64,000 nucleotides of DNA from a virus. The stretch's first letter is position 1. Every line of letters begins with the position of its first letter. The notes under the pieces are model-generated. The model worked only from the letters and a program-made list of their open reading frames with translations, ran no database searches and was not told where the DNA came from. The position numbers and the translations under genes were made by a program. This document shows, piece by piece, positions 1 through 64,000 of this stretch. Location of the stretch: the IMG/VR virus record IMGVR_UViG_3300010413_000017, positions 1 through 64,000 of that record; one strand, given 5' to 3'.

Positions 1-3000
1 ACTGCTTGGGCCACTACTGATGCCACTGCCACTTATGGTGGAGCCAGCGACCTTTGGAGCTCTGGTTATTCCATCAGTGATATCAACGACTCTAGCTTTG
101 GTGTAGACTTATCTGCTACAAATGCTGATGGTAGTGCGGCTCGCGAAGCTAGAGTTGATGCTATTTGGATACGAGTAACTTATGATACTACTCCGACTCT
201 AACAGTCGCCAATACCTCGCATACTCATTCCTCCGAGGCTCCTACCTTATCACAGATAGAGCTAATAATCTCGCGAGTGTACCATTATTCTGCCAGCACA
301 AGCCAAGCATCGACAACTTCTACGAATTATGTCGATGCTCATTCATTAGCCTTTACTCCTGCTGCTAATTCTACTTATTTAATTTTTGGTTCGTGGTTTC
401 TGCGTACAAGTAATACAGGTTATGGTGCTTTTTCCAGATTAATTAATACTACCACCTCTACGACATTTACGGAAGTAAATTTAAATCCTAGGAATAGTGG
501 GAATTATTGGTCCTATGGAGCATTTGCTCAGCAAACATTTGGGGCGAGTCCTTCCACACATACATATAAAATCCAATATCGCCAGTATAGTTTTCTGGCT
601 AGGGCAGTTATTAAGCAATCGAGATTATTTGCTTTAAAACTGCAAGCAAGTGATGAGTTCGCTTCATCTGTAACCCAGTCCTCAACATCTAGTACTGCTT
701 GGCAAGATAAAACCACATTATCATTCACTCCTGCTTCTCCGGGCGATTATCTTTTATTAGCTTCGGCTGAACTTCGCAACAGTTCTGCAAGTTACGATTA
801 TCTCTGTCGCTTGGATGTAGACGGTACACAGTACGATACACAGAATACGAGTCCTAACTATGCTGGCTCTGAGGGCGACACAACTTGGGTTGTTGTTAAA
901 AAGGCCACTCTAACAACCGCGTCGCACACTATTAAAATACAATACAGAAGTGGGAGTGGCTCGGCTACAGCTTATATTCGTCGTGCTTATCTGACAGCTT
1001 TACGTTTAGATGATTTTCCTGGGTACGAATACGCAGAATCAGAGACTAGAAGTGCAACCCTCTCGACTGCTTGGCAAGACAAAACTAGCCTAACAACTTA
1101 CTGTGATGCTTATGACCGTATTGTTCTTGGTACTTGCGGTGGTGATGAAAATTACCATAACAATTCTGCCTGTCTCCGTAGACTCTTGCACGATTCTACT
1201 GATTTGGGTGAGATGGTTCATGAAGATAAAATTGATAACCAAAGACATCGCCCGTATGTAGCTCAAAATGTTTTTTCTTCAGCCGCCACCCATACTTGGA
1301 AATTCCAATACCGTACTAACAATACCTCTGCCACAGCTGGCATACAAGAAGCACGTATCTGTGTTTTACAACTTTACGGCTTAGGGTCGGCAGTCTTAGT
1401 TGTTTCAGACTCTCAGCATGACCACTCAGTTGAGTCTGTTAACTTAACTCAAAAATACAATCTAAGTATATCTTCTTGTTTACATAGCCAGACATCAACT
1501 AGCCCAACGCTGTCTCAACTCCACATTCTAGGTGTAGGTAGTAGTTTACACTCTCATGCGGCGATTAGCCCATTATTAGCACAACTTCATATTTTAAGTG
1601 CAGATAGTGGACTTCACAGTCATACAGCAACCAGCCCATCACTATCACAACTCCACGTTCTAAGTATAGCCGACGGTTTACATCCCCATACCTGTGAGTC
1701 TATAAACTTAATACAGCAGGTTAACTTGGTTGTAGATAATTGCTTACATACTCATATAACTGATAATATTTCCTTAATACAAAAGTATGTACTAGTAGTA
1801 GATAGTGCTCTACATGCTCATACAGCGGAAAGTCCTCTAGTCTCTTCGGTTACATTTATCTCCGAGGTCTACTCTGCTACACACGCTCACTCTGCTGAAT
1901 CTGCTACACTTACACAAGTACACAACCTAACTACGTCTAATGCAAACCATACACATACAGCAGAGAATGTAGTTTTAACTATTACCTATCTACTCGGTGT
2001 TGCTTCCAGTTTCCACAACCACTTAGCTGATTCTGTTTCGCTCTCCCAGACGCACAATCTTGTAGTTGCGAATTGTATTCACCAAACTACATCCCAATCG
2101 CTTATACTGTTTCAGCTTCATGTGCTAGTTGCTCAATTTGCTACTCATACCCATTCAGCCACATCTCTTGACATTTCTCAGCTCCATGTTCTTTTCGTTG
2201 GGAGCACTAGCCACATACACTCGGCTACTTCGGCTTCCCTTGCGCAAACGCATAATCTTGTTGCCAGTGATGCTAACCATCTGCACGTGGTTGATGGTGT
2301 CGAACTCTCCCTCTATTTAGTTATATCTAGTTCTGTCCATAGCCACGTAGTAACATCATTTGCTCTTGGATTCGGCTCCTTTTCTGATTTTATAGAGCCG
2401 AAGATACTCAATCATATTTTTAATGTTGAGTCGTACTCTCCTCCATCTACAGTCTATTTAGCTTTATCTTCAACGAATCCAACAGAAGATGCGAGTGGAT
2501 TGTCGGAGCCGATTGGGGGGGCTTATTCTCGTAAACCGATTACATTCGCAATGGCCGCACAACGACGAATAATACAAAATGCTACAGTCTTATTCGATAC
2601 AGCGACAGCTTCTTGGGGAACTATTAGCTACTGGGCCTTAATGGATTCTGAATCTGCCGGTAACATGATGGTGTATGGGGCGTTTAGCGCTCCTGTGACG
2701 ATTACAAGTGGTAGGGTGGCCGAGGTAAAATCTAGTGAGATAGTTGTTTCTGTGCTTCCACTGCTCACCGCCTCAAAAAACTTAACTGGTGGCTTTTTTA
2801 CCTCGTATGCTAACCTGATTTTAGACTGGTTGTTCAGAGCGCAATCATTATTTCAAAATTACGATATAAAGGTTAGTGCTTGCAATAATATTTCTGACGG
2901 ATGGTCCGAATGGTGGACTTCTCCGAGTGGTGGTGGGTACGCTCCAGTTATTCATAGTTCGTGGACAACCGCCTCTGTAGGCACGTGTTCCAATATTGGA

Positions 3001-3177
3001 ACAATAGCTTTTAATACAGCCACAGCTTCTTGGGGAACTATTACGGCGATAGCAGCGTACTCGATAGTATCACTAGGGTTTTTTAAAATTTGCTATAGTA
3101 CAATAACTCCCATATCAATAGGTACTGGAGACAAATTAATTATTACTAATGGTAACTTCCTAGTAACTGTGGACTAA
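1..3177 (+). CDS. Large Ser/Thr-rich virion fibre/decoration protein with ~15 HxH 22-aa repeats and two C-terminal tail-fibre-like domains (5' truncated)
   Basis: Frame 1 is open from base 1 (TAWATTDATATYGG...), so the gene starts before the window, not at 277. It has repeated 'TAWQDKT.L' beta modules, HSH/HTH repeats and a duplicated 'F(D/N)TATASWGTI' domain. Confidence 0.7.
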   Translation, partial: TAWATTDATATYGGASDLWSSGYSISDINDSSFGVDLSATNADGSAAREARVDAIWIRVTYDTTPTLTVANTSHTHSSEAPTLSQIELIISRVYHYSASTSQASTTSTNYVDAHSLAFTPAANSTYLIFGSWFLRTSNTGYGAFSRLINTTTSTTFTEVNLNPRNSGNYWSYGAFAQQTFGASPSTHTYKIQYRQYSFLARAVIKQSRLFALKLQASDEFASSVTQSSTSSTAWQDKTTLSFTPASPGDYLLLASAELRNSSASYDYLCRLDVDGTQYDTQNTSPNYAGSEGDTTWVVVKKATLTTASHTIKIQYRSGSGSATAYIRRAYLTALRLDDFPGYEYAESETRSATLSTAWQDKTSLTTYCDAYDRIVLGTCGGDENYHNNSACLRRLLHDSTDLGEMVHEDKIDNQRHRPYVAQNVFSSAATHTWKFQYRTNNTSATAGIQEARICVLQLYGLGSAVLVVSDSQHDHSVESVNLTQKYNLSISSCLHSQTSTSPTLSQLHILGVGSSLHSHAAISPLLAQLHILSADSGLHSHTATSPSLSQLHVLSIADGLHPHTCESINLIQQVNLVVDNCLHTHITDNISLIQKYVLVVDSALHAHTAESPLVSSVTFISEVYSATHAHSAESATLTQVHNLTTSNANHTHTAENVVLTITYLLGVASSFHNHLADSVSLSQTHNLVVANCIHQTTSQSLILFQLHVLVAQFATHTHSATSLDISQLHVLFVGSTSHIHSATSASLAQTHNLVASDANHLHVVDGVELSLYLVISSSVHSHVVTSFALGFGSFSDFIEPKILNHIFNVESYSPPSTVYLALSSTNPTEDASGLSEPIGGAYSRKPITFAMAAQRRIIQNATVLFDTATASWGTISYWALMDSESAGNMMVYGAFSAPVTITSGRVAEVKSSEIVVSVLPLLTASKNLTGGFFTSYANLILDWLFRAQSLFQNYDIKVSACNNISDGWSEWWTSPSGGGYAPVIHSSWTTASVGTCSNIGTIAFNTATASWGTITAIAAYSIVSLGFFKICYSTITPISIGTGDKLIITNGNFLVTVD

Positions 3178-3237
3178 CCTTTAAAATATTTACAGTAGTT
3201 TTTGGGTTGGGTTTGGTGATTTCACTAGGCTAAAATT

Positions 3238-5433
3238 ATGGACTTGATTGTAGAAAACATACTCCACTCTCACGTAGCTACTAATGTTAATTTAGCACAA
3301 ACAAAAAGAGTGGGACCAACTCCTAAACTTACCGCTCAAGCGCGCTTTGCGGTTTTGTTAAAACCTTTTGGTCTGTATGTTGACAATGCTCTTCACGACC
3401 ACACAGCGACATCTCCTAGTCTTATCCAACAACACAATTTAGTTATTTCCAGCTGTTCGCACTACCATTTGGTTGAAAGTGCCGTCCTCTCGCAAACCCA
3501 TATTTTAACAGTAGCAAGTTGCGTACATAATCATACTGTAGAAAGTCCAGCCCTCTTTTCTGTCGATAACTGTTGGCACAGCCACTCAGTCGATGCTATT
3601 AGTCTGACTCAAGAACATTCCCTTGTTGTTAGTAATTGTTTACATTCGCATACAGCAGGTAGTATTTATTTAAGTGAATGGGATATCCTCACAGTTTCAT
3701 CTGCTACACATAGCCATACCGCAGGTAGTGTAAGCCTGTCCCAAAAACATATCCTTACAGTTTCTAATTGTGAGCACAGCCATACATCTGATAAAGTTTC
3801 ATTTGTTGTATGGTTGTATCCTAGTTCAGCATTCCACTCGCATTCAGCCGAAAATGTAGACTTAGTTCAAGAGCACAGCCTTTTTGCCAATAATGCGTTT
3901 CACACACACTCAGCTCAAAGTGTAAGTTTATTTCAATTACATACACTAAGCACCCAGAACTGTGCTCATCTGCACAGCACAAGCCCTGTAACTTTAACTC
4001 AGACGCACTCTCTAGTTGTTAGCCCTACTGCTCATTTACACTCAGCCGACTCTGTTAGCCTCTCCCAGTTGCATGTTCTTATTATCAGTGCGTGTACTCA
4101 TGCACACAGCTCGGAGAATGTGGCACTAGTCAAAATTAGTAGCCTAGCAGTTTCTCCAACACTTCATAGCCATACAGCGGAAAGTGTAACATTACTAGAA
4201 TGGGATATTCTCACAGTCTACGACTGTGTCCATTCGCATACAGCTGAATCTCCCATACTAACGCAGGTTCATAACCTTGCAGTTTCTAGTTCTATTCATT
4301 CGCACACAGCAACAAGAATAAGTCTTTCTGGAACAGGCTTTTTAGATGTTCGGAACGCGTTGCATTTTCACTCAACCGAGAGCGTTAGCCTGTCCCAAGC
4401 ACATACTCTTGTAGTTGCTGATAGTTTCCACTCCCATACTGCTGAAAACATCTCGCTGACAGTTTGGCTTAATGTATCATTAGCTTCTCACACCCATACA
4501 GCAGAGAGCATCACTCTAATTCAAGAGCATTCGCTTTCTGTTGAGAATTCCCTTCACTATCATACGGTTTTGAACGTAGAGCTTGGACAGGTCTACATTC
4601 TAGTCACAAGCTCTGCCTCACATGTTCATACTGTTCAGGGAATAGTTTTATCACAAACTCACATCCTTGAGGCTCAGTCTGGGTTAAGTCAGCACTACGC
4701 TTCTGCTCCGACAATATTCCAGATTCACTTTTTAAGCGTAGATAATACTGTACATCAACATACAGTCGATTCCCTTAGCCTATCTGGCGCTCAGTTTTTG
4801 GATGTTCTGGGATGCCTACATAGTCATTCTTCAACATCTCCAACTTTATCTCAGCTCCACATTATAGGTGTGGCGAACGGCTCCCATACTCACATCGCTA
4901 CGTCTTTAACGTTAACTCAAACACATTTACTTGACACAACCAGCGCGCTTCACGCTCACAGGGTCGACGGCATAGTTCTCTTAGAATGGGATATTCTAAC
5001 AGTTCAGGGCTGTAGCCATGGCCATACGGTCGACTCCACTGCATTGGTTCAGCTCCATAGCCTGCCTGTCAATGATGGAGTACATACCCATTCAGCACAG
5101 GCGGTTGCTCTAGGCCAGACACATAACCTACTTGTTTCAAGTCTCCTCCACAGTCATACCTGCTCATTACTTGTTTTAGTAGCGATTCTGGATTTAATTG
5201 TTGATAGTGGTCTGCATTCACATATTGCAGAGAGCCCGGAGGTAGAACTTGCCAGTTTAAGTGTAGGAAACTGTCTCCATTCGCTCGTTTCTGACGTTGT
5301 CGCCTTAACGCAAGAGCATCGTCTGTTGGTTGCTAACACACGACATGTACAGACAGCAGAATCTCTAGTTGTGGTGCATATACCAAGAGTTTTACCAGAA
5401 GTCGGGCTAATAGTTTATGTGGAAAGACGATGA
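3238..5433 (+). CDS. His-rich repeat protein (~30 x ~22-aa HxH repeats), putative fibre/whisker
   Basis: Nearly the whole protein is repeats like 'CLHSHTAESVSLSQxHxLxV'; it lies in the structural module. Confidence 0.7.
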   Translation: MDLIVENILHSHVATNVNLAQTKRVGPTPKLTAQARFAVLLKPFGLYVDNALHDHTATSPSLIQQHNLVISSCSHYHLVESAVLSQTHILTVASCVHNHTVESPALFSVDNCWHSHSVDAISLTQEHSLVVSNCLHSHTAGSIYLSEWDILTVSSATHSHTAGSVSLSQKHILTVSNCEHSHTSDKVSFVVWLYPSSAFHSHSAENVDLVQEHSLFANNAFHTHSAQSVSLFQLHTLSTQNCAHLHSTSPVTLTQTHSLVVSPTAHLHSADSVSLSQLHVLIISACTHAHSSENVALVKISSLAVSPTLHSHTAESVTLLEWDILTVYDCVHSHTAESPILTQVHNLAVSSSIHSHTATRISLSGTGFLDVRNALHFHSTESVSLSQAHTLVVADSFHSHTAENISLTVWLNVSLASHTHTAESITLIQEHSLSVENSLHYHTVLNVELGQVYILVTSSASHVHTVQGIVLSQTHILEAQSGLSQHYASAPTIFQIHFLSVDNTVHQHTVDSLSLSGAQFLDVLGCLHSHSSTSPTLSQLHIIGVANGSHTHIATSLTLTQTHLLDTTSALHAHRVDGIVLLEWDILTVQGCSHGHTVDSTALVQLHSLPVNDGVHTHSAQAVALGQTHNLLVSSLLHSHTCSLLVLVAILDLIVDSGLHSHIAESPEVELASLSVGNCLHSLVSDVVALTQEHRLLVANTRHVQTAESLVVVHIPRVLPEVGLIVYVERR

Positions 5434-5513
5434 AGTATACTTTTATAACCATGATTGCTCAAACCATGATTTTCCTTGGCGTTTAACAAACTTGCCATTA
5501 TTATGTATGGAGA

Positions 5514-5888
5514 ATGGACTATACTAGCCTAAACTTGAAAGTTAGAGCGTTGATGCAAAGTTATGGAACAACATTGACCTTGCAACAGCCGACGTATAGC
5601 GCGTTTAGCCCAACACTCGGTCGGTATGTATCAAATGCGACTGTGAGCCACGAAGTAACCGGCCTTATTCGAGCGACGGACAGAATCTGGACAGGTGATA
5701 CTTATTGGGGGGCGGATGTTGTTGTTGAGGCGGGCGACAGAGAAATCGTTCTGGCTACTAAAGATGGCGTTGTCCCAGATGTAGGCGATGGACTGATAGT
5801 TGTGGGTGTTCCCTATAAAATTGTAGCGTGTAACGTTATTCAGCCCGGTGGGACTACTTTGCTTTATAAACTTCTGTTGAGAAAATAA
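5514..5888 (+). CDS. Head-tail adaptor/head-closure protein
   Basis: 124 aa; 'YG..LTL...GD.EIVLA...PDVGD...YKIV...I.PGGT.LLYKL.LR' pattern; position before the HK97 gp10-like gene. Confidence 0.7.
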   Translation: MDYTSLNLKVRALMQSYGTTLTLQQPTYSAFSPTLGRYVSNATVSHEVTGLIRATDRIWTGDTYWGADVVVEAGDREIVLATKDGVVPDVGDGLIVVGVPYKIVACNVIQPGGTTLLYKLLLRK

Positions 5889-5889
5889 T

Positions 5890-6411
5890 ATGGTTAACGT
5901 AGAGCTTGCTAACTTGGCAGAATTCGAGAAAGCTCTGGAAGACTTTCCTAAACGCGGGTACAGGCGTGCTAATATGGTCTTACGAGCTTCTGTGACGGAA
6001 TTGATGCGTCGAATACTGCGCGATACTCCTGTCAAGACGGGCAGGCTTAAAGGAGCATGGCGCGTAGGTGGAGCGGGCGGCGGAGCTGGATTTTCATCTG
6101 AGTTAGGTATACAGTCTCGTTCATTTGGATTATCCCAGAGACGTGAAACTAGCATGGAATTTGACAAAAGTGAGAGCGGTGACAAAACGTTGGCTAAATC
6201 CAAGGGCGCAATTAACTCGCTTAATCTTGAGAATGGAAACGTGTCAATCGAGATTTACAACAATACATATTATGCTGGGTTTGTTGAGTACGGGCGCGAA
6301 GGTCGTCCAGCTCGACACATGCTTACTCGGAACATAACTTCGTGGCCCGCCATCGTTGCCCAATTCGCGGGGATGGGAGGGTTGTCCGGGTACAGAGGCG
6401 GCGATAGATGA
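5890..6411 (+). CDS. HK97 gp10-like tail completion protein
   Basis: TPVKTGRLKGAW and NNTYYAGFVEYG motifs. Confidence 0.85.
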   Translation: MVNVELANLAEFEKALEDFPKRGYRRANMVLRASVTELMRRILRDTPVKTGRLKGAWRVGGAGGGAGFSSELGIQSRSFGLSQRRETSMEFDKSESGDKTLAKSKGAINSLNLENGNVSIEIYNNTYYAGFVEYGREGRPARHMLTRNITSWPAIVAQFAGMGGLSGYRGGDR

Positions 6412-6824
6412 CAACAACAAACGAAGACATAGCGCACGCCTTTTATAAGCACTACAGTACGTTTACAGCTTCAATCAGGATGGTAAGTGAGAACGAAAGT
6501 TACGAGCCCGCGTTGGGAACTCCATATTTACGCACATGGCACTCACCTGCTCAAACCGAGACTATCACACTAGGGCCGAACGGAGTGCACTGGTATATGG
6601 GAGTGTTCCAGATTAGTTGTTACTACCCACAAGCGTTTGGTTGGGCTGACGCAAAGGCGATGGCCGGAAGGTTAATTACTCATTTTTTTCGCGGAACTCA
6701 AGTAACGTACAATAATATTTCTGTGAAGGTGCGTCAGTCTTGGATGGTCCCGGGGTTTCAAGAAGACGCATGGTATCTTGTGCCAGTGATAGTGGAATAC
6801 TGGTGCTTCGACAATTCTAGCTAA
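6408..6824 (+). CDS. Tail terminator protein (DUF4128-like)
   Basis: EN..Y.P..GTPYLR, GVFQISCYYP and HFFRGT motifs; directly upstream of the tail tube gene. Confidence 0.75.
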   Translation: MTTTNEDIAHAFYKHYSTFTASIRMVSENESYEPALGTPYLRTWHSPAQTETITLGPNGVHWYMGVFQISCYYPQAFGWADAKAMAGRLITHFFRGTQVTYNNISVKVRQSWMVPGFQEDAWYLVPVIVEYWCFDNSS

Positions 6825-6838
6825 GAGGTAAACAAGTC

Positions 6839-7978
6839 ATGACTTATATGTCTCAATTCGCGGCGGGGTCTGAACATGGACTTCGCTATTGCTCCGAAGC
6901 GACATGGGGGGTTACTCCTGGTTCCCCTAACATGATTTCGCTTCGTCATACTGGTTGCTCGTTGATTCTGAGTAAGGAGACTTTCCAGTCTGAGGAACTC
7001 AGAAACGACAGACAAATCACAGACTTTCGTCATGGAACATATCAAGTCGGGGGTGATTCTAACTTTGAGCTGTCGTATGGTGAATATGACGCTATCGTTA
7101 AGGGTGCCTTTTGCGGGACGTTCCAAACCCTTAAAAACGCAGTAACTGGGACAATGTCTTTTGGTAGCACCAGCAACCAAATCTATAGTTCCACTGTTAC
7201 TTTCACATCCTATGCAACTGGGGATTGTATTACTGTTTCAGGTAGTGTTAGCAATAACGGGTCGTATGTTGTCTCTGCCGCTCTACCTTATACACTTACT
7301 ATTCTGGCGAGCTTGGCCACAGAAGCATCTGTTTCTGCTACTGTGTCCCACAACATTGCTGTAAGTAATGGAACAGCGGATATGAGTTTCACTATCGAGC
7401 GCGCTCACGGTGATATTACTCAGTATCAGCAGTTCTCGGGTTGTCTAATCAACTCCCTCAGTCTCAGCATGAGACCCAACGGGATTGTCACAGGTGTGTT
7501 TGGTGTTATTGGCAAAAGCATTACTGTTACAAGTACTCCTTTGGACGCTAGCCCGACTGCTAGTCAGTCTGGTTCTCCCTACGACACATTCTCTGGATCA
7601 CTGCGGGAGGGCGGCAACCTTATCGCGACAATTACTGGTATCGACCTTGAGCTGGACAACGCTGGGGAAGCGACCTTTGTTATTGGTAGTCAAGTAGCAC
7701 AGAATGTTGTGCTGGGTCGTTGTAACATTACTGGAACTGTAGAAGCTTATTTCCAGAACATCACTTTGTTGAACAAGTTCATTAACGAAACAGAAACCAG
7801 TATTGAGGTTGATATCGGAGGAACATCTAACTACTACAAACTCTTTCTCCCGCGTGTCAAATATGGCGGGGGAGATACTTCCGTGGATGGCGAAGGTCCC
7901 ATCACTCTGAGTATGCCGTTCCAAGCACTTTATAGTTCAACATATGGCTACACGATTCGTTTAGCCAAAATCTCATAA
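6839..7978 (+). CDS. Major tail tube protein
   Basis: E.TWGVTP, SEELR.DRQI.D.RHG...VGGD.NFELSY, ITGTVEAYF and ITLSMPFQALY motifs; S/T-rich inserted domain near residues 95-175. Confidence 0.85.
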   Translation: MTYMSQFAAGSEHGLRYCSEATWGVTPGSPNMISLRHTGCSLILSKETFQSEELRNDRQITDFRHGTYQVGGDSNFELSYGEYDAIVKGAFCGTFQTLKNAVTGTMSFGSTSNQIYSSTVTFTSYATGDCITVSGSVSNNGSYVVSAALPYTLTILASLATEASVSATVSHNIAVSNGTADMSFTIERAHGDITQYQQFSGCLINSLSLSMRPNGIVTGVFGVIGKSITVTSTPLDASPTASQSGSPYDTFSGSLREGGNLIATITGIDLELDNAGEATFVIGSQVAQNVVLGRCNITGTVEAYFQNITLLNKFINETETSIEVDIGGTSNYYKLFLPRVKYGGGDTSVDGEGPITLSMPFQALYSSTYGYTIRLAKIS

Positions 7979-7994
7979 TAAGGGAATATATTTC

Positions 7995-8396
7995 ATGGAT
8001 TTAACCGACCTTAAATTAGCAAGCGCCAACGAAGAAGGCGTAAAAATGGAACTCTATCATCCGATAGAAGAGACATCTTTTGATCCTCCTGTGTATATCA
8101 CAGTTGTCGGGGTGGACTCTGAACGTTATCAAAAGGCACAGCTCGATTTACGGAACAAACAGTTCAAAAAGATGCAGAAGCGTAATCGTCTTCGTTTCGA
8201 GATGACAGCAGAAGAAACAGAAGAGAATGCGGTGGAGCTGTTGGCTAAGTGCATCTTGGGTTGGGAAAACATTGAGTGGGAAGGTAAGGAACTTCCTTAC
8301 AGCTATGAAAACACTAAAAAGTTACTCGGTGTACCTTGGATACGTGAACAAGTCGATATGTTTGTAGGCGACCGAGCTAACTTTATCTTGGACTGA
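7995..8396 (+). CDS. Tail assembly chaperone (gpG-like)
   Basis: Between tail tube and TMP; ITVVGVDS, LAKC..GWEN and WIREQVD.F.GDRANF motifs. Confidence 0.8.
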   Translation: MDLTDLKLASANEEGVKMELYHPIEETSFDPPVYITVVGVDSERYQKAQLDLRNKQFKKMQKRNRLRFEMTAEETEENAVELLAKCILGWENIEWEGKELPYSYENTKKLLGVPWIREQVDMFVGDRANFILD

Positions 8397-8770
8397 CTGA
8401 AGGGATAATTGAGGCACTCGAACGCACAGTAGAACTTGATTATCCCAAGCAGAATGGTACTACTCTGCGGGATCATCTAGAACAGGTAGAGCGTTCTACA
8501 CAAACGCCTCAACCTTGGCTAGAGGTGAAAGTCCCGGTTGAGGGCCAACATCTATGGGAGGTATTCTGGGAATTAAACTCTAGTCGGGGAAATTCGGGCT
8601 TTGGCCCGTCCCCGATTAGTTTTATGGAGATGGAGTCATGGTCGAGATTGACTAGAACTCCTCTTGCTTTGTGGGAAGTGGCCCTTTTGCGGCGCATGGA
8701 TTCTACGTATTTGACAAAAGCAGCAGAGATGCAAAAAAAGTACGAACCCAAATCTAAGGGTGGGAAGTAA
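8381..8770 (+). CDS. Tail assembly chaperone C-terminal extension (gpT-like), probably reached by frameshift
   Basis: The -1 frame is open from 8381 to 8770; LWEVFWELNSSR..GFGPSPISF.EME.W motif. Confidence 0.65.
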   Translation, partial: LYLGLTEGIIEALERTVELDYPKQNGTTLRDHLEQVERSTQTPQPWLEVKVPVEGQHLWEVFWELNSSRGNSGFGPSPISFMEMESWSRLTRTPLALWEVALLRRMDSTYLTKAAEMQKKYEPKSKGGK

Positions 8771-8775
8771 AACAA

Positions 8776-11700
8776 ATGGCAGACGTTGCTGAACTTCGAC
8801 TTAGAATTAAAGCTCAAGCAGAACAGCTTCGCGAAGTACGTAGCCAGTTTAAGCTCTTACAGAAAGAGCTTCGAGCTTCGCAAAGCGCGTTTCAACAAGC
8901 CGCTGCTCAGGCCGAACGGTTTAAGGCTAGCGCTCAGAAAAGTCAGGCTCAAGTCCAAGCGCTCAGGCTCCAAATGAAGGGGCTAAACAACTCTATGCGT
9001 CAAAGTAAGGCGGCCTCAGAGGAGTTCAACAATAGCCTTTTGAAGTTTGGTCGTACCTTAGCCTCTTTTGCTGCCGTTTTTTACACGCTAAAGAATCTGT
9101 TAGGAGTTTTTAGGTATGGTATTGAGTTTAATAAGGTCATAGAAGACTCCAAAATTGGGCTGACAGCTTTGATTGCGGCAACTCATGACTACACAGACGC
9201 GACTGGGAAGACTGTAACAGGGATGACAGCGTTCAACGCCGCTCAAGAGGACGCAATCGGGCTACAGAAAGAGTTGAGAGTTGCGGCCCTGCGGACGGCG
9301 GCCACATATGAAGAGCTTGTTTATGCCCTCCAACAAGCCTTTGTACCTGCTACAGGAGCTGGGTTTCAACTAGACCAGTTGGTGGACTTTGCTCAACGTT
9401 TCGCTCAAATCATGCAAGTTGTAGGTATCCCGATGAACCAAATCGGGGAGGAGATGCGGAGCTTCTTAACAGCTACAGGTTCTCTGCGTACAACTCGAAC
9501 TTTGCCATTCTTTGAAGGACTTGGCTTGGGTCGCAAGGAAGTTAAAAAGCTGTTGGCCGAAGGCAAGCTTGCAGAAGAGTACTTTAAACGTACTTGGGCT
9601 GTTCAAATGATGGCGGCAGAGGCGTCTAAAACATGGACAGTATCCCTCTCAAACTTACAAGACGCTCTTCAGAATGTGATGGGGATTGGAACAGTAGAGA
9701 CGTTTGAGTTCCTAAAACAGACATTCTTGGATTTGACTAACTACGTGTTGCAGTATGATACGGCTACTCGGCACCTCTCTTTTAATCCAGCTGTGGTAGA
9801 CGCTGTCAGGGAACTCGATAGACGTATGGCTAACCTGCTTCTACGCACACGTGAGTTTATTGAAGCGCTAGCTAGGCTTAGAAACGAGTATCCTGTCGTA
9901 GCTCGCACAGCGTTTGAGATAGGTGACCTAGTCATCAATGTCGCGGCACTGGGGTTTGCATTCACAACAATTACTGGCTTTTTCAGATGGTTAGGAAGGA
10001 TGTCCTTTGTTAGACCATTCGAGATGGCGTACAACGCGTTCATGCGGTTTATTGCACTGTGGAAGAGATTGCCTGTTGTTGGGCGTGCTTCTCTTGTTGT
10101 GATAGGTGCTCTTTTAATCTATACGTTCAAAGACGCGATTGCAACTGTTGCACAGATGTTTTGGAACTGGCTAAAAGAGTTCCCCGTCTACGGTAAAACG
10201 ATTGGGGAGTGGGCCGAGGGCGTTAAACGTTATATTATTTTACAGTTCGCCAAGTTGGGGATTGACCTACCCGTTCTTTTGGAAAACATAGGATGGGCCG
10301 CCGGGAAAGCGTATAAAAAAGGTTGGGACGCGTCTGTTAAGGTCGAACAAATCAGGAAAGGTATAGTTCAGCGTGTTAAGGATTTTTATAGGTGGGAACT
10401 AGAAGGGGCTTTATGGATAATCGAAACTATAAAAAAGAAATTAACTGAGGCGTACCAGACGCGCCCTGATGTTGGGCAGTTACAACTTCCACGTATTAGC
10501 GCCACCCTTTTCGGTGTTGATGAGTTTGTAAGTGATGTTGAGACAGAGTGGGTTAGACTTAAGGACATCTGGAATGCTTTGTTGGAGGGATTGAAGACAA
10601 GCTGGGGGAACTTTACTAGTGCAGTAGAACGTGAGTGGGGAGACACCATTGATAGTTGGATTCGGGGTGTTAAACAGTTTGGAACTGATATGGTTAACTT
10701 GATTTGGCGGGCGTGGGAAGAGATAAAAAGCTGGCTTCCCTTTAGAATTCCTATAGAGTTGGATTTTTCTCTGCCAGATATTAACAAAATCATGGAACGT
10801 TCAAGGAAAGCTCTTGGATTAATGACTAAGGAGGAACAACAAAGAAAGATTGCTTCACTGAAGCCGATGGTGGGGCATGGCACAGAACTTGAGTACTTCA
10901 CAGGTCCTGAGCCGTTTTCTATGACGTGGACAGATTTGCTGAAAGGGCATGGATTGAAGCGTAAACCGAAGTCCGACGTAGGTCTAGGAGGGACAGGTGG
11001 AGGAAAAGGCGGAAAAGGCGGTGAAGCTGATAAAGAGAGTCGTCGTCTTCTGTCTTTGTATGACTCAATTTTGAAGCAATATTTAAGTCTCACTGAATCT
11101 ACATACGACGCAGAAGTTAGAAAACACAAAGAGATGATGGACAAAATCGTCGAAGGCAAAGAACGACAGGTAACGGCTGCGCAGGTAGTAGAGATGGAGG
11201 AGAAGCGTCATGCTGAAGCGGTTGCAAATATGCAACGTGATTACGACTTAATGGTTGCGAAGTCGTCTGGCGACAAGTTTGTAGAAATTGAGGAACAAGC
11301 CAAACAGTACATGGAGAAATGGGGGAACTTACAAGACAGAGATGTTGAAAAATGGGTTAAAGACTGGAAAACACGTCGAAAAGCCATGCTAGAGTTGGAG
11401 GGGCGCAACGATCTCCTTGCGGTCACAAATTCTATACTTAAGACCGCTGAAGACCTTACACCGAGTGTAAAGGCACAGTTAGACCTTCAGAAGCAACAAT
11501 TACTTGTCTCACAAGAAATTGAACGTAACGAGATGGAACGTAAGATTTTAAACGGTGACATAGATAAGACAATTAAAGATGAGTACCAGACACTTGTCCT
11601 TCAAAGGCAAGAACTAGAACGGCAAGTTCAGCTCCGTAAGGAATGGATGACCCAAGGTCCAATGGGCGGTATACGAGAAGGAATATACGAGAGAGTAGGA

Positions 11701-12702
11701 AAAGCAGATACATCGTCCGCGGAAGCAGCAAAAGAGTGGGTTTTGAGTCTGGAAGGGACAGTTACAGAGACAATTGCCGCCGGAATCGTTGGTGCCCTTA
11801 ACGGTTCTAGGACAGATTTCCAAAAGGTCGGGCGTGACATCGCTCAAGCTTTTGTTGAGCGCTCCATCAACATGTTGATGACTGAGTTGTGGAACGTCAT
11901 ATGGAGAGCTTTGGCTAACGCGTTCAATGCAACGATGCCAACGGCAGGCAACGCCATCACTCAGGCTACTACTACCGGTGGCCAAGTTTTGGTAACTTCC
12001 GGTATAAAAACAGGCGAGGCCATTTATCAGGGTTGTGCTAGAGGAGCAGCTGAATTTGACCGAGTGGTGGCCCAAGCCAACGTGAAAGGTGCGTCCAAGG
12101 GGATGTTCAAGAGTAGAGGTGGCGGAGGCGGGGCAGACGTTGAGGTCGAAGGCTTGCCCGGTGGAGATATTGCAGGGGCGAGACAGGCCGAGGGCGGCTT
12201 CTTCAAGGGATTTATTGACGGCTTTAAGAACATGTTTAAAACCATGTTCGATATGATGAAAAGTATGATGCAGGGACTAATGAAGATGCTTGGTGGGCTT
12301 TTAAAAAGCCTAGGTAACATCATCATGAAGCTTATCAGTAGCATAGTTAAAGGTATTGGTGGAATGTTCGGGGGTGGGATGCAATACGGTGGCTTTGTGA
12401 CAAGCCCGACTCTCGCTATGATAGGCGAAGCTGGTCCAGAGTTGGTTTTGCCTTTTAAGAAGGGAGGCAGAGGTAATATCAAACCGCTACCTGCCTATCT
12501 GGGTGATGGTGGAGATGTAAATGTCACAGTCATAAATGAAACAGGCGTCCCTGTCCAACCCGATGTTAAAATAAACGAGCGGGATATTATTGTTAGACTG
12601 AAACGTGAACTTGTGAGCGACATCAATCAGGGTGGAGACATTCCACGGGCGCTCAATCGCAACTATGTGATGAATCCAAGGCTGATGAGTAGGGGTGGAT
12701 AA
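8776..12702 (+). CDS. Tape measure protein (1308 aa)
   Basis: Long helical Ala/Lys/Glu-rich protein after the chaperones; C-terminal 'GG.V..PTLAMIGEAGPELVLP' motif. Confidence 0.9.
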   Translation: MADVAELRLRIKAQAEQLREVRSQFKLLQKELRASQSAFQQAAAQAERFKASAQKSQAQVQALRLQMKGLNNSMRQSKAASEEFNNSLLKFGRTLASFAAVFYTLKNLLGVFRYGIEFNKVIEDSKIGLTALIAATHDYTDATGKTVTGMTAFNAAQEDAIGLQKELRVAALRTAATYEELVYALQQAFVPATGAGFQLDQLVDFAQRFAQIMQVVGIPMNQIGEEMRSFLTATGSLRTTRTLPFFEGLGLGRKEVKKLLAEGKLAEEYFKRTWAVQMMAAEASKTWTVSLSNLQDALQNVMGIGTVETFEFLKQTFLDLTNYVLQYDTATRHLSFNPAVVDAVRELDRRMANLLLRTREFIEALARLRNEYPVVARTAFEIGDLVINVAALGFAFTTITGFFRWLGRMSFVRPFEMAYNAFMRFIALWKRLPVVGRASLVVIGALLIYTFKDAIATVAQMFWNWLKEFPVYGKTIGEWAEGVKRYIILQFAKLGIDLPVLLENIGWAAGKAYKKGWDASVKVEQIRKGIVQRVKDFYRWELEGALWIIETIKKKLTEAYQTRPDVGQLQLPRISATLFGVDEFVSDVETEWVRLKDIWNALLEGLKTSWGNFTSAVEREWGDTIDSWIRGVKQFGTDMVNLIWRAWEEIKSWLPFRIPIELDFSLPDINKIMERSRKALGLMTKEEQQRKIASLKPMVGHGTELEYFTGPEPFSMTWTDLLKGHGLKRKPKSDVGLGGTGGGKGGKGGEADKESRRLLSLYDSILKQYLSLTESTYDAEVRKHKEMMDKIVEGKERQVTAAQVVEMEEKRHAEAVANMQRDYDLMVAKSSGDKFVEIEEQAKQYMEKWGNLQDRDVEKWVKDWKTRRKAMLELEGRNDLLAVTNSILKTAEDLTPSVKAQLDLQKQQLLVSQEIERNEMERKILNGDIDKTIKDEYQTLVLQRQELERQVQLRKEWMTQGPMGGIREGIYERVGKADTSSAEAAKEWVLSLEGTVTETIAAGIVGALNGSRTDFQKVGRDIAQAFVERSINMLMTELWNVIWRALANAFNATMPTAGNAITQATTTGGQVLVTSGIKTGEAIYQGCARGAAEFDRVVAQANVKGASKGMFKSRGGGGGADVEVEGLPGGDIAGARQAEGGFFKGFIDGFKNMFKTMFDMMKSMMQGLMKMLGGLLKSLGNIIMKLISSIVKGIGGMFGGGMQYGGFVTSPTLAMIGEAGPELVLPFKKGGRGNIKPLPAYLGDGGDVNVTVINETGVPVQPDVKINERDIIVRLKRELVSDINQGGDIPRALNRNYVMNPRLMSRGG

Positions 12703-13724
12703 TGGGAGACAAAACCGACAATAATATTTTTTATAAGCCTGACTATAATGCAAGCGGGACCGGGGAAAAAGCCGCGTTTGACGCTGGGCTAGATATGGCG
12801 GACAAGATGATACTCCAAAGCGCTGCCCCCGGTGTTTTGGTTAATGGTAAACTGTCTGTTTCTTTTAGCTCAGGTACTTTGTATGTGGGTATCAAGACAG
12901 CTGACGGAGGAACTCCGTCTCCGACTAATCCCGTGTTTTGTAGGGTTGGGGCTAGGGTTGTAACAATAACTGCCGCCTTGGAGATGACAAAGACAGCCAG
13001 CGCATCGCTGGGGGCAGGCAACTCCTGGTTGCATTTGGCGCAACCTGCTATGAGTGGCTATGAAACGGACTTATTTGCCTATATAGGATATGATGAGATA
13101 GACGAAGAACCCACCCTATTTGTTTCGAGAAGTGGCTGGCACGACCGCCATGCTTTTAACTATGAAACCTCTGGGCACGGAGCGTTAACAAGCCAGACAT
13201 CTCTGCGTTCATATACAGGCGAAGAAATAGCAGTGTGCGGTAGATTTAATGCTATCCTAACGACTCCTAATGTTTGGTCGAGTCCTGCAACTCAAATTAT
13301 TATTCAAAAGCCGATTACTAACACACGTATGCTAGCGTGGAACCACATGATGTTTGCCCCCTATGGGGGGACCCTAGACCATACTTGGACTTTTTCCCTT
13401 TATCAAATGGAGGGTAAATTCTTTAACTACTATGTGTTCGGTTTCTTTGCCTATTCTGCGGCCCCTAACACATTAGCAAACTTCTTTGAGTTTACCTTGC
13501 CACTCTCATCTCAGTATCCAACTGCCTACATCTGGCAAGCGATGGGTAGGTACAAAGATTATGAAGCCGGTCCCGACCACGGAGTAGTGGTAGGTATATG
13601 TGAATATACAAACACACTACGTATTTGTAAACATACTTACGCGTCCTATAGCTTGGGAACTATTTTCCTAAGTTTTCATTTTAGACATTATATCCCAGGC
13701 ACTATAATTCACTTTGACTTATAA
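12702..13724 (+). CDS. Tail tip/receptor-binding protein, paralogue A
   Basis: Directly after TMP; high identity over its length to 13734-14753. Confidence 0.55.
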   Translation: MGDKTDNNIFYKPDYNASGTGEKAAFDAGLDMADKMILQSAAPGVLVNGKLSVSFSSGTLYVGIKTADGGTPSPTNPVFCRVGARVVTITAALEMTKTASASLGAGNSWLHLAQPAMSGYETDLFAYIGYDEIDEEPTLFVSRSGWHDRHAFNYETSGHGALTSQTSLRSYTGEEIAVCGRFNAILTTPNVWSSPATQIIIQKPITNTRMLAWNHMMFAPYGGTLDHTWTFSLYQMEGKFFNYYVFGFFAYSAAPNTLANFFEFTLPLSSQYPTAYIWQAMGRYKDYEAGPDHGVVVGICEYTNTLRICKHTYASYSLGTIFLSFHFRHYIPGTIIHFDL

Positions 13725-13733
13725 GGATGGGTA

Positions 13734-14753
13734 ATGGGCGACACAACTGAGAACAAAATTTTCTATAAACCAGACCACAATACCAGTGGAACTGGGGAGA
13801 AGGCATCTTTTGACGCTGGGTTAACATTGGCAGATAAGATGATTCTCCAAAGTGCTGCCCCAGGCGTTTTGGTCAACGGAAAACTAGCTGTCTCCTTTAA
13901 TTCCGGCACTCTATATGTAGGAATTAAAACAGCTGACGAAGGAACTCCGTCTCCGACCAATCCTGTATTTTGCAGAGTTGGAGCTAGGGTTGTAACAATA
14001 ACTTCTGCTCTAGAGATGAATAAAGCATCTAGTGGCCTAGGAGCAGGAAGTTCTTGGTTACATTTAGCACAACCTGCTACGAGTGGCTACGAGACAGATT
14101 TGTTTGCTTATATAGGATATGATGAAACAAACCAAGAGCCAATGTTGTTGGTTTCGAGAAGCGGATGGCACGACCGTCATGCTTTTAACTCCGAAACCTC
14201 TGGACGTGGTGCTTTAACCAGTCAAGCATCTTTAGCTACCTTTACAGGTGAAGATATTGCGGTATGTGGACGGTTTAATACCGTTCTTACTACGCCTAAT
14301 AATTGGTCTAGTCCGGCATCCCCATTGGTTGTCCAAAAACCCATTACCCAGACTCGTATGCTTAATTGGAACCCTATGTTTGTTGTCCCATACGGAGGTT
14401 CTCTGAGTCCCGGAACATATAACTTGGCTATTTACCAAATGGAAGGGAAATTTTTTAACTCTTATGTATTTGGTTACTTTAATTACTCAGCAGCCCCAAC
14501 TACCTTGGCAGACTATTTGGAACTTACCCTACCACATTCATCTCAGTCTCCAAATTTTTCTATTTGGCAAGCGCTGGGTAGGTACAGGGACTATGGGACG
14601 GGTGCTTATGGTATTGTGATAGGTATGTGTAGTGATACAAATACATGGCGGATACATAAGAGTGATTTAGCGTCATTCTCTCTTGGAACTATTTATTTGA
14701 GCTTTTATGTCCGACATTTTATTCCGGGTACTATATTTAAGTTTGACATATAA
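13734..14753 (+). CDS. Tail tip/receptor-binding protein, paralogue B
   Basis: Tandem duplicate of the previous gene (shared ADKMILQSAAPGVLVNGKL, SRSGWHDRHAFN). Confidence 0.55.
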   Translation: MGDTTENKIFYKPDHNTSGTGEKASFDAGLTLADKMILQSAAPGVLVNGKLAVSFNSGTLYVGIKTADEGTPSPTNPVFCRVGARVVTITSALEMNKASSGLGAGSSWLHLAQPATSGYETDLFAYIGYDETNQEPMLLVSRSGWHDRHAFNSETSGRGALTSQASLATFTGEDIAVCGRFNTVLTTPNNWSSPASPLVVQKPITQTRMLNWNPMFVVPYGGSLSPGTYNLAIYQMEGKFFNSYVFGYFNYSAAPTTLADYLELTLPHSSQSPNFSIWQALGRYRDYGTGAYGIVIGMCSDTNTWRIHKSDLASFSLGTIYLSFYVRHFIPGTIFKFDI

Positions 14754-15166
14754 TGGAAATTTGGCCTACGGCACTACCGAACTACCCTGACGACGGGGGG
14801 TTTACAGAGACTTTCAAGGCTAGCGCCTTTGTAAGTCCAATGGATGTCGGTCCACCTAAAGTCAGGCCTAGCGGAACTAAGTCTAGACAAATGGTATCTG
14901 CTAGTTATAAATTAACACGGTCGCAGATGCTTAGTTTTGATTTGTTTTTAAGCGATATTTCTGGTGGAGCGGACGCTTTTTATTGGCCACATCCACGACT
15001 TGCTCACTATGTAACAGCAAAAATGGTGAATACTCCAAATAGGAGCCATCTTCAATACCACTGGTATCAACTAAGCGTCGAGCTGGAAATTACAGACGCT
15101 ACTGACCCAGCTATCCTGTACGGCGCAGGTTGGTTTGTTAAGGGATGGTTTACGGATTGGTTCTAA
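14753..15166 (+). CDS. Distal tail (Dit/lambda gpM-like) protein, copy 1
   Basis: WPTALP, SPMDVGPPKVR and GGADAFYWPHP motifs. Confidence 0.7.
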   Translation: MEIWPTALPNYPDDGGFTETFKASAFVSPMDVGPPKVRPSGTKSRQMVSASYKLTRSQMLSFDLFLSDISGGADAFYWPHPRLAHYVTAKMVNTPNRSHLQYHWYQLSVELEITDATDPAILYGAGWFVKGWFTDWF

Positions 15167-15167
15167 G

Positions 15168-15548
15168 ATGAGCGGATACCCAACAGAAGAAGTGTGGCCT
15201 GCAAGTTTGCCCGTGAATCCTTTGATGTTTAACTACCAAGAGGATGTTTCTGACCAAGTTTTGAGGTCTGAATTTGAGTTAGGCCCAATCTCCATGCGTA
15301 GTAGAAGCGCGATGACCTTGACTCGTTTGGCAGTAACATTTGGCCTTACCCGAACCCAAGCAAATTCTCTGGTAAGCTTTTATGAGGATACTTTAGTTAG
15401 AGGTTCAAAGTCCTTTAGGTGGTATCATCCTAGAACAGGGGATGTGGTGGCCGCTCGATTTGTGTCACCACCCTCTCTAAGTGCGAAGTTTTTTGACTGG
15501 TACGAGGCTTCAGTTACACTTGAAACATTTTTATACATTGCGCCATAG
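15168..15548 (+). CDS. Distal tail (Dit/gpM-like) protein, copy 2
   Basis: WPASLP, RSEFELGP..MR and GSKSFRWYHPRTG motifs; ATG at 15168 preferred over the TTG at 15135. Confidence 0.7.
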   Translation: MSGYPTEEVWPASLPVNPLMFNYQEDVSDQVLRSEFELGPISMRSRSAMTLTRLAVTFGLTRTQANSLVSFYEDTLVRGSKSFRWYHPRTGDVVAARFVSPPSLSAKFFDWYEASVTLETFLYIAP

Positions 15549-15560
15549 GAGTAGCTAAAT

Positions 15561-16100
15561 ATGGCTTTTGAAACCAATACAGGTGTGAAGCGTTTTATGC
15601 GACTTGTGATGGACTCCACAAGTGCGACATATCCAGAGCGTATTACCTACCCACAGGATGTCTACGAGCATACGTCTACCCAGTTTTATACACAAGGTAC
15701 GGGTAATCAGCAATGTAATATGGGCCATCACATATATAGAAGTTTGCTGACTTTTTCTAATACGGATGTTAACCTATATGACTTAATATATTATCCAGAC
15801 AAATTTAATCGTAGAATACGATTCCAAACTATTAAGTGGATTTACATGAAGAACCACAGCGCTACATTATCTATAGATATTTTTCACGGCTCTGTGGCTG
15901 ATGTTTGGTCTAGTATGATTACTCCGTTTTCTGCTACCAGTGGAATAACTCTAGGGCCAAAGGGTGAATTCTTCATGTCTAAGCCCAATAGTGGTGGCAC
16001 AGTTTCGAGTGCGAATCGGAATATCAGAATAGTCAATTGGAGCCTATCAACAAGAGTGATGTTTGAAATGGCAATGGCTGGGCTTGGGACAATAATATAG
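15561..16100 (+). CDS. Tail-associated beta protein, paralogue A
   Basis: Shares ET..GVKR.M, G.GN.QCN.G.H.YRSL, KW.Y.KNHSAT and E.A.AGLGT with the next gene. Confidence 0.5.
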   Translation: MAFETNTGVKRFMRLVMDSTSATYPERITYPQDVYEHTSTQFYTQGTGNQQCNMGHHIYRSLLTFSNTDVNLYDLIYYPDKFNRRIRFQTIKWIYMKNHSATLSIDIFHGSVADVWSSMITPFSATSGITLGPKGEFFMSKPNSGGTVSSANRNIRIVNWSLSTRVMFEMAMAGLGTII

Positions 16101-16112
16101 GGGGACTGTGAC

Positions 16113-16658
16113 ATGACCATCGAAACTCATGTTGGAGTCAAACGGTACATGAAAACTACTGCTTGGGCGGGAGTCTCTTCTGGGACGCTTTCTACTCCTA
16201 CTGATGAATACGACAGAAATGACCTTTGGCAATACTACTCTAATGGAACTGGAAACTATCAGTGTAATGTAGGGACGCACGTATATCGTTCCTTGGCTCC
16301 ATCCCAAACCCGAAGTCAGGACTTATACAATACCTCGACAGTTTCAGCCTTTTGGACAAATTTTGGCCAGAAAGTTCGTTTCACTGCCGTCAAATGGTTT
16401 TACGTTAAGAACCACAGTGCAACGTATTCGATGAACATCTTTCTTGATGCTCCAGCTACAGGTGTTTGGACAAGTTTGATAACCCCCTTGGGAGCGGCTG
16501 GGTTTGAGCTTGAACCGCAGGCAGAGTTTTATGCGTCTAAGCCTGTAGATGGCTTCCCTGTGAGCGGGACTAACCGTTGGTTTAGTGTTAGTAATATTTC
16601 TTCAACTAGGTCGATTGCTTATGAGATAGCAATAGCTGGACTCGGGACTCTGATGTAA
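16113..16658 (+). CDS. Tail-associated beta protein, paralogue B
   Basis: Tandem paralogue of 15561-16100. Confidence 0.5.
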   Translation: MTIETHVGVKRYMKTTAWAGVSSGTLSTPTDEYDRNDLWQYYSNGTGNYQCNVGTHVYRSLAPSQTRSQDLYNTSTVSAFWTNFGQKVRFTAVKWFYVKNHSATYSMNIFLDAPATGVWTSLITPLGAAGFELEPQAEFYASKPVDGFPVSGTNRWFSVSNISSTRSIAYEIAIAGLGTLM

Positions 16659-17122
16659 TGGTTGATGATATCTTCAAACAAGAGGCGTTTAAGCAATCAA
16701 CAGACGAAGTCATCCTAGAGTTGATTACAGTTACACATGATGATTTCTCTGTTCCGCTTAGGCTTGTGCGAAACAATGAAAACATTACAAGCCAAGGAGA
16801 GACTTTTGTCGCTTCGCAGTTTGAGCTGACTTGGCCCCAAGATAAGGAAAGCGAAGTTCCACGAGCTAGGATTAGGCACCAAAATATTAGTAGAGAACTT
16901 GTTGCCGCTGTGAGAGGTGTACGCACTCCGCCACAGGTAACAATGCAGGTTATTTTAGCTTCGGACCCTAATACAGTACAGTTTGAAGTAACTGGCATGA
17001 CTATGGGACGAGTAGATTACGACGCTAATGTGCTAAGCTTTGAACTAAATTTTGAACTATTATCGCAAACTCAGTTTCCAGGTAAGACGTTTAATCCGGC
17101 AAAATGGATAGGCTTATTCTAG
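16658..17122 (+). CDS. DUF1833-family tail tip protein (gpL-like)
   Basis: QSTDEVILELITVTH...LRLVRNNENITSQG and FP...F.P..W.GLF motifs. Confidence 0.8.
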   Translation: MVDDIFKQEAFKQSTDEVILELITVTHDDFSVPLRLVRNNENITSQGETFVASQFELTWPQDKESEVPRARIRHQNISRELVAAVRGVRTPPQVTMQVILASDPNTVQFEVTGMTMGRVDYDANVLSFELNFELLSQTQFPGKTFNPAKWIGLF

Positions 17123-17508
17123 ACTTCGCAAATTCTGTAGTAGCAAAACCTGTGCCGTTTGTAGACAACGGCAGAACACAGGAAGGTTGGGATTGTTGGG
17201 GGCTTGTAGTATCTGCCTTTAAAATTATTGACATTGACCTAACTGCCTACGAAGAGGTTGCTACTAAAGACTTGAAACAGGCATATCTCACCTTGAGAGA
17301 GCAGGTGAAGCAATGGATTCCAGTACCTAGAGGAGAAGAGCAACCTTGGGATGTTATCCATTTGAGGCCCACGCATGTTGCCATTGTAGTGAAAAAGGGA
17401 GTGATGCTTCATACGATGGAAGGGGTCGGGACTTGCATTGTAAATTACAATAGCTATATGTGGGAAAAGCAGATTGAAGGAATTTACCGACATGCCAGAC
17501 TTAGCTGA
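17104..17508 (+). CDS. NlpC/P60 tail tip protein (gpK-like)
   Basis: PFVDNGR...GWDCWGLV and HVAIVV...MLH catalytic motifs. Confidence 0.85.
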   Translation: MDRLILDFANSVVAKPVPFVDNGRTQEGWDCWGLVVSAFKIIDIDLTAYEEVATKDLKQAYLTLREQVKQWIPVPRGEEQPWDVIHLRPTHVAIVVKKGVMLHTMEGVGTCIVNYNSYMWEKQIEGIYRHARLS

Positions 17509-20500
17509 GAAAAATCTAATCCAAGTTGTAGCTTGTCCGAATCCGTTCACCCTAGACAGAATGGAGTTTTGTGAAGAGGCGCGGCTAAGTCTACAAGAGA
17601 TTTTAGAGCAAGTCCAGCCCAAGGCCCATCTGCGTCGAAGAGCGCGTATTGCAGTTAACGGCGAACCCATCGACCCCGATGACTGGCCCTTTTTCTTTCC
17701 TGCTCCGGGTTCGTATATTGATATCCGGGTAGTTCCCAAAGCCCCAATAGCTGCTATTTTTATCGGTATAGCGGCTATTGCCGCACAAGCCGGTATTGCT
17801 GGGGCAGTTGCTGCTCCGTGGGGAATGTTGCTGGGGGCGTTAGCGGCTACGGTGATTTCCGTTGTAGGGTATTTGTTGTTGGGAGCATTCGTCAAGCCTC
17901 CTTCTCTACAAGGACCTGGGCAACCTGCAACTGAGTCTACTGAAGATACCCCAACTAGATACTTAACTGGTGCTAGGAATAGGGCTGTTCCCTACGGTGT
18001 CGTTCCTAGAGTCTACGGCAGGATTCGTATGACTCCTCCGCTAGCCGCTATGTATTACACAGAGTTGAGTAATGTTACCAGCGCCAACGCTATAGCTTAC
18101 AAGTGGAGACATTCGTCTGACTATTGGGCACCTACTCCTAAAACACAAACAAATCCAGATGAGTATTTAGCGCGTTCTCAGCATTTTCAAACTTCGTCAG
18201 GCGAGCGTACAGGTGAAGAGCAGTGGCTACGTATGTTAGTTACTTGGGGACTGGGGCCATTAGAAGTCACTGATATAAAGATTGCTGATACAGATTTGTA
18301 TGAATTTCAGGGTGTAGAATACGATTTCAGACCTGGGTATCACGAGGATAACCGAATCGGCCTATATACCAATGATTATTACGAAGAATCACTAAATATT
18401 GCTTTAACAAACGCTGGCGGGAGACAATATAGAACGACAGCAGATGATACAGATGAGTTTAGTATAGATATCGTCTTCAATGGACTGTATTCAATAGACA
18501 AGCAATACGGTGGGAAAAACCTTGTTAATGTTAGCTTCAATATTTGGTATCGTAAAGAAGGTACTACCAACGATGTTTGGGCAGGGGCACTGTCTGTTAC
18601 GTGCGCCAAGATGGGAGCCATTCGTCGTGGCTTTAGATTTATCTTACCTGAGCCTGGAAAATATACTATTGGAGTAGAGCGTACAACAGCGGACTCGGAC
18701 GACGAAAATGTAGTTGATGAATCCTATTGGGGCGCTCTACGGTCAGTTAAATACGAATATCCAGTTAAAGAGACAGGTGTTGCGTTATCGGCTGTCAGGA
18801 TTAAAGCTTCTGACCAGTTAAGCGGAGCGGTGGATGAGCTTAACGGAATAGCGTATAGTATTATCAGGGACTGGGACCGCTATTCTCAGCAATGGGTTAG
18901 ACGTAAAACAAAAAATCCAGCTTCTCACTATTTGCATATTTTGACAGATGAGGATGCAAATCCTGATGCTATACCTGACGCTAGGGTAGATTTTACCAGC
19001 TTACAAGAATTCCATGAGTTTTGCGAAGACAACGAGTTTGATTGTAATATTGTTTTCGATTCCAGAATCAGCGCCCAATCAGCTTTAGACTTAGTAGCCG
19101 CTTGTGGTCGAGCTGTTAGGGCGATGCCTTCCGGTAAGCACGGTGTTGTGATCGACAAACCGAGGGAAATTATTGCCCAACATTTTACTCCCAGAAACAG
19201 TTGGGACTTTAGTGCTAGCCAAGCATTCATCAACGAAGTACACGGTTTTCGTTGCCCATTCACAGACGAGAATAACAACTGGCAGGAAACTGAAGTCACT
19301 GTTTACGCCGATGGCTATAGTGAAAACAATGCAACCAAATTTGAAGAACTAAAGCTGGAAGGTATTACAAAATACGAACAGGTTTATAAACTGGCACGTT
19401 ATTACTTGGCGGTTGCTGAGTACCAGCGTGAGATTGTTACATTCAAATCCGATTTCGAGTATTTAACTTGCGAGAGGGGCAGTAGAATTGTCTTTTCGCA
19501 CGATGTGATGCTCATTGGGTTGAAAGCCGGCAGGCTGAAAGAGGTCCATACTAATCCCGTTTCGACATATGTTGATTGGCTCTACTTTGATGACCCTGTT
19601 ACTGTAGAACCTGGGAGTAGTTATAGTGTGCAAGTTAGGCTCTATGACGGCGAGTCGTTAATAATTCCTGTTACAAATCCAGCTACAACTAGTACAATTA
19701 CTGTAGACAATTTAGAGATAACAACTCCAATTAATCCTGCTATACAGACAGAACCCAGAGTAGGGGATTTGTTTTCTTTTGGGGAAAGTGGACTTGTTAC
19801 CCAAGAGCTTTTGGTATTAGGAATTGAGCCTCATCCAGATTTGACAGCGACGCTTACTTGTACTATTTACGACCCTGTTGTTTATACTGCGGCTGACGGG
19901 CCTATCCCTAAATATACTCCGAAAATCAGCGTTCCGGTAGAGTGGAACACACCTACCGTTGCTGGGATTTATTCAGATGGCTCTGTGCTCTATTGGGCTC
20001 AAGGTTCTTGGCAAAGCAGGATTTTGGTGACGTTTAGCTACCCACCTATCATGCCCGGATATTGGGGAATTGAGGGGCAGATTCGTCGGTATGGGGAGGA
20101 CGAAGGTTCGTGGCAGAGTGTGGAAGCCCCGCTGACAGAGGGAGAAATTAGTTTTAAAGACGTTGAGGATGGTAAGACATACGAGATGCGTTTTAGGTAC
20201 ATTAAAACTTCTGGATTTCGTCAAGGCATGCCTTGGACAGACTCAGTTACTCATACAGTTTTAGGTAAAACAGCACCGCCTGCTGATGTAACGGGTTTTC
20301 ATGTATACCAGGACCACGGCGTCGTTGTGCTAAAATGGTCTGAGGTCAATGAGCATGACCTCAAAGAATACATCTTAAAGTACGCTGGGGCAGGGTATGC
20401 GAATTGGGATACTGCCGGATACCTAACGACTGCCGCCAAGGGGACAAACAGGACAGATAAAAGCCTGCCCCAAGGGATATACGACTTTTTTATTAAAGCT

Positions 20501-21355
20501 AAAGACCTATCTGGAAATGTGTCTGTTAATGCAACCGTTGTTCGGAATGTTAGAATTTTAGAATACTACATGCCCACATCTCAAGACTATATAGGTGATT
20601 ACGATAACGGTACGCAGTTTTCAATCTCTGGTTCATCTTTTTCATTGGCTGAAAGTTATGCAACTGTAACTAACATGCACTTTGACTATGCTAGAAATAG
20701 ATACAGACCAGTATCTAAGAACACAGCTAACTTCATTGATTCTATGTATCCTCTTAGTTATTATTGTTGGAATCCAGCTACCCCAATGGAAATTGGAATG
20801 TATAGCAACCAAGCTAATTTCACTACCTGTAGAGTTTGGGTAAGTGCCGAAGGCGGCGTGCCTGAAGTGTCGTGGTATAAGGATTATGGCGCGGGTGTAT
20901 GGAATCCAACATATTATACTAAAGTTTGGGAGGTTGGTGGGGCAGAAACAGACTGGGACGAGCAACAAATGGGTGTGTACGGGACAAGTGAAGTTGGGTG
21001 GTATAATTGGAAAACTAAAATGAAGTTAGCTGACCCTCTAGATGAAGATGGAGAAGGATGCGTCTATGTGCAGAATTATACCCAATCAGCCGATATACCT
21101 ATGGAAGCTATTAATGATATAGCAACAATTGCAGTGGGTGGGAGTTATATACATTTCTACAAGTATATTGGAAACTTCCCCAGAGTTACAGCTACAATAA
21201 GTTCTGGGGATGGTTACTCTGTCAAACTAAGTGACATTACGAGTGAAGGCTTTGCTTGCACAATCTATGACGAGGACGGTATTGATGTAGGTGGGTCAGT
21301 CCACTGGAAGGCAACTACTGGGCTGGGGATTGTTGCACCTGGAGGTTATACATAA
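17492..21355 (+). CDS. Tail tip attachment/central fibre protein (gpI+gpJ-like fusion with FN3 domains)
   Basis: N-terminal ubiquitin-like gpI region, GARN.A.PYG.VPRVYG, KNPA, FTPRNSWDF and PP.DVTGF FN3 motifs; ATG 17492 has an RBS. Confidence 0.9.
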   Translation: MPDLAEKNLIQVVACPNPFTLDRMEFCEEARLSLQEILEQVQPKAHLRRRARIAVNGEPIDPDDWPFFFPAPGSYIDIRVVPKAPIAAIFIGIAAIAAQAGIAGAVAAPWGMLLGALAATVISVVGYLLLGAFVKPPSLQGPGQPATESTEDTPTRYLTGARNRAVPYGVVPRVYGRIRMTPPLAAMYYTELSNVTSANAIAYKWRHSSDYWAPTPKTQTNPDEYLARSQHFQTSSGERTGEEQWLRMLVTWGLGPLEVTDIKIADTDLYEFQGVEYDFRPGYHEDNRIGLYTNDYYEESLNIALTNAGGRQYRTTADDTDEFSIDIVFNGLYSIDKQYGGKNLVNVSFNIWYRKEGTTNDVWAGALSVTCAKMGAIRRGFRFILPEPGKYTIGVERTTADSDDENVVDESYWGALRSVKYEYPVKETGVALSAVRIKASDQLSGAVDELNGIAYSIIRDWDRYSQQWVRRKTKNPASHYLHILTDEDANPDAIPDARVDFTSLQEFHEFCEDNEFDCNIVFDSRISAQSALDLVAACGRAVRAMPSGKHGVVIDKPREIIAQHFTPRNSWDFSASQAFINEVHGFRCPFTDENNNWQETEVTVYADGYSENNATKFEELKLEGITKYEQVYKLARYYLAVAEYQREIVTFKSDFEYLTCERGSRIVFSHDVMLIGLKAGRLKEVHTNPVSTYVDWLYFDDPVTVEPGSSYSVQVRLYDGESLIIPVTNPATTSTITVDNLEITTPINPAIQTEPRVGDLFSFGESGLVTQELLVLGIEPHPDLTATLTCTIYDPVVYTAADGPIPKYTPKISVPVEWNTPTVAGIYSDGSVLYWAQGSWQSRILVTFSYPPIMPGYWGIEGQIRRYGEDEGSWQSVEAPLTEGEISFKDVEDGKTYEMRFRYIKTSGFRQGMPWTDSVTHTVLGKTAPPADVTGFHVYQDHGVVVLKWSEVNEHDLKEYILKYAGAGYANWDTAGYLTTAAKGTNRTDKSLPQGIYDFFIKAKDLSGNVSVNATVVRNVRILEYYMPTSQDYIGDYDNGTQFSISGSSFSLAESYATVTNMHFDYARNRYRPVSKNTANFIDSMYPLSYYCWNPATPMEIGMYSNQANFTTCRVWVSAEGGVPEVSWYKDYGAGVWNPTYYTKVWEVGGAETDWDEQQMGVYGTSEVGWYNWKTKMKLADPLDEDGEGCVYVQNYTQSADIPMEAINDIATIAVGGSYIHFYKYIGNFPRVTATISSGDGYSVKLSDITSEGFACTIYDEDGIDVGGSVHWKATTGLGIVAPGGYT

Positions 21356-22993
21356 ATGGCTTTACATTATCCAATCTGGGCTACGCCTATGTGGATTACC
21401 ACACAAGCGACTCACACAGCTATGCTGGCGAACATGAACTGCTTACAGCCAAATATGAAGCCGTGGACTTTATTTACAGACTTGGGTGGTGCTGTTACTG
21501 TTACATATTATGGTGGTGGTGGATGTTCCCTTAGTGATAACTTTGGTTGGATAAATTGCAACGTAACTAATGGTGGTAGCACTGTTGATGATGTGAGCTT
21601 TCGCCAGTCAGCTAATCTGTTTGGCGAAGGTATAAGGATGCAAAAGGATAATACTTATCTTGTTCTTGCATACGTGAAGCCTAGCTCGGCGGCCAAACAA
21701 GTTCGTCTTGACGTCTACTCTCCTGACTTTGGACTTCATACTAGCGGCTTACTAACAGGCTGGACTCCTGCCACTTGGAGCATTGCGGCATTTTACTGTA
21801 CTCCTAGCACGTCCACCCGCAATGCGGAAGTTAGGTTTTGTATAGGCGGCAATACTGGTCAGATTGGATTAACCTTATTTTGGCTTCGTCCAGAGGTTAA
21901 TAACTACACCAAATTGGGGATTGACGACGCTTTCACCCGTCTAACAAAATTTAGTCACTTTAATGTCTACGGCAAACCGATTGGTACGACATTTCTGAAT
22001 GTTGTAAAATGTTGTGTAGCATCAGGCACTTATTTTAAAGAATCTACACGCACTATATCAACGAAATCTAGACAAGAGGTGACGTTTACTTTTGACACTG
22101 TACGGCGCGGCTGGCGTTACAACCAAGTTTATATATCGCAAGAGACAGGAGCGGCTGGATATGCAAAGGGAACAGTCTCCTTCTATCCTGTTGAACCAGA
22201 ACTGCCTGACTTACCTTCGGCTGGAGGTATTCCTTTGGCGGCAGTGCGTTGGATGTCAACTCAGTACGGTATTTCTGGTCCTGACGTCACAGATAACAGA
22301 TGTGTGTCAACTCTAGGGGAAGAAATATCGGGTACAGGTAGTACCCAAACTTTTGCTTCTTCAGGCTCGTTTACTGTCCCACACGACGGTTGGTACATTG
22401 TTCGCCTGCTTGGAGGTGGTGGAGGAGGTGGGGCAGGTAGTTCGTCTGCTACTTGTGGCGGAGGTGGTGGTGGAGGCTCGCCTCTGTACGGTTATGTTGT
22501 AGAACTCTCAGAGGGTGACATATATAATGTTTTACTTGGCCCAGGTGGTACAGGAGGTTCTGGTGCTGGTTCTAACGGTGCTGATGGAACAACGACGTCC
22601 TTTTTACGCCACTCGGGAGTAGGAGCTAATCAAGCAACTCTTTATGGGTGGGGAGGTTATGGAGGTAAAGGGGCAGGCGCGAATCCGGGCACGGGTGGGG
22701 TAGGTGATGTACTTAGTGTAGGTGGTTCTACTACTGTTTGTCGCAAACTCTTTACTTATTCCCTAGGAGAGACTGGGGAAGACGGCTTCGGTGCTTCCGG
22801 TAGTGGTTATGGAGGCGATGGCGGTAACAGTGGGGCGCGCCAAGGAAACGGAGGTTCTGGTGGGTCTCCTGGGGTTGGAGGCGCTGGCTCGAACTATGGT
22901 GCTGGCGGCGGTGCGGGTAGTGGTAGTGTTGGTTCGGGCTTAAATGGCGCAGGAGGTAGTCCCGGTTGGGCTTCAGTAGCATGGCTTTTATAG
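21356..22993 (+). CDS. Tail fibre/adhesin with Gly-rich C-terminal domain
   Basis: 'TFASSGSFTVP...GGGGGGG' followed by polyglycine repeats. Confidence 0.7.
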   Translation: MALHYPIWATPMWITTQATHTAMLANMNCLQPNMKPWTLFTDLGGAVTVTYYGGGGCSLSDNFGWINCNVTNGGSTVDDVSFRQSANLFGEGIRMQKDNTYLVLAYVKPSSAAKQVRLDVYSPDFGLHTSGLLTGWTPATWSIAAFYCTPSTSTRNAEVRFCIGGNTGQIGLTLFWLRPEVNNYTKLGIDDAFTRLTKFSHFNVYGKPIGTTFLNVVKCCVASGTYFKESTRTISTKSRQEVTFTFDTVRRGWRYNQVYISQETGAAGYAKGTVSFYPVEPELPDLPSAGGIPLAAVRWMSTQYGISGPDVTDNRCVSTLGEEISGTGSTQTFASSGSFTVPHDGWYIVRLLGGGGGGGAGSSSATCGGGGGGGSPLYGYVVELSEGDIYNVLLGPGGTGGSGAGSNGADGTTTSFLRHSGVGANQATLYGWGGYGGKGAGANPGTGGVGDVLSVGGSTTVCRKLFTYSLGETGEDGFGASGSGYGGDGGNSGARQGNGGSGGSPGVGGAGSNYGAGGGAGSGSVGSGLNGAGGSPGWASVAWLL

Positions 22994-23005
22994 GAGTTAA
23001 TATCA

Positions 23006-24076
23006 ATGGGTAATAGTGGTCTTTGGCAAATACCTGACAGGTGTATAGACGAACCAGTTATCTGCCAAGTCAAGGTAGAAAATTGTTTACAAGTCTTAGG
23101 CAATCAATATTTAAGATTTTGCGTAGAGCAGTCTTTGCCAACTGCGAGTCGAACTCTATACATAAGTGGCGGTTACATCTATAAAACAGTAGACAGAACC
23201 ATTAACTCCATAAGCGCAACATACGTAACCTTAGCGACAGGAGATGCTACCTTTGCTCGGCGTGATTTGATTCAAATGAATAACTCAGGCACTATTAGTG
23301 TTAAGCAGGGTACGCCTGCCGCCTCGCCACAGTATGCTACAGTCACTACTGGATATTTCCCTCTAGCTGGAATTTACGTACCTGCAAACGCAACAACTCT
23401 TGGGGCACAAAGAATAACTGATTTACGTTTCATAGATAGGATTGGGTTACAAAGTGAAGATTCTGGTATAACTACCTTTGCCGGTAATGGAACTTTCACC
23501 GCTGTTAAAACAGGACCACACTATATCACTATGATTGGAGGTGGTGGAGGAGGAGGAGGCGGCACAAGAGTTTCTGCGGCTACTCATTCTGGCGGCGCTG
23601 GTGGAGGTGGTGGAGGACAAGCTAGTTGGGTGTTAGACTTATCACAGGGAGTGCAATATACTATTACTATCGGTGCTGGTGGTAGCGGAGGGGGAGTAGG
23701 TGCAGACGGGAGTCCGGGTCAAGCCACAAACTTTAAACAGGGTGCTACCTCACTGGCATCGGTTCATGGTGGTGGACAAGGGCAAAGAGGTATGTGGCCT
23801 GCTAATGCTGCTGGTGGGTACGGAGGCTATGCTCAGCCGAATAGTAAAGCCTCTCATCATGCACGAGGATATACAGGAGACGGCTGTTTGGCGGGTGGAT
23901 GGACAGGCGGAGATGGTGGCAACGCAGGTGCCAGATTTGGTACTGGAGGCTCGGGTGGGACACATTACGTCGGTGGAAGCAATGGCGCGGCCTACGGCGG
24001 TGGTGGTGGTGGCGGAGGCGGAGACTGGACTTCGGGCGGAGATGGCGCGAGTGGATACGTCAGAATTATTTATTGA
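23006..24076 (+). CDS. Gly-rich tail adhesin, paralogue 2
   Basis: R.DLI...GT..VKQGT.A.SP...PLA.IYVPA.AT domain plus Gly-rich domain ending GDGASGYVRIIY. Confidence 0.7.
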   Translation: MGNSGLWQIPDRCIDEPVICQVKVENCLQVLGNQYLRFCVEQSLPTASRTLYISGGYIYKTVDRTINSISATYVTLATGDATFARRDLIQMNNSGTISVKQGTPAASPQYATVTTGYFPLAGIYVPANATTLGAQRITDLRFIDRIGLQSEDSGITTFAGNGTFTAVKTGPHYITMIGGGGGGGGGTRVSAATHSGGAGGGGGGQASWVLDLSQGVQYTITIGAGGSGGGVGADGSPGQATNFKQGATSLASVHGGGQGQRGMWPANAAGGYGGYAQPNSKASHHARGYTGDGCLAGGWTGGDGGNAGARFGTGGSGGTHYVGGSNGAAYGGGGGGGGGDWTSGGDGASGYVRIIY

Positions 24077-24087
24077 GGTAAGAAGAT

Positions 24088-25131
24088 ATGGGTGGAATTT
24101 GGCATTTACCTGACAGCACAACGCAGGATTGCTCTCTCTGGGCGATTAACATAGAAAATTGTTTAGTCACACTTGAACGCTATGGCTCGTGGCTATTAGT
24201 TCAACCTACATCACCTGTAGATATGAAAGTTAGAGTGTTACCTGGCTACATATTCAAGAGCGGAGACAGGAGCCTGACAGAAGTCAGTAGCGCTACACTT
24301 ACCATTTCTGCTGCTCATGCTACTAATCCTAGGCAGGACGTTATTGAAATTAATGCTGAAGGCACTATACAAGTTAAGAGTGGTACAGCGGCGTCACCTG
24401 CTTTGTTCCCCACTCTTACTACTGGATTTCATCCATTGGCAGTTATCTACGTTCCTGCTCAGGCTACTTTAATTCACTTAGATAACATTCTTGATTTGCG
24501 CTTGTTAGGGGGGCTAGGTTATCAGCAAGCCGCGATAGGTGTAGAAGAATTTACTGCGGTAGGTACATATGTTTTTACCGCTAAGAAAACTAGCCCACAT
24601 GTAATAACCTGTGTAGGTGGGGGCGGTGGTGGCGGAGCTGCGGGCGGTGTAAGTTACGCTACAGGAGGCGGTGGAGGAGGTGGAGGCGAAACGACTACAG
24701 CCATCATACAACTCACAGAAGGGGTAAACTATACAGTAGTTGTTGGACTAAAGGGTTTTAGTAGTAGTGGTGCCGCCTCTAACGGAAACTCATCCTCGCT
24801 GGCTTCGGGTGCAACTACTTTCATATATGCGTCAGGTGGAGTAGGTGGGAGGTCAGGATGGGAGTCGCCCAACGGCGGTGCTGGTGGCGGCCCACCTGGG
24901 ATTGACAGAGATAGACTTTCAACTAGTAATGGGGCAGATGGTGGGAACGGCACTGCCTCTGTAGGTGGAAATGGAGGTGGCTCGGGGGCTTTTGTGGGCT
25001 CAGGGGGTAGTGGCGCGTCAGGCCACGGAGACAATGCTACAGGTTATGGCGGTGGCGGCGGAGGTGGCTGTCCAGGCGGAGCCTACGGAGGCGGTAATGG
25101 TACAGACGGTTATGTGAGGATTTCATACTAA
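24088..25131 (+). CDS. Gly-rich tail adhesin, paralogue 3
   Basis: Same architecture as 23006-24076; ends GNGTDGYVRISY. Confidence 0.7.
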   Translation: MGGIWHLPDSTTQDCSLWAINIENCLVTLERYGSWLLVQPTSPVDMKVRVLPGYIFKSGDRSLTEVSSATLTISAAHATNPRQDVIEINAEGTIQVKSGTAASPALFPTLTTGFHPLAVIYVPAQATLIHLDNILDLRLLGGLGYQQAAIGVEEFTAVGTYVFTAKKTSPHVITCVGGGGGGGAAGGVSYATGGGGGGGGETTTAIIQLTEGVNYTVVVGLKGFSSSGAASNGNSSSLASGATTFIYASGGVGGRSGWESPNGGAGGGPPGIDRDRLSTSNGADGGNGTASVGGNGGGSGAFVGSGGSGASGHGDNATGYGGGGGGGCPGGAYGGGNGTDGYVRISY

Positions 25132-25559
25132 TGCGTCAGTTTGTTAAGATTAATAAACAAGGTATTGTTGATGAAGTCATTTCCGAGTTCATCCCCGAAC
25201 AGGGTGTAGATTTTGAGTTCTTGGAAGTGTCACCTGAGCTTGCTAGCCGCATTAAGAAGAAACCCAGAAACTGGCGAGTTGAGAAAGGCAAGCTTTTTAA
25301 ACAAGAATCTGACAACCTGAGTGAGAAGCCGGAATTGAGTAAACGGCTTAAACGGGATTTTACTAATTTCGCTGTTGTGGAAGCACTAGGCCAGTTTATT
25401 TCTACTCCGGCTTTTTTGGCCTTTCGAACTCAATGGAGAGTATACATTAGGACTCTAGTCAAGGCTGTGCGTAAGGGGGAATATGACGATTTGCCTACTT
25501 CCCCACTACCTGCCGAAGAGGTGTTACTAAGAATTTCTTTAGATGAGGGATGGACATGA
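25131..25559 (+). CDS. Hypothetical protein, possible fibre assembly chaperone
   Basis: Coupled to the adhesin genes; C-terminal 'WRVYIRTL...DLPTSP' resembles the W..Y...L...P..P ending of fibre chaperones. Confidence 0.4.
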   Translation: MRQFVKINKQGIVDEVISEFIPEQGVDFEFLEVSPELASRIKKKPRNWRVEKGKLFKQESDNLSEKPELSKRLKRDFTNFAVVEALGQFISTPAFLAFRTQWRVYIRTLVKAVRKGEYDDLPTSPLPAEEVLLRISLDEGWT

Positions 25560-25562
25560 ACA

Positions 25563-25931
25563 ATGATGAATCTTGGCGAAAAAGAATTTGTAGCGGGTTG
25601 GACATTCGACGGCTGGGTAACTGCCGAGGAGCTAACAAAGGTCCTCCTTGATACAGTAGTATATGTCGAAATGACTGTTTTTGATGACCCTGTGGTACGA
25701 GACTTCCCCACATCCGATGGCAAGGGAGGTGAAGGGTCTATGGCTTTTGTTATGTTGCACGAATCTGGAATAATGGGGAACACATACCAATACGTCAAAC
25801 ATGACAAAACAGAAAAACGTGTGAGAATCCTCTTAGCATCCTGCAAGCAGTTTATGGCTTACGATGTGGGGGTCTTTTTAAAGAATAGATTAGACCTGCC
25901 GATGATATGTCGGGGACAATTCACTTATTAA
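25563..25931 (+). CDS. Hypothetical protein
   Basis: ORF in operon order. Confidence 0.5.
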   Translation: MMNLGEKEFVAGWTFDGWVTAEELTKVLLDTVVYVEMTVFDDPVVRDFPTSDGKGGEGSMAFVMLHESGIMGNTYQYVKHDKTEKRVRILLASCKQFMAYDVGVFLKNRLDLPMICRGQFTY

Positions 25932-25941
25932 AAGGAATAAT

Positions 25942-26490
25942 ATGAGCGACTTAATAGACAGAATAAATAAAATTCCTGGGAATAAGATTATTGTTCCCAA
26001 TGGTAGTACAAAAGCAATTATTAAAGCTATTCTTGTGATGCTAATTGCTACTACTTTATTCTTTTTTGGCGTTTCCTTTTGGCCATATAAAATCTTTGAT
26101 AAAGCTATAGCAACAGCTGTCCCTGATAATGGTGCTACATTCAATCCTGGCTGTCCTATAAGGTGGTCTGTTGAATACGTCTTACCCACTGAATTACCAA
26201 CGTCGCACAGAATCCAATTAATTGTTGAATATCCAGGACCAGACTGGATAATTACATATCAATCGCATGAGGGCACTATACACGGAGCAGAGCGAGATAA
26301 AACTGGCCGAAGTGATGTTATAGAAGTTGGTACTATAACACTACCAAGAGGTAAGATTTTGGAGAATAGACGGTTTAAAATTAAGCATATCTATAAAACC
26401 CAACTGTGGTGGCGGCCAATTTTCCAAGAAGTCGAAACGCCGTGGTATTTGTCTGGTAAATTTGACATGCAGGAGGACGAATGTGAGTAA
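25942..26490 (+). CDS. Membrane-anchored hypothetical protein
   Basis: RBS AAGGA; one N-terminal TM segment. Confidence 0.55.
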   Translation: MSDLIDRINKIPGNKIIVPNGSTKAIIKAILVMLIATTLFFFGVSFWPYKIFDKAIATAVPDNGATFNPGCPIRWSVEYVLPTELPTSHRIQLIVEYPGPDWIITYQSHEGTIHGAERDKTGRSDVIEVGTITLPRGKILENRRFKIKHIYKTQLWWRPIFQEVETPWYLSGKFDMQEDECE

Positions 26491-26746
26491 TGTTGGTGTT
26501 GGTGTTGATTTAGTTGAGCATATCGGTACTCTTTTAGGCATTTTATCCGCCCTGCTAGCTGTTTCAGTATATTTGTTTTGGCGTACTTTTGTCAGTGTCG
26601 AGAACAAATGCGCAGAGGTTGAACGTATTGTTAAGGAGATGCTCATTGGTGACCATTTTGCAAAAAATAAAGATTTGGACAGAGAAATAGCAGAGTTGTG
26701 GAAAGCTGTAAATGAGGTTAGGAGAGGGGAGTGGTCGCAAAAATGA
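26483..26746 (+). CDS. Small single-TM protein (holin/antiholin-like)
   Basis: AGGAGG RBS before GTG 26483; TM helix followed by coiled coil. Confidence 0.45.
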   Translation: MSNVGVGVDLVEHIGTLLGILSALLAVSVYLFWRTFVSVENKCAEVERIVKEMLIGDHFAKNKDLDREIAELWKAVNEVRRGEWSQK

Positions 26747-26768
26747 GGTACTTAAGTGAGGTGCTTAA

Positions 26769-26930
26769 GTGCAACGACAGGCGGAAGTAATAGAGAAAAT
26801 ACTAGCATATTCCGTAGAAAGGTTGGCAAAAGAGAGAGCAAAGCTGCGGCATAGGCTTTTAGCTATTATTGCGATGAATGTGGTGGAGATAGCGCTAATT
26901 ATAGCGGTTTTATTAAAGCTCTACTTTTAA
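26769..26930 (+). CDS. Small membrane protein (53 aa, below the ORF track cutoff)
   Basis: GAGGT RBS, GTG start, C-terminal hydrophobic helix LLAIIAMNVVEIALIIAVLLKLYF. Confidence 0.4.
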   Translation: MQRQAEVIEKILAYSVERLAKERAKLRHRLLAIIAMNVVEIALIIAVLLKLYF

Positions 26931-27027
26931 AATGTTAAAGTATCTTTTCTCTTCCTGCTATCTTTAGGGCAACCACTGCCACGCTAGGTCGTTCACAAAG
27001 ATGCGAAGGAAACTAAGTGAGGTAAAT

Positions 27028-27198
27028 ATGGGTGATGTAATCGAGTTTAAAATTACAGATAAGATTTTAAGAAAACGATTAGAACATGAACGAAGAGAGA
27101 TGTTGAACAATTTGTATCATGTAACACGTGGATTTCAGTTCCCCGGACAGGACGAAGAGACAAGAACTCAGTTCGAAGAGGGGTATTTTGAGCTTTGA
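27028..27198 (+). CDS. Hypothetical protein (last + strand gene)
   Basis: GAGGT RBS before ATG 27028. Confidence 0.4.
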   Translation: MGDVIEFKITDKILRKRLEHERREMLNNLYHVTRGFQFPGQDEETRTQFEEGYFEL

Positions 27199-27294
27199 TA
27201 CGTTGTTGCTCAAAACACCCCTATCATAAATTATCTACTTGTTAAAAACTCCCGTTAGACGCCGACTCAGAAGCTCAAAATGCTAGAGTGCGGG

Positions 27295-27549
27295 TTATTC
27301 TTCGTCTGTAAGCTCGTCGAGGGGTATTCCTGTTCCATGTAAGAACCTGTCGTGCGCAAGTCCTGTAATAATTCCATACCATTCCAACGAGTCAGAAAGT
27401 CCTCCTGTCAAAATCCGCCTGTCCATGTGCCCAGCCTCTGTACGCACAGTGAAGATAACGCAAATCTCGTCGATGTCATTACTTAGAGCGTCGAGTCGAC
27501 GTAGCACCTTTTGTACAGAGTTCTTATCCAAGTGAACCACTTTTGCCAT
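27295..27549 (-). CDS. Hypothetical protein
   Basis: AGGAGG RBS; last gene of the - strand block. Confidence 0.55.
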   Translation of the reverse strand: MAKVVHLDKNSVQKVLRRLDALSNDIDEICVIFTVRTEAGHMDRRILTGGLSDSLEWYGIITGLAHDRFLHGTGIPLDELTDEE

Positions 27550-28555
27550 ACAACAAACCTCCTTTTAGTAGTGCGGTTAGAAATGGGTCACACACAAGTG
27601 TGGAACGCAGGTTGTCCAATTTCCATTCAAACGGATACTCATTCAACGTAGAAACATAAGCATCAAGGTGCTCTTTCATATCTGGGTGGGACGCAACGAA
27701 CCGGTTCAGAAGAACGAATAAGGCGTTGAGCCACGCCTCTCTGTTATAGAACTGTTCCGCGGTATATGGGTCTAGCCCTCCTCTGATGAGATAACGCAGG
27801 ACAATGCGCTTGACAATTTTCTCTGATTGTATATACTCGTCATTACAGAAATCAGACAAGGACGTTACCGGATGTAGAAACGAGTCTTGGCCGTGTAGCC
27901 TGACAAGTGTACTATACTTTGTTTGTTTGAGCGCATCTCGGATTCTGCCACTCGAGACAGATATGCATGAAGGGAGTACTTCTGTTGCTAGCCATCTGTT
28001 GGGTATCATATTAGCATATTTGAACATCTGCCGCCAAGTTCCTACCCTATGGACGTAGTGGATGGTACATACTCTAGAGCGGAGATATGACAGCAGACGT
28101 TCTGTTACATAATGCGATTCTACTTCCAGACAACGAGTACTGAATATCCCAACGTTGTCTCCACACTGTAGGCGAGTTCCTCTTGTCCCCCCTGCCGCTA
28201 CGTATGACGGATTTTTATCTAGTACGTTTACACACTCGATGATTCCGCCTTTTATAGCTCTGTCACCATCGCAACAATACATAACATACGGAGTTCTAAT
28301 GGACTTGTTGACGTTCTTGATGGCTTCCCCTTCGTGTGCGGCTGTTGGACAACATTCTAACTTGAGGTTTAAGTTAGAGTGCTGGAAGTCCTCTACAACA
28401 TTACGTGTGGCTCTAATACTTCTGCCTGTACTTAGGTCTGCTATGATGATAAGCCCAGCAAAGCGTTTTTGGTTGTAATATTGAAGGGCTGTTCTAAGTT
28501 TTGGGGAACCGTTCTTCGTTGTAATAATGAGTGTTATTTTCTTGTCTGCGCTCAT
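27524..28555 (-). CDS. GT-A (GT2-like, TIGR04440-type) glycosyltransferase, copy 1
   Basis: ITLIITTKN, IIIADLS, TPYVMYCCDGD and NPSYVAAGG motifs; paralogous to 30821 and 57109. Confidence 0.75.
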   Translation of the reverse strand: MSADKKITLIITTKNGSPKLRTALQYYNQKRFAGLIIIADLSTGRSIRATRNVVEDFQHSNLNLKLECCPTAAHEGEAIKNVNKSIRTPYVMYCCDGDRAIKGGIIECVNVLDKNPSYVAAGGTRGTRLQCGDNVGIFSTRCLEVESHYVTERLLSYLRSRVCTIHYVHRVGTWRQMFKYANMIPNRWLATEVLPSCISVSSGRIRDALKQTKYSTLVRLHGQDSFLHPVTSLSDFCNDEYIQSEKIVKRIVLRYLIRGGLDPYTAEQFYNREAWLNALFVLLNRFVASHPDMKEHLDAYVSTLNEYPFEWKLDNLRSTLVCDPFLTALLKGGLLYGKSGSLG

Positions 28556-28562
28556 TCAAATC

Positions 28563-29405
28563 TCACGTTTTTGTTTGGTGTGTAACCAAACATGTTTTTA
28601 AATAAGTGGCTAACTCTCCTTTTGGACAACAGGCGTGCCAAGAAGGGTCATCACAAATATCTTCTATACCTTTGCCTTTTACTGTATGAGCAACCAGAGC
28701 AAACGGCTGACTGTAGTGCCTAGAATTAATATACTTGAATGCTTCAAGAAGTGAGGCAAAGTCATGTCCGTCGCATACGGCCGTCCTCCACCCAAAAGCG
28801 GAAAACTTTTCTTGGATGTTGTCTAGCGGTATAAAGTTGTCTGTAAAATCTGTCGCACATATTCCATTCCTGTCTATGATCGCTACTAGGTTGTTCAACC
28901 TGTGAGCGGCGGCGAAATCTGCGGCTTCCCATATTTGTCCCTCGTAGCACTCTCCATCACCTAGAAGAGCGAACACAGTATTGTTTTTTCTGTCAAGCTT
29001 TAACGCCTTGGCCATCCCACACGCATATGAGAGTCCATGCCCGAGACTTCCGGTTGTAAATTCGACTCCGGGCACGTCATGTTGCAAATGAACTCCAAAT
29101 TTCCCCCCTGCTTGACAGAACGTATCTGTCCAATTACGTGGAAAGAACGCGAGGTCGGACAGAACGGCGTAAAGAATTGGAGAGGCTTGTCCTTTACTCA
29201 ACACAAAGTAGTCACGCTTATCAGAATCTACACTAACTTCTCGCATGACTTGGTAATACAATGCCACAAGAATTTCCACGCAGGAAAACGAGCTTGTAAT
29301 ATGCCCTGTTTCTGCTTGGCAACACATATCATACGTCACTGTGCGTAAATGGTGAGCCTTTTCTGTCAAGTATTCTGTGAGCTGTTTGTGGAGTTCGTTC
29401 GTCAT
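28563..29405 (-). CDS. Transketolase N-terminal (TPP-binding) subunit
   Basis: GHITSSFS, RDYFVLSKG, TTGSLGHG, GDGE..EG..WEA TPP motif, TVKGKG. Confidence 0.9.
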   Translation of the reverse strand: MTNELHKQLTEYLTEKAHHLRTVTYDMCCQAETGHITSSFSCVEILVALYYQVMREVSVDSDKRDYFVLSKGQASPILYAVLSDLAFFPRNWTDTFCQAGGKFGVHLQHDVPGVEFTTGSLGHGLSYACGMAKALKLDRKNNTVFALLGDGECYEGQIWEAADFAAAHRLNNLVAIIDRNGICATDFTDNFIPLDNIQEKFSAFGWRTAVCDGHDFASLLEAFKYINSRHYSQPFALVAHTVKGKGIEDICDDPSWHACCPKGELATYLKTCLVTHQTKT

Positions 29406-30820
29406 GTGAGTAGATTCCTTTCCAAAGTCTGTGTTGTCATAAATTCAATGTGCTCCTTTGTATCACGCCCAAATCCATACTCTACTAGTCTTAGGTAGTA
29501 GGGGTTAGTGAAGTATGTTGTGAAAGCATAATCTCTAAACGCTAGAACATCTCTAGCCGCTAGTGTTTCTGTAGGTAGGGGTAACGTTTCTTTGGCGTAT
29601 TGGCTGTAGCCTTGCCACGTCTTGGGTAAGTCGAGCGCTTGCTCGACTGCTTGTAGATGGAGTTGGCTACCCGGGTAGGCCATCGCACAATAGAAATTAG
29701 CCCACTCAGAACATATGTACTGTGCCAAGTGGAGAGTTTGTAACATGGTGTCCCATGTATCTTGGGGAAAGCCGAACATCCAATTAGCATTAATACAAAT
29801 TCCTGCCTCGTGGGTTAGGTTAGACACCTCTACTATTTTGTTTGTCCAATTACCCGCGCTCTTTGTCTTTCCCGTTTCGTACGCTATTTTGTTGTTACCA
29901 GTTTCAAACCCGTAACACAGCCACTTAATTCCTATACTGCGTATGTTCTGTAGCATAGCGGAATCAACTGTATCAACACTTGCGTAGGCCCAGATGTTCA
30001 GTTCGTCAAGGTCAAACTTTTCTTGTTCAGCTTTATGTTTTACAGCGGCACAGATGTCACTGACATGTTTTTTGTTAAGGGTGAAGTTTTCATCTAGGAT
30101 GCGAATGTTGTAGATATCTTGCTTCACCCATTCAAAAAGCTCGTCCGCTACAACTTGGGGTGACTTGTACCTAACTTGCCTAGAACCCCTAAACATAGCA
30201 TGAATTACGCAGAAAGAGCATTTTCTCGGGCAACCCAAGGAGGTAAAGAGAACTCCGTATGGGCTTCTGTCATAAATGCGTCCAAAGCAGTGCCAGTTGT
30301 GGGCACGATATTCCACCAAGGGTAATAAATCCCACGCAGGACGTGGAAGCAGGTCCAGCTCAGGAAAGTTCTCGCTGTAGACGACTCCAGATAACTCATG
30401 GGCTTGGACTATAACATCGAATCCTTCTCCGACTATAACAGCGTCAGCGTTTGTTTTAAGAAGGGTTAGTTCTGGGAGTGCGGAGGGATGAAGCCCGTGA
30501 ATGATAGTTTTAATGCCATAATGAGTGAGAGGGAAGGAGATGTGTGGGACACTAACCATGCTTTGTGTGGAGGCAGAAGGATTGTGGCCACACACAGAAA
30601 TAACAACTGCTGTCGGTTTGAGTTCTAGGATTCTCCACAACAACTCGCTGTATGTTAGGTTCTCCACTTCATTGTCGATGAGAGCAACATCAACGCCTCT
30701 CTGACGACACTGGGCGGCAAGTAGAGCCGCCCAAATAGGAGGCTCTATGGCTGTTAGATTAAAATCATCTAAGACTCCGTACACTTGTTTTTTGCTTGAG
30801 GGTCTGACTATAACTATCAT
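29402..30820 (-). CDS. B12-binding radical SAM enzyme
   Basis: N-terminal cobalamin-binding region (HPSALPE, GEG); CPRKCSFC CxxxCxxC motif. Confidence 0.9.
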   Translation of the reverse strand: MIVIVRPSSKKQVYGVLDDFNLTAIEPPIWAALLAAQCRQRGVDVALIDNEVENLTYSELLWRILELKPTAVVISVCGHNPSASTQSMVSVPHISFPLTHYGIKTIIHGLHPSALPELTLLKTNADAVIVGEGFDVIVQAHELSGVVYSENFPELDLLPRPAWDLLPLVEYRAHNWHCFGRIYDRSPYGVLFTSLGCPRKCSFCVIHAMFRGSRQVRYKSPQVVADELFEWVKQDIYNIRILDENFTLNKKHVSDICAAVKHKAEQEKFDLDELNIWAYASVDTVDSAMLQNIRSIGIKWLCYGFETGNNKIAYETGKTKSAGNWTNKIVEVSNLTHEAGICINANWMFGFPQDTWDTMLQTLHLAQYICSEWANFYCAMAYPGSQLHLQAVEQALDLPKTWQGYSQYAKETLPLPTETLAARDVLAFRDYAFTTYFTNPYYLRLVEYGFGRDTKEHIEFMTTQTLERNLLT

Positions 30821-31864
30821 TTAACCTTCCTGAGTATCAGTTCTTTGGATGTTGTTCAGTTGTTCGAGTTTATTGAACAAATGTTCGTCGCCTATAATGG
30901 CGTCGGACATTGTTGGTCTAAGCCACTCAAATGGATACGATTCTAGGCTTTGGCTGTACATGTCAATCACCTGTTTAAGGTGCGGATAGCGTTCAACGAA
31001 CCTGTTAAGTAACAACGCTACTGTAGACAGCCACATCTCCTTGTCGTATATTTTTTCGGCTAGCGCTTCGGAAATACCATCTTGGACTAAGTACGGAACG
31101 ACGACTTCTTTCATGATGCCGAGAGAGTCAACATAATCGTGGGAAAACATCATGTCAAACAAACTCACATTCTGAATCCATGATTCCTTGGTATCAATCC
31201 GGTAGATGGCAAGCGTAGTCCTGTCTGATAGAGCGTCCTTAATCTTTCCGCTCATGACTGATATACAGCAGGGCAAAACTTCTCCGCCTAACCATCTGTT
31301 TGGCATTCTGTCGGCGTGTTCGAACATCGCTATCCACGTTGGTGTTCTGTGTACATAATATGTTGTACAGATACGTGCGCGAATGTATGAAGCGAAACGT
31401 TCCACAACAGAATCGGCCTCTACTTGTAGGCACGATGTATACTGAACTTGTGACCTATTTTGGTTTCCGACTTCTGTGCCTTTCACTCCGCTAGCGGCTG
31501 TATATTCCGGGTTGTGTTCTAGGAACTTTACGCACTCCATGACCCCGCTTTGAACAGCAATGTCGTCGTCTCCACAATACATAGCATAGTCTGTATTTAT
31601 GAGATTGTTCGCTTTTTTAACGGCGTCTCCGTCGTGCATTTGCTCTATGCACTTACATAGACGTATGTTCAGCCCGTTTGTGGAGGCAGACTGCACAAGC
31701 TCATCAACATCAGAGGCTTGTTCTGTGCTTGAGTCAGCTACAATCACATCGCCCTTAAACTCTGTACGTGTATAATAGTCAAGAGTTTTAGCTAACTTTG
31801 AGGCTCGTTCCTTTGTGGGGATGACGATTGTGACTTTTTTATCGAGAGTAGAGTCTTGCGTCAT
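30821..31864 (-). CDS. GT-A (TIGR04440-type) glycosyltransferase, copy 2
   Basis: VTIVIPTKER, IVADSS, YCGDDD and FLEHNPEY motifs. Confidence 0.8.
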   Translation of the reverse strand: MTQDSTLDKKVTIVIPTKERASKLAKTLDYYTRTEFKGDVIVADSSTEQASDVDELVQSASTNGLNIRLCKCIEQMHDGDAVKKANNLINTDYAMYCGDDDIAVQSGVMECVKFLEHNPEYTAASGVKGTEVGNQNRSQVQYTSCLQVEADSVVERFASYIRARICTTYYVHRTPTWIAMFEHADRMPNRWLGGEVLPCCISVMSGKIKDALSDRTTLAIYRIDTKESWIQNVSLFDMMFSHDYVDSLGIMKEVVVPYLVQDGISEALAEKIYDKEMWLSTVALLLNRFVERYPHLKQVIDMYSQSLESYPFEWLRPTMSDAIIGDEHLFNKLEQLNNIQRTDTQEG

Positions 31865-32748
31865 GATTCATAGCATAGAGCAAGGAGGCTCGCTTTGTCG
31901 AGACCGTAGTGCGAACGTAATTGCTCTCTTCCTCCGTAGTCATAGTTATACCCGGAAGCTCTTGTCACTTTGATGTGACGATACGGGGGAATTTTCAGCA
32001 CCGAAACAATGGGCTCATACAGGCCGCCGAAACTCTCCTCAAGAAGAATGTACGGAAATCGACATACTATCGGGTGGAAAATCCTGCCGAATTGTCTAAC
32101 GTCAAAAGGAAGAGAGAATACATCTACATAAGGTCTTCCGGTATCCTTGACAGAGTGAATAAGGTCACCTTGAGTTATAAAAAACGGACTCTTAACCCTT
32201 GCCTCCCAGTTGAAAAAGCTAAACCCACGTTCGAGTACGGGCAACTTCTCTGTATAGACAGGTTCGCGTGTAGCTCTGTCTAAACGAATGTAGGTAGGCC
32301 CACTCGAAACCCTAGCCAAAGCTTCAGCCATGACAGAGTCAGTCACAGTAATCACAGTCATGTTAGGAAGTGCGGACATAATGGCTACATCTTCTAAGGT
32401 GTGATGCGTTGGCCCCGAGTCCTCATAGCTGAAGCCTGCTCCTACACCTACTAAGGTTATAGGAAGGTTGTGTGCACATGGACCCAACTTTACCTGTTCA
32501 TAACAGCGCAGAGAGATGAAAGGGGCGATTGCGTACACAAAGACCTTTTTCCCTAACTTGGCCAAACCTGTAGCAATACTAACAGCATTGGCCTCGGCTA
32601 TTCCGACGTTTAAGTACTGGCTAGGTAGGTCGAGTCTCCATTGGTCGAGAGAGGGTGCCCCCATGTCAGCCGAGACCAGCACGATGTTCCTGTCTTGTTT
32701 GGCAAGTAAAAAGAGCGCGTTGAAGAAAGCATCACGTTGGGAAATCAC
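31861..32748 (-). CDS. Transketolase C-terminal (pyrimidine-binding) subunit
   Basis: RDAF, NVGIAE, RCYEQ, GPTHHTLED and GPTYIRL motifs. Confidence 0.9.
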   Translation of the reverse strand: MISQRDAFFNALFLLAKQDRNIVLVSADMGAPSLDQWRLDLPSQYLNVGIAEANAVSIATGLAKLGKKVFVYAIAPFISLRCYEQVKLGPCAHNLPITLVGVGAGFSYEDSGPTHHTLEDVAIMSALPNMTVITVTDSVMAEALARVSSGPTYIRLDRATREPVYTEKLPVLERGFSFFNWEARVKSPFFITQGDLIHSVKDTGRPYVDVFSLPFDVRQFGRIFHPIVCRFPYILLEESFGGLYEPIVSVLKIPPYRHIKVTRASGYNYDYGGREQLRSHYGLDKASLLALCYES

Positions 32749-33740
32749 TCAGTTTCCTCCTCAAGTTCCCATCCTAACTTAGTTAGCACAGTTGTCCACC
32801 AATGATGAGCTGTGTACTTGTGATGGGCCAGTCCGTGCCCGTTCGTTGCCACCATAATACGCTCCCCTGGAAGAGCGAGGAAGTAATGAAGTTGCTCAGC
32901 TAGGTCGTCGTAATCGGGCTCATCTCCGTTCATTTTGTATGTGATGTAGTGAACCTTTGGAACAAACCAGCGGTTAATTTGTGATGTCTCCGCCGCTACT
33001 AGAAGCGCTCCGCATAGTGTTGTTTCCCAAGCTCTACCCTTATGAAGGACAGGGGTGAAATCCAACATGATTTGGCTTTGGCGAAACTGCTCTGCATAGG
33101 CTTCTCTAGACAGGGCGTCCTCCTTTTGTCCCCCGGCATGTGTGACTTCAATACCTCGCTTGCCAAGCTCCTCCAAAGCCTTGACTCGCTCGGGTCTGTT
33201 GTCCAACCTTCCAGCATGGGCAACTCTGACAGGGCGTTCAGAGCGCGGATCGCCATAATACAACCTAGGACTTTGTGGTGTCCACAGTGGCATTATTTTG
33301 TCCGGAGCGCTCTCGAACGAATAGTCGATTGTCAAGTGCAAATCTATTACGTTGTAAAGAACCTGAATCATTTGTTGGCTCACTGTCCACGCCGAGTCCC
33401 ACCATACCGCACATATTTTGACATTCGGATTTATCCGTTTAAGTCTGTCAAAAGTTCTTACACTTGGGTTGAACGGGCCGAAGAAGTCTGTAGGAGCACT
33501 TGGGCTGACTAACCAAGTCCAAACAACAACATCTATACCCTCAGCTACCAGTGTGAGCAACTCCTCAGTCGCTACTTCGGCGTGGGTTTGAAACCATTGG
33601 TCTGGGTGAAGAATAGCAATTGTTTCGGCTAGACCTGTAGTATCAAGTGAATCGAACAGATTATGGTAAGAGTTTGTTAGACCAAACTCAGGATTATTCG
33701 ACGGCCATTTTTCAGTAACAAACAGAACTCTAGGTTTCAT
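32745..33740 (-). CDS. GT-B glycosyltransferase (CgeB/Glyco_trans_1_2-like)
   Basis: AGRLDNRPERV, KGRAWE..LCGALL and WF.P..HYI.Y motifs; ATG 33740 has an AGGAGG RBS. Confidence 0.7.
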   Translation of the reverse strand: MKPRVLFVTEKWPSNNPEFGLTNSYHNLFDSLDTTGLAETIAILHPDQWFQTHAEVATEELLTLVAEGIDVVVWTWLVSPSAPTDFFGPFNPSVRTFDRLKRINPNVKICAVWWDSAWTVSQQMIQVLYNVIDLHLTIDYSFESAPDKIMPLWTPQSPRLYYGDPRSERPVRVAHAGRLDNRPERVKALEELGKRGIEVTHAGGQKEDALSREAYAEQFRQSQIMLDFTPVLHKGRAWETTLCGALLVAAETSQINRWFVPKVHYITYKMNGDEPDYDDLAEQLHYFLALPGERIMVATNGHGLAHHKYTAHHWWTTVLTKLGWELEEETE

Positions 33741-33747
33741 GCTCCTC

Positions 33748-34176
33748 CTAGTTAAATGTATAGAATGTAACGCCCCCCAATACTTCTTGGCAGATTGCTT
33801 CACTCAAGGGCTTTTCCCAAACTTCTCCTTTTCCGTGGATAAAAACTTGAAGGGAGACAATGCATTGAAGTATCAGTGAAATAGGATAAGTAATATAGTA
33901 AATGATTCTTGACGAGTCCTTAAGTGAAGCCTTAGATAATCTCCAAATTAGTGCTAAGTTGTGGGCACCGTAGACACAAACCTTGTCTGGGGCAAGGGCC
34001 GCAACAGTGGCAAAGGCTCCGTCGTCCCAGTATCTAATCGCAACATGACCACATCGGCATGAACCGACCTGCGTCTCGACTTGTTCATCAACTACGTTGT
34101 CCCCATCATATTTGTGAGTATGACAAACCTTACTCAAAACAAGACTGCGGCAAATCTGACAATAAGCTACTTTCAT
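33748..34176 (-). CDS. Hypothetical Cys-containing protein
   Basis: CxxC...CxCG motifs; ATGA overlap with the upstream gene. Confidence 0.5.
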   Translation of the reverse strand: MKVAYCQICRSLVLSKVCHTHKYDGDNVVDEQVETQVGSCRCGHVAIRYWDDGAFATVAALAPDKVCVYGAHNLALIWRLSKASLKDSSRIIYYITYPISLILQCIVSLQVFIHGKGEVWEKPLSEAICQEVLGGVTFYTFN

Positions 34177-34799
34177 AGCGTAACAAGTACTCCGTTATGT
34201 ACGTCAGAAGCTCCTTGTAAAACGACTTCAGGTTGTGGGGCTAAAGAAGCTTTACTCCGTACCCATATACCGTCTACGCCGTCCCAACCCACAGCAGAAA
34301 AACCTTCGTTTTTCAAAACATTCCAAGCATAACCGTTTTCTTTATAGTTAAAGTCCCCTCCGATAATCTCAAAGACAGGATAGCGGGTTGGAAGGCTGTC
34401 TAAAAACGATAACGTTTTCTGTATCTGTTCTAAGTGTTGCGAGTGGCCGAGATGAACAGAAACAGCCTTTATCCCTCCGTTAAGGCACGCCCCAAGGATA
34501 CTCCTGCGCCATCCGTTAGCATCGGGATAACCCAATACGTATTCGTCCCAGTGCATAATTTTAAACTTACTTAATATCCCTAGTTTCCAACCCCCCCAAA
34601 ACCGCTTTTCCATTCTGATAGTACGACAGTCCCATCCTGTACTTATTGATTCGATGGAGTCCCACCCGAATAGACCCACTCCCTCTTGGAGAAGAGCGAT
34701 GTCCACTCCTCGTGCAAGCATAAGATTTCGTGTTTTCCCTGTGCTTCCATGCTTGATTACGCCTACTAAATGCGCCATATTGAAAGTTAGTATCTTCAT
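34173..34799 (-). CDS. Endonuclease/exonuclease/phosphatase (EEP) family protein
   Basis: ILTFN, DIALLQE, GILSK, SVHL, GGDFN, DGIW and SDVH motifs. Confidence 0.85.
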   Translation of the reverse strand: MKILTFNMAHLVGVIKHGSTGKTRNLMLARGVDIALLQEGVGLFGWDSIESISTGWDCRTIRMEKRFWGGWKLGILSKFKIMHWDEYVLGYPDANGWRRSILGACLNGGIKAVSVHLGHSQHLEQIQKTLSFLDSLPTRYPVFEIIGGDFNYKENGYAWNVLKNEGFSAVGWDGVDGIWVRSKASLAPQPEVVLQGASDVHNGVLVTL

Positions 34800-34891
34800 T
34801 TTTTCTTCCTTTTGCGTCTGTGTCTACGTCTGCGTTGAGCCCTGCGCTTTTTGCTACCTTGTTTGCGTCTTCCTTTACCTCTTTTTCTCAT
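34796..34891 (-). CDS. 31-aa protamine-like Arg/Lys-rich peptide
   Basis: MRKRGKGRRKQGSKKRRAQRRRRHRRKRKKK; ATGA overlaps with both neighbouring genes. Confidence 0.6.
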   Translation of the reverse strand: MRKRGKGRRKQGSKKRRAQRRRRHRRKRKKK

Positions 34892-35334
34892 TGGCTGGAC
34901 TCTCTGCGAAGTTGCATGAGTAGAGTGCCTAGTACATTTTTGCCCTCTACATCTTTACACTTAGCACATACACAATTCCCCCAAAAATTGTCATGCCAAG
35001 TATTACCTTCAATAAGGGTAGCCGAGTTTGTAGCAAGTAATTGTTTCTTAAGTTTGGGTAGCCAGAATTTAGATTTTAAAATTTGGTACATAATATCGAC
35101 TTTGATGTTGTCCCAATCTGGACGTAGGGTAACAGACCGCCCTATTCGTTTAGCCTTGGCGGGAGTTGGGGCGGCAATAATCCAAGCGCGTTCTGACCAG
35201 TTATTTGTTTTCGCCGCTTGATAGGCATGTTCAACTGACGGATAAACAATACCTTGGAACAACACCTCGCACTCGTAGAAGTTACTCAAAAACCTATACT
35301 TGCCAGTAAATGACGCTATGACTTTATCCGTCAA
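34888..35334 (-). CDS. NADAR (YbiA-like) family protein
   Basis: FLSNFY, YPSVEHAYQAAK, LRPDW, EGNTWHDNFWG and GKNVLG.LLM motifs. Confidence 0.92.
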   Translation of the reverse strand: MTDKVIASFTGKYRFLSNFYECEVLFQGIVYPSVEHAYQAAKTNNWSERAWIIAAPTPAKAKRIGRSVTLRPDWDNIKVDIMYQILKSKFWLPKLKKQLLATNSATLIEGNTWHDNFWGNCVCAKCKDVEGKNVLGTLLMQLRRESSQ

Positions 35335-35536
35335 CAGACCGTTCTCCTATAAGCGAAATAGCGAATGTACCGAAACATTCCAGACAGGCTACTTTGAGGT
35401 CAACAGTACATTCGCTGTGCTTGAGGGTGTAGTCTCCATCAATGATACGTAGATAACCTTGGCATGTTGGGCAACTAGGCACGTGCTCTTTTAGGTGGTT
35501 CATCTCTGTAGTGCTTAACGTTGATATCTTAGGCAT
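35324..35536 (-). CDS. Small Zn-ribbon hypothetical protein
   Basis: CPTC...CLEC. Confidence 0.5.
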   Translation of the reverse strand: MPKISTLSTTEMNHLKEHVPSCPTCQGYLRIIDGDYTLKHSECTVDLKVACLECFGTFAISLIGERSVDG

Positions 35537-35721
35537 TACCTGTCAGTTACTCCCTTTTGGTAGAAGGACGGTTCACCCAAGAGACTAGCAGTGAGTGATA
35601 GAGCGTCAACTAAGTTCTTGGCTTCCTCTTTGTGCACATGCCCGTCAAGGGAGTACTGATAGGAGACGCAGTACTTCCCTTCTCTACGTTCAATACAGAC
35701 ATTCATGGGCTGAAGTGCCAT
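35536..35721 (-). CDS. Hypothetical protein
   Basis: ORF in operon order. Confidence 0.45.
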   Translation of the reverse strand: MALQPMNVCIERREGKYCVSYQYSLDGHVHKEEAKNLVDALSLTASLLGEPSFYQKGVTDR

Positions 35722-35724
35722 ATA

Positions 35725-36501
35725 CTATACCTCTAACCAACCACTCCTTAAAACAGCCCAGAAGTCGCTACACTGGTTGTTTTCAAAGTACCAGTTAGGT
35801 ATATATCCATATCCACGGTCGCCCCATCCTGTCCCCCAAGAATTGCGAATGATAATGTGCTCGGAGTCGTAGCCGATAGCTGAGACTGCGTGGCCTCCGA
35901 CTGTGCGTTCTCCTGCTTTCGGAACAGGAATTATCCCGGCTGACCCTACAGAGTCGATGCTTTCGTAACATGTGAACCCAAACGCTACAGGAAGACTGAT
36001 GCGCAAAAAGGACTTAATGTGTTCTAAGGTTTCAAGCTTCACGTAGAACAGCCCTTTGTACGTTTGAGCCAGCGAATAGGCATCTGAGGGCGGTTCATCG
36101 TCGTAACGGGCAATATCGTATGGCCAAATCCATTCAGGAGGACAACCGAAAGCGGCTAGGGCTTTGATAGTTGTTCGAATTTCGCAACCTGTGTCTCCTA
36201 CTAGAACTTCACCTTGAGCTTTAAAATACAATTTTCGAGAAGCTCTGTATAGGAAAAGTCTGGAGTGGTCAATATAGTTACCATGTGTTTTACGTTCAAG
36301 ATATTCAACGATACCCACCACCGCTTGCGCGGTACACGAGCCGAGCTGTCCTTGGTCTTCAATAGGCGAAAAAAATCCTGTTTCTCGAAGATCAACCCGC
36401 TCGGGACGATAGCCAGCCCGCAACAGCGGGGCTGTTGTAGTGTGACCAACAGCCCCGAAGTCGCGAAAATCCGGTTTGTCTGGAATCCAACCAAACTTCA
36501 T
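35725..36501 (-). CDS. Papain-like (C1) cysteine peptidase
   Basis: QGQLGSCTA (Q/C), GGHAV (H) and IRNSWG (N) catalytic motifs. Confidence 0.92.
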   Translation of the reverse strand: MKFGWIPDKPDFRDFGAVGHTTTAPLLRAGYRPERVDLRETGFFSPIEDQGQLGSCTAQAVVGIVEYLERKTHGNYIDHSRLFLYRASRKLYFKAQGEVLVGDTGCEIRTTIKALAAFGCPPEWIWPYDIARYDDEPPSDAYSLAQTYKGLFYVKLETLEHIKSFLRISLPVAFGFTCYESIDSVGSAGIIPVPKAGERTVGGHAVSAIGYDSEHIIIRNSWGTGWGDRGYGYIPNWYFENNQCSDFWAVLRSGWLEV

Positions 36502-36899
36502 TTGCTTTTCTCCGCCCTTGCCATCTTCATCGCTTTAGTAGTAACAGCTGTCATCGCCTCAGCCTGTACTTCCAACACACCTAAGGCTTCCAGCTCAGGG
36601 CAAGCAACCTCGTAGACGAGATGATAAGCCGCTTCCATTACCACTGTTGCTATGCTGATAGCTCCAGTTAACGCTACAACAACAACAGCATTCGTACTCT
36701 CGTCAAGTAGAGCAGTTAACGTGTCAATTGTTAATTTAGCATTGTGCATGATTACCTTAGCTTGCGTTTTTACATGCAGTGCCGTTTCTTGATTTTCACA
36801 CACAACTGTGACAGGTTTCTTTATCCAAGACGGACACGCAGGAAGAAAACACAAGCTCGCCACAACCAAACACGCCATGTACTTCTTAATTCCGTTCAT
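36498..36899 (-). CDS. Putative lipoprotein
   Basis: Basic N-terminus, hydrophobic stretch, LPAC lipobox-like site. Confidence 0.5.
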   Translation of the reverse strand: MNGIKKYMACLVVASLCFLPACPSWIKKPVTVVCENQETALHVKTQAKVIMHNAKLTIDTLTALLDESTNAVVVVALTGAISIATVVMEAAYHLVYEVACPELEALGVLEVQAEAMTAVTTKAMKMARAEKSK

Positions 36900-37120
36900 T
36901 TGTTCTCCTTGCTGAGTTTAAGGTTAAACTGTTTGATGGGTCGGGCTGTCTTCAGATTGCGTACAAGTACCATACCTATCATAGCAATCAATCCTACCAC
37001 GCCGTTAGGGAGAGTCGAACCAGTTAACCAGTTAATCAGTTCAACAACTCCACCTCCAAAGGCTATCCAGTTTTCGTAGGAAGTCCACCAGTCCTTTGGG
37101 TCACCTATTATATTACTCAT
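36896..37120 (-). CDS. Holin-like small membrane protein
   Basis: 'KDWWTS...W' start, two hydrophobic segments, basic tail with 'T..PI'. Confidence 0.55.
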   Translation of the reverse strand: MSNIIGDPKDWWTSYENWIAFGGGVVELINWLTGSTLPNGVVGLIAMIGMVLVRNLKTARPIKQFNLKLSKENK

Positions 37121-37141
37121 GTTAATTTTCTCCTGTTAACG

Positions 37142-37804
37142 TCATGTCTTGACTTTTTGTTTGTACCAAAGAGTAGAGTCTTCTACTCGGTCGTATTTCC
37201 CTTTGAATACTTCATGTACCGCTTTAATAATTCCCGGGTGGAGCGAGTGCTTGCCAGAATACTCCTGTTCAATCTCTTCGTCCACTTCTTTTCTCTTTTC
37301 TGGGTAATCGTAAAGCAGATTTCTACCGCAAATTATACCTTTGTTTTTTAGCTTCTTCCAAGACTCTTTGAGGGCAAATTTCATAGGCTCATATCTGTTG
37401 TCAGCGTCTATGAAGATAAAATCAAAGAAGTTAGCTGGAAGAATAGTAGTAGCCTGCTCAAGCGATGTGGCTATAAGACTAACTGCTGATTGCCAAGCAT
37501 GTATCATCTTCATGTTGCGTACAAAAATGGCTTGGATGTCGGCGTGCTCAGCCACCTTTGCACTTGCTGTATTCGGTGAGCCTAGAAAATGATCAACGCA
37601 CCAAACCACGCCTCTTTCTTGAACTGTCACGATGGACAGACAGGCTGTCGATTTACCTTTCCAGGGTCCTATTTCTAAGAAGTTGCACTTAGGTTTAGTT
37701 GCCTTTTTAGCCAACTGTATGAGCGCTAGTGCATCCTTGTCTGTTAGGTTGCCGTCGTGAATGTCAAATGCTTGTAATTGTTTTAAGAACTCTTCAGGTT
37801 TCAC
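37142..37804 (-). CDS. Class I SAM-dependent methyltransferase (Methyltransf_24-like)
   Basis: LEIGPWKGKST, CVDHF.GS and FDFIFIDAD motifs. Confidence 0.85.
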   Translation of the reverse strand: MKPEEFLKQLQAFDIHDGNLTDKDALALIQLAKKATKPKCNFLEIGPWKGKSTACLSIVTVQERGVVWCVDHFLGSPNTASAKVAEHADIQAIFVRNMKMIHAWQSAVSLIATSLEQATTILPANFFDFIFIDADNRYEPMKFALKESWKKLKNKGIICGRNLLYDYPEKRKEVDEEIEQEYSGKHSLHPGIIKAVHEVFKGKYDRVEDSTLWYKQKVKT

Positions 37805-37849
37805 GTTTTATTTCCCACTTGGATTTTTACTGTTGAAGTACACCATGGC

Positions 37850-38002
37850 TTACCAGTTGAACCAACCTCCGCCTGACGGTCCAGGCGGGCCTTGAATTCC
37901 GGGTGGACCTTGAGGCCCGGGTGGACCTTGAGGCCCGGGCGGACAACTACAGCATCCGCCCAACATTAAAAACACCAGAATAACAGTGCACAGTTTATAC
38001 AC
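37850..38002 (-). CDS. Small collagen-like lipoprotein
   Basis: GGAGG RBS, GTG 38002, MYKLCTVILVFLMLGG|C lipobox, then GPQGPPGPQGPPGIQGPPGPS. Confidence 0.55.
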   Translation of the reverse strand: MYKLCTVILVFLMLGGCCSCPPGPQGPPGPQGPPGIQGPPGPSGGGWFNW

Positions 38003-38843
38003 CGGTGAAATAAGCCTCCCTAAAAATGTGGACGCCGCCTTGCAACGGCCTGTTGGCATAGTCCTTCCATCGTTGGTTGTCGAACTCTTGGCCTGCGGCA
38101 AGAAAAAGATTAGCAGGCCAATCGTTAGTTCTAGGTAACTGAAGAGCATCAGCATGTGGATAAACAATGTTTTGAAGCCACCCTAGGATTCCTGTCATGG
38201 GTCTATACGGCCAGCGATGTGGGTATTTAGAATAATAGAAAAGCCACAGCAGTGGACTTTCTAAGCGTTTTATTAGGGGCGAGTTTAATAGCTGACACGC
38301 CCTCAACATCGGTGCCAAAGAGAAGTAACTATACCAGATGCCTGAATTTGTACGTTTTATTTCATGTGTCATTACACCTACTGAGTCCCACGACTGGTCC
38401 ATGTGATCAGCAAGTCGAGCTTCATGCCTTTTACAGTTCCTGTTTAGGATTTTGTCGGATAGGATACAACCTAGAATCCCCCATGAACCGTGATTGTTGT
38501 TTTTCCAGTATGATTGTTCGGCACATTCGCGGTAGATAATATCAACCCACGGAAGGAACACGCCGCTGTTCCAACTTTCCGGGTCTAAGTTGAGATAAGT
38601 CTCTAAGAAGAGATGCCCGATAAACGTCATAGTGAACTTTGCTTCTTTGTTAACGACCTCGCTACATTGAAGTGCCCAGTCAAGTAAAATTGTTGATGCT
38701 ACCTTTTCATTCATCCCCCCTGATTGTTTCGATGCGTCATAAGCGGTGTGGGCGTCAACACGTAGCGGCTCCACATCCCTGTCATGTTGTGTATTATCTT
38801 TATAGTAGGGCGTAACATAAAAAGAACTCGGAACATGCATCAT
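37995..38843 (-). CDS. Alginate-lyase-like polysaccharide lyase
   Basis: NNHGSW catalytic motif and E..R...G.WY..F.L.P segment. Confidence 0.65.
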   Translation of the reverse strand: MMHVPSSFYVTPYYKDNTQHDRDVEPLRVDAHTAYDASKQSGGMNEKVASTILLDWALQCSEVVNKEAKFTMTFIGHLFLETYLNLDPESWNSGVFLPWVDIIYRECAEQSYWKNNNHGSWGILGCILSDKILNRNCKRHEARLADHMDQSWDSVGVMTHEIKRTNSGIWYSYFSLAPMLRACQLLNSPLIKRLESPLLWLFYYSKYPHRWPYRPMTGILGWLQNIVYPHADALQLPRTNDWPANLFLAAGQEFDNQRWKDYANRPLQGGVHIFREAYFTGV

Positions 38844-39361
38844 TTTACAGTCCCCAAAAACGGAGCGTTTTTATCTCTTTCACTCAGTATAGGGTTCTTT
38901 ATCGGCCACGGAACACAGAGTGCCGGGTCGAGTGGATGAATGGTGAACTGATTTTGTGCCCCCAGATAGAGCTGGGATTGTTTATACCAAAATAGAGCTT
39001 CGTCGCTTAGTACCTGATGAGCAAGGCCATACTTAGGAGGAATAAAAAGTTGCTTTCTATTAAACTCGTCAATTTGGAACATCTCCCACTTCAAGTAGTG
39101 TTTATTTTTTGGGTCGGCTACAACAACGACGACTACTAAGCTACCCAATAAACACGAGACCAACTTGTATGTGCTCTCGTCTCCGTGAAACCCACGGATG
39201 ACCCCATGTTTCGATTTGCTTAAATCGTCCTCTTTCCAGTGCGCATCGAGCCCAACAGGAGTTTTGGCGTTCCACAAGTTAACATACTCCCCTCTGTGGT
39301 CCTTAAAGATTTCAGGGGTGAGTATTAGGACTCCGGGCAGTAACGTTTTTCTAATCTTCAT
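38840..39361 (-). CDS. rmlC: NDP-4-keto-sugar 3,5-epimerase (RmlC-like cupin)
   Basis: FKDHRG, S..GVIRGFH, KLV.C, QLFIP...AH and LSERD motifs. Confidence 0.88.
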   Translation of the reverse strand: MKIRKTLLPGVLILTPEIFKDHRGEYVNLWNAKTPVGLDAHWKEDDLSKSKHGVIRGFHGDESTYKLVSCLLGSLVVVVVVADPKNKHYLKWEMFQIDEFNRKQLFIPPKYGLAHQVLSDEALFWYKQSQLYLGAQNQFTIHPLDPALCVPWPIKNPILSERDKNAPFLGTVK

Positions 39362-39533
39362 CCATCACCTGTTCGTTTAAGTTGTCTGTGTAAGTAAACA
39401 GGGCAGAATAGGCTGACTGCTTTGTTAAGTACGGACCTAACACTCTTCCGTGTTGGCCAGTAAACCACCACTTGTTGTCGTGGAAATAGACTTCCGCCAT
39501 TTCCCAAGTCCACTTTTCTTTTTTTTGGTACAT
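39351..39533 (-). CDS. Hypothetical protein
   Basis: WWF...GPY.TK..A pattern of small phage proteins. Confidence 0.4.
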   Translation of the reverse strand: MYQKKEKWTWEMAEVYFHDNKWWFTGQHGRVLGPYLTKQSAYSALFTYTDNLNEQVMDED

Positions 39534-39536
39534 TTT

Positions 39537-39803
39537 TTAGTGTCTTGTGAATGTATCGAACGCCGACGCTTCTGCTCTAGCTTTTTCAAGGAAAGCTTGT
39601 ATTTCCTCTTCACCGAACAGCTGTTCTAGCACTACAGAGCAACCTAGAATTGCAGTCATATACGCTGTCACGACAAGCTCGAGTCCGGGTGATCGTTCTC
39701 CTGAAAACCAGTGTGAGATAGGAGTTAGGAGTTCCTTCGCAATTTCCTGTGACATAGCGTGAGCGGCTTCAATTAATTCGGATTTTGTAAGTGTGTCTGT
39801 CAT
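39537..39803 (-). CDS. Hypothetical protein
   Basis: RBS and ORF in operon order. Confidence 0.5.
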   Translation of the reverse strand: MTDTLTKSELIEAAHAMSQEIAKELLTPISHWFSGERSPGLELVVTAYMTAILGCSVVLEQLFGEEEIQAFLEKARAEASAFDTFTRH

Positions 39804-39969
39804 TCATTTTCTCCTGTGTCTTTGATAAAACACAAATCTCGCTCATTTGTATGCGAGTCCATTCCTACCGAGTAAAGCGTCCAGTCGTTTTGAATCAGAA
39901 GATTTTTTAGACGTAGTTCTAAGTCCGACTCGATTGGACCGTCATAGAGCACTACCAGTCTGCGTTCTG

Positions 39970-40944
39970 TCATGTCACAACCACCCTACTCCCAAAGAAT
40001 TCAAGTTTAAGTGGGATTTGTATGTAATCGTGCAGAGCTGAGACAAGTGACTGTCTCTTTTCGGGAGGGACGCAGAATAGGAAGAAACCACCGCCGCCAG
40101 CTCCTAGAAGTTTCCCGCCTACTGCCCCTGCTTTGAGTCCCTGTTCATAAAGGGCGTCAATTTCGTCTGTCGTTGTCGCGGGGCTGAGTTTCTTCTTGTG
40201 TTGCCAACTTAGGTCTAGCAACTCACCAATCATCACCGGGTTATCTGCGTGGAGAGCTTTAACTCCAGCATCGACGTATTCTGTTAAGATACTCATATCT
40301 ACCTTTGGGTCATACGAGCTAGCTACGTCGCTGGCTATCTTCGGGCGAAGTCCTGCAAAAATAAGAAGCAGATGGTTCTCCAAATTGCGTATCTTTTGAA
40401 GTGGAGCCAGCACAGGCTCGACTTCGAACTCGAAGCCATCGTCACCGCTCTGAAAAAAGGAGATTTTGTTAAGTCCTCCAAACGCAACAGCAACTTGGTC
40501 TTGGTTCCCTACCTTTTCTCCCAACACATTACGTTCGATGTGAATAGCTTCAGAGGCCAGTAACTTTGGATGAGGTTGGTATCCGCCTGTCAGATTGTAC
40601 ATAGCGTTCACCATTCCAACTGTGAAGGCAGAACTGCTACCTAGCCCACCTCCGGCAGGCAAGTCTCCGTGGTGGAAAACCTCTACTCCGTTTACTTGGT
40701 AGTACTGTAGTACACCCCTGACTACTGGGTGCTGAATCTCCTCGGGTGTATTTGTTGTTTCCATGCGCGAGTATACGACTTTGTTCTTGTAGGGGAACAT
40801 CTGTGGCAACCAACGCAACAGAATATAACAGTACTTGTCAATGGTAAAGCTTAACACTCTACCCCCGTGTTGCTTGTACCAGTCAGGATAGTCAGTTCCT
40901 CCACCCAACAACGAAACCCTATACGGTGTCTTGGAAAGTATCAT
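39970..40944 (-). CDS. hddA: GHMP sugar kinase, HddA-like (heptose-7-phosphate kinase family)
   Basis: SKTPYRVSLLGGGTD, GLGSSSAF, GNQDQ and GGKLLGAGGGGF motifs; start at 40944. Confidence 0.88.
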   Translation of the reverse strand: MILSKTPYRVSLLGGGTDYPDWYKQHGGRVLSFTIDKYCYILLRWLPQMFPYKNKVVYSRMETTNTPEEIQHPVVRGVLQYYQVNGVEVFHHGDLPAGGGLGSSSAFTVGMVNAMYNLTGGYQPHPKLLASEAIHIERNVLGEKVGNQDQVAVAFGGLNKISFFQSGDDGFEFEVEPVLAPLQKIRNLENHLLLIFAGLRPKIASDVASSYDPKVDMSILTEYVDAGVKALHADNPVMIGELLDLSWQHKKKLSPATTTDEIDALYEQGLKAGAVGGKLLGAGGGGFFLFCVPPEKRQSLVSALHDYIQIPLKLEFFGSRVVVT

Positions 40945-41569
40945 ACGCCTGTTGTAGTCCCTCCGGGGTACCAATGTCAATAAAGTGCGGGCCTTCGTAC
41001 AGAGCAATATCTGCCGGAATAAGTTCCTCCCTGTCCGTGCCCCCTAAGTTAACTATGTCATGGAAGACGTCAGAATACATCAGCCAGATGCCCGCGTTCA
41101 CTCCTTTATGACTGACAATTGTCCATTCCTGACTAGCTTCTCTGTGCCAGTTTTCCAACACATCCAAATCAATCGGACAGAAGGTATCTCCGTTTATCAC
41201 CAAAAGCAAGTCTTCGGAGAGGTAGGGTAATGCTTCACGTATCCCAGAAACTGTGCCGCTACGCTCACCTTCTGTAAAAACCACGGGCGTTCCTCGACGG
41301 AATAGTGTTGGGGAAGGTCGGTCTAAGTTGTTAACTGTCCAAGTATACCTGTCTGGAAAATAAGATACAAGAGCGTTCCTGACTCGCTTTGTTTTGTCGC
41401 TACAGCAAAAAACGAAACCCCTAACATCAAAGCTACTTAAGTGATCTACCATATACAGAACAAAAGGCTTTCCGTGAACAGGATAAACACACTTTGGAAT
41501 GTCGGCCGTAATATGCTTGAGACGAGTTCCTTCTCCTCCGCAAAGGATAATCACTTGGACGCTAGACAT
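40919..41569 (-). CDS. hddC: Sugar-1-phosphate nucleotidyltransferase, HddC-like
   Basis: ILCGGEGTRL, PK, INGDT and FIDIGTPE motifs. Confidence 0.8.
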   Translation of the reverse strand: MSSVQVIILCGGEGTRLKHITADIPKCVYPVHGKPFVLYMVDHLSSFDVRGFVFCCSDKTKRVRNALVSYFPDRYTWTVNNLDRPSPTLFRRGTPVVFTEGERSGTVSGIREALPYLSEDLLLVINGDTFCPIDLDVLENWHREASQEWTIVSHKGVNAGIWLMYSDVFHDIVNLGGTDREELIPADIALYEGPHFIDIGTPEGLQQAYDTFQDTV

Positions 41570-42488
41570 TACGCCAAACCTCTGTTTGGGGCATCATGCT
41601 GTACGCCACCATCAGTTCCTGAATTCCATCCTCCAAACAGTATATAGCTGTGAAACCGGCTTTTTGAAGCTTCTTGTTCGATACAACATAATTACGTTTA
41701 TCTGGGTCGATTGTTCGCGCCGAGGTAAATATTTCACATTTTGTGTAGAATTTAACAATTTCGGCCAGTTCGAGCTTGGAAAGGTTAGCTGCTTCTAGCC
41801 CCACATTATATGCCTGACCAATCATACGCTCCCAGTTCTTGAGACAAAAGAGCAAGCAACCGACTACATCCTTAATATGAACATAGTTTCTTTTGTAATG
41901 CGGCTCGTATAAAACAACGCTCCTTAAACGCATGGCGTCGTAAACAAGTCCATTAACAAGTAAGTCCCACCGCATTCTTGCAGAGGGACCGAAGACTGTT
42001 GCTAAGCGCAAAGATATTGTTTTTGGATGGTATTGTAACAGAAAGCGTTCCGCCTCTACTTTATGAAGGCCATACTCCGAGATGGGTTCGAGGGGAGTTT
42101 CCTCTGTACAATGCTTCACACCTGATTTTGCACCATAACCACTATTTGTATTTGGATAAACAATTAACGTGTCTTTTAGTCCAACAAGATGTTCTACAGC
42201 ATCCTTGTTAATAGCTTCACTTAAGTCTGGATCCTTTCGACAAGCAGGGGCTCCAACAATACCTGCTAGGGGAATAATTATATCGGCTGATTGATAGAGT
42301 GGCTCTACTTGTCTATCCCTAACATCTAGCTTATAGAAAGAAAAGGACGGGTTGTCTACATGCCCAAGTAGACTTGTTTGATTGTAGAGTAGAGAATCAA
42401 CAGCAATTACTGTATAATTCTCCTGAAGGAGTTTCGGAACAAGGACAGACCCAATGTAACCAGCGGCTCCAGTAACTAATACCCTCAT
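41562..42488 (-). CDS. NAD-dependent NDP-sugar epimerase/dehydratase/reductase (extended SDR)
   Basis: TGAAGYIG, YGLHK (YxxxK) and LRLATVFG motifs. Confidence 0.9.
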   Translation of the reverse strand: MRVLVTGAAGYIGSVLVPKLLQENYTVIAVDSLLYNQTSLLGHVDNPSFSFYKLDVRDRQVEPLYQSADIIIPLAGIVGAPACRKDPDLSEAINKDAVEHLVGLKDTLIVYPNTNSGYGAKSGVKHCTEETPLEPISEYGLHKVEAERFLLQYHPKTISLRLATVFGPSARMRWDLLVNGLVYDAMRLRSVVLYEPHYKRNYVHIKDVVGCLLFCLKNWERMIGQAYNVGLEAANLSKLELAEIVKFYTKCEIFTSARTIDPDKRNYVVSNKKLQKAGFTAIYCLEDGIQELMVAYSMMPQTEVWRNV

Positions 42489-43081
42489 GCGATAGATGAG
42501 ACTCCGTTATGTTGATGTACTTTGAACACTTTGTCTGCTCCCTCTGTAAGCTCACGAGAGTGGGAAATCATAATTATTTGTATATTGAGTTTATATGCTA
42601 ACTGTTTTAACATTGCAAGTGATTTCTGATGTAAATCCCCAGATAAATGCTTAAAAGGCTCATCCAACACCAGAACAGGTCTGTTTTTGTTAAGGGACCA
42701 CAAACTCAATCTGAGTCCAAATGATGCTACATCAATTGGACCGCCCCCCGTGGCGTCTGTAGGTCTGATTAAGTATCCGTTTTTCTCAAACCATAGGTCG
42801 CACTCTGTTTTACCGCGCCGAAGGACAAATTCAGTTTTAAACTTATAAGGATTATCGAAGACCGTTTCCAAGGCAAGTGAGACTATATCAGAGATAAAAA
42901 ACTCAAGTTGCTGTTGGGTTTGCTGAGCTATAAGACGCAGAATCTCTTTTGCTTGCTCAATGTCCTCCTGCTGAAGTTTTAGGTTTTTTAGTTCTGCGTT
43001 GAGTTCGCGACGTTCTTGGATGAGCCTGTTGAACTTGCCGCGTTCTTGTTCAACCTCTTGCCTGAGCTGATTGAGCATCAC
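42485..43081 (-). CDS. SbcC/Rad50 C-terminal half
   Basis: Coiled coil, signature-like TGGG, Walker B LVLDEP, ISH switch; no Walker A. Confidence 0.85.
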   Translation of the reverse strand: MMLNQLRQEVEQERGKFNRLIQERRELNAELKNLKLQQEDIEQAKEILRLIAQQTQQQLEFFISDIVSLALETVFDNPYKFKTEFVLRRGKTECDLWFEKNGYLIRPTDATGGGPIDVASFGLRLSLWSLNKNRPVLVLDEPFKHLSGDLHQKSLAMLKQLAYKLNIQIIMISHSRELTEGADKVFKVHQHNGVSSIA

Positions 43082-43260
43082 TCTCCGGTTCCACCTTCGT
43101 CTCTGTTTGCCCTAGATTCATCAGAAGGACGTTTAAACATGGTACACCATTTTTCCACTTGGCGCTCAGAAACGACCAAGTAAACATCTTTCTCTACCTC
43201 TAGGGCCACCTCTGGGCCAGAGAACATCGTGGTAGCGAGAAATTTAAAATAATCAGCCAT
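43078..43260 (-). CDS. Hypothetical protein
   Basis: ORF in operon order. Confidence 0.4.
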   Translation of the reverse strand: MADYFKFLATTMFSGPEVALEVEKDVYLVVSERQVEKWCTMFKRPSDESRANRDEGGTGE

Positions 43261-43396
43261 TAGTCAAACTCACCAGCACGGTACCAGCTCGGATAAACAA
43301 TAGCAACAACTACCGCTCCCCAAAACAAATACATAGGGGCTTTAGGAAACATAAGGCTTAGCAGAGCAGATACTATTACTCCAAGTAGAAAGTTTT

Positions 43397-44227
43397 TCAT
43401 GTTCCCCTCCGCATTTGTGCTAGTTCCCAGACATACTTGTAGAGATGTAACCCTTTACTGCTCGCGACAATCTCACCATCCTCAACACCGACCTCGCTCG
43501 CCATGTACTCTTTTAGGACTTGAATTGCCGCTAAATTAGCCGGGAAGCCGCCCCACAAATCCCATGACCGGAAGTATGGAAAAAAGTGAAGCTTACCATC
43601 CTGAATGCGAGTATCAATATGCCGAAGGCAGGGTGGGTCTGTTAGAAGGATATCTTGGGGTTGTGCTATCTGGAGCACCATCTGGTTGTTACGATAACCG
43701 TGCTTTTTATAGGTTGTTATCACATGTTGAATCTGATCTACACTGTCAAGAGGGAGAATTCCTTTTTGTAGGTTGCTGTATTCTTCCACGTTTGAGCAGA
43801 GTTCAGTAGTTCCGCATAAGCATGGCCCATCACTGACACCTTTTGAGGAAAGCCGTTTGACGGCCTTATCGGATATGTACCTATGTCCACACAGTCTACT
43901 CCCGTAGGTGTAATCCTCGCCTTCTTCTTTGTGGCAAGACATGAGGTATTCGATGTACGGTCTACCCTTGTAGTCAGGATGGTCACCCAACACATAGCCG
44001 GGGTCAACTGGGTTGGGTATGCCGTAATGGGAAGGTATCTGAGGTTCAAGTGGACGAGTGTTAGGGTGGGTGATGTGCACAGTGATGTAATCGAACTCTA
44101 GGCGGTAATCTCCTGCATAACTCCCACGGTCAATCTTAAATTTCCGACCGTGGTCTAGAGCGGCGAACACACACTGGTGCCACGCATCGTTTAGGTCTGT
44201 GGCTTTTATGAAGACTGGGTTAAGCAT
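43397..44227 (-). CDS. thyA: Thymidylate synthase family enzyme (dUMP-type)
   Basis: YTYG.RL, DQI, DPPCLR (catalytic Cys), RSWD...GFPAN (Asn) and LHLY motifs. Confidence 0.85.
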   Translation of the reverse strand: MLNPVFIKATDLNDAWHQCVFAALDHGRKFKIDRGSYAGDYRLEFDYITVHITHPNTRPLEPQIPSHYGIPNPVDPGYVLGDHPDYKGRPYIEYLMSCHKEEGEDYTYGSRLCGHRYISDKAVKRLSSKGVSDGPCLCGTTELCSNVEEYSNLQKGILPLDSVDQIQHVITTYKKHGYRNNQMVLQIAQPQDILLTDPPCLRHIDTRIQDGKLHFFPYFRSWDLWGGFPANLAAIQVLKEYMASEVGVEDGEIVASSKGLHLYKYVWELAQMRRGT

Positions 44228-44424
44228 TACTCCTCCACAGGAAAGAATTCAGCGCACGCTGGAGTGTGAGAAAGCACTCGGCGGTAGAAGACTCTAAAGG
44301 GTTCAGACGCAGTCGTTGGAGGGAATCTTCTGCAATCCCCAAAGTAAGAACCGTCTGCGGCAACAAAGTAGTCACACACAACACATGTCTTGTCTTTCCA
44401 ACTTAACCTACTGATTGATAGCAC
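44227..44424 (-). CDS. Small Cys-rich protein
   Basis: C..C...G.CRRFPP...C.EF motif typical of small phage proteins. Confidence 0.6.
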   Translation of the reverse strand: MLSISRLSWKDKTCVVCDYFVAADGSYFGDCRRFPPTTASEPFRVFYRRVLSHTPACAEFFPVEE

Positions 44425-44434
44425 TGTCTCCTCC

Positions 44435-45127
44435 TTACAGTGAGACTCCTAGCGCATCCGCAGTTTGTGGTCCAACTTCACCATCCACAACAAGGCCGTT
44501 AACCTCTTGGAACCTGACAACAGCGTTGTGTGTCATCGGCCCAAAGACAGCGTCAATCTGACCTTCGTAGAACCCATCATCTCTGAGTTCCCTTTGAATG
44601 GCGGCAACAACGTCGCCTCTCATGTACGGAGTTGTCAGTCTGTAGATTTGAGTTTGCGGGGGTGTGATGTCGGGTATGTCTCCCTGAGTAGCATCATAGT
44701 TAATCCAAGGGATGAGGATTCCTGTTGTCCATCTTCGTCCAGCAATCACGTGTTGGATTACTCCGCGTTTGGAAGAGTAGGCTTCAATCGTCCCTCCCTT
44801 TCCATCAGAGATTGCTATGTGGCCGACTTTCGTACCTAGACGTAAAACAAATGCGCCTGGTGTTTTGGCGGCAAGTGCTATAGAGATTTTCGTTCCGAGG
44901 TTATCAGCATCTTCCCCCCACTTGCCTGTGAATGAATCTGCTGTTTCTGGCATTGTTCCAAAACACCCGTAGAGCCGTTGTGAGACTTGATAAACAGCCC
45001 ACGAGCAGAATTCAGCACAGTCCCACGGACCGTGCCAGTTTGGGTCGTTCTTAGGCGCAACTGCCCCAAATACGTAGGCTTCGCCAATATGTGGCTCTGC
45101 CACTTCGATGATTTTGTTACTTGTCAT
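44435..45127 (-). CDS. Endolysin: CHAP/NlpC-P60 catalytic domain plus peptidoglycan-binding domain
   Basis: WDCAEFCSW and GHIAISDG motifs; C-terminal G..V..IQ..L...ID..FGP.T..AV..FQ...GL.VDG.VGPQT. Confidence 0.88.
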   Translation of the reverse strand: MTSNKIIEVAEPHIGEAYVFGAVAPKNDPNWHGPWDCAEFCSWAVYQVSQRLYGCFGTMPETADSFTGKWGEDADNLGTKISIALAAKTPGAFVLRLGTKVGHIAISDGKGGTIEAYSSKRGVIQHVIAGRRWTTGILIPWINYDATQGDIPDITPPQTQIYRLTTPYMRGDVVAAIQRELRDDGFYEGQIDAVFGPMTHNAVVRFQEVNGLVVDGEVGPQTADALGVSL

Positions 45128-45485
45128 TGGTAGCGTCTCCTTGCTCGTATTTGACTAGCCAAGTCGGTTTTCTCGACTTGATCATTATATTTAACATGCT
45201 TTTGGTTCCTTTGCTTTGTCCATCCCAGATGATTATAGCCGCGTCTGCGTATTGTTCCATCTCCTTGTTGCGGATAGGGCCAGCTCTTTTTCCGTATTTC
45301 TCCCAGTCCGCAGGGAATTCTTTCACTGGAATCCCGTTCTCTTTGGCCCATTTATACCCCAACATATCAACCCCCCGAGCCATTCCACAGACAACTTCTG
45401 TAATCTCGGAAGGGTATTTTTTAATTATAGAATGGAAAATCCGTTCCGATGTAAACGACCTCGGACCAGCAATTATTGTTTTCAT
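45117..45485 (-). CDS. SLOG-superfamily (YspA/DUF2493-like) protein
   Basis: IIAGPR, G.ARGVD, ADWEKYGKRAGPIRN and WDGQSKGTK.M motifs. Confidence 0.88.
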   Translation of the reverse strand: MKTIIAGPRSFTSERIFHSIIKKYPSEITEVVCGMARGVDMLGYKWAKENGIPVKEFPADWEKYGKRAGPIRNKEMEQYADAAIIIWDGQSKGTKSMLNIMIKSRKPTWLVKYEQGDATNDK

Positions 45486-45820
45486 TCCTGTCCTCGCACT
45501 GTTGTTACAGCAGCGGCATGTTCTCCAAAGTCCCTAAATCCAGCACATTGGTAGTATGAGGTGTTGCATTTATCGCACAATATGGTTATTGAGTCGTAAC
45601 TTTCATAGCTGGACAGACAGTCAACTTCATTACAAGCAGGGCATTTAAGGCTTCCAAGAACGAAACCTAGGAGCTTACACCGGAAAGACGTCACGCTCCA
45701 TTTGTCCTGCATTGGAAACGACTTAATATTCCATGTTTTCTTACGACAAATTTCTTGCATCATGTGAAATATAGAAGGATACAGAAACAACCGCCAAAGT
45801 AGTCCTTTCTTCTTGTTCAC
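45482..45820 (-). CDS. Zn-finger hypothetical protein
   Basis: CPAC...CDKC. Confidence 0.45.
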   Translation of the reverse strand: MNKKKGLLWRLFLYPSIFHMMQEICRKKTWNIKSFPMQDKWSVTSFRCKLLGFVLGSLKCPACNEVDCLSSYESYDSITILCDKCNTSYYQCAGFRDFGEHAAAVTTVRGQE

Positions 45821-45829
45821 CGCTTTTCC

Positions 45830-46063
45830 TCACTGCCAAGTATAGACTAGCCAAGCCGCACCGAAACACAGCCCAATCAGGACAGCTCCAGTGATTGCTC
45901 CAACCAACGCTTTTTTCCACAGCGGCCAGTCCTCCCCTGAGATGAAGACTATAGCGCCGACGACCCAAAGTATATTAGCTACATACAGCATACCTGCTTG
46001 AATGTGTTTTTTAACTTTTTCTTTGTTTATCCATTCAGGTTTCTGGATTAGGTTCATCATCAA
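45830..46063 (-). CDS. Small two-TM membrane protein
   Basis: Two hydrophobic helices. Confidence 0.5.
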   Translation of the reverse strand: MMMNLIQKPEWINKEKVKKHIQAGMLYVANILWVVGAIVFISGEDWPLWKKALVGAITGAVLIGLCFGAAWLVYTWQ

Positions 46064-46179
46064 TCCTTCTTTGGCAGTTCTCTAAACATTGCTGGCACGT
46101 TACCCGTGTCAAATCCGTAGTCATACGCAGGGGTCTATGGAACAAACTACGTTTGTCACACCAAGTGACAAAGTCGTCT

Positions 46180-46440
46180 TTAATATAATGAACGAGTGCC
46201 GCCAAGTTCCTTTCTCACTTCTTCGATGGCTTTTTCAATTTGGGTTTTAAGTTCTTCAACTTCTTGGCTGAGTTCTTTTGCGTATTCTTCCGCTTCCTCT
46301 TTGCTATCGCAATCATAGTTAGCGAGTTGTCTGTAGAGCTCATCTAAGCGTCCTTTTGCTTCTGCTTGAGCAAGCTTTTTTTGTTCAAGCTGTTCTTTTA
46401 GGTTGAGTAGTTTTGTGGCTAAGACTTTCGAGTGTGTCAC
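46180..46440 (-). CDS. Coiled-coil protein (possible middle piece of the split SbcC)
   Basis: Heptad-rich; directly follows the SbcD-like gene. Confidence 0.55.
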   Translation of the reverse strand: MTHSKVLATKLLNLKEQLEQKKLAQAEAKGRLDELYRQLANYDCDSKEEAEEYAKELSQEVEELKTQIEKAIEEVRKELGGTRSLY

Positions 46441-47320
46441 CCAAGCATCTCCTTACAAGTGTTTGAACTGAATCTGAGACAGAGTTATGTGCAAGAAAGA
46501 TTTCTAAGTTGCGCTCAAAACTTACACCTACTTCGTAACCTGTTTGTAGGTGTTCTATAAAACTGGCTATCCGAGCCTCACGTTCGGCTTTGCTAACAGA
46601 CTGTGTCATGTCGAAGACATCATCGTCGATGGGTAAGTAGATAAATTTGTTCTGTTCCACATCATAAACACAGGGCTTGTGGTCTACTTGGTCAATAGAC
46701 ATTCTCATCATGCTCCCTGGATTGATGTGGCGGCGTTTACGCGTTGTTTCGATAAAGGTTTGATGATTGTCCCCTGTTATAACTAAATCATACTGTCTGA
46801 GGCGTCTCAGCACCTGTCCGGCAATTGTAGCCTTTTGGCCAGGCCAAAGTTCTTCCCCTTTACGAATAACCAAGTGGTGCCAGATTAGCACCTTAGTAAA
46901 GTTTGAAATATCACCTTCAATCTCAGAGGAAGGGTTTTTACCAAATGGACAACCAAACAAGGCGTACTGTTCATAGAAGTAGGGCTCGCTAGGATGAATT
47001 AAAATGTTTACGAGTCCAGCTGCCTGTAGAATACCTAGGCCGCTATCGTCCAACCTGTTCAGTGAGTGGTAGGGCATATCGTGCTGGCCCGGTATGACAA
47101 TAGGAACAACATCGTAGTGAATGAGCGCGTCGATAACCCACCGAATAAGAGGAATGGGTGGTCTAGCCTTGTGGAAGAAGTCTCCTGCTACAACAAGAGG
47201 CGAGTTCTGTCTAGCTAATTCTAGGAGAGTAAAAAACTTCTTTTCTTGGGCTTGCCAGTAATCATCCTTTCGAGCTGTGGGTTTATCGTGTCGAAGGTGG
47301 ATATCAGCAACGGCAATCAC
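46385..47320 (-). CDS. SbcD/Mre11 metallophosphoesterase nuclease
   Basis: ADIH, AGDFF, PGQHD, GDNH and NPGS motifs. Confidence 0.9.
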   Translation of the reverse strand: MIAVADIHLRHDKPTARKDDYWQAQEKKFFTLLELARQNSPLVVAGDFFHKARPPIPLIRWVIDALIHYDVVPIVIPGQHDMPYHSLNRLDDSGLGILQAAGLVNILIHPSEPYFYEQYALFGCPFGKNPSSEIEGDISNFTKVLIWHHLVIRKGEELWPGQKATIAGQVLRRLRQYDLVITGDNHQTFIETTRKRRHINPGSMMRMSIDQVDHKPCVYDVEQNKFIYLPIDDDVFDMTQSVSKAEREARIASFIEHLQTGYEVGVSFERNLEIFLAHNSVSDSVQTLVRRCLGDTLESLSHKTTQPKRTA

Positions 47321-48261
47321 AGTTTCACCGCCTTCTGTTTATTCGCTCCACCACTAGCAAACAGGGTTGGGTTTATTGTATGCCCACACAAAGGACATAG
47401 ATTTGGGCACAACGACTTTAATCTGTTTTGGTATGTAACAAATTCCCCTTTTAGTCTCTCGAGTTCGGCATCTTGTTTTTGCATGTGTTGGAGTAGTGAA
47501 ACAAGGCGTTGATATTGTGCCTCTTTGTGTTGCAGTTGTTCAAGTTTAAGTTCTATGTCGGAGAGGCTAATGTCAGGCACACATATATTATCCAGTTTAT
47601 CCGTACAGATTTCAATCTCTTTTATGAGTTTAACTATTTCGCTAGCAGTTTTTTGGCTGTTGGTTTGTTTTGTATGAGCGTTAGATATAACTGTCAACTG
47701 CGTATCAATCCACCCAAAGTCTGGCGACTTGGCAATCTCCTCATTGCGTTGTTCAATTTCTTTTTGGACGTGAGTTAACTTAGTTTTTGTGTCAGTTTCA
47801 AGCTTCTGTATCTGGGAAAGAGATTCATCTATCTTATCTAGGCTGACTACCCTGTTCAATGTTCTTGCAACAAAACCCGGACTTTCATCAAGTAGAAACG
47901 GACTGTCTAGTTGATATTGAATGTTGCGCTCGTCTATCTGAGTAAGTTCAACTATTTCAGACGGAACTTCCTGTCCAAACCCAACAAGCTCCTGCTCGTT
48001 GATAACATAACAGTTTCGTGCCTCGTTTCTAACCCTTGCTAATGTTATGTTATCTAGCACAACTTGAACAGAAGCAGTCTTAGCCCAGTGAGAAATGAAC
48101 TCAGCCCCAGCAGGTCTGTTGTGGAATACCCAACGGAGGGCACGTACAACAGAACTCTTGCCTACATCGCTCGAACCCACAATCACATTGACTCCTGGAC
48201 AGAAGGTCAGCGTAGAGGCTTTGTGAGACTGAAAATTATTCAGCGTCAGGGAGTGAATCAT
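47317..48261 (-). CDS. SbcC/Rad50 N-terminal half
   Basis: NFQSH, Walker A GSSDVGKS, coiled coil, ends at Zn-hook CPLCG. Confidence 0.88.
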   Translation of the reverse strand: MIHSLTLNNFQSHKASTLTFCPGVNVIVGSSDVGKSSVVRALRWVFHNRPAGAEFISHWAKTASVQVVLDNITLARVRNEARNCYVINEQELVGFGQEVPSEIVELTQIDERNIQYQLDSPFLLDESPGFVARTLNRVVSLDKIDESLSQIQKLETDTKTKLTHVQKEIEQRNEEIAKSPDFGWIDTQLTVISNAHTKQTNSQKTASEIVKLIKEIEICTDKLDNICVPDISLSDIELKLEQLQHKEAQYQRLVSLLQHMQKQDAELERLKGEFVTYQNRLKSLCPNLCPLCGHTINPTLFASGGANKQKAVKL

Positions 48262-48469
48262 CTATTTTTCCTGCTGTAAACAGATTTAGAATAGCGTTTT
48301 CTTTCCCACAATGTTCGCATCTGAACGTTGTGAAGTCTGACGACGGAGCGTAATAGACTTCTGAGTTCATATAGCCACAGTAAGCGCACTCTAGGTACAG
48401 AAACCATCGGTCACCCATTTTGTTCTCCTTTTCGTGTACAAAGTTGTCCGCCACGCCGAATCCGGTCAA
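48236..48469 (-). CDS. Small Zn-ribbon protein
   Basis: CAYCG...CEHCG; true start probably the internal MGDRW. Confidence 0.5.
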   Translation of the reverse strand: MTGFGVADNFVHEKENKMGDRWFLYLECAYCGYMNSEVYYAPSSDFTTFRCEHCGKENAILNLFTAGKIDDSLPDAE

Positions 48470-48481
48470 TCATATAAGGGG

Positions 48482-48552
48482 CAGGGGAATCTGGACTCGA
48501 ACCAGAAATGTGAGGTCCAAAACCTCACGTGTTACCTTTACACCATTCCCCT
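48482..48552 (-). tRNA. tRNA-Gln(UUG), CCA not encoded
   Basis: AGGGGAA/TTCCCCT acceptor, D arm GTGT/ACAC, TGAGG-TTTTGGA-CCTCA anticodon arm, TCTGG-TTCGAGT-CCAGA T arm. Confidence 0.88.
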
Positions 48553-48560
48553 CTTTTAGT

Positions 48561-48637
48561 TGGTACGGGCAGAGGGATTCGAACCCCCGACAACGTGGCC
48601 CCAAACCACGCACTCTACCAGACTGAGCTATGCCCGT
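48561..48637 (-). tRNA. tRNA-Pro(UGG) with CCA
   Basis: ACGGGCA/TGCCCGT acceptor, CGTGG-TTTGGGG-CCACG anticodon arm, TTCGAAT T loop, ACCA end. Confidence 0.92.
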
Positions 48638-48760
48638 ACTATCGTAGTAATCCACTGTCGAACAACTCAAGAATCCACTCTACGACCATGCTACCTACCA
48701 TGGCAGAGAGGAGTATGACAATTGTGACGATCAGGAAAAATCGTGTATAGTCTCTCAATT

Positions 48761-49006
48761 TCAACCGTCCTTGGAGCGGAACGAGGGATACGAACCCTCA
48801 TCTTTAGACGGGAAGTCTAACGTTTTACTTAAACTAGTTCCGCTTGGTTGTTCAATCGCTCGTTCGATGGCACACCTAACAAGAGGGATAAGTATGTCTA
48901 GACAACGTGTGCAATAGAGGTCAGGTAAATCGTAGCCTTGTTCAGCTAATGCAACAACATCGTCAATTAAGTCCCCGCAACCTTGGCAAAAAACATTTAT
49001 GGTCAT
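48761..49006 (-). CDS. Small CxxC..CxxC protein whose 3' end overlaps tRNA-Gly
   Basis: ATGA coupling to the upstream gene; CQGC...CTRC. Confidence 0.45.
   Translation of the reverse strand: MTINVFCQGCGDLIDDVVALAEQGYDLPDLYCTRCLDILIPLVRCAIERAIEQPSGTSLSKTLDFPSKDEGSYPSFRSKDG
48772..48843 (-). tRNA. tRNA-Gly(UCC) with a shortened D loop
   Basis: GCGGAAC/GTTCCGC acceptor, TCCA end, TTAGA-CTTCCCG-TCTAA arm, GAGGG-TTCGTAT-CCCTC T arm; D loop AAGTA lacks GG. Confidence 0.75.
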
Positions 49007-49401
49007 TTTACCCTCCCTAGTAAAGCGAAAAACACCTTCGCATCTAATACAACGACTTCTTCAGTGCGTTCCTCTTTTTTCCGTCCGCTACGCTTCATAA
49101 CCAACAACCAATCTGTGTCTGGATAACAGTTTGCCTTCGCTTGTTCAATCCACTCTAAAAGTGACCACCTCTTTTGGTTTTTACACTCTACTGTAAAGGG
49201 GAATAACTTACGAGCTTTAACTGAAAGTATAACATCAGGCCCGCGTTGACCCATCGGTCGAGGCTTGATTTCAGCGTCATCGCTTTTGCCCCAAGGAACA
49301 TTTATGGCTTGTGAGATACACTCACATGCCCAGTCTTGTAATGCTCTGCCCTTCGCCTTTCGGCTCGCAACGGAGATTGTCTTGCTTTTCTTTTTGGCCA
49401 T
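49003..49401 (-). CDS. PD-(D/E)xK nuclease, putative Holliday junction resolvase
   Basis: SRKAKGR.LQ, G.DV, VECKNQ and W.EQA motifs. Confidence 0.8.
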   Translation of the reverse strand: MAKKKSKTISVASRKAKGRALQDWACECISQAINVPWGKSDDAEIKPRPMGQRGPDVILSVKARKLFPFTVECKNQKRWSLLEWIEQAKANCYPDTDWLLVMKRSGRKKEERTEEVVVLDAKVFFALLGRVK

Positions 49402-49936
49402 TAAGTATATCTCTCAAAGAATCAACTCGAACAACATCTGGGTGAGTCCATCTGCCCATGTTCCACGGTCGATTTATTAAATAACAGATAAGCCCTTTCT
49501 CCGCTACTTGGTTGGCTGTTTGGAGTCTGTCTTCCACAATCCCATCCAAACCAAGTTTAACAAGGAGGTCAGCTTTGTGCTTACTTCTAGACTGATAGAT
49601 GCGATAAACCAAACTTGGAAAGTTATGCTCTATCCAGCTTTGCGTAGCAGGTAAGAGGCCGTGCCTGCGTGCTGTAATGAAAGTAACAGGCTCGAACTCA
49701 GACAAGAGTTCAGTATCTGGGTAAGGCGCAATTCCAGTCCAGTGATGCTCTAGGATACTAAAGAAGTAGTCCAAGAACGGTTCAAAATATCCTACCTGAC
49801 AGATTTGCTCGAAGAAGTCATGACGACTTATCGTAGTAGGGTCAAAGGTAATACCCCAGTCTCTGCGCGCCCTCTGTCTTAGCGCCTGTATAACGTCTGC
49901 CAAAGTTCCATCAATATCAAAGGCTAGTTTTATCAT
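49322..49936 (-). CDS. HAD-family 5'(3')-deoxyribonucleotidase
   Basis: FDIDGTLAD, ITAR, VED and RPWN motifs; start at MIKLAF (49936). Confidence 0.82.
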   Translation of the reverse strand: MIKLAFDIDGTLADVIQALRQRARRDWGITFDPTTISRHDFFEQICQVGYFEPFLDYFFSILEHHWTGIAPYPDTELLSEFEPVTFITARRHGLLPATQSWIEHNFPSLVYRIYQSRSKHKADLLVKLGLDGIVEDRLQTANQVAEKGLICYLINRPWNMGRWTHPDVVRVDSLRDILNGQKEKQDNLRCEPKGEGQSITRLGM

Positions 49937-50114
49937 CCTATCTTCCACAGGTCTCAGTTTGACTGTTGGAGCCGACGCTGGCATCCGCACGCGTCCAAAA
50001 GAGTACTAAAGTTACCGCAGGTCTCACAACGAAACCCAGGTGGCCATTTGGGTTTGATATGTTTGTTAATCCCTTTAGGAGTTTTATCTTTCATAGCTTC
50101 ATCTGAACCTTATG

Positions 50115-50393
50115 TCAATGTTTTATAGCTGTTAGGTGCTCATCCTCTCGATGTAACCTAGCAACAATTTTGTTCTGAACAGTTATACCGGTGAAAGAAT
50201 AGCTTGTTACATATCCGCGAATCTTCTCGTTAAATTCCTCTACAAGATGTTGCCAGCTGTCCTCGTAAATGCAACAACCTTGCGGAGTAAGCTCAACTGC
50301 GTTGGTGTCAATTTCAAGTTCGAACCTAACTTCGCCTTTTAGGCCGGAACTAACATATATATGACCGTGAAGCATTACTGTTTGTTTGTCCAC
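50115..50393 (-). CDS. Hypothetical protein
   Basis: AGGAG RBS, GTG start. Confidence 0.45.
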   Translation of the reverse strand: MDKQTVMLHGHIYVSSGLKGEVRFELEIDTNAVELTPQGCCIYEDSWQHLVEEFNEKIRGYVTSYSFTGITVQNKIVARLHREDEHLTAIKH

Positions 50394-50422
50394 ACTACTT
50401 CTCCTATGGGTTTCCTTTCGTA

Positions 50423-50647
50423 TTATTCCTCTACAGTTATGATGAACCCACGTTCTATATCGTCTGGTATAGACTTGAAGATGTCACTTGGATAGACGTT
50501 GTAAAGGTGTGGATGGAAATCGTTCCTATCAAATTCCTCATCGGGTTCTCTGTTTATCAAGGCAATGTAGATTTCTTTTGTAACGGCCCAGACAAAGCAC
50601 TCATAATCGCCACTCATTATTCCCCTAAAGTGGACATGCTTTAACAT
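50423..50647 (-). CDS. Hypothetical protein
   Basis: AGGAGG RBS. Confidence 0.5.
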   Translation of the reverse strand: MLKHVHFRGIMSGDYECFVWAVTKEIYIALINREPDEEFDRNDFHPHLYNVYPSDIFKSIPDDIERGFIITVEE

Positions 50648-51037
50648 TTAGTCCTCCTTGTTTTTACTGCCGTTGTTGCTTTCCCTTTTCTTACTTACTG
50701 CCATATTGTACTTAGTTGCCAGTTCATCGTAAGCTACTCCTGTATCATCAGACATCTCAGAAAGTTGCACCTCTTCCGAACTCCAAAGGCGTCCTGCGTT
50801 GTTCTCGTGTTTTGTTACAAGTGCGAATACTACAATCGCCGCTAGAAAAATTAAAAAAATCGTTTTTGCGCTGTCCGGACCGCTACCGGGAAGGTCTGAA
50901 TAGAGAGCAAAAAATGAAAACACAGACCCTAGTACAGCGAGTAGGACTACCCCAAACCAGAACTCAGGGACACAGTGTTCGTCCCAAGTGACTTTACGTG
51001 GCTTCCCAAACTCATCAAGTTTGCGTACTCTCTTCAT
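50648..51037 (-). CDS. Two-TM membrane protein
   Basis: Two hydrophobic helices; coupled to neighbours. Confidence 0.55.
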   Translation of the reverse strand: MKRVRKLDEFGKPRKVTWDEHCVPEFWFGVVLLAVLGSVFSFFALYSDLPGSGPDSAKTIFLIFLAAIVVFALVTKHENNAGRLWSSEEVQLSEMSDDTGVAYDELATKYNMAVSKKRESNNGSKNKED

Positions 51038-51282
51038 CAGTCTTCCTCTTTTTGTTTACTGCCCTGCGGATTTGTCATAGGCGTACCGTCAGGGAACAGT
51101 ACGAAATCTTCCTTTTGTTTAACCCAGTTGCACGGGCCATACTGACGTTCGAATTCGCGTATAAATTCGCGCCTGTCCTGTTCTTCAAGATGACGAAAGA
51201 ACGCGTCAGTCCACTTCTTCCAGAGCTTCTTAATTTTATCCACAGTTACTCCATCCACAAAAAGGATTAGGACAAGTTTCAC
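51037..51282 (-). CDS. Hypothetical protein
   Basis: ORF in operon order. Confidence 0.4.
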   Translation of the reverse strand: MKLVLILFVDGVTVDKIKKLWKKWTDAFFRHLEEQDRREFIREFERQYGPCNWVKQKEDFVLFPDGTPMTNPQGSKQKEED

Positions 51283-53509
51283 ATCCCTCTTTTGCTACCA
51301 AGATTTCTCCGCAATCTGGGCACATCTTAGCGTCCCCAGGTAGTACTCGGGTTGAGCGGTAGATTTCTAATTCATCCTCTGGAGCACTGGGGCTGGCGGC
51401 AGGAATCGAACCCGCGACCGTCTCATTACAAGTGAGGCGCTCTACCTGCTGAGCTACGCCAGCCCGTGCTTGTTGCTCTTGGGTTTGTTGGCTTTGTAAC
51501 TTTCTCTTGCGAATGACTTTTGCAATGCCGTCAGGGGGGGATAAGACTTGTTCTCCATTGTGGAACATTACACGCTCGCCGCCGATGCCCCGCAACTGCT
51601 TCTCGATGTCTTCCCACGACGCTCCATACTTAAGTGCAAGTGTCCCGAGGCGTCCGACAGCGTCGTTCATCGCCGCAATAGTTCTACCTGATTTAGAAAT
51701 CTGAGTCCACATTTCTTTAAACCCTGTATTAGAGTCTTCAAACAGATGCACCCAAAGAGTGCCGTCCCCAGTCTTAACTCTATCTCTGGACCCAGCTAGA
51801 AATTCAGGGGTTTCTAGAGTTACAGAAGACGTATATGACGCATGTTCTGCCTTTTTAGTATGGCGTAGGCTGGGTGGGAGAGATTTGATAATATCCCTGT
51901 ATGCTTTTGTATCTCGTTGGGCTTCCTCTTCTCGACTCCCCTGTCGGTAGAAAGTGATGCCCTTGCACCCAAGTTTATACGCGAGCCTGAAAGCTCTGTC
52001 CACTTCCTCGATAGTTACAGAACTGGGAGCGTTGATAGTCTTGCTTACAGCATTGTCTGTATATTTTTGGAAAGCGGCCTGCATCTTAACATGATGTTCG
52101 ATTGGGACGTCCTTAGATTCGATGAAATAGTCGGGACATTTTATCCCTTCATTGATGGCTTGCCAGTCCTCGTATAGAGGATGCATTACGACCAGCGTTT
52201 CATCTATTGCTTTTTTCTCGTAGACGAATGAGAATACTGGCTCAATCCCCGAGCTACACCCGGCTATTAAACTGAGTGTGCCTGTAGGAGCTATCGTTGT
52301 AACCGTCCCGTTTCTGCGGTCAATAAGGGGTGTATCCTTGCGCCCAGAAGGTAAGTCTGCCCAAGCTGGGTATCCTTTTTCCTTAGCTAACTCTGTAGAA
52401 CAGAGATGAGCTACGTCATTAACGAATTGCATCACCTGTTCAGCTAGGACTAGAGCCGTTTCCATGTCATAACGTATTCGCATCTTAATAAGCATGTCAG
52501 CCCAGCCCATAACACCTAGCCCTATTTTGCGGAACTTTGTTGTTTCTCGTTTTATTTCGATAATTGGGTAATTATTAACGTCAATTACGTTATCAAGAAA
52601 ACGGACGGCTGTTTGCACAACCTCCATGAGCCTGTCCCACTGGATTGCGGGGAATATTGTTCCGGTATCTTCATTTAGTAAAGGCTCAACAAAATTACTT
52701 AGATTGATGCTTCCTAAAACACAAGACTCATAAGGGGACAACGGTTGCTCCCCACAAGGATTTGTGGCTGTAATCTTTTGATACTTTCCGACAGGGTTAG
52801 TCTCGTTAACCTTGTCTATAAAGACAATGCCCGGTTCTCCGTTCTTCCATGCGCCGTCGATTATACTCGCCCAAATGTAATCTACGTGTGGATACCCTGT
52901 CAAGGCGACCTTATCCATGAAATCATCTGTTAAAGCAACCGAGATATTGAAATGTCTCAACTCTCCTTCTTTTTCTTTGCACTTAATAAACTCGAGAACA
53001 TCTGGATGGTCACAGCGTAGAATACCCATCTGCGCTCCTTTGCGAACTCCTCCCTGCTCAATTATTTCTCCTACAACAAAGTCAAAGACACGCATAAATC
53101 CAACAGGTCCAGAGGCTTTGCCTTTTGTTGTACTAATTAATGAACCGCGCGGTCGGAGATTCGAGAAATCGTAACCTGTGCCTCCACCGAAAGCCTGAAC
53201 TTCGACTGCGTCTGTGAGAGCTTTAAAAATAGACTGACGAGAATCTTCGATTGGGATAACAAAGCAGGCGGCTAAGTTACCGTGATTGGCTCCTGCGTTC
53301 CGCAGGGTGGGGGAGTTGGGAAGAAAATCCAAATTGGACATTACTGAGTAGAACTCTTGTTCCCAGTAGTCCTTGTCCTTTTCCACAGAGGCGATATGGC
53401 GTGCTACACGCCTGAACATCTCTTCCGGTGCTTCAATAACGTTGCCACGTGCATCCTGCTGTAGAATCCGCTTTTCTAAAACTCGAATCGCGTTAGCCGA
53501 CAGATTCAA
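51236..53509 (-). CDS. nrdJ: Class II (B12-dependent) ribonucleotide reductase
   Basis: FLPNSPTL, AACFV, GGGTG, GEPG, TNPCGEQPL..YESC.LGS, TIAPTGT, DNAVSKT and GCKGIT.YR motifs; TSCPD-like region; C-terminal CPDCG...EGC..C...CGWS.C; no beta-subunit gene nearby. Confidence 0.92.
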   Translation of the reverse strand: MNLSANAIRVLEKRILQQDARGNVIEAPEEMFRRVARHIASVEKDKDYWEQEFYSVMSNLDFLPNSPTLRNAGANHGNLAACFVIPIEDSRQSIFKALTDAVEVQAFGGGTGYDFSNLRPRGSLISTTKGKASGPVGFMRVFDFVVGEIIEQGGVRKGAQMGILRCDHPDVLEFIKCKEKEGELRHFNISVALTDDFMDKVALTGYPHVDYIWASIIDGAWKNGEPGIVFIDKVNETNPVGKYQKITATNPCGEQPLSPYESCVLGSINLSNFVEPLLNEDTGTIFPAIQWDRLMEVVQTAVRFLDNVIDVNNYPIIEIKRETTKFRKIGLGVMGWADMLIKMRIRYDMETALVLAEQVMQFVNDVAHLCSTELAKEKGYPAWADLPSGRKDTPLIDRRNGTVTTIAPTGTLSLIAGCSSGIEPVFSFVYEKKAIDETLVVMHPLYEDWQAINEGIKCPDYFIESKDVPIEHHVKMQAAFQKYTDNAVSKTINAPSSVTIEEVDRAFRLAYKLGCKGITFYRQGSREEEAQRDTKAYRDIIKSLPPSLRHTKKAEHASYTSSVTLETPEFLAGSRDRVKTGDGTLWVHLFEDSNTGFKEMWTQISKSGRTIAAMNDAVGRLGTLALKYGASWEDIEKQLRGIGGERVMFHNGEQVLSPPDGIAKVIRKRKLQSQQTQEQQARAGVAQQVERLTCNETVAGSIPAASPSAPEDELEIYRSTRVLPGDAKMCPDCGEILVAKEGCETCPNPFCGWSNCG
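51388..51463 (-). tRNA. tRNA-Thr(UGU) with CCA, embedded within nrdJ
   Basis: GCTGGCG TA GCTC AGCAGGTA GAGC G CCTCA CTTGTAA TGAGA CGGTC GCGGG TTCGATT CCTGC CGCCAGC C CCA (76 nt). Confidence 0.9.
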
Positions 53510-53521
53510 TAAACTACCTCC

Positions 53522-53551
53522 AAAAAGGGCACTAGTTTTTACTAGTGCCCT
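53522..53551 (-). terminator. Intrinsic terminator-like hairpin directly upstream of the nrdJ RBS
   Basis: AGGGCACTAGT-AAAA-ACTAGTGCCCT followed by a T run on the - strand. Confidence 0.7.
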
Positions 53552-53559
53552 ACTAAGAA

Positions 53560-54111
53560 CTACTCAACGCCAAAGGAAGGCTCGTCCCAGACGGCCAGAA
53601 CAGTCACATGCTCGTGCTCTCTCGAACCTTTTGGGATTGCCATAAGAAACGGGTCAGGGGTGAGTGCTCGATAATCTGTGACATAGAAGCCGAACTTTTG
53701 GCGCAACTCTTCAGGTATGTCTGCGATTAAACGCAGAACACGGATAGGAACCTCTTTTGTATACAGCGAAATCCTTAAGTCACCGTTGAACCGTCCCAAA
53801 GACTGGGAGTGATGCCCTCTGTTGTCTTCGGCGCGCAAGGGAAACCAATCCCAACCACAACCTTCTTTGCGGGCTACTGCGTCCATGTAGGCCCAAACCT
53901 CGTTTGTATCATAGACGGGCAAGCCTTTGTTAGCCAAGAATACGCGTAACTCATGAACAACTCGCGTGGGAGGTTCGTAGCCAATCTCTGCGGCAAGGTT
54001 GTCATATGTATCGAGGGCCACAACCTTTCCAACTAGCTTGGGTTTAGGTTGTAACGGATTACGTCGCCTCTCCCGTCGTTCGATGAAATCGTTTATTAAC
54101 TTAGGCAACAT
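53560..54111 (-). CDS. Hypothetical protein
   Basis: AAGGAG RBS; C-terminal PDPFL...WDEP.F motif. Confidence 0.65.
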   Translation of the reverse strand: MLPKLINDFIERRERRRNPLQPKPKLVGKVVALDTYDNLAAEIGYEPPTRVVHELRVFLANKGLPVYDTNEVWAYMDAVARKEGCGWDWFPLRAEDNRGHHSQSLGRFNGDLRISLYTKEVPIRVLRLIADIPEELRQKFGFYVTDYRALTPDPFLMAIPKGSREHEHVTVLAVWDEPSFGVE

Positions 54112-54169
54112 GTCAGTCTCCTTTTTTCAGGATAAAGAGGTGCCCGTCTATTCAGACCCGACGGGCAGG

Positions 54170-54427
54170 GGCTACGTGATGTCCCAATGGATAGACCGGC
54201 CGTCCTCCGAATGGGCCTGTGTGGGTTCGAATCCCATCGGGGGCATTGGAGTAGGTAGACAACGTTCACTTCCAATGAACTAGGGTGGCCGCCCCGTGCA
54301 GGTTCGAGTCCAGCCGCCAGCACCTAAATGGGGGTCGCAGGTTTGCCGCGGGGGCTTTCCATCCAATTGAGCTACGACCCCCATGTTGGGTCGGCTTGGA
54401 TTCGAACCAAGATTTCCTGTTTATCAG
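54170..54427. pseudogene. Cluster of four tRNA remnants in both orientations
   Basis: + strand Arg(CCG)-like (54170-54245) and long-variable-arm remnant (54246-54324); - strand acceptor/D-arm hairpin (54329-54383) and 3' half of tRNA-Ile(GAU) (54387-54427). Confidence 0.65.
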
Positions 54428-54431
54428 TAGC

Positions 54432-55091
54432 TTATTTGGACTTTTGTTTAGCCTTTGTCTTCGCACGCTTGCGTTGCTTAGCGTCGAAGGCCATACTCAT
54501 AGCAACCCCTGTCCTGTATGAGGTCAAGTTATCCGCCATAGACGCGAACGCTACTTGAGTCCCTACACCAGAAGGGTCATAGCTCAGAGTATTTGCGGCT
54601 TGGATACCATATCTGAAAGCGTCCTGTTCACAATGGATGTCGGACGACAGAAAGAGCACTTCCCATTTGTACACATCCTGCTGATGTTCAATCATCTCGC
54701 GGACTTTCTCCTCGGTGTACTCTTGGCTATCGTTCTCACGACCGTCAGTCATGATAGCGAAGACAACTTTAGACGGACGCTCTGCCTCAGGTAGAGCCGC
54801 TAAGCGTTCTCCGATTGTGTTCATCGTTTTGCCGATGGCATCCAAGAGACGTGTCATGCCTCTAGGCTGATAGTTTCTCTCGTTAAGAATCCGAGCATCA
54901 GCGATGTCTACACAGTCCTGTAGTAACTCGTAGCGATCATCGAATTGAGCCAGCGTATATGTCGCCTTTCCAGGTACTTGCTGTTGGGATTTGATAAATT
55001 CGTTGTAGCCACCGATAGTATCGTCTTTTACGCGTTGCATCGAACCAGACCTGTCCAGTACAAGTCCAATGTGTGTGTAGTCTTGTCGCAT
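54432..55091 (-). CDS. vWA domain protein
   Basis: LDRSGSM MIDAS motif, PRGMT.LLDA and MTDGREN motifs. Confidence 0.9.
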   Translation of the reverse strand: MRQDYTHIGLVLDRSGSMQRVKDDTIGGYNEFIKSQQQVPGKATYTLAQFDDRYELLQDCVDIADARILNERNYQPRGMTRLLDAIGKTMNTIGERLAALPEAERPSKVVFAIMTDGRENDSQEYTEEKVREMIEHQQDVYKWEVLFLSSDIHCEQDAFRYGIQAANTLSYDPSGVGTQVAFASMADNLTSYRTGVAMSMAFDAKQRKRAKTKAKQKSK

Positions 55092-55103
55092 AGTACGACC
55101 TCC

Positions 55104-55349
55104 TTAGAAGATTTCTTTGCTGAGTTCAAGCGCCTGTTCTTCCGAGAACCCCTCGGCCAGAAGCGCGTCGTATTTGGCTCGAGTCATGCGGGCCTGAATT
55201 CCTAAAAACTCAATGAGAGCTTCCAAATTTGTCTTTAGGTCTTGCAGAGACTGCTTAACCTCCACAGGGTTCAACTTTGAAGGGAAGGGTTTAACATTGT
55301 CTTTAGTCATGGGGGTTACTCCTACGGCGAATTGATACTGACCAGCCAT
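55104..55349 (-). CDS. Hypothetical protein
   Basis: KYDALL.EGFSEEQALEL C-terminal motif. Confidence 0.55.
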   Translation of the reverse strand: MAGQYQFAVGVTPMTKDNVKPFPSKLNPVEVKQSLQDLKTNLEALIEFLGIQARMTRAKYDALLAEGFSEEQALELSKEIF

Positions 55350-55472
55350 ACACGTTTGTAGTTGTTGAAGTAGTGTCTTTCTCTTCGGTTAAGTCTCCGT
55401 TTAATTTTCTTGCGTCTTCCGGGTTTGTTGAGTAAAATGAACTTAACGCCATTGTTTACCAGCGCAATCTCG

Positions 55473-55883
55473 TCATGTTGCTTGATGAACATTCTCCGTC
55501 TGAGTGTCGGGTTCAGCACCATCATACATCTCCCTTAGTAAACAGACACCGATTAATGAGTATACGCCTTGGTCCATTAAGGTCTCGTCTATCGCTTCTC
55601 CTACCCTGTCGGGAATCCCGCTAGCGAGGTTTTTAATTCGGCTCCACTTGTCGGACAGCCTGACAAGCACACCCAACCAAGAAGGAATACCAAAGTCCTC
55701 ACACTCTCGAAAGTTTCTAAAGGGGTCACCGCCTATCCCAGCGTAGTTGTGGTTTTTCCTAGCGTGGAGTTCTGCCGCCTCGACTAGGACTTTGTAAAAG
55801 GGGGATGGACGGCTGTCCCCGACGTCGAGAGTAATATTCCCACAGAAATAAAGAGAGCCTTCTTGAGTTGTCTTAGGTTTCAT
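55473..55883 (-). CDS. DUF1599/Nmad1-like nucleotide-modification-associated protein
   Basis: KNHNYA...DPF.NF, VRLSDK.SR and ETL.D...Y motifs. Confidence 0.75.
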   Translation of the reverse strand: MKPKTTQEGSLYFCGNITLDVGDSRPSPFYKVLVEAAELHARKNHNYAGIGGDPFRNFRECEDFGIPSWLGVLVRLSDKWSRIKNLASGIPDRVGEAIDETLMDQGVYSLIGVCLLREMYDGAEPDTQTENVHQAT

Positions 55884-56437
55884 TTGTGTGTTTTCCTTAC
55901 CTCTACGACTTCGAGTTTGTTGTTTTTGTCAAATCCCAACCGGAAACATTGCTTCGCAGTGGGGAGCCAGATGTCAATCTTGCGCTTCTGATATGAAGGC
56001 ATTAGGTCCATAAAGACATAATAGCCATCGAATCCGTCGGTTCCAGTTAATCGAACTATACTCCCCCAACGTGATTGAAAGATAGACTTCCCTTTTGGAC
56101 ACAGACCCAGCTCGCGGACTAAATCGCGAGAGAGGGCGCACGCACCGGGGAAGACTCGTACACCAGAGGACATCTTACCTTTTAGGCAGTAGCCTGTCGA
56201 CCTCACTTTCGAGGCTGTCGCTCCCTTTTTTGCGGTCGGAGAGGCTAATCTTGAACTTACCTTCCCGCCAGAGGCGCATAAAACGTTCGAAGTGCGTTTC
56301 ATTGGCAAGCACATAGCCAGTAGAATTACACCAATCACAGTTAACTTCAGTTGTTGAACCCTCCCACTCGTGATGACATTTTGAACAGTGAAACAGAGGC
56401 ATCTTGACCTTCTTACGTAAAGTCTGGGCCTGTCCAA
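55880..56437 (-). CDS. 3D-domain (MltA-like) cell-wall protein
   Basis: STGYC..G.MSSG, A.SRD, D.M and KIDIW motifs; hydrophobic signal-like stretch; start uncertain. Confidence 0.6.
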   Translation of the reverse strand: MDRPRLYVRRSRCLCFTVQNVITSGRVQQLKLTVIGVILLAMCLPMKRTSNVLCASGGKVSSRLASPTAKKGATASKVRSTGYCLKGKMSSGVRVFPGACALSRDLVRELGLCPKGKSIFQSRWGSIVRLTGTDGFDGYYVFMDLMPSYQKRKIDIWLPTAKQCFRLGFDKNNKLEVVEVRKTHK

Positions 56438-56573
56438 GAAATAGGACTATAGGATAACCATGTTCTACATTTTGGACACTGAATTTCCCGCGGTGGGTTC
56501 TTGTCAACAACATCCTTCCATCCACAAGAACACTTTGCTTCAAAAATAGTACGTTTAACCAATCGTTCGTACG

Positions 56574-57122
56574 TCATGCTGTCTCCTTTCTTTTTTCAAT
56601 CTGCACAACTTCAATTCCTGCCTGTTCGAGAAGCCACATCGCCATGTTATCATAAGCAGGTCCAGAATAGCAAATGATTTTTGCGATGCCTGCATTGATA
56701 ATTTCTTTTGCACATTCAAAGCAGGGTAAAGGACAACTACATACCAAAAAACATCCTTTTGTCTTGATGCCCTCTCTAGCTGAGTTTATCAACGCATTCC
56801 TTTCGGCGTGACCAGCTGTACACAGATGAGTTCCTTCCCCGCTTTTAAATCCTACTATATATCTTGGACATGTTGTACCGAAACCGTTCTCTTTGAGAAA
56901 ATCACCAATGTTCCCAAAGAAACTCTTTTCAAGTTGCCCAACCAACCAGCTAAATCTTTCTTCCGAATCACAATGTGCTACTCTTCTGGGCGGGCCGTTA
57001 TAGCCTGTACCAACAATAGTTCCGTCGGGTGTAATTATGACGGCCCCGATTTTGCGCGAGAGACATTTCGACTTGTAAGCTACCCGTTCGGCTATGGCTA
57101 GCCAGTATTCATACTGATTCAT
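56574..57122 (-). CDS. dCMP deaminase
   Basis: S.C..R.IGAVI, GYNG, HAERNA and PC.EC motifs; start at MNQYEY (57122). Confidence 0.9.
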   Translation of the reverse strand: MNQYEYWLAIAERVAYKSKCLSRKIGAVIITPDGTIVGTGYNGPPRRVAHCDSEERFSWLVGQLEKSFFGNIGDFLKENGFGTTCPRYIVGFKSGEGTHLCTAGHAERNALINSAREGIKTKGCFLVCSCPLPCFECAKEIINAGIAKIICYSGPAYDNMAMWLLEQAGIEVVQIEKRKETA

Positions 57123-58065
57123 CCAATATCTCACGAATAACACCGAGTAAATCGGAAATCTCAGGAGCAATCGCACCAAAGTCGTAGTCCACTTGACTTG
57201 CTTTATGTTGTTGCGGGAGTCCATAACGCATCTGAAACTGAGCGGCGAGGACTGAAATGATGTGATGGTCTAATTCTCGCTTCATCACCTGTATGTCAGG
57301 CTTTTCCATAAACTCAACTAGACGCGTTAACATATTGTTGTACGAAACATGCCAGTCTGGAGTATTAATCAAATCGAAGAGTTGAGTTTTGTCGAACGAG
57401 AAAACCCTATCAGGATTGTCTTGGTAAAACATAAATGAGATAACACCAGCCAGATATTTGACCTTGCCCAAAAGAGCTGTCGTGCACTCTTGTACAAGTT
57501 CTCCACCTAGGTAGCGGGTAGGAATTCGCATACACGGTTTATAACGCTCAATCCAAGCGTCTTTCCTGTGCAAATAACTCGCGAGTGCTATTCCTGTGCG
57601 CAGATAGTCTTGTAGACGATCTAACTGTGAGAATGAATCGTCCCAGTTGTAGCCATAGCGTACACCCAGTAGTTTAGGAACGTTGTTATGCAGAGCAAAG
57701 TTAACTCTGTGTCCGTGACACGCAACATAGTCTGGGTTGTTCTCCAAGAACTCTGCGCATTGTTTTAGCCCGTCACCAATGTGGAAATCATCGTCCCCTG
57801 AGAAAGCGACATACTTAACTGAGTCGTGAAGGTATTCGTTGACTTGGGCCACGGCCCCGCCGTCGTGCGGGGCCATTACCCAATGGTAGCTGATAAACAG
57901 AGAACCTCCGTATTCATCAACAACCGCTTTGTTGTTAGTGGCCTCTTCGTCGTCAGACGAATCGGCTATATATACAACACCGTCGAAATCGGTGCGTGCG
58001 TAAAACGACAATGCACGGCGTAAGTACCGACTTCGATTCAGTGTAGGGATGACGATGGCAATCAC
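57109..58065 (-). CDS. GT-A (TIGR04440-type) glycosyltransferase, copy 3
   Basis: IVIPTLNR, IADSS, FSGDDDF and FLENNPDYVACHG motifs. Confidence 0.82.
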   Translation of the reverse strand: MIAIVIPTLNRSRYLRRALSFYARTDFDGVVYIADSSDDEEATNNKAVVDEYGGSLFISYHWVMAPHDGGAVAQVNEYLHDSVKYVAFSGDDDFHIGDGLKQCAEFLENNPDYVACHGHRVNFALHNNVPKLLGVRYGYNWDDSFSQLDRLQDYLRTGIALASYLHRKDAWIERYKPCMRIPTRYLGGELVQECTTALLGKVKYLAGVISFMFYQDNPDRVFSFDKTQLFDLINTPDWHVSYNNMLTRLVEFMEKPDIQVMKRELDHHIISVLAAQFQMRYGLPQQHKASQVDYDFGAIAPEISDLLGVIREILDESV

Positions 58066-58425
58066 TTACTTCCTCCTGTTTCTGAGTCTGTTCAAGTACA
58101 CGTACATGTCACAGTCATGAACAGATTCTTTCCTGTCATTCCGTTGAATACGAAAGGTGCCACCAAGGACATTGATATCAACTTCGATATGTCCATGTCT
58201 GTCTGTATAAAGACGCGCAACCGGCCGTCCAGAAGACGCTTGTGCAAGCTCCTGTCTAAGCCTGCTGAGTAAGCTGTCGCCTCCGCATGAACATACGTCA
58301 CCCCTATACATGCTGGACGGTCTGTCTTCGTCAAACGACCTTGTAAACGCAGTCCCACAGCTTCTACAGAAGTTGTCGTCAGAACTTACTTCCCATCCAC
58401 AGTCAGTACAAATCATGTCGTCCAT
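58066..58425 (-). CDS. Zn-ribbon hypothetical protein
   Basis: CTDCG...NFCRSCG. Confidence 0.6.
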   Translation of the reverse strand: MDDMICTDCGWEVSSDDNFCRSCGTAFTRSFDEDRPSSMYRGDVCSCGGDSLLSRLRQELAQASSGRPVARLYTDRHGHIEVDINVLGGTFRIQRNDRKESVHDCDMYVYLNRLRNRRK

Positions 58426-58556
58426 AACTTTCTCCTTTTTTATGTTAGCAGTTCTGGTCTTCCGGTTATAATTTATTGTTTCGTTTCCCCTTGTTGTAGT
58501 GTTTAATGAATAAACGAAGGAGTTCGTGGGTATCTGTAATCGAGCCTCCTCCTTGT

Positions 58557-59630
58557 TTATCGTTTGGTGAACCTGCTTTTGCGTTTTGGTACTACAGCGG
58601 CCTCCACTTCTAGCCAGTCCTTCTCGGCAAGCGTTTTGAGTTCTGCTAAGTCTTCGGGAGAGTCCTCAAGGAATGAAATGAATGACTGGCGTTTAAACGT
58701 CTTGTCGCCCCACTTAATCTCTTTGTCCCCATACATATAGTCAATGAGGGAATTAATATCGTCTATGCCGTAGTCGAACAAAATGGAAAACTCGGCCATA
58801 CGAAACGGTTTTGCTACTTTGTTGCGTTTGAAATTAGCCTTGACTGTCACCCCATATGTGCGTTTCTGTCCACGAAACGTTTTATCCAGCTTGCCGGTGT
58901 GGGCTAACCAGCATACTTGGTGTGTATAAAAATCGAGGGCTTTGCCGCCAGTTCTATAGTGCTTCTCACCAAACATCTGCCCAATCTTTTCTCGTACTTG
59001 AGAAATACAAATAAGTGTGGAATCCTTGCCTTGCATACTTTTACACAGATGATTGAAAAAACCTGAGCTAAAAAACTTAGCCTTCTCTGCGCCCATAGAA
59101 CCGGGGGCTTTCTGTTCGTCAAGTATTTTTTGCATTCTGTCAGCCGCCGCGTCTGGCACAAGTGCGTCGACTGAATCTATAACATAAATCAGACACTGCC
59201 CGGGTGTGAGAGCGTTAACGCGCCTAAGATAATCTGTCCCGAAATCCTCCGCGATGGGTGTCTGAATCCATGTGACAGCGCTAACGAAGTCATCTCCATA
59301 CATGTCTTCGATGGGGAAGTCCATGACTCCTTCAACGTTGTTGTAAACGATGAAAAGCTCTTTTATGGGCGGATAGAGGGCAGAGGGTTTCGCTTTTAAG
59401 TTGTAAAAAGCGTGGGCGCAAGCCTCCAAGGAGAGGAGCGTTTTCCCGCTTGAGCCGTCTCCGACAATGTTAACAATCCTACCTCTGGCCCAACCTCCAC
59501 TTAGACCTCTTTGGGAGGCGGCGAGGTTGAGCAGGGTCGAGCCCGTATCAATGAACTCGACCCTTTCACCCCGCTCCACTGGCTTCCGTGCCAGCTTCTC
59601 TGTTTCCTCGACGATTGCTGATTTAGCCAT
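58557..59630 (-). CDS. RecA/UvsX-like recombinase
   Basis: IDTGS..L, GG..RGRI, Walker A GDGSSGKT, IDSV, ISQVR.KIG, TGGKAL.FY and KNKVAKPF-like motifs. Confidence 0.92.
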   Translation of the reverse strand: MAKSAIVEETEKLARKPVERGERVEFIDTGSTLLNLAASQRGLSGGWARGRIVNIVGDGSSGKTLLSLEACAHAFYNLKAKPSALYPPIKELFIVYNNVEGVMDFPIEDMYGDDFVSAVTWIQTPIAEDFGTDYLRRVNALTPGQCLIYVIDSVDALVPDAAADRMQKILDEQKAPGSMGAEKAKFFSSGFFNHLCKSMQGKDSTLICISQVREKIGQMFGEKHYRTGGKALDFYTHQVCWLAHTGKLDKTFRGQKRTYGVTVKANFKRNKVAKPFRMAEFSILFDYGIDDINSLIDYMYGDKEIKWGDKTFKRQSFISFLEDSPEDLAELKTLAEKDWLEVEAAVVPKRKSRFTKR

Positions 59631-60622
59631 TATCTACGCCGTCTCGGAGTTGGACGGGGAGCCTCTTCCTCTTCATACTCCTCATCAGGTTGTACCTCTT
59701 CTCTTTCGGCTTCTTCTTCTGCGTACTCTGACTGCCAAAGTTCATGGCAAGGATTGTAGAGTTCGCATCCGGACAAGCACTCTTCATACGCCTCAAACGA
59801 TTCTCCAAAGACCCCACCATGAGGACAGGTAGGAGAACTCTTTTTGAAGCTTCTGGGAGTCCCCGGCACAGTTTCAGCCGCCATATCCTCAACTTCCAGA
59901 CCAGCCCAGAACGCCTTTTTGACCTGCTCATAGGTCGGAATGTCGAGCAGTTCATCTAAGGTCGGAACGTTGTCGATGATTGAGTCAGGAATATCATCTT
60001 CACGCTCTGAGAACTGAAAGCCAGTCCACTGTTGCTGAGTTTTACTGCCTTTGATTTGGAAGGCGATGGAGCGTCCCTCTTCGGCAGTCGGGTCAGCAAA
60101 GGCGACAACCCCGCCAGTCCGAGGCTTTTTGCAGATGTTCATGACGTTATTCTGGAAGAACCAATGAGCCACAGTCCAGATTTGAATGCCTTTAGACTCG
60201 TTGTCTCTGTCCAGAATGGCGTAGACTGAATACCGCTTCGGACGTGCACTATCAATCTGGCCTTTAACATCGTCAGAGGGATTGTCTACCCGCCTTAACT
60301 TCTCGCGGTATTCGCAGATAGGACAGTTCTTGTTGTATGTCCTAAAGAGGCAGATGAAATCGTCCTCATTAGGTCCGATAAACCTATGGACATAGAGGTC
60401 GACAAGGTAAGTGGGTTCTCCCTCGTTCTTCACAGGGTCATTTGGGCCTGCGAAGTAGGGGAGGACATCAACAAGATGTTCGCCAATATCCGGGTTGAAG
60501 ATTGACAAGCTACCTAACTTGTTTCTGTCCAGAATCCCCCTTCGCCTGTCTTCTCGGGTGTCATAGGTTTCCTGCGTGCGTTGGCGTAAGCCCGCACTAA
60601 GTGCTTTTCTGCGATCTTTCAA
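59630..60622 (-). CDS. Single-stranded DNA-binding protein (gp32-like)
   Basis: H...C...CPICE Zn site, DP..EGR motif, acidic tail; adjacent to the RecA-like gene. Confidence 0.75.
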   Translation of the reverse strand: MKDRRKALSAGLRQRTQETYDTREDRRRGILDRNKLGSLSIFNPDIGEHLVDVLPYFAGPNDPVKNEGEPTYLVDLYVHRFIGPNEDDFICLFRTYNKNCPICEYREKLRRVDNPSDDVKGQIDSARPKRYSVYAILDRDNESKGIQIWTVAHWFFQNNVMNICKKPRTGGVVAFADPTAEEGRSIAFQIKGSKTQQQWTGFQFSEREDDIPDSIIDNVPTLDELLDIPTYEQVKKAFWAGLEVEDMAAETVPGTPRSFKKSSPTCPHGGVFGESFEAYEECLSGCELYNPCHELWQSEYAEEEAEREEVQPDEEYEEEEAPRPTPRRRR

Positions 60623-60660
60623 ACGGTTTTCTCCTGTATTAAATTTGTGTAGTTAGGGTG

Positions 60661-61152
60661 TTACTGCGCCGGAACAGCTGAACGGCTAGGACGCTTTTCT
60701 CCAAGCGCCTCCTTGAGTTTCTTACTGACCTGTTCCTGAACAAGGTCAGCACCAACAGTGCTACGCGGCTCGGAGAAGTAGCTGGTCAGGTGCAAATCAA
60801 CCAGCTTTTCCAAGCCCTTGCGCTTGTGTTCCAAAGCCCGAACGACGGCTCGGAGCATATTCAGCTCGTATTTAGCGAGGATGATTTCCTCTTCCAGTTC
60901 TTGGAATTCGGGCTGTCTGGCGATGAAGTTTTTGAGGACAGCTTCTGTGACACGTTCTGTTGCAGTTTCTCTGAGTTGTTGGTCGAGCTGAGCGATTAAG
61001 ACATCTTTCCTGAGTTCCAAGCGTGAGACTACACGCTCGGCTTCGACTGCCTGCTCGCTATAGCTCAACACGTTGCTAGGATGTTTTACCCATTCGTCGT
61101 CGAGGGCAAATTTGTCAATGCTGACATCTGCCTCTACCTGAGATTTGTCCAT
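60661..61152 (-). CDS. UvsY-like recombination mediator
   Basis: Helical; 'ID...LD.E', 'TEA', 'ALEHKRK.LE.L..L....YF' motifs; next to SSB and RecA. Confidence 0.65.
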   Translation of the reverse strand: MDKSQVEADVSIDKFALDDEWVKHPSNVLSYSEQAVEAERVVSRLELRKDVLIAQLDQQLRETATERVTEAVLKNFIARQPEFQELEEEIILAKYELNMLRAVVRALEHKRKGLEKLVDLHLTSYFSEPRSTVGADLVQEQVSKKLKEALGEKRPSRSAVPAQ

Positions 61153-61168
61153 AATTCCTCCTTACTTT

Positions 61169-61196
61169 ATTATAGCCTGTACCGGCTATTTTGGAA
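61169..61196 (-). promoter_or_regulatory. Sigma70-like promoter for the uvsY-ssb-recA block
   Basis: TTCCAA-16 nt-TATAAT, followed by AAGGAGG RBS and ATG at 61152. Confidence 0.45.
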
Positions 61197-61207
61197 GTTA
61201 AAAGTGT

Positions 61208-61463
61208 GAGTGCGCTCAGCTTCTTTGGGTTCCTTATTGTTTTTGGCTCGCTTTTGGTGTTTGGTGTCCTTGGACAAGATAGCTCGCTTGCCACTTTTGG
61301 GTTTCTTAGAGTCAATGGCTCGCTTTCCTCTGATGGGTTTCTTATTATAACTGGCTCGCTTGCCACTTTTGGGTTTCTTAACCTATAGGACTCGCTTCTG
61401 GTTAATGGGTTTCTTTATGCAGGTGGCTCGCTTATATCTGATGGGTGCCTTGGGCGTGTTGAC
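61208..61463 (-). ncRNA. TIGR-like array, downstream part (~7 units of 36 nt)
   Basis: Alternating AAGCGAGCCA / AAGAAACCCA repeats (- strand) separated by 8-nt variable segments; strict 18/36-nt period. Confidence 0.88.
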
Positions 61464-62492
61464 TTAAGCCACATCGTCAGGTGAAACAGACTCTCGTCCG
61501 GCCTCTACAGGAACCGGTGTAGCGTCATAAACCCAGCCACGTTCCTCTGGCATAATCGTTCTGTGCGGCCCGTCTAGAACTGCCTCTGCGTATAGAGGTG
61601 AAGTAGGTAATCCCAAAAGTGTTCTGCCTACATACCAATAGTCCGCAAGGAAGTGCTTCATAATGACACGCAGTGCGGCCATGTGCCTGTGATTAGGAAC
61701 GGTCTCTTTCCATGGTTTCTCGACAAGCCTGTGCCGACCGTTATGTAAGCCAAATGTCTTAACAAGTTTCTCAGAGTTATCCAACTTGGAGCGCGTTTTG
61801 TCGTACAGATAACCATACGCGCTACCTTTGTTCCTCTGTTTCATCTGTGAGTTAGCCATAGTGAAGAGAGCAGTCCGAAGAGACCTGTTACCACCACTAG
61901 GTTCCCCCGGAGTATAGCGGGCGTGGGCGGGAGTGTGCAGTCCAGTGTACCTCCACAGACTGGAGGCGTGCTTCGCCTTTGCCAGATCTATGTAGACAAG
62001 GCAGTAAGCTATGGTCACAAAGCCAACAGAATGTACTCCCAATGCGGCTTGCACCAACGGGTTCGTTTGGGCAATCTCGTTAACCGTTTTTTTGAGTGCG
62101 TGCGTACGCTTGCTCAACAGAGACGTTAATTGGTCGAGTTGTATAGACAGAAACTCGGCTGTTTCTGGGTTAAGAGTATCTGTACGCCTTCGATACGCGC
62201 GTAACTGATTGCCGATTTTGGTGTGGAGTTTCAAGACTTGGTTCCTGTCATCCACTTGGGCTTTGAGACGTTCAAACAGTTCAGGACGCTCCCGAAAGAT
62301 GCCATGGTGCCGCATGTGAGTGATGGGGTCTACCACGCATGTGTTATCGGGAGTATACCTTCCACCTTTGCTTTTGGGTTTCAGCCTGTGTGTGTCGAAG
62401 CTTTCAGTAGGTTCACCTAGTGGTTGTCCAGTAAATGCGTCAACTCCAAGTTGTTTCTCCTTAGTCGTACGTTTCAGTTCTTCTTTTGCCAC
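61464..62492 (-). CDS. tasH: TasH-like RNA-guided nuclease (HNH + coiled coil + Nop/IS110-like domain)
   Basis: N-terminal HNH (DTHRLKPKSKGG.YTPDN...THMRHH), coiled coil, GVHSVG...IDL.KA...SSLWRYTGL, GGN..LRT.L and HRH.AALR...K.FL.D motifs; no DEDD RuvC domain; flanked by dual-repeat arrays. Confidence 0.82.
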   Translation of the reverse strand: MAKEELKRTTKEKQLGVDAFTGQPLGEPTESFDTHRLKPKSKGGRYTPDNTCVVDPITHMRHHGIFRERPELFERLKAQVDDRNQVLKLHTKIGNQLRAYRRRTDTLNPETAEFLSIQLDQLTSLLSKRTHALKKTVNEIAQTNPLVQAALGVHSVGFVTIAYCLVYIDLAKAKHASSLWRYTGLHTPAHARYTPGEPSGGNRSLRTALFTMANSQMKQRNKGSAYGYLYDKTRSKLDNSEKLVKTFGLHNGRHRLVEKPWKETVPNHRHMAALRVIMKHFLADYWYVGRTLLGLPTSPLYAEAVLDGPHRTIMPEERGWVYDATPVPVEAGRESVSPDDVA

Positions 62493-62509
62493 GCTGTGCT
62501 CTCCTTTTG

Positions 62510-62663
62510 AGATTCGTTACTAAACGCTGGGTTTCTTCAAACTGATGGCTCGCTTAAGGTTTTTGGGTTTCTTGAGTATGCTGACTCGCTTTCCAATGTT
62601 GGGTTTCTTAGATGATGTGGCTCACTTGGTATTTATGGGTTTCTTTCAGGGCTTGGCTCTTAC
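62510..62663 (-). ncRNA. TIGR-like array, upstream part (~4 units of 36 nt)
   Basis: Same alternating repeats; TGGGTTTCTT at 62528, 62564, 62600 and 62636 on the + strand. Confidence 0.88.
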
Positions 62664-62668
62664 CTAGT

Positions 62669-64000
62669 TTATAGCCCGTTGGGGGCGTACTTCCCATCTA
62701 AAAACTCAGTATAGGGAACCTTTTTCTTAGTTGACCAAGGAGCGTCGATATCACACAACTCGAACTCAACTTCGAGTGGCACGTTACACCAAGAATGTAC
62801 TTGCAACGCCCTTTCAGACATAATCCAGTTCGCCATAGTCACAACTCGATGAAGTTCCTCTGGCTGAACACTCAGCAAAATACAATCGTGAATCTGGCCG
62901 AGGATAACTGAACTTAGCCTGTCTTTTTTTAGAAACTTGCTGAGTTCTATCAGGCTCCACAGTAAGATATGAAAAGCTGTTCCCTGAATTGGAGTGTTCA
63001 AAATCTCATTCCTAGCCAAGTAGCCTTGGCGTCTGAACCCATATTTGAGGGGTACACGACCGGTCTTATAATAGCGTGCTACCCATTTTTCTTTCCATTT
63101 GGCGTAGGTAGAGAACTGTTTCCAGAACCTGTTCTCTTCTGCTTGAATGTGCTCTGTGAAAACATCCAAAGAAGTAAGCTTCTGGTTCATTAAATGTTCT
63201 CGTAAAGAAGAGCCGTCGGCAAGGAGTAGTTGCTCTCCGTCTTTCCAGAGTTTCTCAGCACAAGGTCTGTACCACGAGCCGTATAACTGAGCAAAAACAA
63301 ACGCTCCTTTAACAAGATTGCGTACAGCTTTTGTAATCTGGTCTCGGGGTAATAGGTATACTCGTTCGGTCTGGTCCCTGTGCATATCTGACGTGGGGTC
63401 TTTACAGTAACGAATAAGTTCAGGGTCTTGGGTGAACGTTGCCGCAATCCGGACTTCGTGCATTCCAAAGTCTATTTCAAGAAGTTGTTGGCCGTGATGA
63501 GGAAACATACCGCTTCGCACAAGCTGAGTCATACGCTCGTCGCGAGCTGGAATGTTTTGTAAATTAGGACGGCTCGATGAACCTCGATATGTTCTTACTC
63601 TGTGAAGATGGAAAAAGGGATGTAAAGTCTCCTTATAGATTTCACGGATAATCCCTTTTATATAGGTAGATTCAGTTTTAGTTGCACTACGGAGTCGAGT
63701 TACATCAATCAAGAAAGAGCGTAGACTCTGTTGTGGAAGAGTCCGAGAGAACTCCTCAATGTCCTCTTTGTCTAAGGTGGGATTTCCCTTCGCTGACTTC
63801 TTCCTAGGTTCGATCCCAACATAGTCAAAGAGAAGAGTTTTGAGTTGTGGAGCAGACCCGGGGTTAAGTGGAACGCCTGTCTTCTTTTCCCATAACCGAG
63901 CGTAGTGAGAGTCCATGACTCTCGCTTTTGCGGCCTTGCTCTCCTCTGAGATAGTGGTAAACGCTTCTTGGAATACCTCAGAGGAAGCTCTAAAGCCTGT
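62669..64000 (-). CDS. polA: Family A DNA polymerase (5' truncated)
   Basis: SSSRPNLQNIP, motif A (DFGMHEVR), motif B (R...K..FVFAQLYG), NTPIQGTA and QIHD; frame is open to the window end. Confidence 0.92.
   Translation of the reverse strand, partial: TGFRASSEVFQEAFTTISEESKAAKARVMDSHYARLWEKKTGVPLNPGSAPQLKTLLFDYVGIEPRKKSAKGNPTLDKEDIEEFSRTLPQQSLRSFLIDVTRLRSATKTESTYIKGIIREIYKETLHPFFHLHRVRTYRGSSSRPNLQNIPARDERMTQLVRSGMFPHHGQQLLEIDFGMHEVRIAATFTQDPELIRYCKDPTSDMHRDQTERVYLLPRDQITKAVRNLVKGAFVFAQLYGSWYRPCAEKLWKDGEQLLLADGSSLREHLMNQKLTSLDVFTEHIQAEENRFWKQFSTYAKWKEKWVARYYKTGRVPLKYGFRRQGYLARNEILNTPIQGTAFHILLWSLIELSKFLKKDRLSSVILGQIHDCILLSVQPEELHRVVTMANWIMSERALQVHSWCNVPLEVEFELCDIDAPWSTKKKVPYTEFLDGKYAPNGL

Follow-up and report, generated by a model that had tools for sequence, protein, structure and literature searches.

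Can the same bases of a phage genome serve both as a complete tRNA gene and, on the same strand and in frame, as internal codons of an enzyme gene? This question is raised by a stretch of viral DNA of 64,000 nucleotides (positions 1 to 64,000 of IMG/VR record IMGVR_UViG_3300010413_000017, hereafter the window), in which an earlier note, made from the letters alone, had placed a complete tRNA-Thr(UGU) inside the gene of a ribonucleotide reductase (RNR), in the linker between a TSCPD-like region and the cysteine-rich tail. The gene, nrdJ, lies on the minus strand at 51236..53509, starts with TTG and encodes a class II (B12-type) RNR of 757 aa, as assigned from the ORF list, alignments with relatives and Pfam (PF00317, 9e-24; PF02867, 2.6e-109; TSCPD, PF12637); judging from family membership only, the enzyme is probably adenosylcobalamin-dependent. 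Its catalytic core (residues 1-531; 51917..53509, minus strand) comprises an all-alpha domain and a barrel according to Pfam, contains the NPCGE active-site motif, of which N250, P251, C252 and E254 are invariant in the alignment with relatives, and ends at YRQGSREEEAQ. Three further segments on the same strand, delimited by Pfam and by alignments with relatives, separate this core from the C-terminal tail: a variable linker 1 (residues 532-567; 51809..51916), the TSCPD-like domain (residues 568-669; 51503..51808; PF12637, AlphaFold pLDDT >90), and linker 2 (residues 670-729; 51323..51502).

The protein ends in a cysteine-rich zinc tail (residues 730-757; 51239..51322, minus strand) of the form CPDCG...CGWSNCG, in which all six cysteines (730, 733, 743, 746, 751 and 756) are invariant in an alignment of 46 sequences, and which AlphaFold models confidently as a small beta ribbon. 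These six C-terminal cysteines are required for turnover of class II RNR (Loderer, 2017; PMC5704485). Linker 2 itself ranges from 28 to 60 aa among the NrdJ sequences compared, and in the window it consists of a Gln-rich stretch, the tRNA-encoded residues, and a segment EIYRSTRVLPG that is homologous to the linker of P0010, a relative without the tRNA. AlphaFold models the domains on either side of the tRNA-encoded residues with confidence, whereas pLDDT drops from 79 to 49 along the linker.

Within linker 2, ARAGORN calls a tRNA-Thr(tgt) on the minus strand at 51388..51463, a 76-nt gene with an encoded CCA and the discriminator C73, which corresponds to codons 683-707 of nrdJ and the first base of codon 708. 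Rfam agrees (RF00005, 66.4 bits against a gathering score of 29, E 3.4e-13, full model 1-71), and the score is higher than the 57-62 bits of the free-standing tRNAs of the same phage. The cloverleaf has stems of 7/4/5/5 bp, above the family threshold, and 20 of its 21 pairs are standard, the sole exception being C27-A43 at the top of the anticodon stem; the cmscan alignment further places U8, A14, G18G19, U33, a purine at 37, G53-T54-T55-C56-R57-A58 and C61, the core nucleotides of tRNA. The identity elements read by the E. coli threonyl-tRNA synthetase are G1-C72, C2-G71, G35 and U36, and the whole set is present in the nested tRNA, whose sequence runs GCUGGCG...CGCCAGC with the anticodon UGU. 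The reading frame of nrdJ is unbroken from its start through the tRNA to the tail, and the tRNA stretch is translated as ...RAGVAQQVERLTCNETVAGSIPAASPS... The structure, position and continuous frame described in the earlier note are thus borne out by two tRNA searches, by the 757-aa ORF and by alignment with homologues, which places the roughly 25 tRNA-encoded residues in the variable linker 2.

Several other signals around the tRNA were considered and set aside. An internal promoter or terminator of its own was rejected, since consensus matching found promoter-like and terminator-like sites around the tRNA no more often than in shuffled sequence. Folded on their own, the 76 nt do not adopt a cloverleaf as their minimum free energy structure (z -1.9); tRNA sequences without modifications commonly behave in this way, and the result was given no weight. 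On the plus strand, an Rfam match to 'Plastid-ycf2' (36.6 bits against a threshold of 65.7) is the antisense of the tRNA and is regarded as an artefact.

The earlier note had named misassembly among the things that could undo its reading, and contigs from other studies dispose of it, crossing the junctions of tRNA and nrdJ exactly. One of them (X17) covers 51326-51586 with 0 differences and spans the whole tRNA, and another from a different study (X5) covers 51407-51737, again with 0 differences. A contig from a third study (X3) covers 51032-51417 with 0 differences and reaches 30 nt into the tRNA, one short of the bridging rule that was applied. X17 is the single RNA-library contig that runs unprocessed across the tRNA; it could be DNA carry-over, and contigs cannot show RNA ends. 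The phage occurs in sediment studies, among them P2, which comprises both DNA and RNA runs. A spike of contig depth over 51417-51463 comes from tRNA-Thr of other organisms, stretches without contig cover carry no evidential weight, and an apparent skip from 51260 to 51735 in one contig with a short anchor (X2; side 23, 90% likeness) was treated as another organism or a repeat.

The nested copy is the only tRNA-Thr in the record of the window, and equally in that of its sister phage L086. Three other tRNA genes, Gln(UUG) at 48480-48552, Pro(UGG) at 48561-48637 and Gly(UCC) at 48772-48843 (ARAGORN, Rfam), lie on the strand of nrdJ about 2.5 kb downstream, and the same three isoacceptors are clustered downstream of nrdJ in the relative G002. 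All four phage tRNAs carry U34, and ACA is the commonest Thr codon (42%). Among the matches listed, which include at least 76 cellular tRNA-Thr(UGU) genes with at least 49 distinct sequences, the best full-length identity to the nested tRNA is 89%, and 49 of 49 close cellular sequences have U73 where both nested copies have C73. These two features would fit a single insertion long ago, not a copy taken recently from a host. The tRNA is uninformative for assigning a host, as the same 5' half occurs in Gammaproteobacteria, Ignavibacteria, Omnitrophota, Hydrogenedentota and other phyla.

Comparison with L086, which groups with the phage of the window at 98/99 support, indicates what is being conserved. 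Its nrdJ carries an orthologous tRNA-Thr(UGU) at the same linker site, and the acceptor stem, D stem, T loop, C73 and CCA of the two are identical. In the anticodon stem every pair differs and still pairs, giving the compensatory base changes that the earlier note had suggested looking for (three pairs, a count that rests on two orthologous DNA copies), and 95% of the cells of the alignment are paired, compared to 38-54% in slid registers. The first 14 nt of the tRNA are likewise identical, but a 1-nt indel in the D loop shifts their frame, so that they encode AGVAQ in the window and (G)WRSS in L086; therefore it is the nucleotides and not the peptide that are conserved. Identity between the two phages is 80% over the nested tRNA, 62-64% over the nrdJ codons and 68-73% over the free-standing Gln, Pro and Gly tRNAs, while the NrdJ proteins have diverged by about 36%. 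Taken together, these comparative data point to selection on the RNA of the nested tRNA, with a frame that is kept open as far as the tail, and support the proposed dual use of the same DNA. When viral contigs were searched for the exact pattern of this tRNA-Thr, only the contig of L086 matched.

Nested tRNAs recur among other relatives, and they are not always the same tRNA. In L005 a tRNA-Asp(GUC) with 68.1 bits lies in frame in linker 1 of nrdJ, the linker that in the window contains neither a tRNA nor a remnant. For two more relatives the case was built from peptides: in P0001 and P0008 the peptide of linker 2 attains the highest possible score for cloverleaf compatibility, suggesting that P0001 may encode a Gln(UUG) or Arg(UCG) tRNA and P0008 a Thr(UGU) tRNA, although these two of the five nested cases are peptide inferences and the same test also returned two unrelated maximal windows. 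Viral contigs scanned with the P0001 protein gave no match, and those scanned with the P0008 protein gave only L214, which has no tRNA, and distant loci. A more general search, for a T-arm placed 10-40 nt upstream of a CPDC motif, recovered L086 as the only nested NrdJ case; none of its five remaining matches corresponded to NrdJ, and for three of them no tRNA was called. The close clade members L089, L090 and L214 have nrdJ without a tRNA, no nested tRNA was found at 80 more distant viral NrdJ loci, and P0002, P0003 and P0008, also of the clade, carry inteins in nrdJ. The idea that the linkers were built from dead tRNAs was rejected, as nhmmer with tRNA-Thr and all-tRNA profiles (E<=100) detected no traces of a tRNA in the linkers without one, namely those of the window (linker 1), L005 (linker 2), L086 (linker 1), L089 and L090, and Rfam gave no tRNA match in the linkers of L089 and L090 at E<=1. 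Since both linkers can hold a tRNA and the tRNAs differ, nrdJ looks more like a co-transcribed landing site that tolerates such insertions than like a gene tied to tRNA-Thr in particular.

On this evidence, the window probably holds a working phage tRNA-Thr(UGU) inside nrdJ, co-transcribed with the gene and also translated as a linker spacer. The 76 bases would form a working tRNA gene within a flexible, length-tolerant linker, and the same DNA would be translated as about 25 spacer residues, allowing the ribosome to reach the essential six-cysteine zinc tail. Once expressed, the tRNA would most likely be cut from the nrdJ transcript by host tRNA-processing enzymes, with RNase P acting at its 5' end and endo- and exonucleases at its 3' end, and would then be charged. 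A transcript from which the tRNA had been excised would no longer give full-length NrdJ, and ribosome transit and tRNA folding would therefore compete on each transcript, an either/or fate that we infer as the logical consequence of processing by RNase P. Coupled translation should often prevent the cloverleaf from forming, and the yield of tRNA could be low. As to its history, the tRNA may have landed in one of the few harmless in-frame sites of a densely packed co-transcribed module and may then have been retained because both products were useful; a tRNA sheltered in an essential gene, as the earlier note put it, is one possible evolutionary gloss. We count C73 against this explanation, as it is unusual for a tRNA-Thr in comparison with the cellular sequences among the matches listed. 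A broader proposal, that in one uncultured tailed-phage clade the two inter-domain linkers of NrdJ are recurrent landing sites for elongator tRNAs, that these tRNAs are cut from the nrdJ mRNA, and that competition between ribosome and RNase P sets the level of full-length, turnover-competent NrdJ, is one to which we would give only a slim chance.

The best surviving alternative is a selected regulatory switch, in which each transcript gives either full NrdJ or a tRNA and a non-stop message without the tail, thereby tying dNTP supply to the translational state. Such a switch would be in keeping with a nested arrangement that has been kept across the protein divergence between the window and L086, and with the essentiality of the downstream tail for turnover (Loderer, 2017; PMC5704485), and the same logic has been proposed for selC in selB (Mukai, 2021; PMC8124441). 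However, the three different isoacceptors in two linkers argue against a specific coupling between tRNA and RNR, the close clade members L089, L090 and L214 do without the tRNA, and in L005 the cut would also remove the TSCPD domain, which is a different outcome. We consider selection for such a switch unlikely; it goes no further than plausibility, and we do not claim it for the nested tRNA.

The working tRNA is also to be weighed against a relic passenger, that is, a tRNA inserted in frame that is no longer used and persists as tolerated linker codons. The single stem mismatch in each copy (C27-A43 in the window, C50-A64 in L086) could reflect mild decay, the discriminator C73 is odd, and the linkers tolerate almost any sequence and, as the spread of linker 2 illustrates, almost any length. 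Yet a linker evolving neutrally would no longer be recognisable, and the tRNA-less linkers show no trace of a tRNA, whereas the nested tRNA is more conserved in its nucleotides than both the flanking coding DNA and the free-standing tRNAs, has compensatory changes in its anticodon stem, and keeps the same nucleotides under two reading frames, all of which makes a relic rather improbable.

Still less probable is a functionally split gene, in which tRNA processing would separate the body of NrdJ from a 3-kDa tail peptide translated from a Met just before CPDCG. In the window an ATG stands directly before CPDCG with GGGGA 7 nt upstream, and L086 also has an ATG directly before CPDCG, the A of which is A76 of the tRNA. 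Against this, P0001 has no Met at that place, L086 has no Shine-Dalgarno-like sequence, and a cysteine-rich domain (CRD) expressed separately failed to restore the activity of the ΔCRD enzyme (Loderer, 2017; PMC5704485). Moreover, the frame runs open across the tRNA in every case, and separate synthesis of the two parts would not require this.

Least credible is an attachment site or mobile-element scar, either an attP-type copy of a host tRNA or a trace left by a mobile element: tRNA genes are frequent integration sites of phages, nrdJ hosts inteins in relatives and a transposase-like gene lies at 61464-62492, but neither a tyrosine integrase (PF00589) nor a serine recombinase (PF00239) was found in the record of the window (79% complete), in that of L005 or in a 92%-complete relative of 140 kb, the tRNA is full-length and not a 3' part, its C73 is phage-specific with a best cellular identity of 89% among the matches listed, and the insert holds no intron (Rfam) and no intein (Pfam). 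An intein or self-splicing intron as such was rejected on the same searches of Pfam intein domains and Rfam intron families; by the sequence, removal of the 76 nt would shift the nrdJ frame into a nearby stop.

We know of no link between tRNA-Thr, tRNA-Asp or tRNA-Gln and RNR, nor of any tRNA described in the linkers of characterised NrdJd-type enzymes. The phage enzyme resembles these class II RNRs in its six-cysteine zinc tail at the C-terminus and in the variable linkers to the core (Loderer, 2017; PMC5704485). A tRNA nested in an ORF is already a known kind of arrangement, the only precedent found being selC (tRNA-Sec) within the selB ORF of Alphaproteobacteria, described as the first nested tRNA gene reported in a bacterial ORF (Mukai, 2021, Int J Mol Sci 22:4605; PMC8124441). 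In the literature searched we found no phage precedent, which is not proof of absence. In both systems an entire sense-strand tRNA lies inside an ORF and is translated in frame, the ends of the peptide are dictated by the first bases of the tRNA and by CCA, the nested state is conserved and not universal among relatives, the same hypothesis of either a tRNA or a full-length protein has been put forward, and the work is purely bioinformatic. They differ in that the tRNA of selB extends the protein at its C-terminus, beyond all functional domains, and is a functional partner of SelB, whereas nrdJ has its tRNA internally, with the essential tail (730-757) downstream, and hosts Thr, Asp and putative Gln/Arg tRNAs that are not known to be partners of RNR; these are ordinary elongators of at least three kinds, at two sites, in phages and not in bacteria.

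The nested tRNA likewise resembles the tRNA clusters of phages, since its U34 anticodon matches the preferred A-ending codons of the phage and it shares strand and module with the other phage tRNAs; in the distant phages L016, L019, L031 and L050/51, arrays of tRNAs lie directly upstream of nrdJ. In contrast to such clusters, whose free-standing tRNAs are co-transcribed with neighbouring genes and lie between genes, it overlaps codons and has to remain in frame and free of stops. With the inteins and selfish inserts of RNR genes (P0002, P0003 and P0008) it has in common the in-frame insertion into a phage RNR gene; unlike them, it bears no signature of an intein or intron, remains part of the protein and would encode a stable RNA with a function of its own.

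Gene finders and annotation pipelines assume that tRNA genes and coding sequence share no bases on the same strand, and because of this assumption cases of a tRNA within an ORF are missed or flagged as errors. With ordinary elongators of several kinds, the phenomenon of nested tRNAs becomes broader than selC in selB. The tolerance of RNR linkers seen here is useful for engineering, and the locus offers a tractable test system in which one gene may give a tRNA, a full-length protein and a truncated protein of about 682 aa. If the tRNA is matured from the nrdJ message, one stretch of DNA in the gene of an essential enzyme would be under two constraints, a cloverleaf and an open reading frame, with two products of the same transcript inherently traded off against each other. 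Should the broader proposal of landing sites and competition be true, it would amount to a phage-encoded coupling of translation capacity and dNTP synthesis, in which the mRNA of an essential enzyme doubles as a tRNA precursor.

An in-frame tRNA-Thr within nrdJ, the class II ribonucleotide reductase (RNR) gene of the phage, is confirmed. ARAGORN and Rfam agree on a complete tRNA-Thr(UGU) at 51388-51463 (minus strand), whose Rfam score of 66.4 bits (threshold 29) is the highest among the phage's four tRNAs and in which C27-A43 is the sole non-standard pair of the Rfam alignment. On the same strand, one 757-aa ORF (51236-53509) with Pfam RNR all-alpha, barrel and TSCPD domains passes through it uninterrupted. 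Codons 683-707 plus one base constitute the tRNA, which alignments place in linker 2, the stretch joining the TSCPD-like domain to the Cys tail, as the earlier note had it, and the ORF ends in a six-cysteine array invariant in 46 homologues. An 81-aa ORF in another frame (51037-51282, minus), which lacks a family match, begins 47 nt upstream of the stop codon of nrdJ. Misassembly, which the earlier note had named as a danger, is ruled out, as Logan contigs of other studies match the junctions with 0 differences: X17, from an RNA library (study P2), covers 51326-51586 and hence the entire tRNA with 62 and 123 nt flanks, X5 (study P4) covers 51407-51737, and X3 (study P3) covers 51032-51417, reaching 30 nt into the tRNA, one below the bridging rule. 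Contigs break within the tRNA because tRNA-Thr from other organisms pile up there.

The source is a tailed phage, with a 73.9-kb IMG/VR record (completeness estimate 79%) and a GC content of 45.5%. The plus strand encodes a head protein, tape measure, tail fibre J and minor tail protein, and the minus strand carries a replication and nucleotide-metabolism module of DNA polymerase, UvsX-like recombinase, NrdJ, RusA-like resolvase and SbcC-like nuclease. All four tRNAs found by ARAGORN are minus-strand genes; besides the nested one these are Gln(UUG), Pro(UGG) and Gly(UCC), located at 48.5-48.8 kb. The SbcC-like exonuclease ORF (46385-48261, minus; phrog_16465) overlaps at the stop codon with a 311-aa ORF encoded upstream that has metallophosphoesterase-like motifs, and the two are probably an SbcCD-type pair between nrdJ and the remainder of the module. 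Within the module, adjoining the DNA polymerase gene, a 342-aa ORF (61464-62492, minus) matches PHROG transposase families (phrog_4285, 1e-19).

The arrangement recurs in relatives. A search with the NrdJ C-terminal region found the close relatives P0001-P0003, and clade-specific alignment scans of viral and metagenome data added the loci L005, L086 (=L088), L089 (about P0002) and L090 (=P0003); by exhaustive profile search the tight clade has only seven 50%-identity representatives. In L086, from a 140-kb phage record (92% complete), a tRNA-Thr(UGU) of 59.1 bits sits at the equivalent position, and linker 2 is almost entirely tRNA (...KVIRKRKL[G-tRNA]-M-CPDCG). In L005 the in-frame tRNA is a tRNA-Asp(GUC) scoring 68.1 bits, and it lies in linker 1, between the core and the TSCPD-like domain. 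The linker-2 peptides of P0001 (fitting anticodon UUG or UCG) and P0008 (UGU or UGC, with an acceptor stem that suits Thr, not Ala) could each encode a complete cloverleaf; both reach the maximum in a back-translation test (21/21 pairs and 5/5 conserved positions), a score also reached by two unrelated windows in some 100,000 residues scanned, which is supportive, short of proof. The Thr and Asp cases were established on DNA, whereas the Gln case was deduced from a peptide. Nested tRNAs are absent from nrdJ of L089, L090 and L214 and from all 80 more distant viral NrdJ loci. In the tree, an eight-member clade stands on a long branch (100/100) with the window and L086 as sisters (98/99), the one grouping that the tree resolves inside it. 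A minimum of three insertions is required, two in linker 2 (Thr; Gln/Arg) and one in linker 1 (Asp).

The nrdJ of this clade accumulates in-frame inserts. One or more inteins (LAGLIDADG/Hint Pfam) occur in L089 (1112-4621) and L090 (1454-4654), which have no nested tRNA, and in P0008, which has the peptide-inferred one, at differing sites (after NPC in L090, after AVSK in L089); L090 alone has an extra Cys-rich insert (GGNCPKCGHKNCG) inside the TSCPD-like domain (P0003 residues about 950-962). Furthermore, tRNA genes and nrdJ often lie side by side even when un-nested, since in several distant phages up to six tRNA genes form an array immediately upstream of nrdJ and on its strand (L016:295-1475, L019:115-1059, L031:1175-1249, L050/L051:74-147). 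An unrelated 117-kb viral contig carries, at L220:544-648 (minus), a tRNA-Lys abutting a small zinc-ribbon-type ORF that starts ...CPDCGSSETRYKEW, with NrdJ absent nearby. The L086 record also holds, beside Gly(GCC), a tRNA with anticodon CUA (L212:1940-2015, minus; G002:C1 about 77440-77515) that ARAGORN labels 'Pyl'; it is of amber-suppressor type, and TAG read-through or recoding could occur there.

Promoter and terminator signals near the nested tRNA do not exceed chance, and it is therefore most likely transcribed within the nrdJ message. Its release by RNase P and 3′-end enzymes of the host would destroy the message for full-length NrdJ, and a translating ribosome would unfold the tRNA, so that two fates would compete. 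X17, the RNA-library contig, represents only the unprocessed form and might stem from carried-over DNA, so it does not prove transcription. Of the earlier note's reading, the anatomy stands and the dual use of the DNA is supported; a selected switch, one of its two proposals, is no more than plausible, the variety of tRNAs and of sites and the relatives without a tRNA arguing against a Thr- or tail-specific one.

Selection does appear to act on the nested RNA. The copies of the window and L086 agree base for base in the acceptor stem, D stem, T loop, discriminator C73 and CCA, whereas all five anticodon-stem pairs differ and four or five still pair in each copy; three of the changes in these two sequences are fully compensatory, the kind of change the earlier note had advised looking for in relatives, and 95% of cells are paired vs 38-54% after sliding the 3′ partners. 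Because of a 1-nt D-loop indel, the identical first 14 nt give AGVAQ in the window but (G)WRSS in L086, and the two return to a common frame ahead of the anticodon. Identity is 80% in the nested tRNA, 62-64% in nrdJ codons and 68-73% in the orthologous free-standing Gln/Pro/Gly tRNAs, a conservation pattern that makes a decaying relic unlikely. Among the matches listed, U73 is found in 49/49 distinct close cellular tRNA-Thr(UGU) and the top cellular match reaches 89%, which together with C73 in both copies speaks for one old insertion common to both phages rather than recent host capture. An attP or mobile-element origin is likewise unlikely, given the full length of the tRNA, the phage-specific C73 and the failure to find an integrase or recombinase in three records.

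The open frame is unremarkable alone, as the chance that a tRNA has no stop in a particular sense frame is about 40% and 39/49 cellular tRNA-Thr(UGU) among the matches listed are open in exactly one frame, the one the window uses; what is noteworthy is that it always leads on into the conserved Cys tail. In one bacterial NrdJd, tail-dependent turnover requires all six C-terminal cysteines, in keeping with the re-reducing role stated in the earlier note; the enzyme without its tail is active only with DTT, and an intact tail is able to reduce a neighbouring subunit (Loderer 2017, PMC5704485). The tail is unlikely to be translated on its own, for the frame is kept open in every case and a tail domain expressed apart fails to rescue tail-less NrdJd (Loderer 2017, PMC5704485). 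Tail-proximal EIYRSTRVLPG, following the tRNA, shares homology with the linker of P0010, which lacks a tRNA, and no tRNA remnants were found in tRNA-less linkers, which indicates insertion into an already existing linker. In an AlphaFold model (46-sequence alignment), pLDDT is >90 in the TSCPD-like domain and 85-94 in the zinc ribbon, and drops from 79 to about 50 along the tRNA-encoded residues, which fits a spacer.

Of the cases described so far, selC inside selB comes closest, and the paper on it presents itself as the first to report a tRNA gene nested in a bacterial ORF (Mukai 2021, PMC8124441); the literature searched yielded no phage precedent. There the tRNA forms a C-terminal extension and is a partner of the protein, whereas phage nrdJ harbours ordinary elongator tRNAs between functional modules of the enzyme. 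The nested copy is the sole tRNA-Thr in the records of both the window's phage and L086, and ACA is the phage's most frequent Thr codon (42%). U34, present in all four phage tRNAs, matches A-ending codons, the usual pattern of phage tRNA supplements.

What the first reader, a model, noticed from the sequence alone, without database searches (positions are those of the whole stretch)
61208..62663. Phage-encoded RNA-guided system: HNH-Nop protein with 36-nt dual-repeat guide arrays (TIGR-TasH-like)
Seen: two different 10-nt repeats (- strand AAGCGAGCCA and AAGAAACCCA) alternate with variable 8-nt segments at an exact 36-nt period, about 11 units in total. They flank a 342-aa gene made of an HNH domain with His/Asn/His residues retained, a coiled coil, and a C-terminal region resembling the IS110/Nop RNA-binding fold. 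Known: TIGR-Tas systems (Faure et al., Science 2025) use ~36-nt tigRNAs with two short spacers, one per DNA strand, and Nop-domain proteins; the HNH-fused form is TasH. Inference: this is a programmable nuclease the phage aims at competing phages, plasmids or host DNA. Standard pipelines would probably label it an IS110 transposase plus a spurious ORF.
Basis: partly seen in the sequence, partly recalled or inferred. Interest (0 to 1): 0.93.

Follow-up and report, generated by a model that had tools for sequence, protein, structure and literature searches.

The report
Phage TIGR-TasH RNA-guided nuclease locus
This marine-sediment phage carries a genuine, apparently intact copy of the TIGR-TasH system, a small RNA-guided DNA cutter first described in 2025. 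It has eleven two-part guides flanking the nuclease gene and is an ordinary new member of a known family, and its natural targets are still unknown.

Summary

- **Arrays:** On the minus strand, two arrays with an exact 36-nt period flank a 342-aa gene. Each unit is a 10-nt edge repeat AAGCGAGCCA, an 8-nt spacer A, a 10-nt loop repeat AAGAAACCCA and an 8-nt spacer B. There are 4 units upstream and 7 downstream.
- **Protein:** It matches the solved TasH of Salicola phage CGphi29 (phmmer E 5.6e-82, 46% identity). Its predicted fold superposes on the TasH-tigRNA-DNA complex 9w04 (TM 0.82/0.90).
- **Key residues:** The HNH residues are present (H35, N50, H59; H59 aligns with SpTasH H54). So is the Tyr/His dyad that matures the guides (Y301, H310).
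- **Repeats:** The edge repeat is identical to that of the experimentally studied SpTIGR array.
- **Relatives:** IMG/VR phages carry the same repeats, often on both sides of the gene.
- **Setting:** The cassette lies in a phage replication module, in the order PolA | TIGR-tasH-TIGR | UvsY-like, gp32, RecA-like.
- **Targets:** No natural target was found. Searches of the phage's own genome, related phages and IMG/VR stayed at chance level.

This is a new member of a known kind, not a new system. Published surveys list 20,096 tas loci, and this scan has already noted TIGR-Tas loci in at least 12 other genomes.

The parts
62510..62663 (-). Upstream TIGR array: 5'-truncated edge repeat, four 36-nt units (U1-U4) and a degenerate terminal half edge. 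It starts 6 nt after the PolA stop codon (62669) and ends 18 nt before the tasH start.
   Evidence: same grammar as SpTIGR and the IMG/VR relatives
61464..62492 (-). tasH: 342-aa TIGR-associated HNH-Nop protein (GTG start, GGAG Shine-Dalgarno). The last ~20 residues are a non-conserved, low-confidence tail.
62295..62435 (-). HNH nuclease domain (about residues 20-66): D33, H35, N50, H59 (aligns with SpTasH H54) and H63.
   Evidence: alignments; beta-beta-alpha element in the model; H54A is nuclease-dead in SpTasH (10.64898/2026.08.11.744272)
62070..62282 (-). Coiled-coil dimerisation domain (residues 71-141, two long helices).
   Evidence: secondary structure; superposition on 9w04; SpTasH description in 10.64898/2026.08.11.744272
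61527..62060 (-). Nop-type RNA-binding domain (residues about 145-322). It includes W261/H268 (SpTasH W249/H256) and the pre-tigRNA processing dyad Y301/H310 (SpTasH Y289/H296).
   Evidence: PMC13421893 for the residue roles
61208..61469 (-). Downstream TIGR array: a truncated edge overlapping the tasH stop codon, seven 36-nt units (D1-D7) and a terminal half edge GAGCG. D3 and D5 share spacer B (AAAGTGGC).
62708..62737 (-). Weak sigma-70-like promoter match (TGGTCA-18-TATACT) inside the end of the PolA gene, 45 nt upstream of the array. It is not above the shuffle background.
   Evidence: 5 sites found against 3.5 +/- 1.6 expected
61172..61189 (-). 6-bp hairpin (ATAGCC-6 nt-GGCTAT) between the end of the array and the next gene's Shine-Dalgarno. 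No U-tract follows on the minus strand, so it is not a recognisable intrinsic terminator.

Best explanation
This is a complete dual-repeat TIGR-TasH system carried by a tailed phage.

**Shown here**
- The protein belongs to the TasH family. Its nuclease and RNA-processing residues are intact.
- The two arrays have the TIGR grammar, with the same edge repeat as the characterised SpTIGR.

**Inferred by homology with SpTasH and TaTasR**
1. The arrays are transcribed with tasH, most likely as part of the minus-strand replication operon PolA > array > tasH > array > UvsY-like > gp32 > RecA-like. The gaps are only a few nucleotides and no terminator is present.
2. A TasH dimer binds the CCA (box C) and AAG (box D-side) ends of the edge and loop repeats.
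3. The Y301/H310 dyad cuts the precursor in the middle of each edge repeat, probably AAGCG|AGCCA. The truncated repeats at the array ends keep exactly these halves.
4. This yields up to eleven 36-nt tigRNAs of the form 5'-AGCCA-spacerA(8)-AAGAAACCCA-spacerB(8)-AAGCG-3'.
5. Spacer A pairs with one DNA strand and spacer B with the other strand next to it. The 16-bp target therefore reads 5'-spacerA + reverse complement of spacerB-3', with no PAM.
6. Each HNH domain nicks one strand, giving a staggered double-strand break.

**Inferred from context only**
The likely biological use is against foreign DNA (co-infecting phages, other mobile elements or the host), not the phage's own genome. The own genome has no match with two or fewer mismatches.
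For: - **Protein identity:** (phmmer against PDB, TasH E 5.6e-82, residues 14-323; 46% identity to SpTasH; model pLDDT 87.3, pTM 0.82; Foldseek 9w04 E 1.6e-27, TMt 0.90, then TasR and IS621).
- **Residues:**. D33, N50, Y301, W261 and H268 are invariant; H59, H63 and H310 are present in at least 90% of 26 relatives. Their roles come from 10.64898/2026.08.11.744272 (H54A is nuclease-dead; W249/H256) and PMC13421893 (Y289/H296 processing).
- **Arrays:**. The edge repeat equals that of SpTIGR. Loci L012, L015, L016 and L017 have both repeats identical, and arrays lie on both sides of tasH in L012, L015 and L017 (L016 is cut within tasH). Array ends keep GAGCCA (5') and AAGCG-like (3') halves in this locus and in the relatives.
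- **Target geometry:** derived from the 'C - 5 rule' and the 8-nt 3' overhang in PMC12045711.
- **Context:** (gp32, RecA-like, UvsY-like, PolA, clamp, clamp loader; tail and head genes).
- **No self-target:**
- **Transcription signals:** no terminator and no significant promoter inside the cassette.
Against: - No RNA data exist for this locus, so transcription, processing and loading are inferred.
- Four of the eleven units have variant repeats. D3's edge ends in TCC and D6's in CTA instead of the box C CCA, so some guides may be poorly processed or bound.
- The rho-independent terminator typical after TIGR arrays is absent.
- No natural target was found for any guide, so the proposed role in inter-element conflict has no direct support.
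- SpTasH is a very slow nuclease (0.01 per min), and a dead mutant represses transcription. Cutting may therefore not be the only or main activity in vivo.
Confidence: 0.9

Rival explanations
1. It is an IS110-family insertion sequence: a transposase with flanking repeats, moved as an ordinary IS.
For: Pfam Transposase_20 (IS116/IS110/IS902) gives a weak hit at residues 155-222 (E 0.021, below the cutoff). PHROGs assigns 'transposase' families. IS621 and ISCro4 recombinases appear among the fold matches.
Against: - The N-terminus is an HNH domain, not the DEDD/RuvC-like transposase domain. No DEDD_Tnp_IS110 hit was found.
- The match to TasH is about 75 orders of magnitude better than to any IS110-type protein.
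- No terminal inverted repeats flank the cassette.
- The flanking repeats are 36-nt-phased dual-spacer arrays, not a single bridge RNA.
Confidence: 0.02
2. The system works mainly as an RNA-guided DNA binder or repressor (of host or competitor genes, or as a regulator) and not as a cutter.
For: A nuclease-dead SpTasH (H54A) represses GFP when aimed at the promoter or the ORF, and wild-type cleavage is very slow (10.64898/2026.08.11.744272). Dead TasR and TasA act as repressors (10.64898/2026.09.09.750476).
Against: The HNH residues are fully retained and conserved across the clade, which argues for selection on cutting. No guide matches the phage's own genome with two or fewer mismatches, so self-regulation is unlikely.
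Confidence: 0.15
3. The cassette is a selfish, RNA-guided homing or marker-exclusion element. It cuts cassette-free relatives during co-infection and spreads through the phage's own UvsX/UvsY/gp32 recombination machinery.
For: - The cassette sits in intergenic junctions of recombination/replication modules. The junction differs between phages: here PolA|UvsY-like, L012 gp32|RecA-like, L004 between PolA and gp32, L016/L017 upstream of PolA. In Salicola phage CGphi29 it lies between head genes.
- Phages with 35-46% GC carry the same repeats.
- From my own knowledge, not tested here: free-standing HNH and GIY-YIG homing endonucleases of T4-like phages occupy similar positions.
Against: - No guide of this phage or of three relatives matches another of these genomes above the control order.
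- No cassette-free close relative of this phage was available (PolA best hit 36% identity), so no empty site could be examined.
- The phages compared are distant, so gene-order differences may be ordinary rearrangements.
Confidence: 0.1
4. It is a decaying relic: the gene or the arrays are no longer functional.
For: Several units have degenerate repeats (D1, D3, D6, D7; U4's terminal half edge). The protein has an unconserved 20-aa tail that reads into the array.
Against: The ORF is intact and all tested functional residues are kept. Seven units are canonical or differ by one base. The locus is identical in contigs of two other studies. Degenerate terminal units are usual in TIGR arrays (PMC12045711; 10.64898/2026.09.09.750476).
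Confidence: 0.05

Closest known systems
SpTIGR-TasH of Salicola phage CGphi29 (PDB 9w02-9w04, 9vzx, 21kl; PMC12045711, PMC13421893, 10.64898/2026.08.11.744272)
   Same: - Domain order HNH, coiled coil, Nop, with 46% identity over 303 residues.
- 36-nt units with 8-nt spacers.
- Identical edge repeat AAGCGAGCCA.
- Conserved nuclease His (H59 = H54), processing dyad (Y301/H310 = Y289/H296) and W261/H268 (= W249/H256).
- Phage-borne.
   Different: - The loop repeat is AAGAAACCCA here and AAGACAACCA in SpTIGR.
- Arrays lie on both sides of the gene (4 + 7 units), whereas in the SpTIGR locus read here the phased units lie downstream of tasH.
- No terminator follows the array.
- The canonical first HNH position is His (H35) where SpTasH has Asp (D30). 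Both states occur in the clade (11 His, 15 Asp of 26).
- The protein has a 20-aa C-terminal tail.
- It is embedded in a replication/recombination module rather than between head genes.
Uncultured-phage TasH loci in IMG/VR (L012, L015, L016, L017 and others)
   Same: Both repeats are identical. Arrays lie upstream and downstream of tasH, and array ends keep half edges. Several lie near PolA, gp32 and RecA-like genes.
   Different: Only 41-55% protein identity. No spacer is shared with this phage. The cassette occupies different junctions, and host-phage GC ranges from 35 to 46%.
TaTasR / ParTasR (TIGR-TasR; PDB 9mty)
   Same: Nop domain plus coiled-coil dimer, 36-nt dual-spacer tigRNA, two-strand targeting without a PAM (Foldseek E 8.1e-08; phmmer E 1.2e-07).
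   Different: The nuclease is RuvC, not HNH. Spacers are 9 nt, and box D is UG rather than AAG-type. Faure et al. did not find TasR to process its own guides, whereas TasH does.
IS110/IS621 bridge-RNA recombinases (PDB 8wt6, 8wt9)
   Same: Related RNA-binding (Nop/Tnp-type) C-terminal fold, and guide RNA with two-part recognition (TM about 0.43-0.46).
   Different: They have a DEDD recombinase domain, one structured bridge RNA and transposition. None of these is present here.
Box C/D snoRNP (Nop5/Nop56/58)
   Same: Nop domain, coiled-coil dimer, and guide RNA with box C/D motifs flanking two guide segments (PMC12045711).
   Different: They target RNA for 2'-O-methylation with fibrillarin and L7Ae, use K-turns and have no nuclease. 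No direct match to Nop5 was listed in the fold search here.
CRISPR-Cas
   Same: Arrays of repeats and variable spacers, processed into guides for a nuclease.
   Different: In TIGR there are two alternating 10-nt repeats, 8-nt split spacers that read both DNA strands, no PAM, no adaptation genes, and a single 342-aa effector of unrelated fold.

Membership tests
TIGR-Tas (dual-repeat), subtype TasH | Tas protein with a C-terminal Nop-type RNA-binding domain and a central coiled-coil dimerisation domain | tested here: met
   phmmer to solved TasH E 5.6e-82 over residues 14-323. The AF2 model (pLDDT 87.3) superposes on 9w04 with TMq 0.82/TMt 0.90. Two long helices span 71-101 and 109-141.
TIGR-Tas (dual-repeat), subtype TasH | N-terminal HNH nuclease domain with catalytic residues | tested here: met
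   H59 aligns with SpTasH H54, whose H54A mutant is nuclease-dead. D33 and N50 are invariant, and H59 and H63 occur in at least 90% of 26 relatives. A beta-beta-alpha element is present in the model, and there is a weak fold match to the Gme HNH nickase 4h9d.
TIGR-Tas (dual-repeat), subtype TasH | Array of two distinct alternating 8-12-nt repeats (edge, loop) separated by short spacers, in 36-nt units, next to the tas gene | tested here: met
   11 units of 10+8+10+8 nt, exactly phased, 4 upstream and 7 downstream. 14 exact repeat copies in the window (13 in the arrays) against 0.21 expected.
TIGR-Tas (dual-repeat), subtype TasH | Box C (CCA) at the 3' end and a covarying box D at the 5' start of both the edge and the loop repeat | tested here: met
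   Both consensus repeats end in CCA and start with AAG, as in SpTIGR. Exceptions are the D3 edge (TCC) and the D6 edge (CTA).
TIGR-Tas (dual-repeat), subtype TasH | [quoted passage not shown] | tested here: inconclusive
   Truncated edges are present at all four array ends (GAGCCA / AGTCA at the starts; TAACG / GAGCG at the ends). No terminator follows either array on the minus strand, which fits read-through into the downstream genes.
TIGR-Tas (dual-repeat), subtype TasH | Y/H processing dyad on the C-terminal loop of the Nop domain (dual-repeat systems) | tested here: met
   Y301 and H310 align with SpTasH Y289 and H296. Y301 is invariant and H310 occurs in at least 90% of relatives.
TIGR-Tas (dual-repeat), subtype TasH | Arrays are transcribed and processed into 36-nt tigRNAs bound by the Tas dimer | not testable with these tools
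   No RNA run is listed as holding the locus. This needs small-RNA sequencing after expression.
TIGR-Tas (dual-repeat), subtype TasH | tigRNA-dependent cleavage of dsDNA, with spacer A and spacer B pairing to opposite strands | not testable with these tools
   Inferred from SpTasH and TaTasR (PMC12045711, PMC13421893). No natural target was found.
IS110-family insertion sequence | N-terminal DEDD (RuvC-like) transposase domain | tested here: not met
   No DEDD_Tnp_IS110 hit. The N-terminus is an HNH domain.
IS110-family insertion sequence | Discrete element ends or multiple copies | tested here: not met
   No flanking inverted repeats beyond chance. The cassette is single-copy in the 73.9-kb genome.
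CRISPR-Cas | Single 25-36-nt repeat with spacers of similar size, and cas genes | tested here: not met
   The repeats are 10 nt and of two kinds, and the spacers are 8 nt. The neighbouring genes are PolA, UvsY-like, gp32 and RecA-like.

The most novel reading that the evidence does not exclude
The TIGR-tasH cassette is a mobile, RNA-guided homing or marker-exclusion element of phage replication modules. Its eleven guides would cut cassette-free or allelic relatives during co-infection, and the adjacent UvsX/UvsY/gp32 recombination machinery would repair the breaks from the cassette-bearing genome. This would spread the cassette and its linked alleles. The phage's own DNA might additionally be shielded by its modification genes (FolE, QueE-like, glycosyltransferases, MT-A70).
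Probability: 0.1. Interest if true: 0.7.

Novelty: new member of a known kind. Interest (0 to 1): 0.3.

Why it matters
TIGR-Tas systems are compact, PAM-free RNA-guided DNA-targeting systems of current interest for genome editing. Their natural targets, their mode of spacer acquisition and their biological role are still open (PMC12045711; 10.64898/2026.09.09.750476).

This locus adds one more intact TasH, 46% identical to the only TasH with solved structures. It uses the same edge repeat, a slightly different loop repeat and a canonical first HNH histidine. It sits on a near-genome-length phage contig from marine sediment that recurs in several metagenome studies.

That makes it a usable ortholog for biochemical comparison. 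It is also a reasonable case for hunting targets in the metagenomes where the phage lives. It does not change what is known about the family.

Tried and rejected
**Target searches** (target = spacer A + reverse complement of spacer B, gap 0-2)
- Own 73.9-kb genome: no hit with two or fewer mismatches. At three mismatches there were 23 hits against 22 in the control order.
- 190 guides from this and related loci against 216 kb of loci: no perfect hit. At one mismatch there were 6 hits against 3 in the control order, with about 2.8 expected.
- Exact IMG/VR scans for four canonical guides gave D5 18, D4 12, D2 6 and U3 15 contigs. These are my estimate of chance numbers for a 16-mer, with many hits being redundant copies of one lineage. 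No contig was hit by two guides.
- Nine D5 hits lie in one conserved gene of large marine phages; I guess a baseplate protein from its sequence (not tested). The whole contigs of that lineage carry no second guide target at one mismatch or fewer.
- The U3 hit lies on a 93-kb contig from the same IMG sample as relative L016. That contig has 29% GC and no other guide target.
- Guides of three relatives with identical repeats against each other's whole contigs and this genome: 6 true-order against 6 control-order hits at one mismatch.

I conclude that all of these are at chance level.

**Other searches that gave nothing**
- Rfam: no family in 60600-63300 at E 1 or below.
- Promoter and terminator scan: not above the shuffles.
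- Sequencing runs: no RNA holder is listed, so nothing can be said on expression.
- Contigs of four DNA runs showed no variants in the arrays, so there is no information on spacer turnover.
- GTDB species genomes: no relative was found with two peptide patterns. The sensitivity was limited, so this is not proof of absence.
- Close relatives of the phage: the PolA search in IMG/VR gave only one 36% hit, and blastn of 58000-64000 against GenBank phages found nothing. No cassette-free 'empty site' could therefore be examined.
- Short inverted matches between array pieces and the tasH coding region (I1/I2/I6) are imperfect and at background frequency.
Full report
**Observation.** On the minus strand the window holds two exactly phased arrays around one gene.
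- The upstream array (62663 down to 62510) starts 6 nt after the stop codon of a family-A DNA polymerase gene. [quoted passage not shown] It ends in a degenerate half edge 18 nt before the GTG start of the gene.
- The downstream array (61469 down to 61208) starts with a truncated edge that overlaps the stop codon. It has seven units and ends in the half edge GAGCG.
- Each unit is a 10-nt edge repeat (consensus AAGCGAGCCA), an 8-nt spacer A, a 10-nt loop repeat (AAGAAACCCA) and an 8-nt spacer B.
- The two 10-mers occur 14 times exactly in the window, 13 of them in the arrays, against 0.21 in shuffles. No unit lies elsewhere in the 73,860-bp genome.
- Tandem Repeats Finder sees only part of the downstream array, because half of each unit is variable.
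- Contigs from two other metagenome studies carry 61028-62609 and 60629-61453 without any difference.

**The protein.** ORF 61464-62492 (-) encodes 342 residues.
- Generic libraries give little. Pfam has only a sub-threshold Transposase_20 (IS110) hit, and PHROGs calls it 'transposase'.
- Against the sequences of solved structures it matches TasH of Salicola phage CGphi29 at E 5.6e-82 over residues 14-323, with 46% identity. TIGR-TasR follows at E 1.2e-07.
- An AlphaFold2 model built on 26 relatives (pLDDT 87.3, pTM 0.82) superposes on the TasH-tigRNA-dsDNA complex 9w04 with TM 0.82/0.90. TasR (9mty) and the IS621 and ISCro4 bridge-RNA recombinases follow.
- In the alignment, D33, N50, W261, H268 and Y301 are invariant. 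H59, H63 and H310 are present in at least 90% of the sequences.
- H59 aligns with SpTasH H54, whose H54A mutant is nuclease-dead (10.64898/2026.08.11.744272).
- Y301 and H310 align with Y289 and H296, the metal-independent pre-tigRNA processing dyad (PMC13421893).
- W261 and H268 align with W249 and H256, which stack on the displaced strand (10.64898/2026.08.11.744272).
- The canonical first HNH position is His here (H35) and Asp in SpTasH. Among the 26 sequences it is His in 11 and Asp in 15.
- The last 20 residues are unconserved and of low confidence.

**The arrays compared with known TIGR arrays.** Faure et al. (PMC12045711) define dual-repeat TIGR arrays by the following features:
- two alternating 8-12-nt repeats with short spacers;
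- location upstream and/or downstream of tas;
- a 5'-truncated edge at the start and a 3'-truncated edge at the end;

SpTIGR has 8-nt spacers. Reading the SpTIGR locus directly shows the edge repeat AAGCGAGCCA, identical to this one, and the loop repeat AAGACAACCA, two bases different.

Sixteen IMG/VR loci encode relatives at 41-55% identity over the full-length matches. L012, L015, L016 and L017 have both repeats identical to this locus, with arrays on both sides of tasH in L012, L015 and L017 (L016 is cut within tasH). Their arrays end in AAGCG half edges. Flanking arrays are a listed arrangement in the TIGRFinder survey (10.64898/2026.09.09.750476). The one usual feature not found is a terminator after the array.

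**How it most likely works.** The identity of the protein and the array grammar are shown here; the steps below are inferred from SpTasH and TaTasR.
1. The cassette is in the same orientation as its neighbours and almost abuts them. It is therefore probably transcribed within the replication operon: MT-A70, clamp, clamp loader, PolA, array, tasH, array, UvsY-like, gp32, RecA-like. A weak promoter-like site at 62737-62708 is not above background.
2. TasH dimers bind the box motifs of the edge and loop repeats.
3. The Y301/H310 dyad cuts within each edge, probably AAGCG|AGCCA as the retained halves at the array ends suggest. This releases up to eleven 36-nt guides.
4. As a side effect, the cutting would also separate the PolA, tasH and uvsY-gp32-recA messages. 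This is inference only.
5. From the 'C - 5 rule' and the 8-nt 3' overhang reported for TasR, the target on one strand reads spacer A followed by the reverse complement of spacer B: 16 bp with no PAM.
6. Each HNH domain nicks one strand.

Units D2, D4, D5, U2 and U3 are canonical or nearly so. D3 and D6 have altered box C in their 5' edge and may work poorly.

**Biological role.** This is the weak point, here as in the literature, where natural targets are still called undeterminable. I looked for targets in four places:
- the phage's own genome;
- related loci;
- IMG/VR, for four guides;
- whole contigs of candidate target lineages and of relatives with the same repeats.

All counts match control orders or what I estimate for a random 16-mer, and no contig is hit by two guides. 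The absence of near-perfect self-matches argues against self-regulation. Nothing more can be said.

**Context.**
- The genome is a 73.9-kb IMG/VR virus record with tail, head and T4-type recombination genes. It has 45.7% GC.
- It is found in runs labelled marine sediment metagenome from several studies.
- No close relative exists in the phage collections searched.
- With a limited pattern search, no relative of this TasH clade was found in 185,579 species genomes.

**Comparison and novelty.** The locus meets every sequence-level criterion of dual-repeat TIGR-TasH except the terminator. The functional criteria could not be tested. It fails the criteria of an IS110 element (no DEDD domain, no element ends) and of CRISPR.

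It is a new member of a known kind. The protein forms its own 90%-identity cluster, and the nearest relative is 57% identical. The family has 20,096 catalogued loci, and this scan has already confirmed TIGR-Tas loci in at least 12 other genomes.

**Most novel reading not excluded.** The cassette lies at different junctions of replication/recombination modules in different phages. Phages with 35-46% GC carry the same repeats. This is compatible with a mobile, possibly homing-type element. I found no guide-to-relative matches to support it and give it about 10%.

Noticed in passing
window 61362-61369 and 61290-61297 (-): Units D3 and D5 carry the same spacer B (AAAGTGGC) with unrelated spacers A. 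Similar half-spacer or whole-unit duplications occur in relatives: L011 has one whole unit (CAAAGGTT/ACCCGCGC) and one spacer B (TGACTCAG) each twice, L012 has one spacer A twice, and L005 has one spacer A twice. This points to recombination between repeats as a source of new guide combinations.
   Followed up: partly
L002 and L003 (IMG/VR), arrays at about 4945-5500: Two closely related TasH loci share four complete units in the same order but differ in the units between and around them. TIGR arrays therefore gain or lose units on short evolutionary distances. By contrast, this phage's arrays are identical in contigs of two other studies.
   Followed up: partly
window 58557-64000; L004, L012, L016, L017: The TIGR-tasH cassette sits at different junctions of homologous replication/recombination modules: here PolA|UvsY-like, L012 gp32|RecA-like, L004 between PolA and gp32, L016/L017 upstream of PolA. 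In Salicola phage CGphi29 it lies between the major head protein and head-tail adaptor genes. This suggests a mobile cassette.
   Followed up: partly
L049 (G000 63000-73860), i.e. just beyond the window's end: Upstream of PolA on the minus strand lie an MT-A70 methyltransferase, a clamp-like protein, a clamp loader, a second methyltransferase-like gene, a GT1 glycosyltransferase, GTP cyclohydrolase I (FolE, E 3.8e-55) and a radical-SAM QueE-like gene. No TGT/DpdA domain was detected by Pfam in the 378-aa candidate.
   Followed up: partly
window 51388-51463 (-): ARAGORN calls a tRNA-Thr(TGT) that lies inside the 757-aa ORF 51236-53509 on the same strand. Three more tRNAs (Gln, Pro, Gly) cluster at 48480-48843.
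   Followed up: no
window 61191-61388 (+), 61210-61350 (+), 61115-61366 (-), 62545-62667 (+): ORFs of 40-83 codons run through the arrays with periodic, repeat-derived translations. They are artefacts of the repeats and would be miscalled as genes.
   Followed up: yes
window 61464-61526 (-), TasH residues 323-342: TasH here has a 20-residue C-terminal tail that most relatives lack; they end at or within a few residues of the conserved ERGWxY. The tail has pLDDT below 50, and its last codon and the stop codon overlap the first, truncated edge repeat of the downstream array.
   Followed up: partly
L019, L020, L022, L023, L025, L028, L032, L035, L036 (IMG/VR): The 16-bp target of guide D5 is perfectly conserved in one gene of a lineage of large marine phages (contigs estimated at 9-14% complete), even where the flanks are only 85-91% identical. 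I guess it encodes a baseplate protein (not tested). I judged this a chance hit multiplied by an abundant lineage, because no second guide matches those contigs.
   Followed up: yes
window 61208-62663, spacer B positions 1-4: Spacer B is A-rich at its 5' end (A at position 3 in 8 of 11 units), while spacer A shows no such bias. The sample is too small to judge.
   Followed up: no
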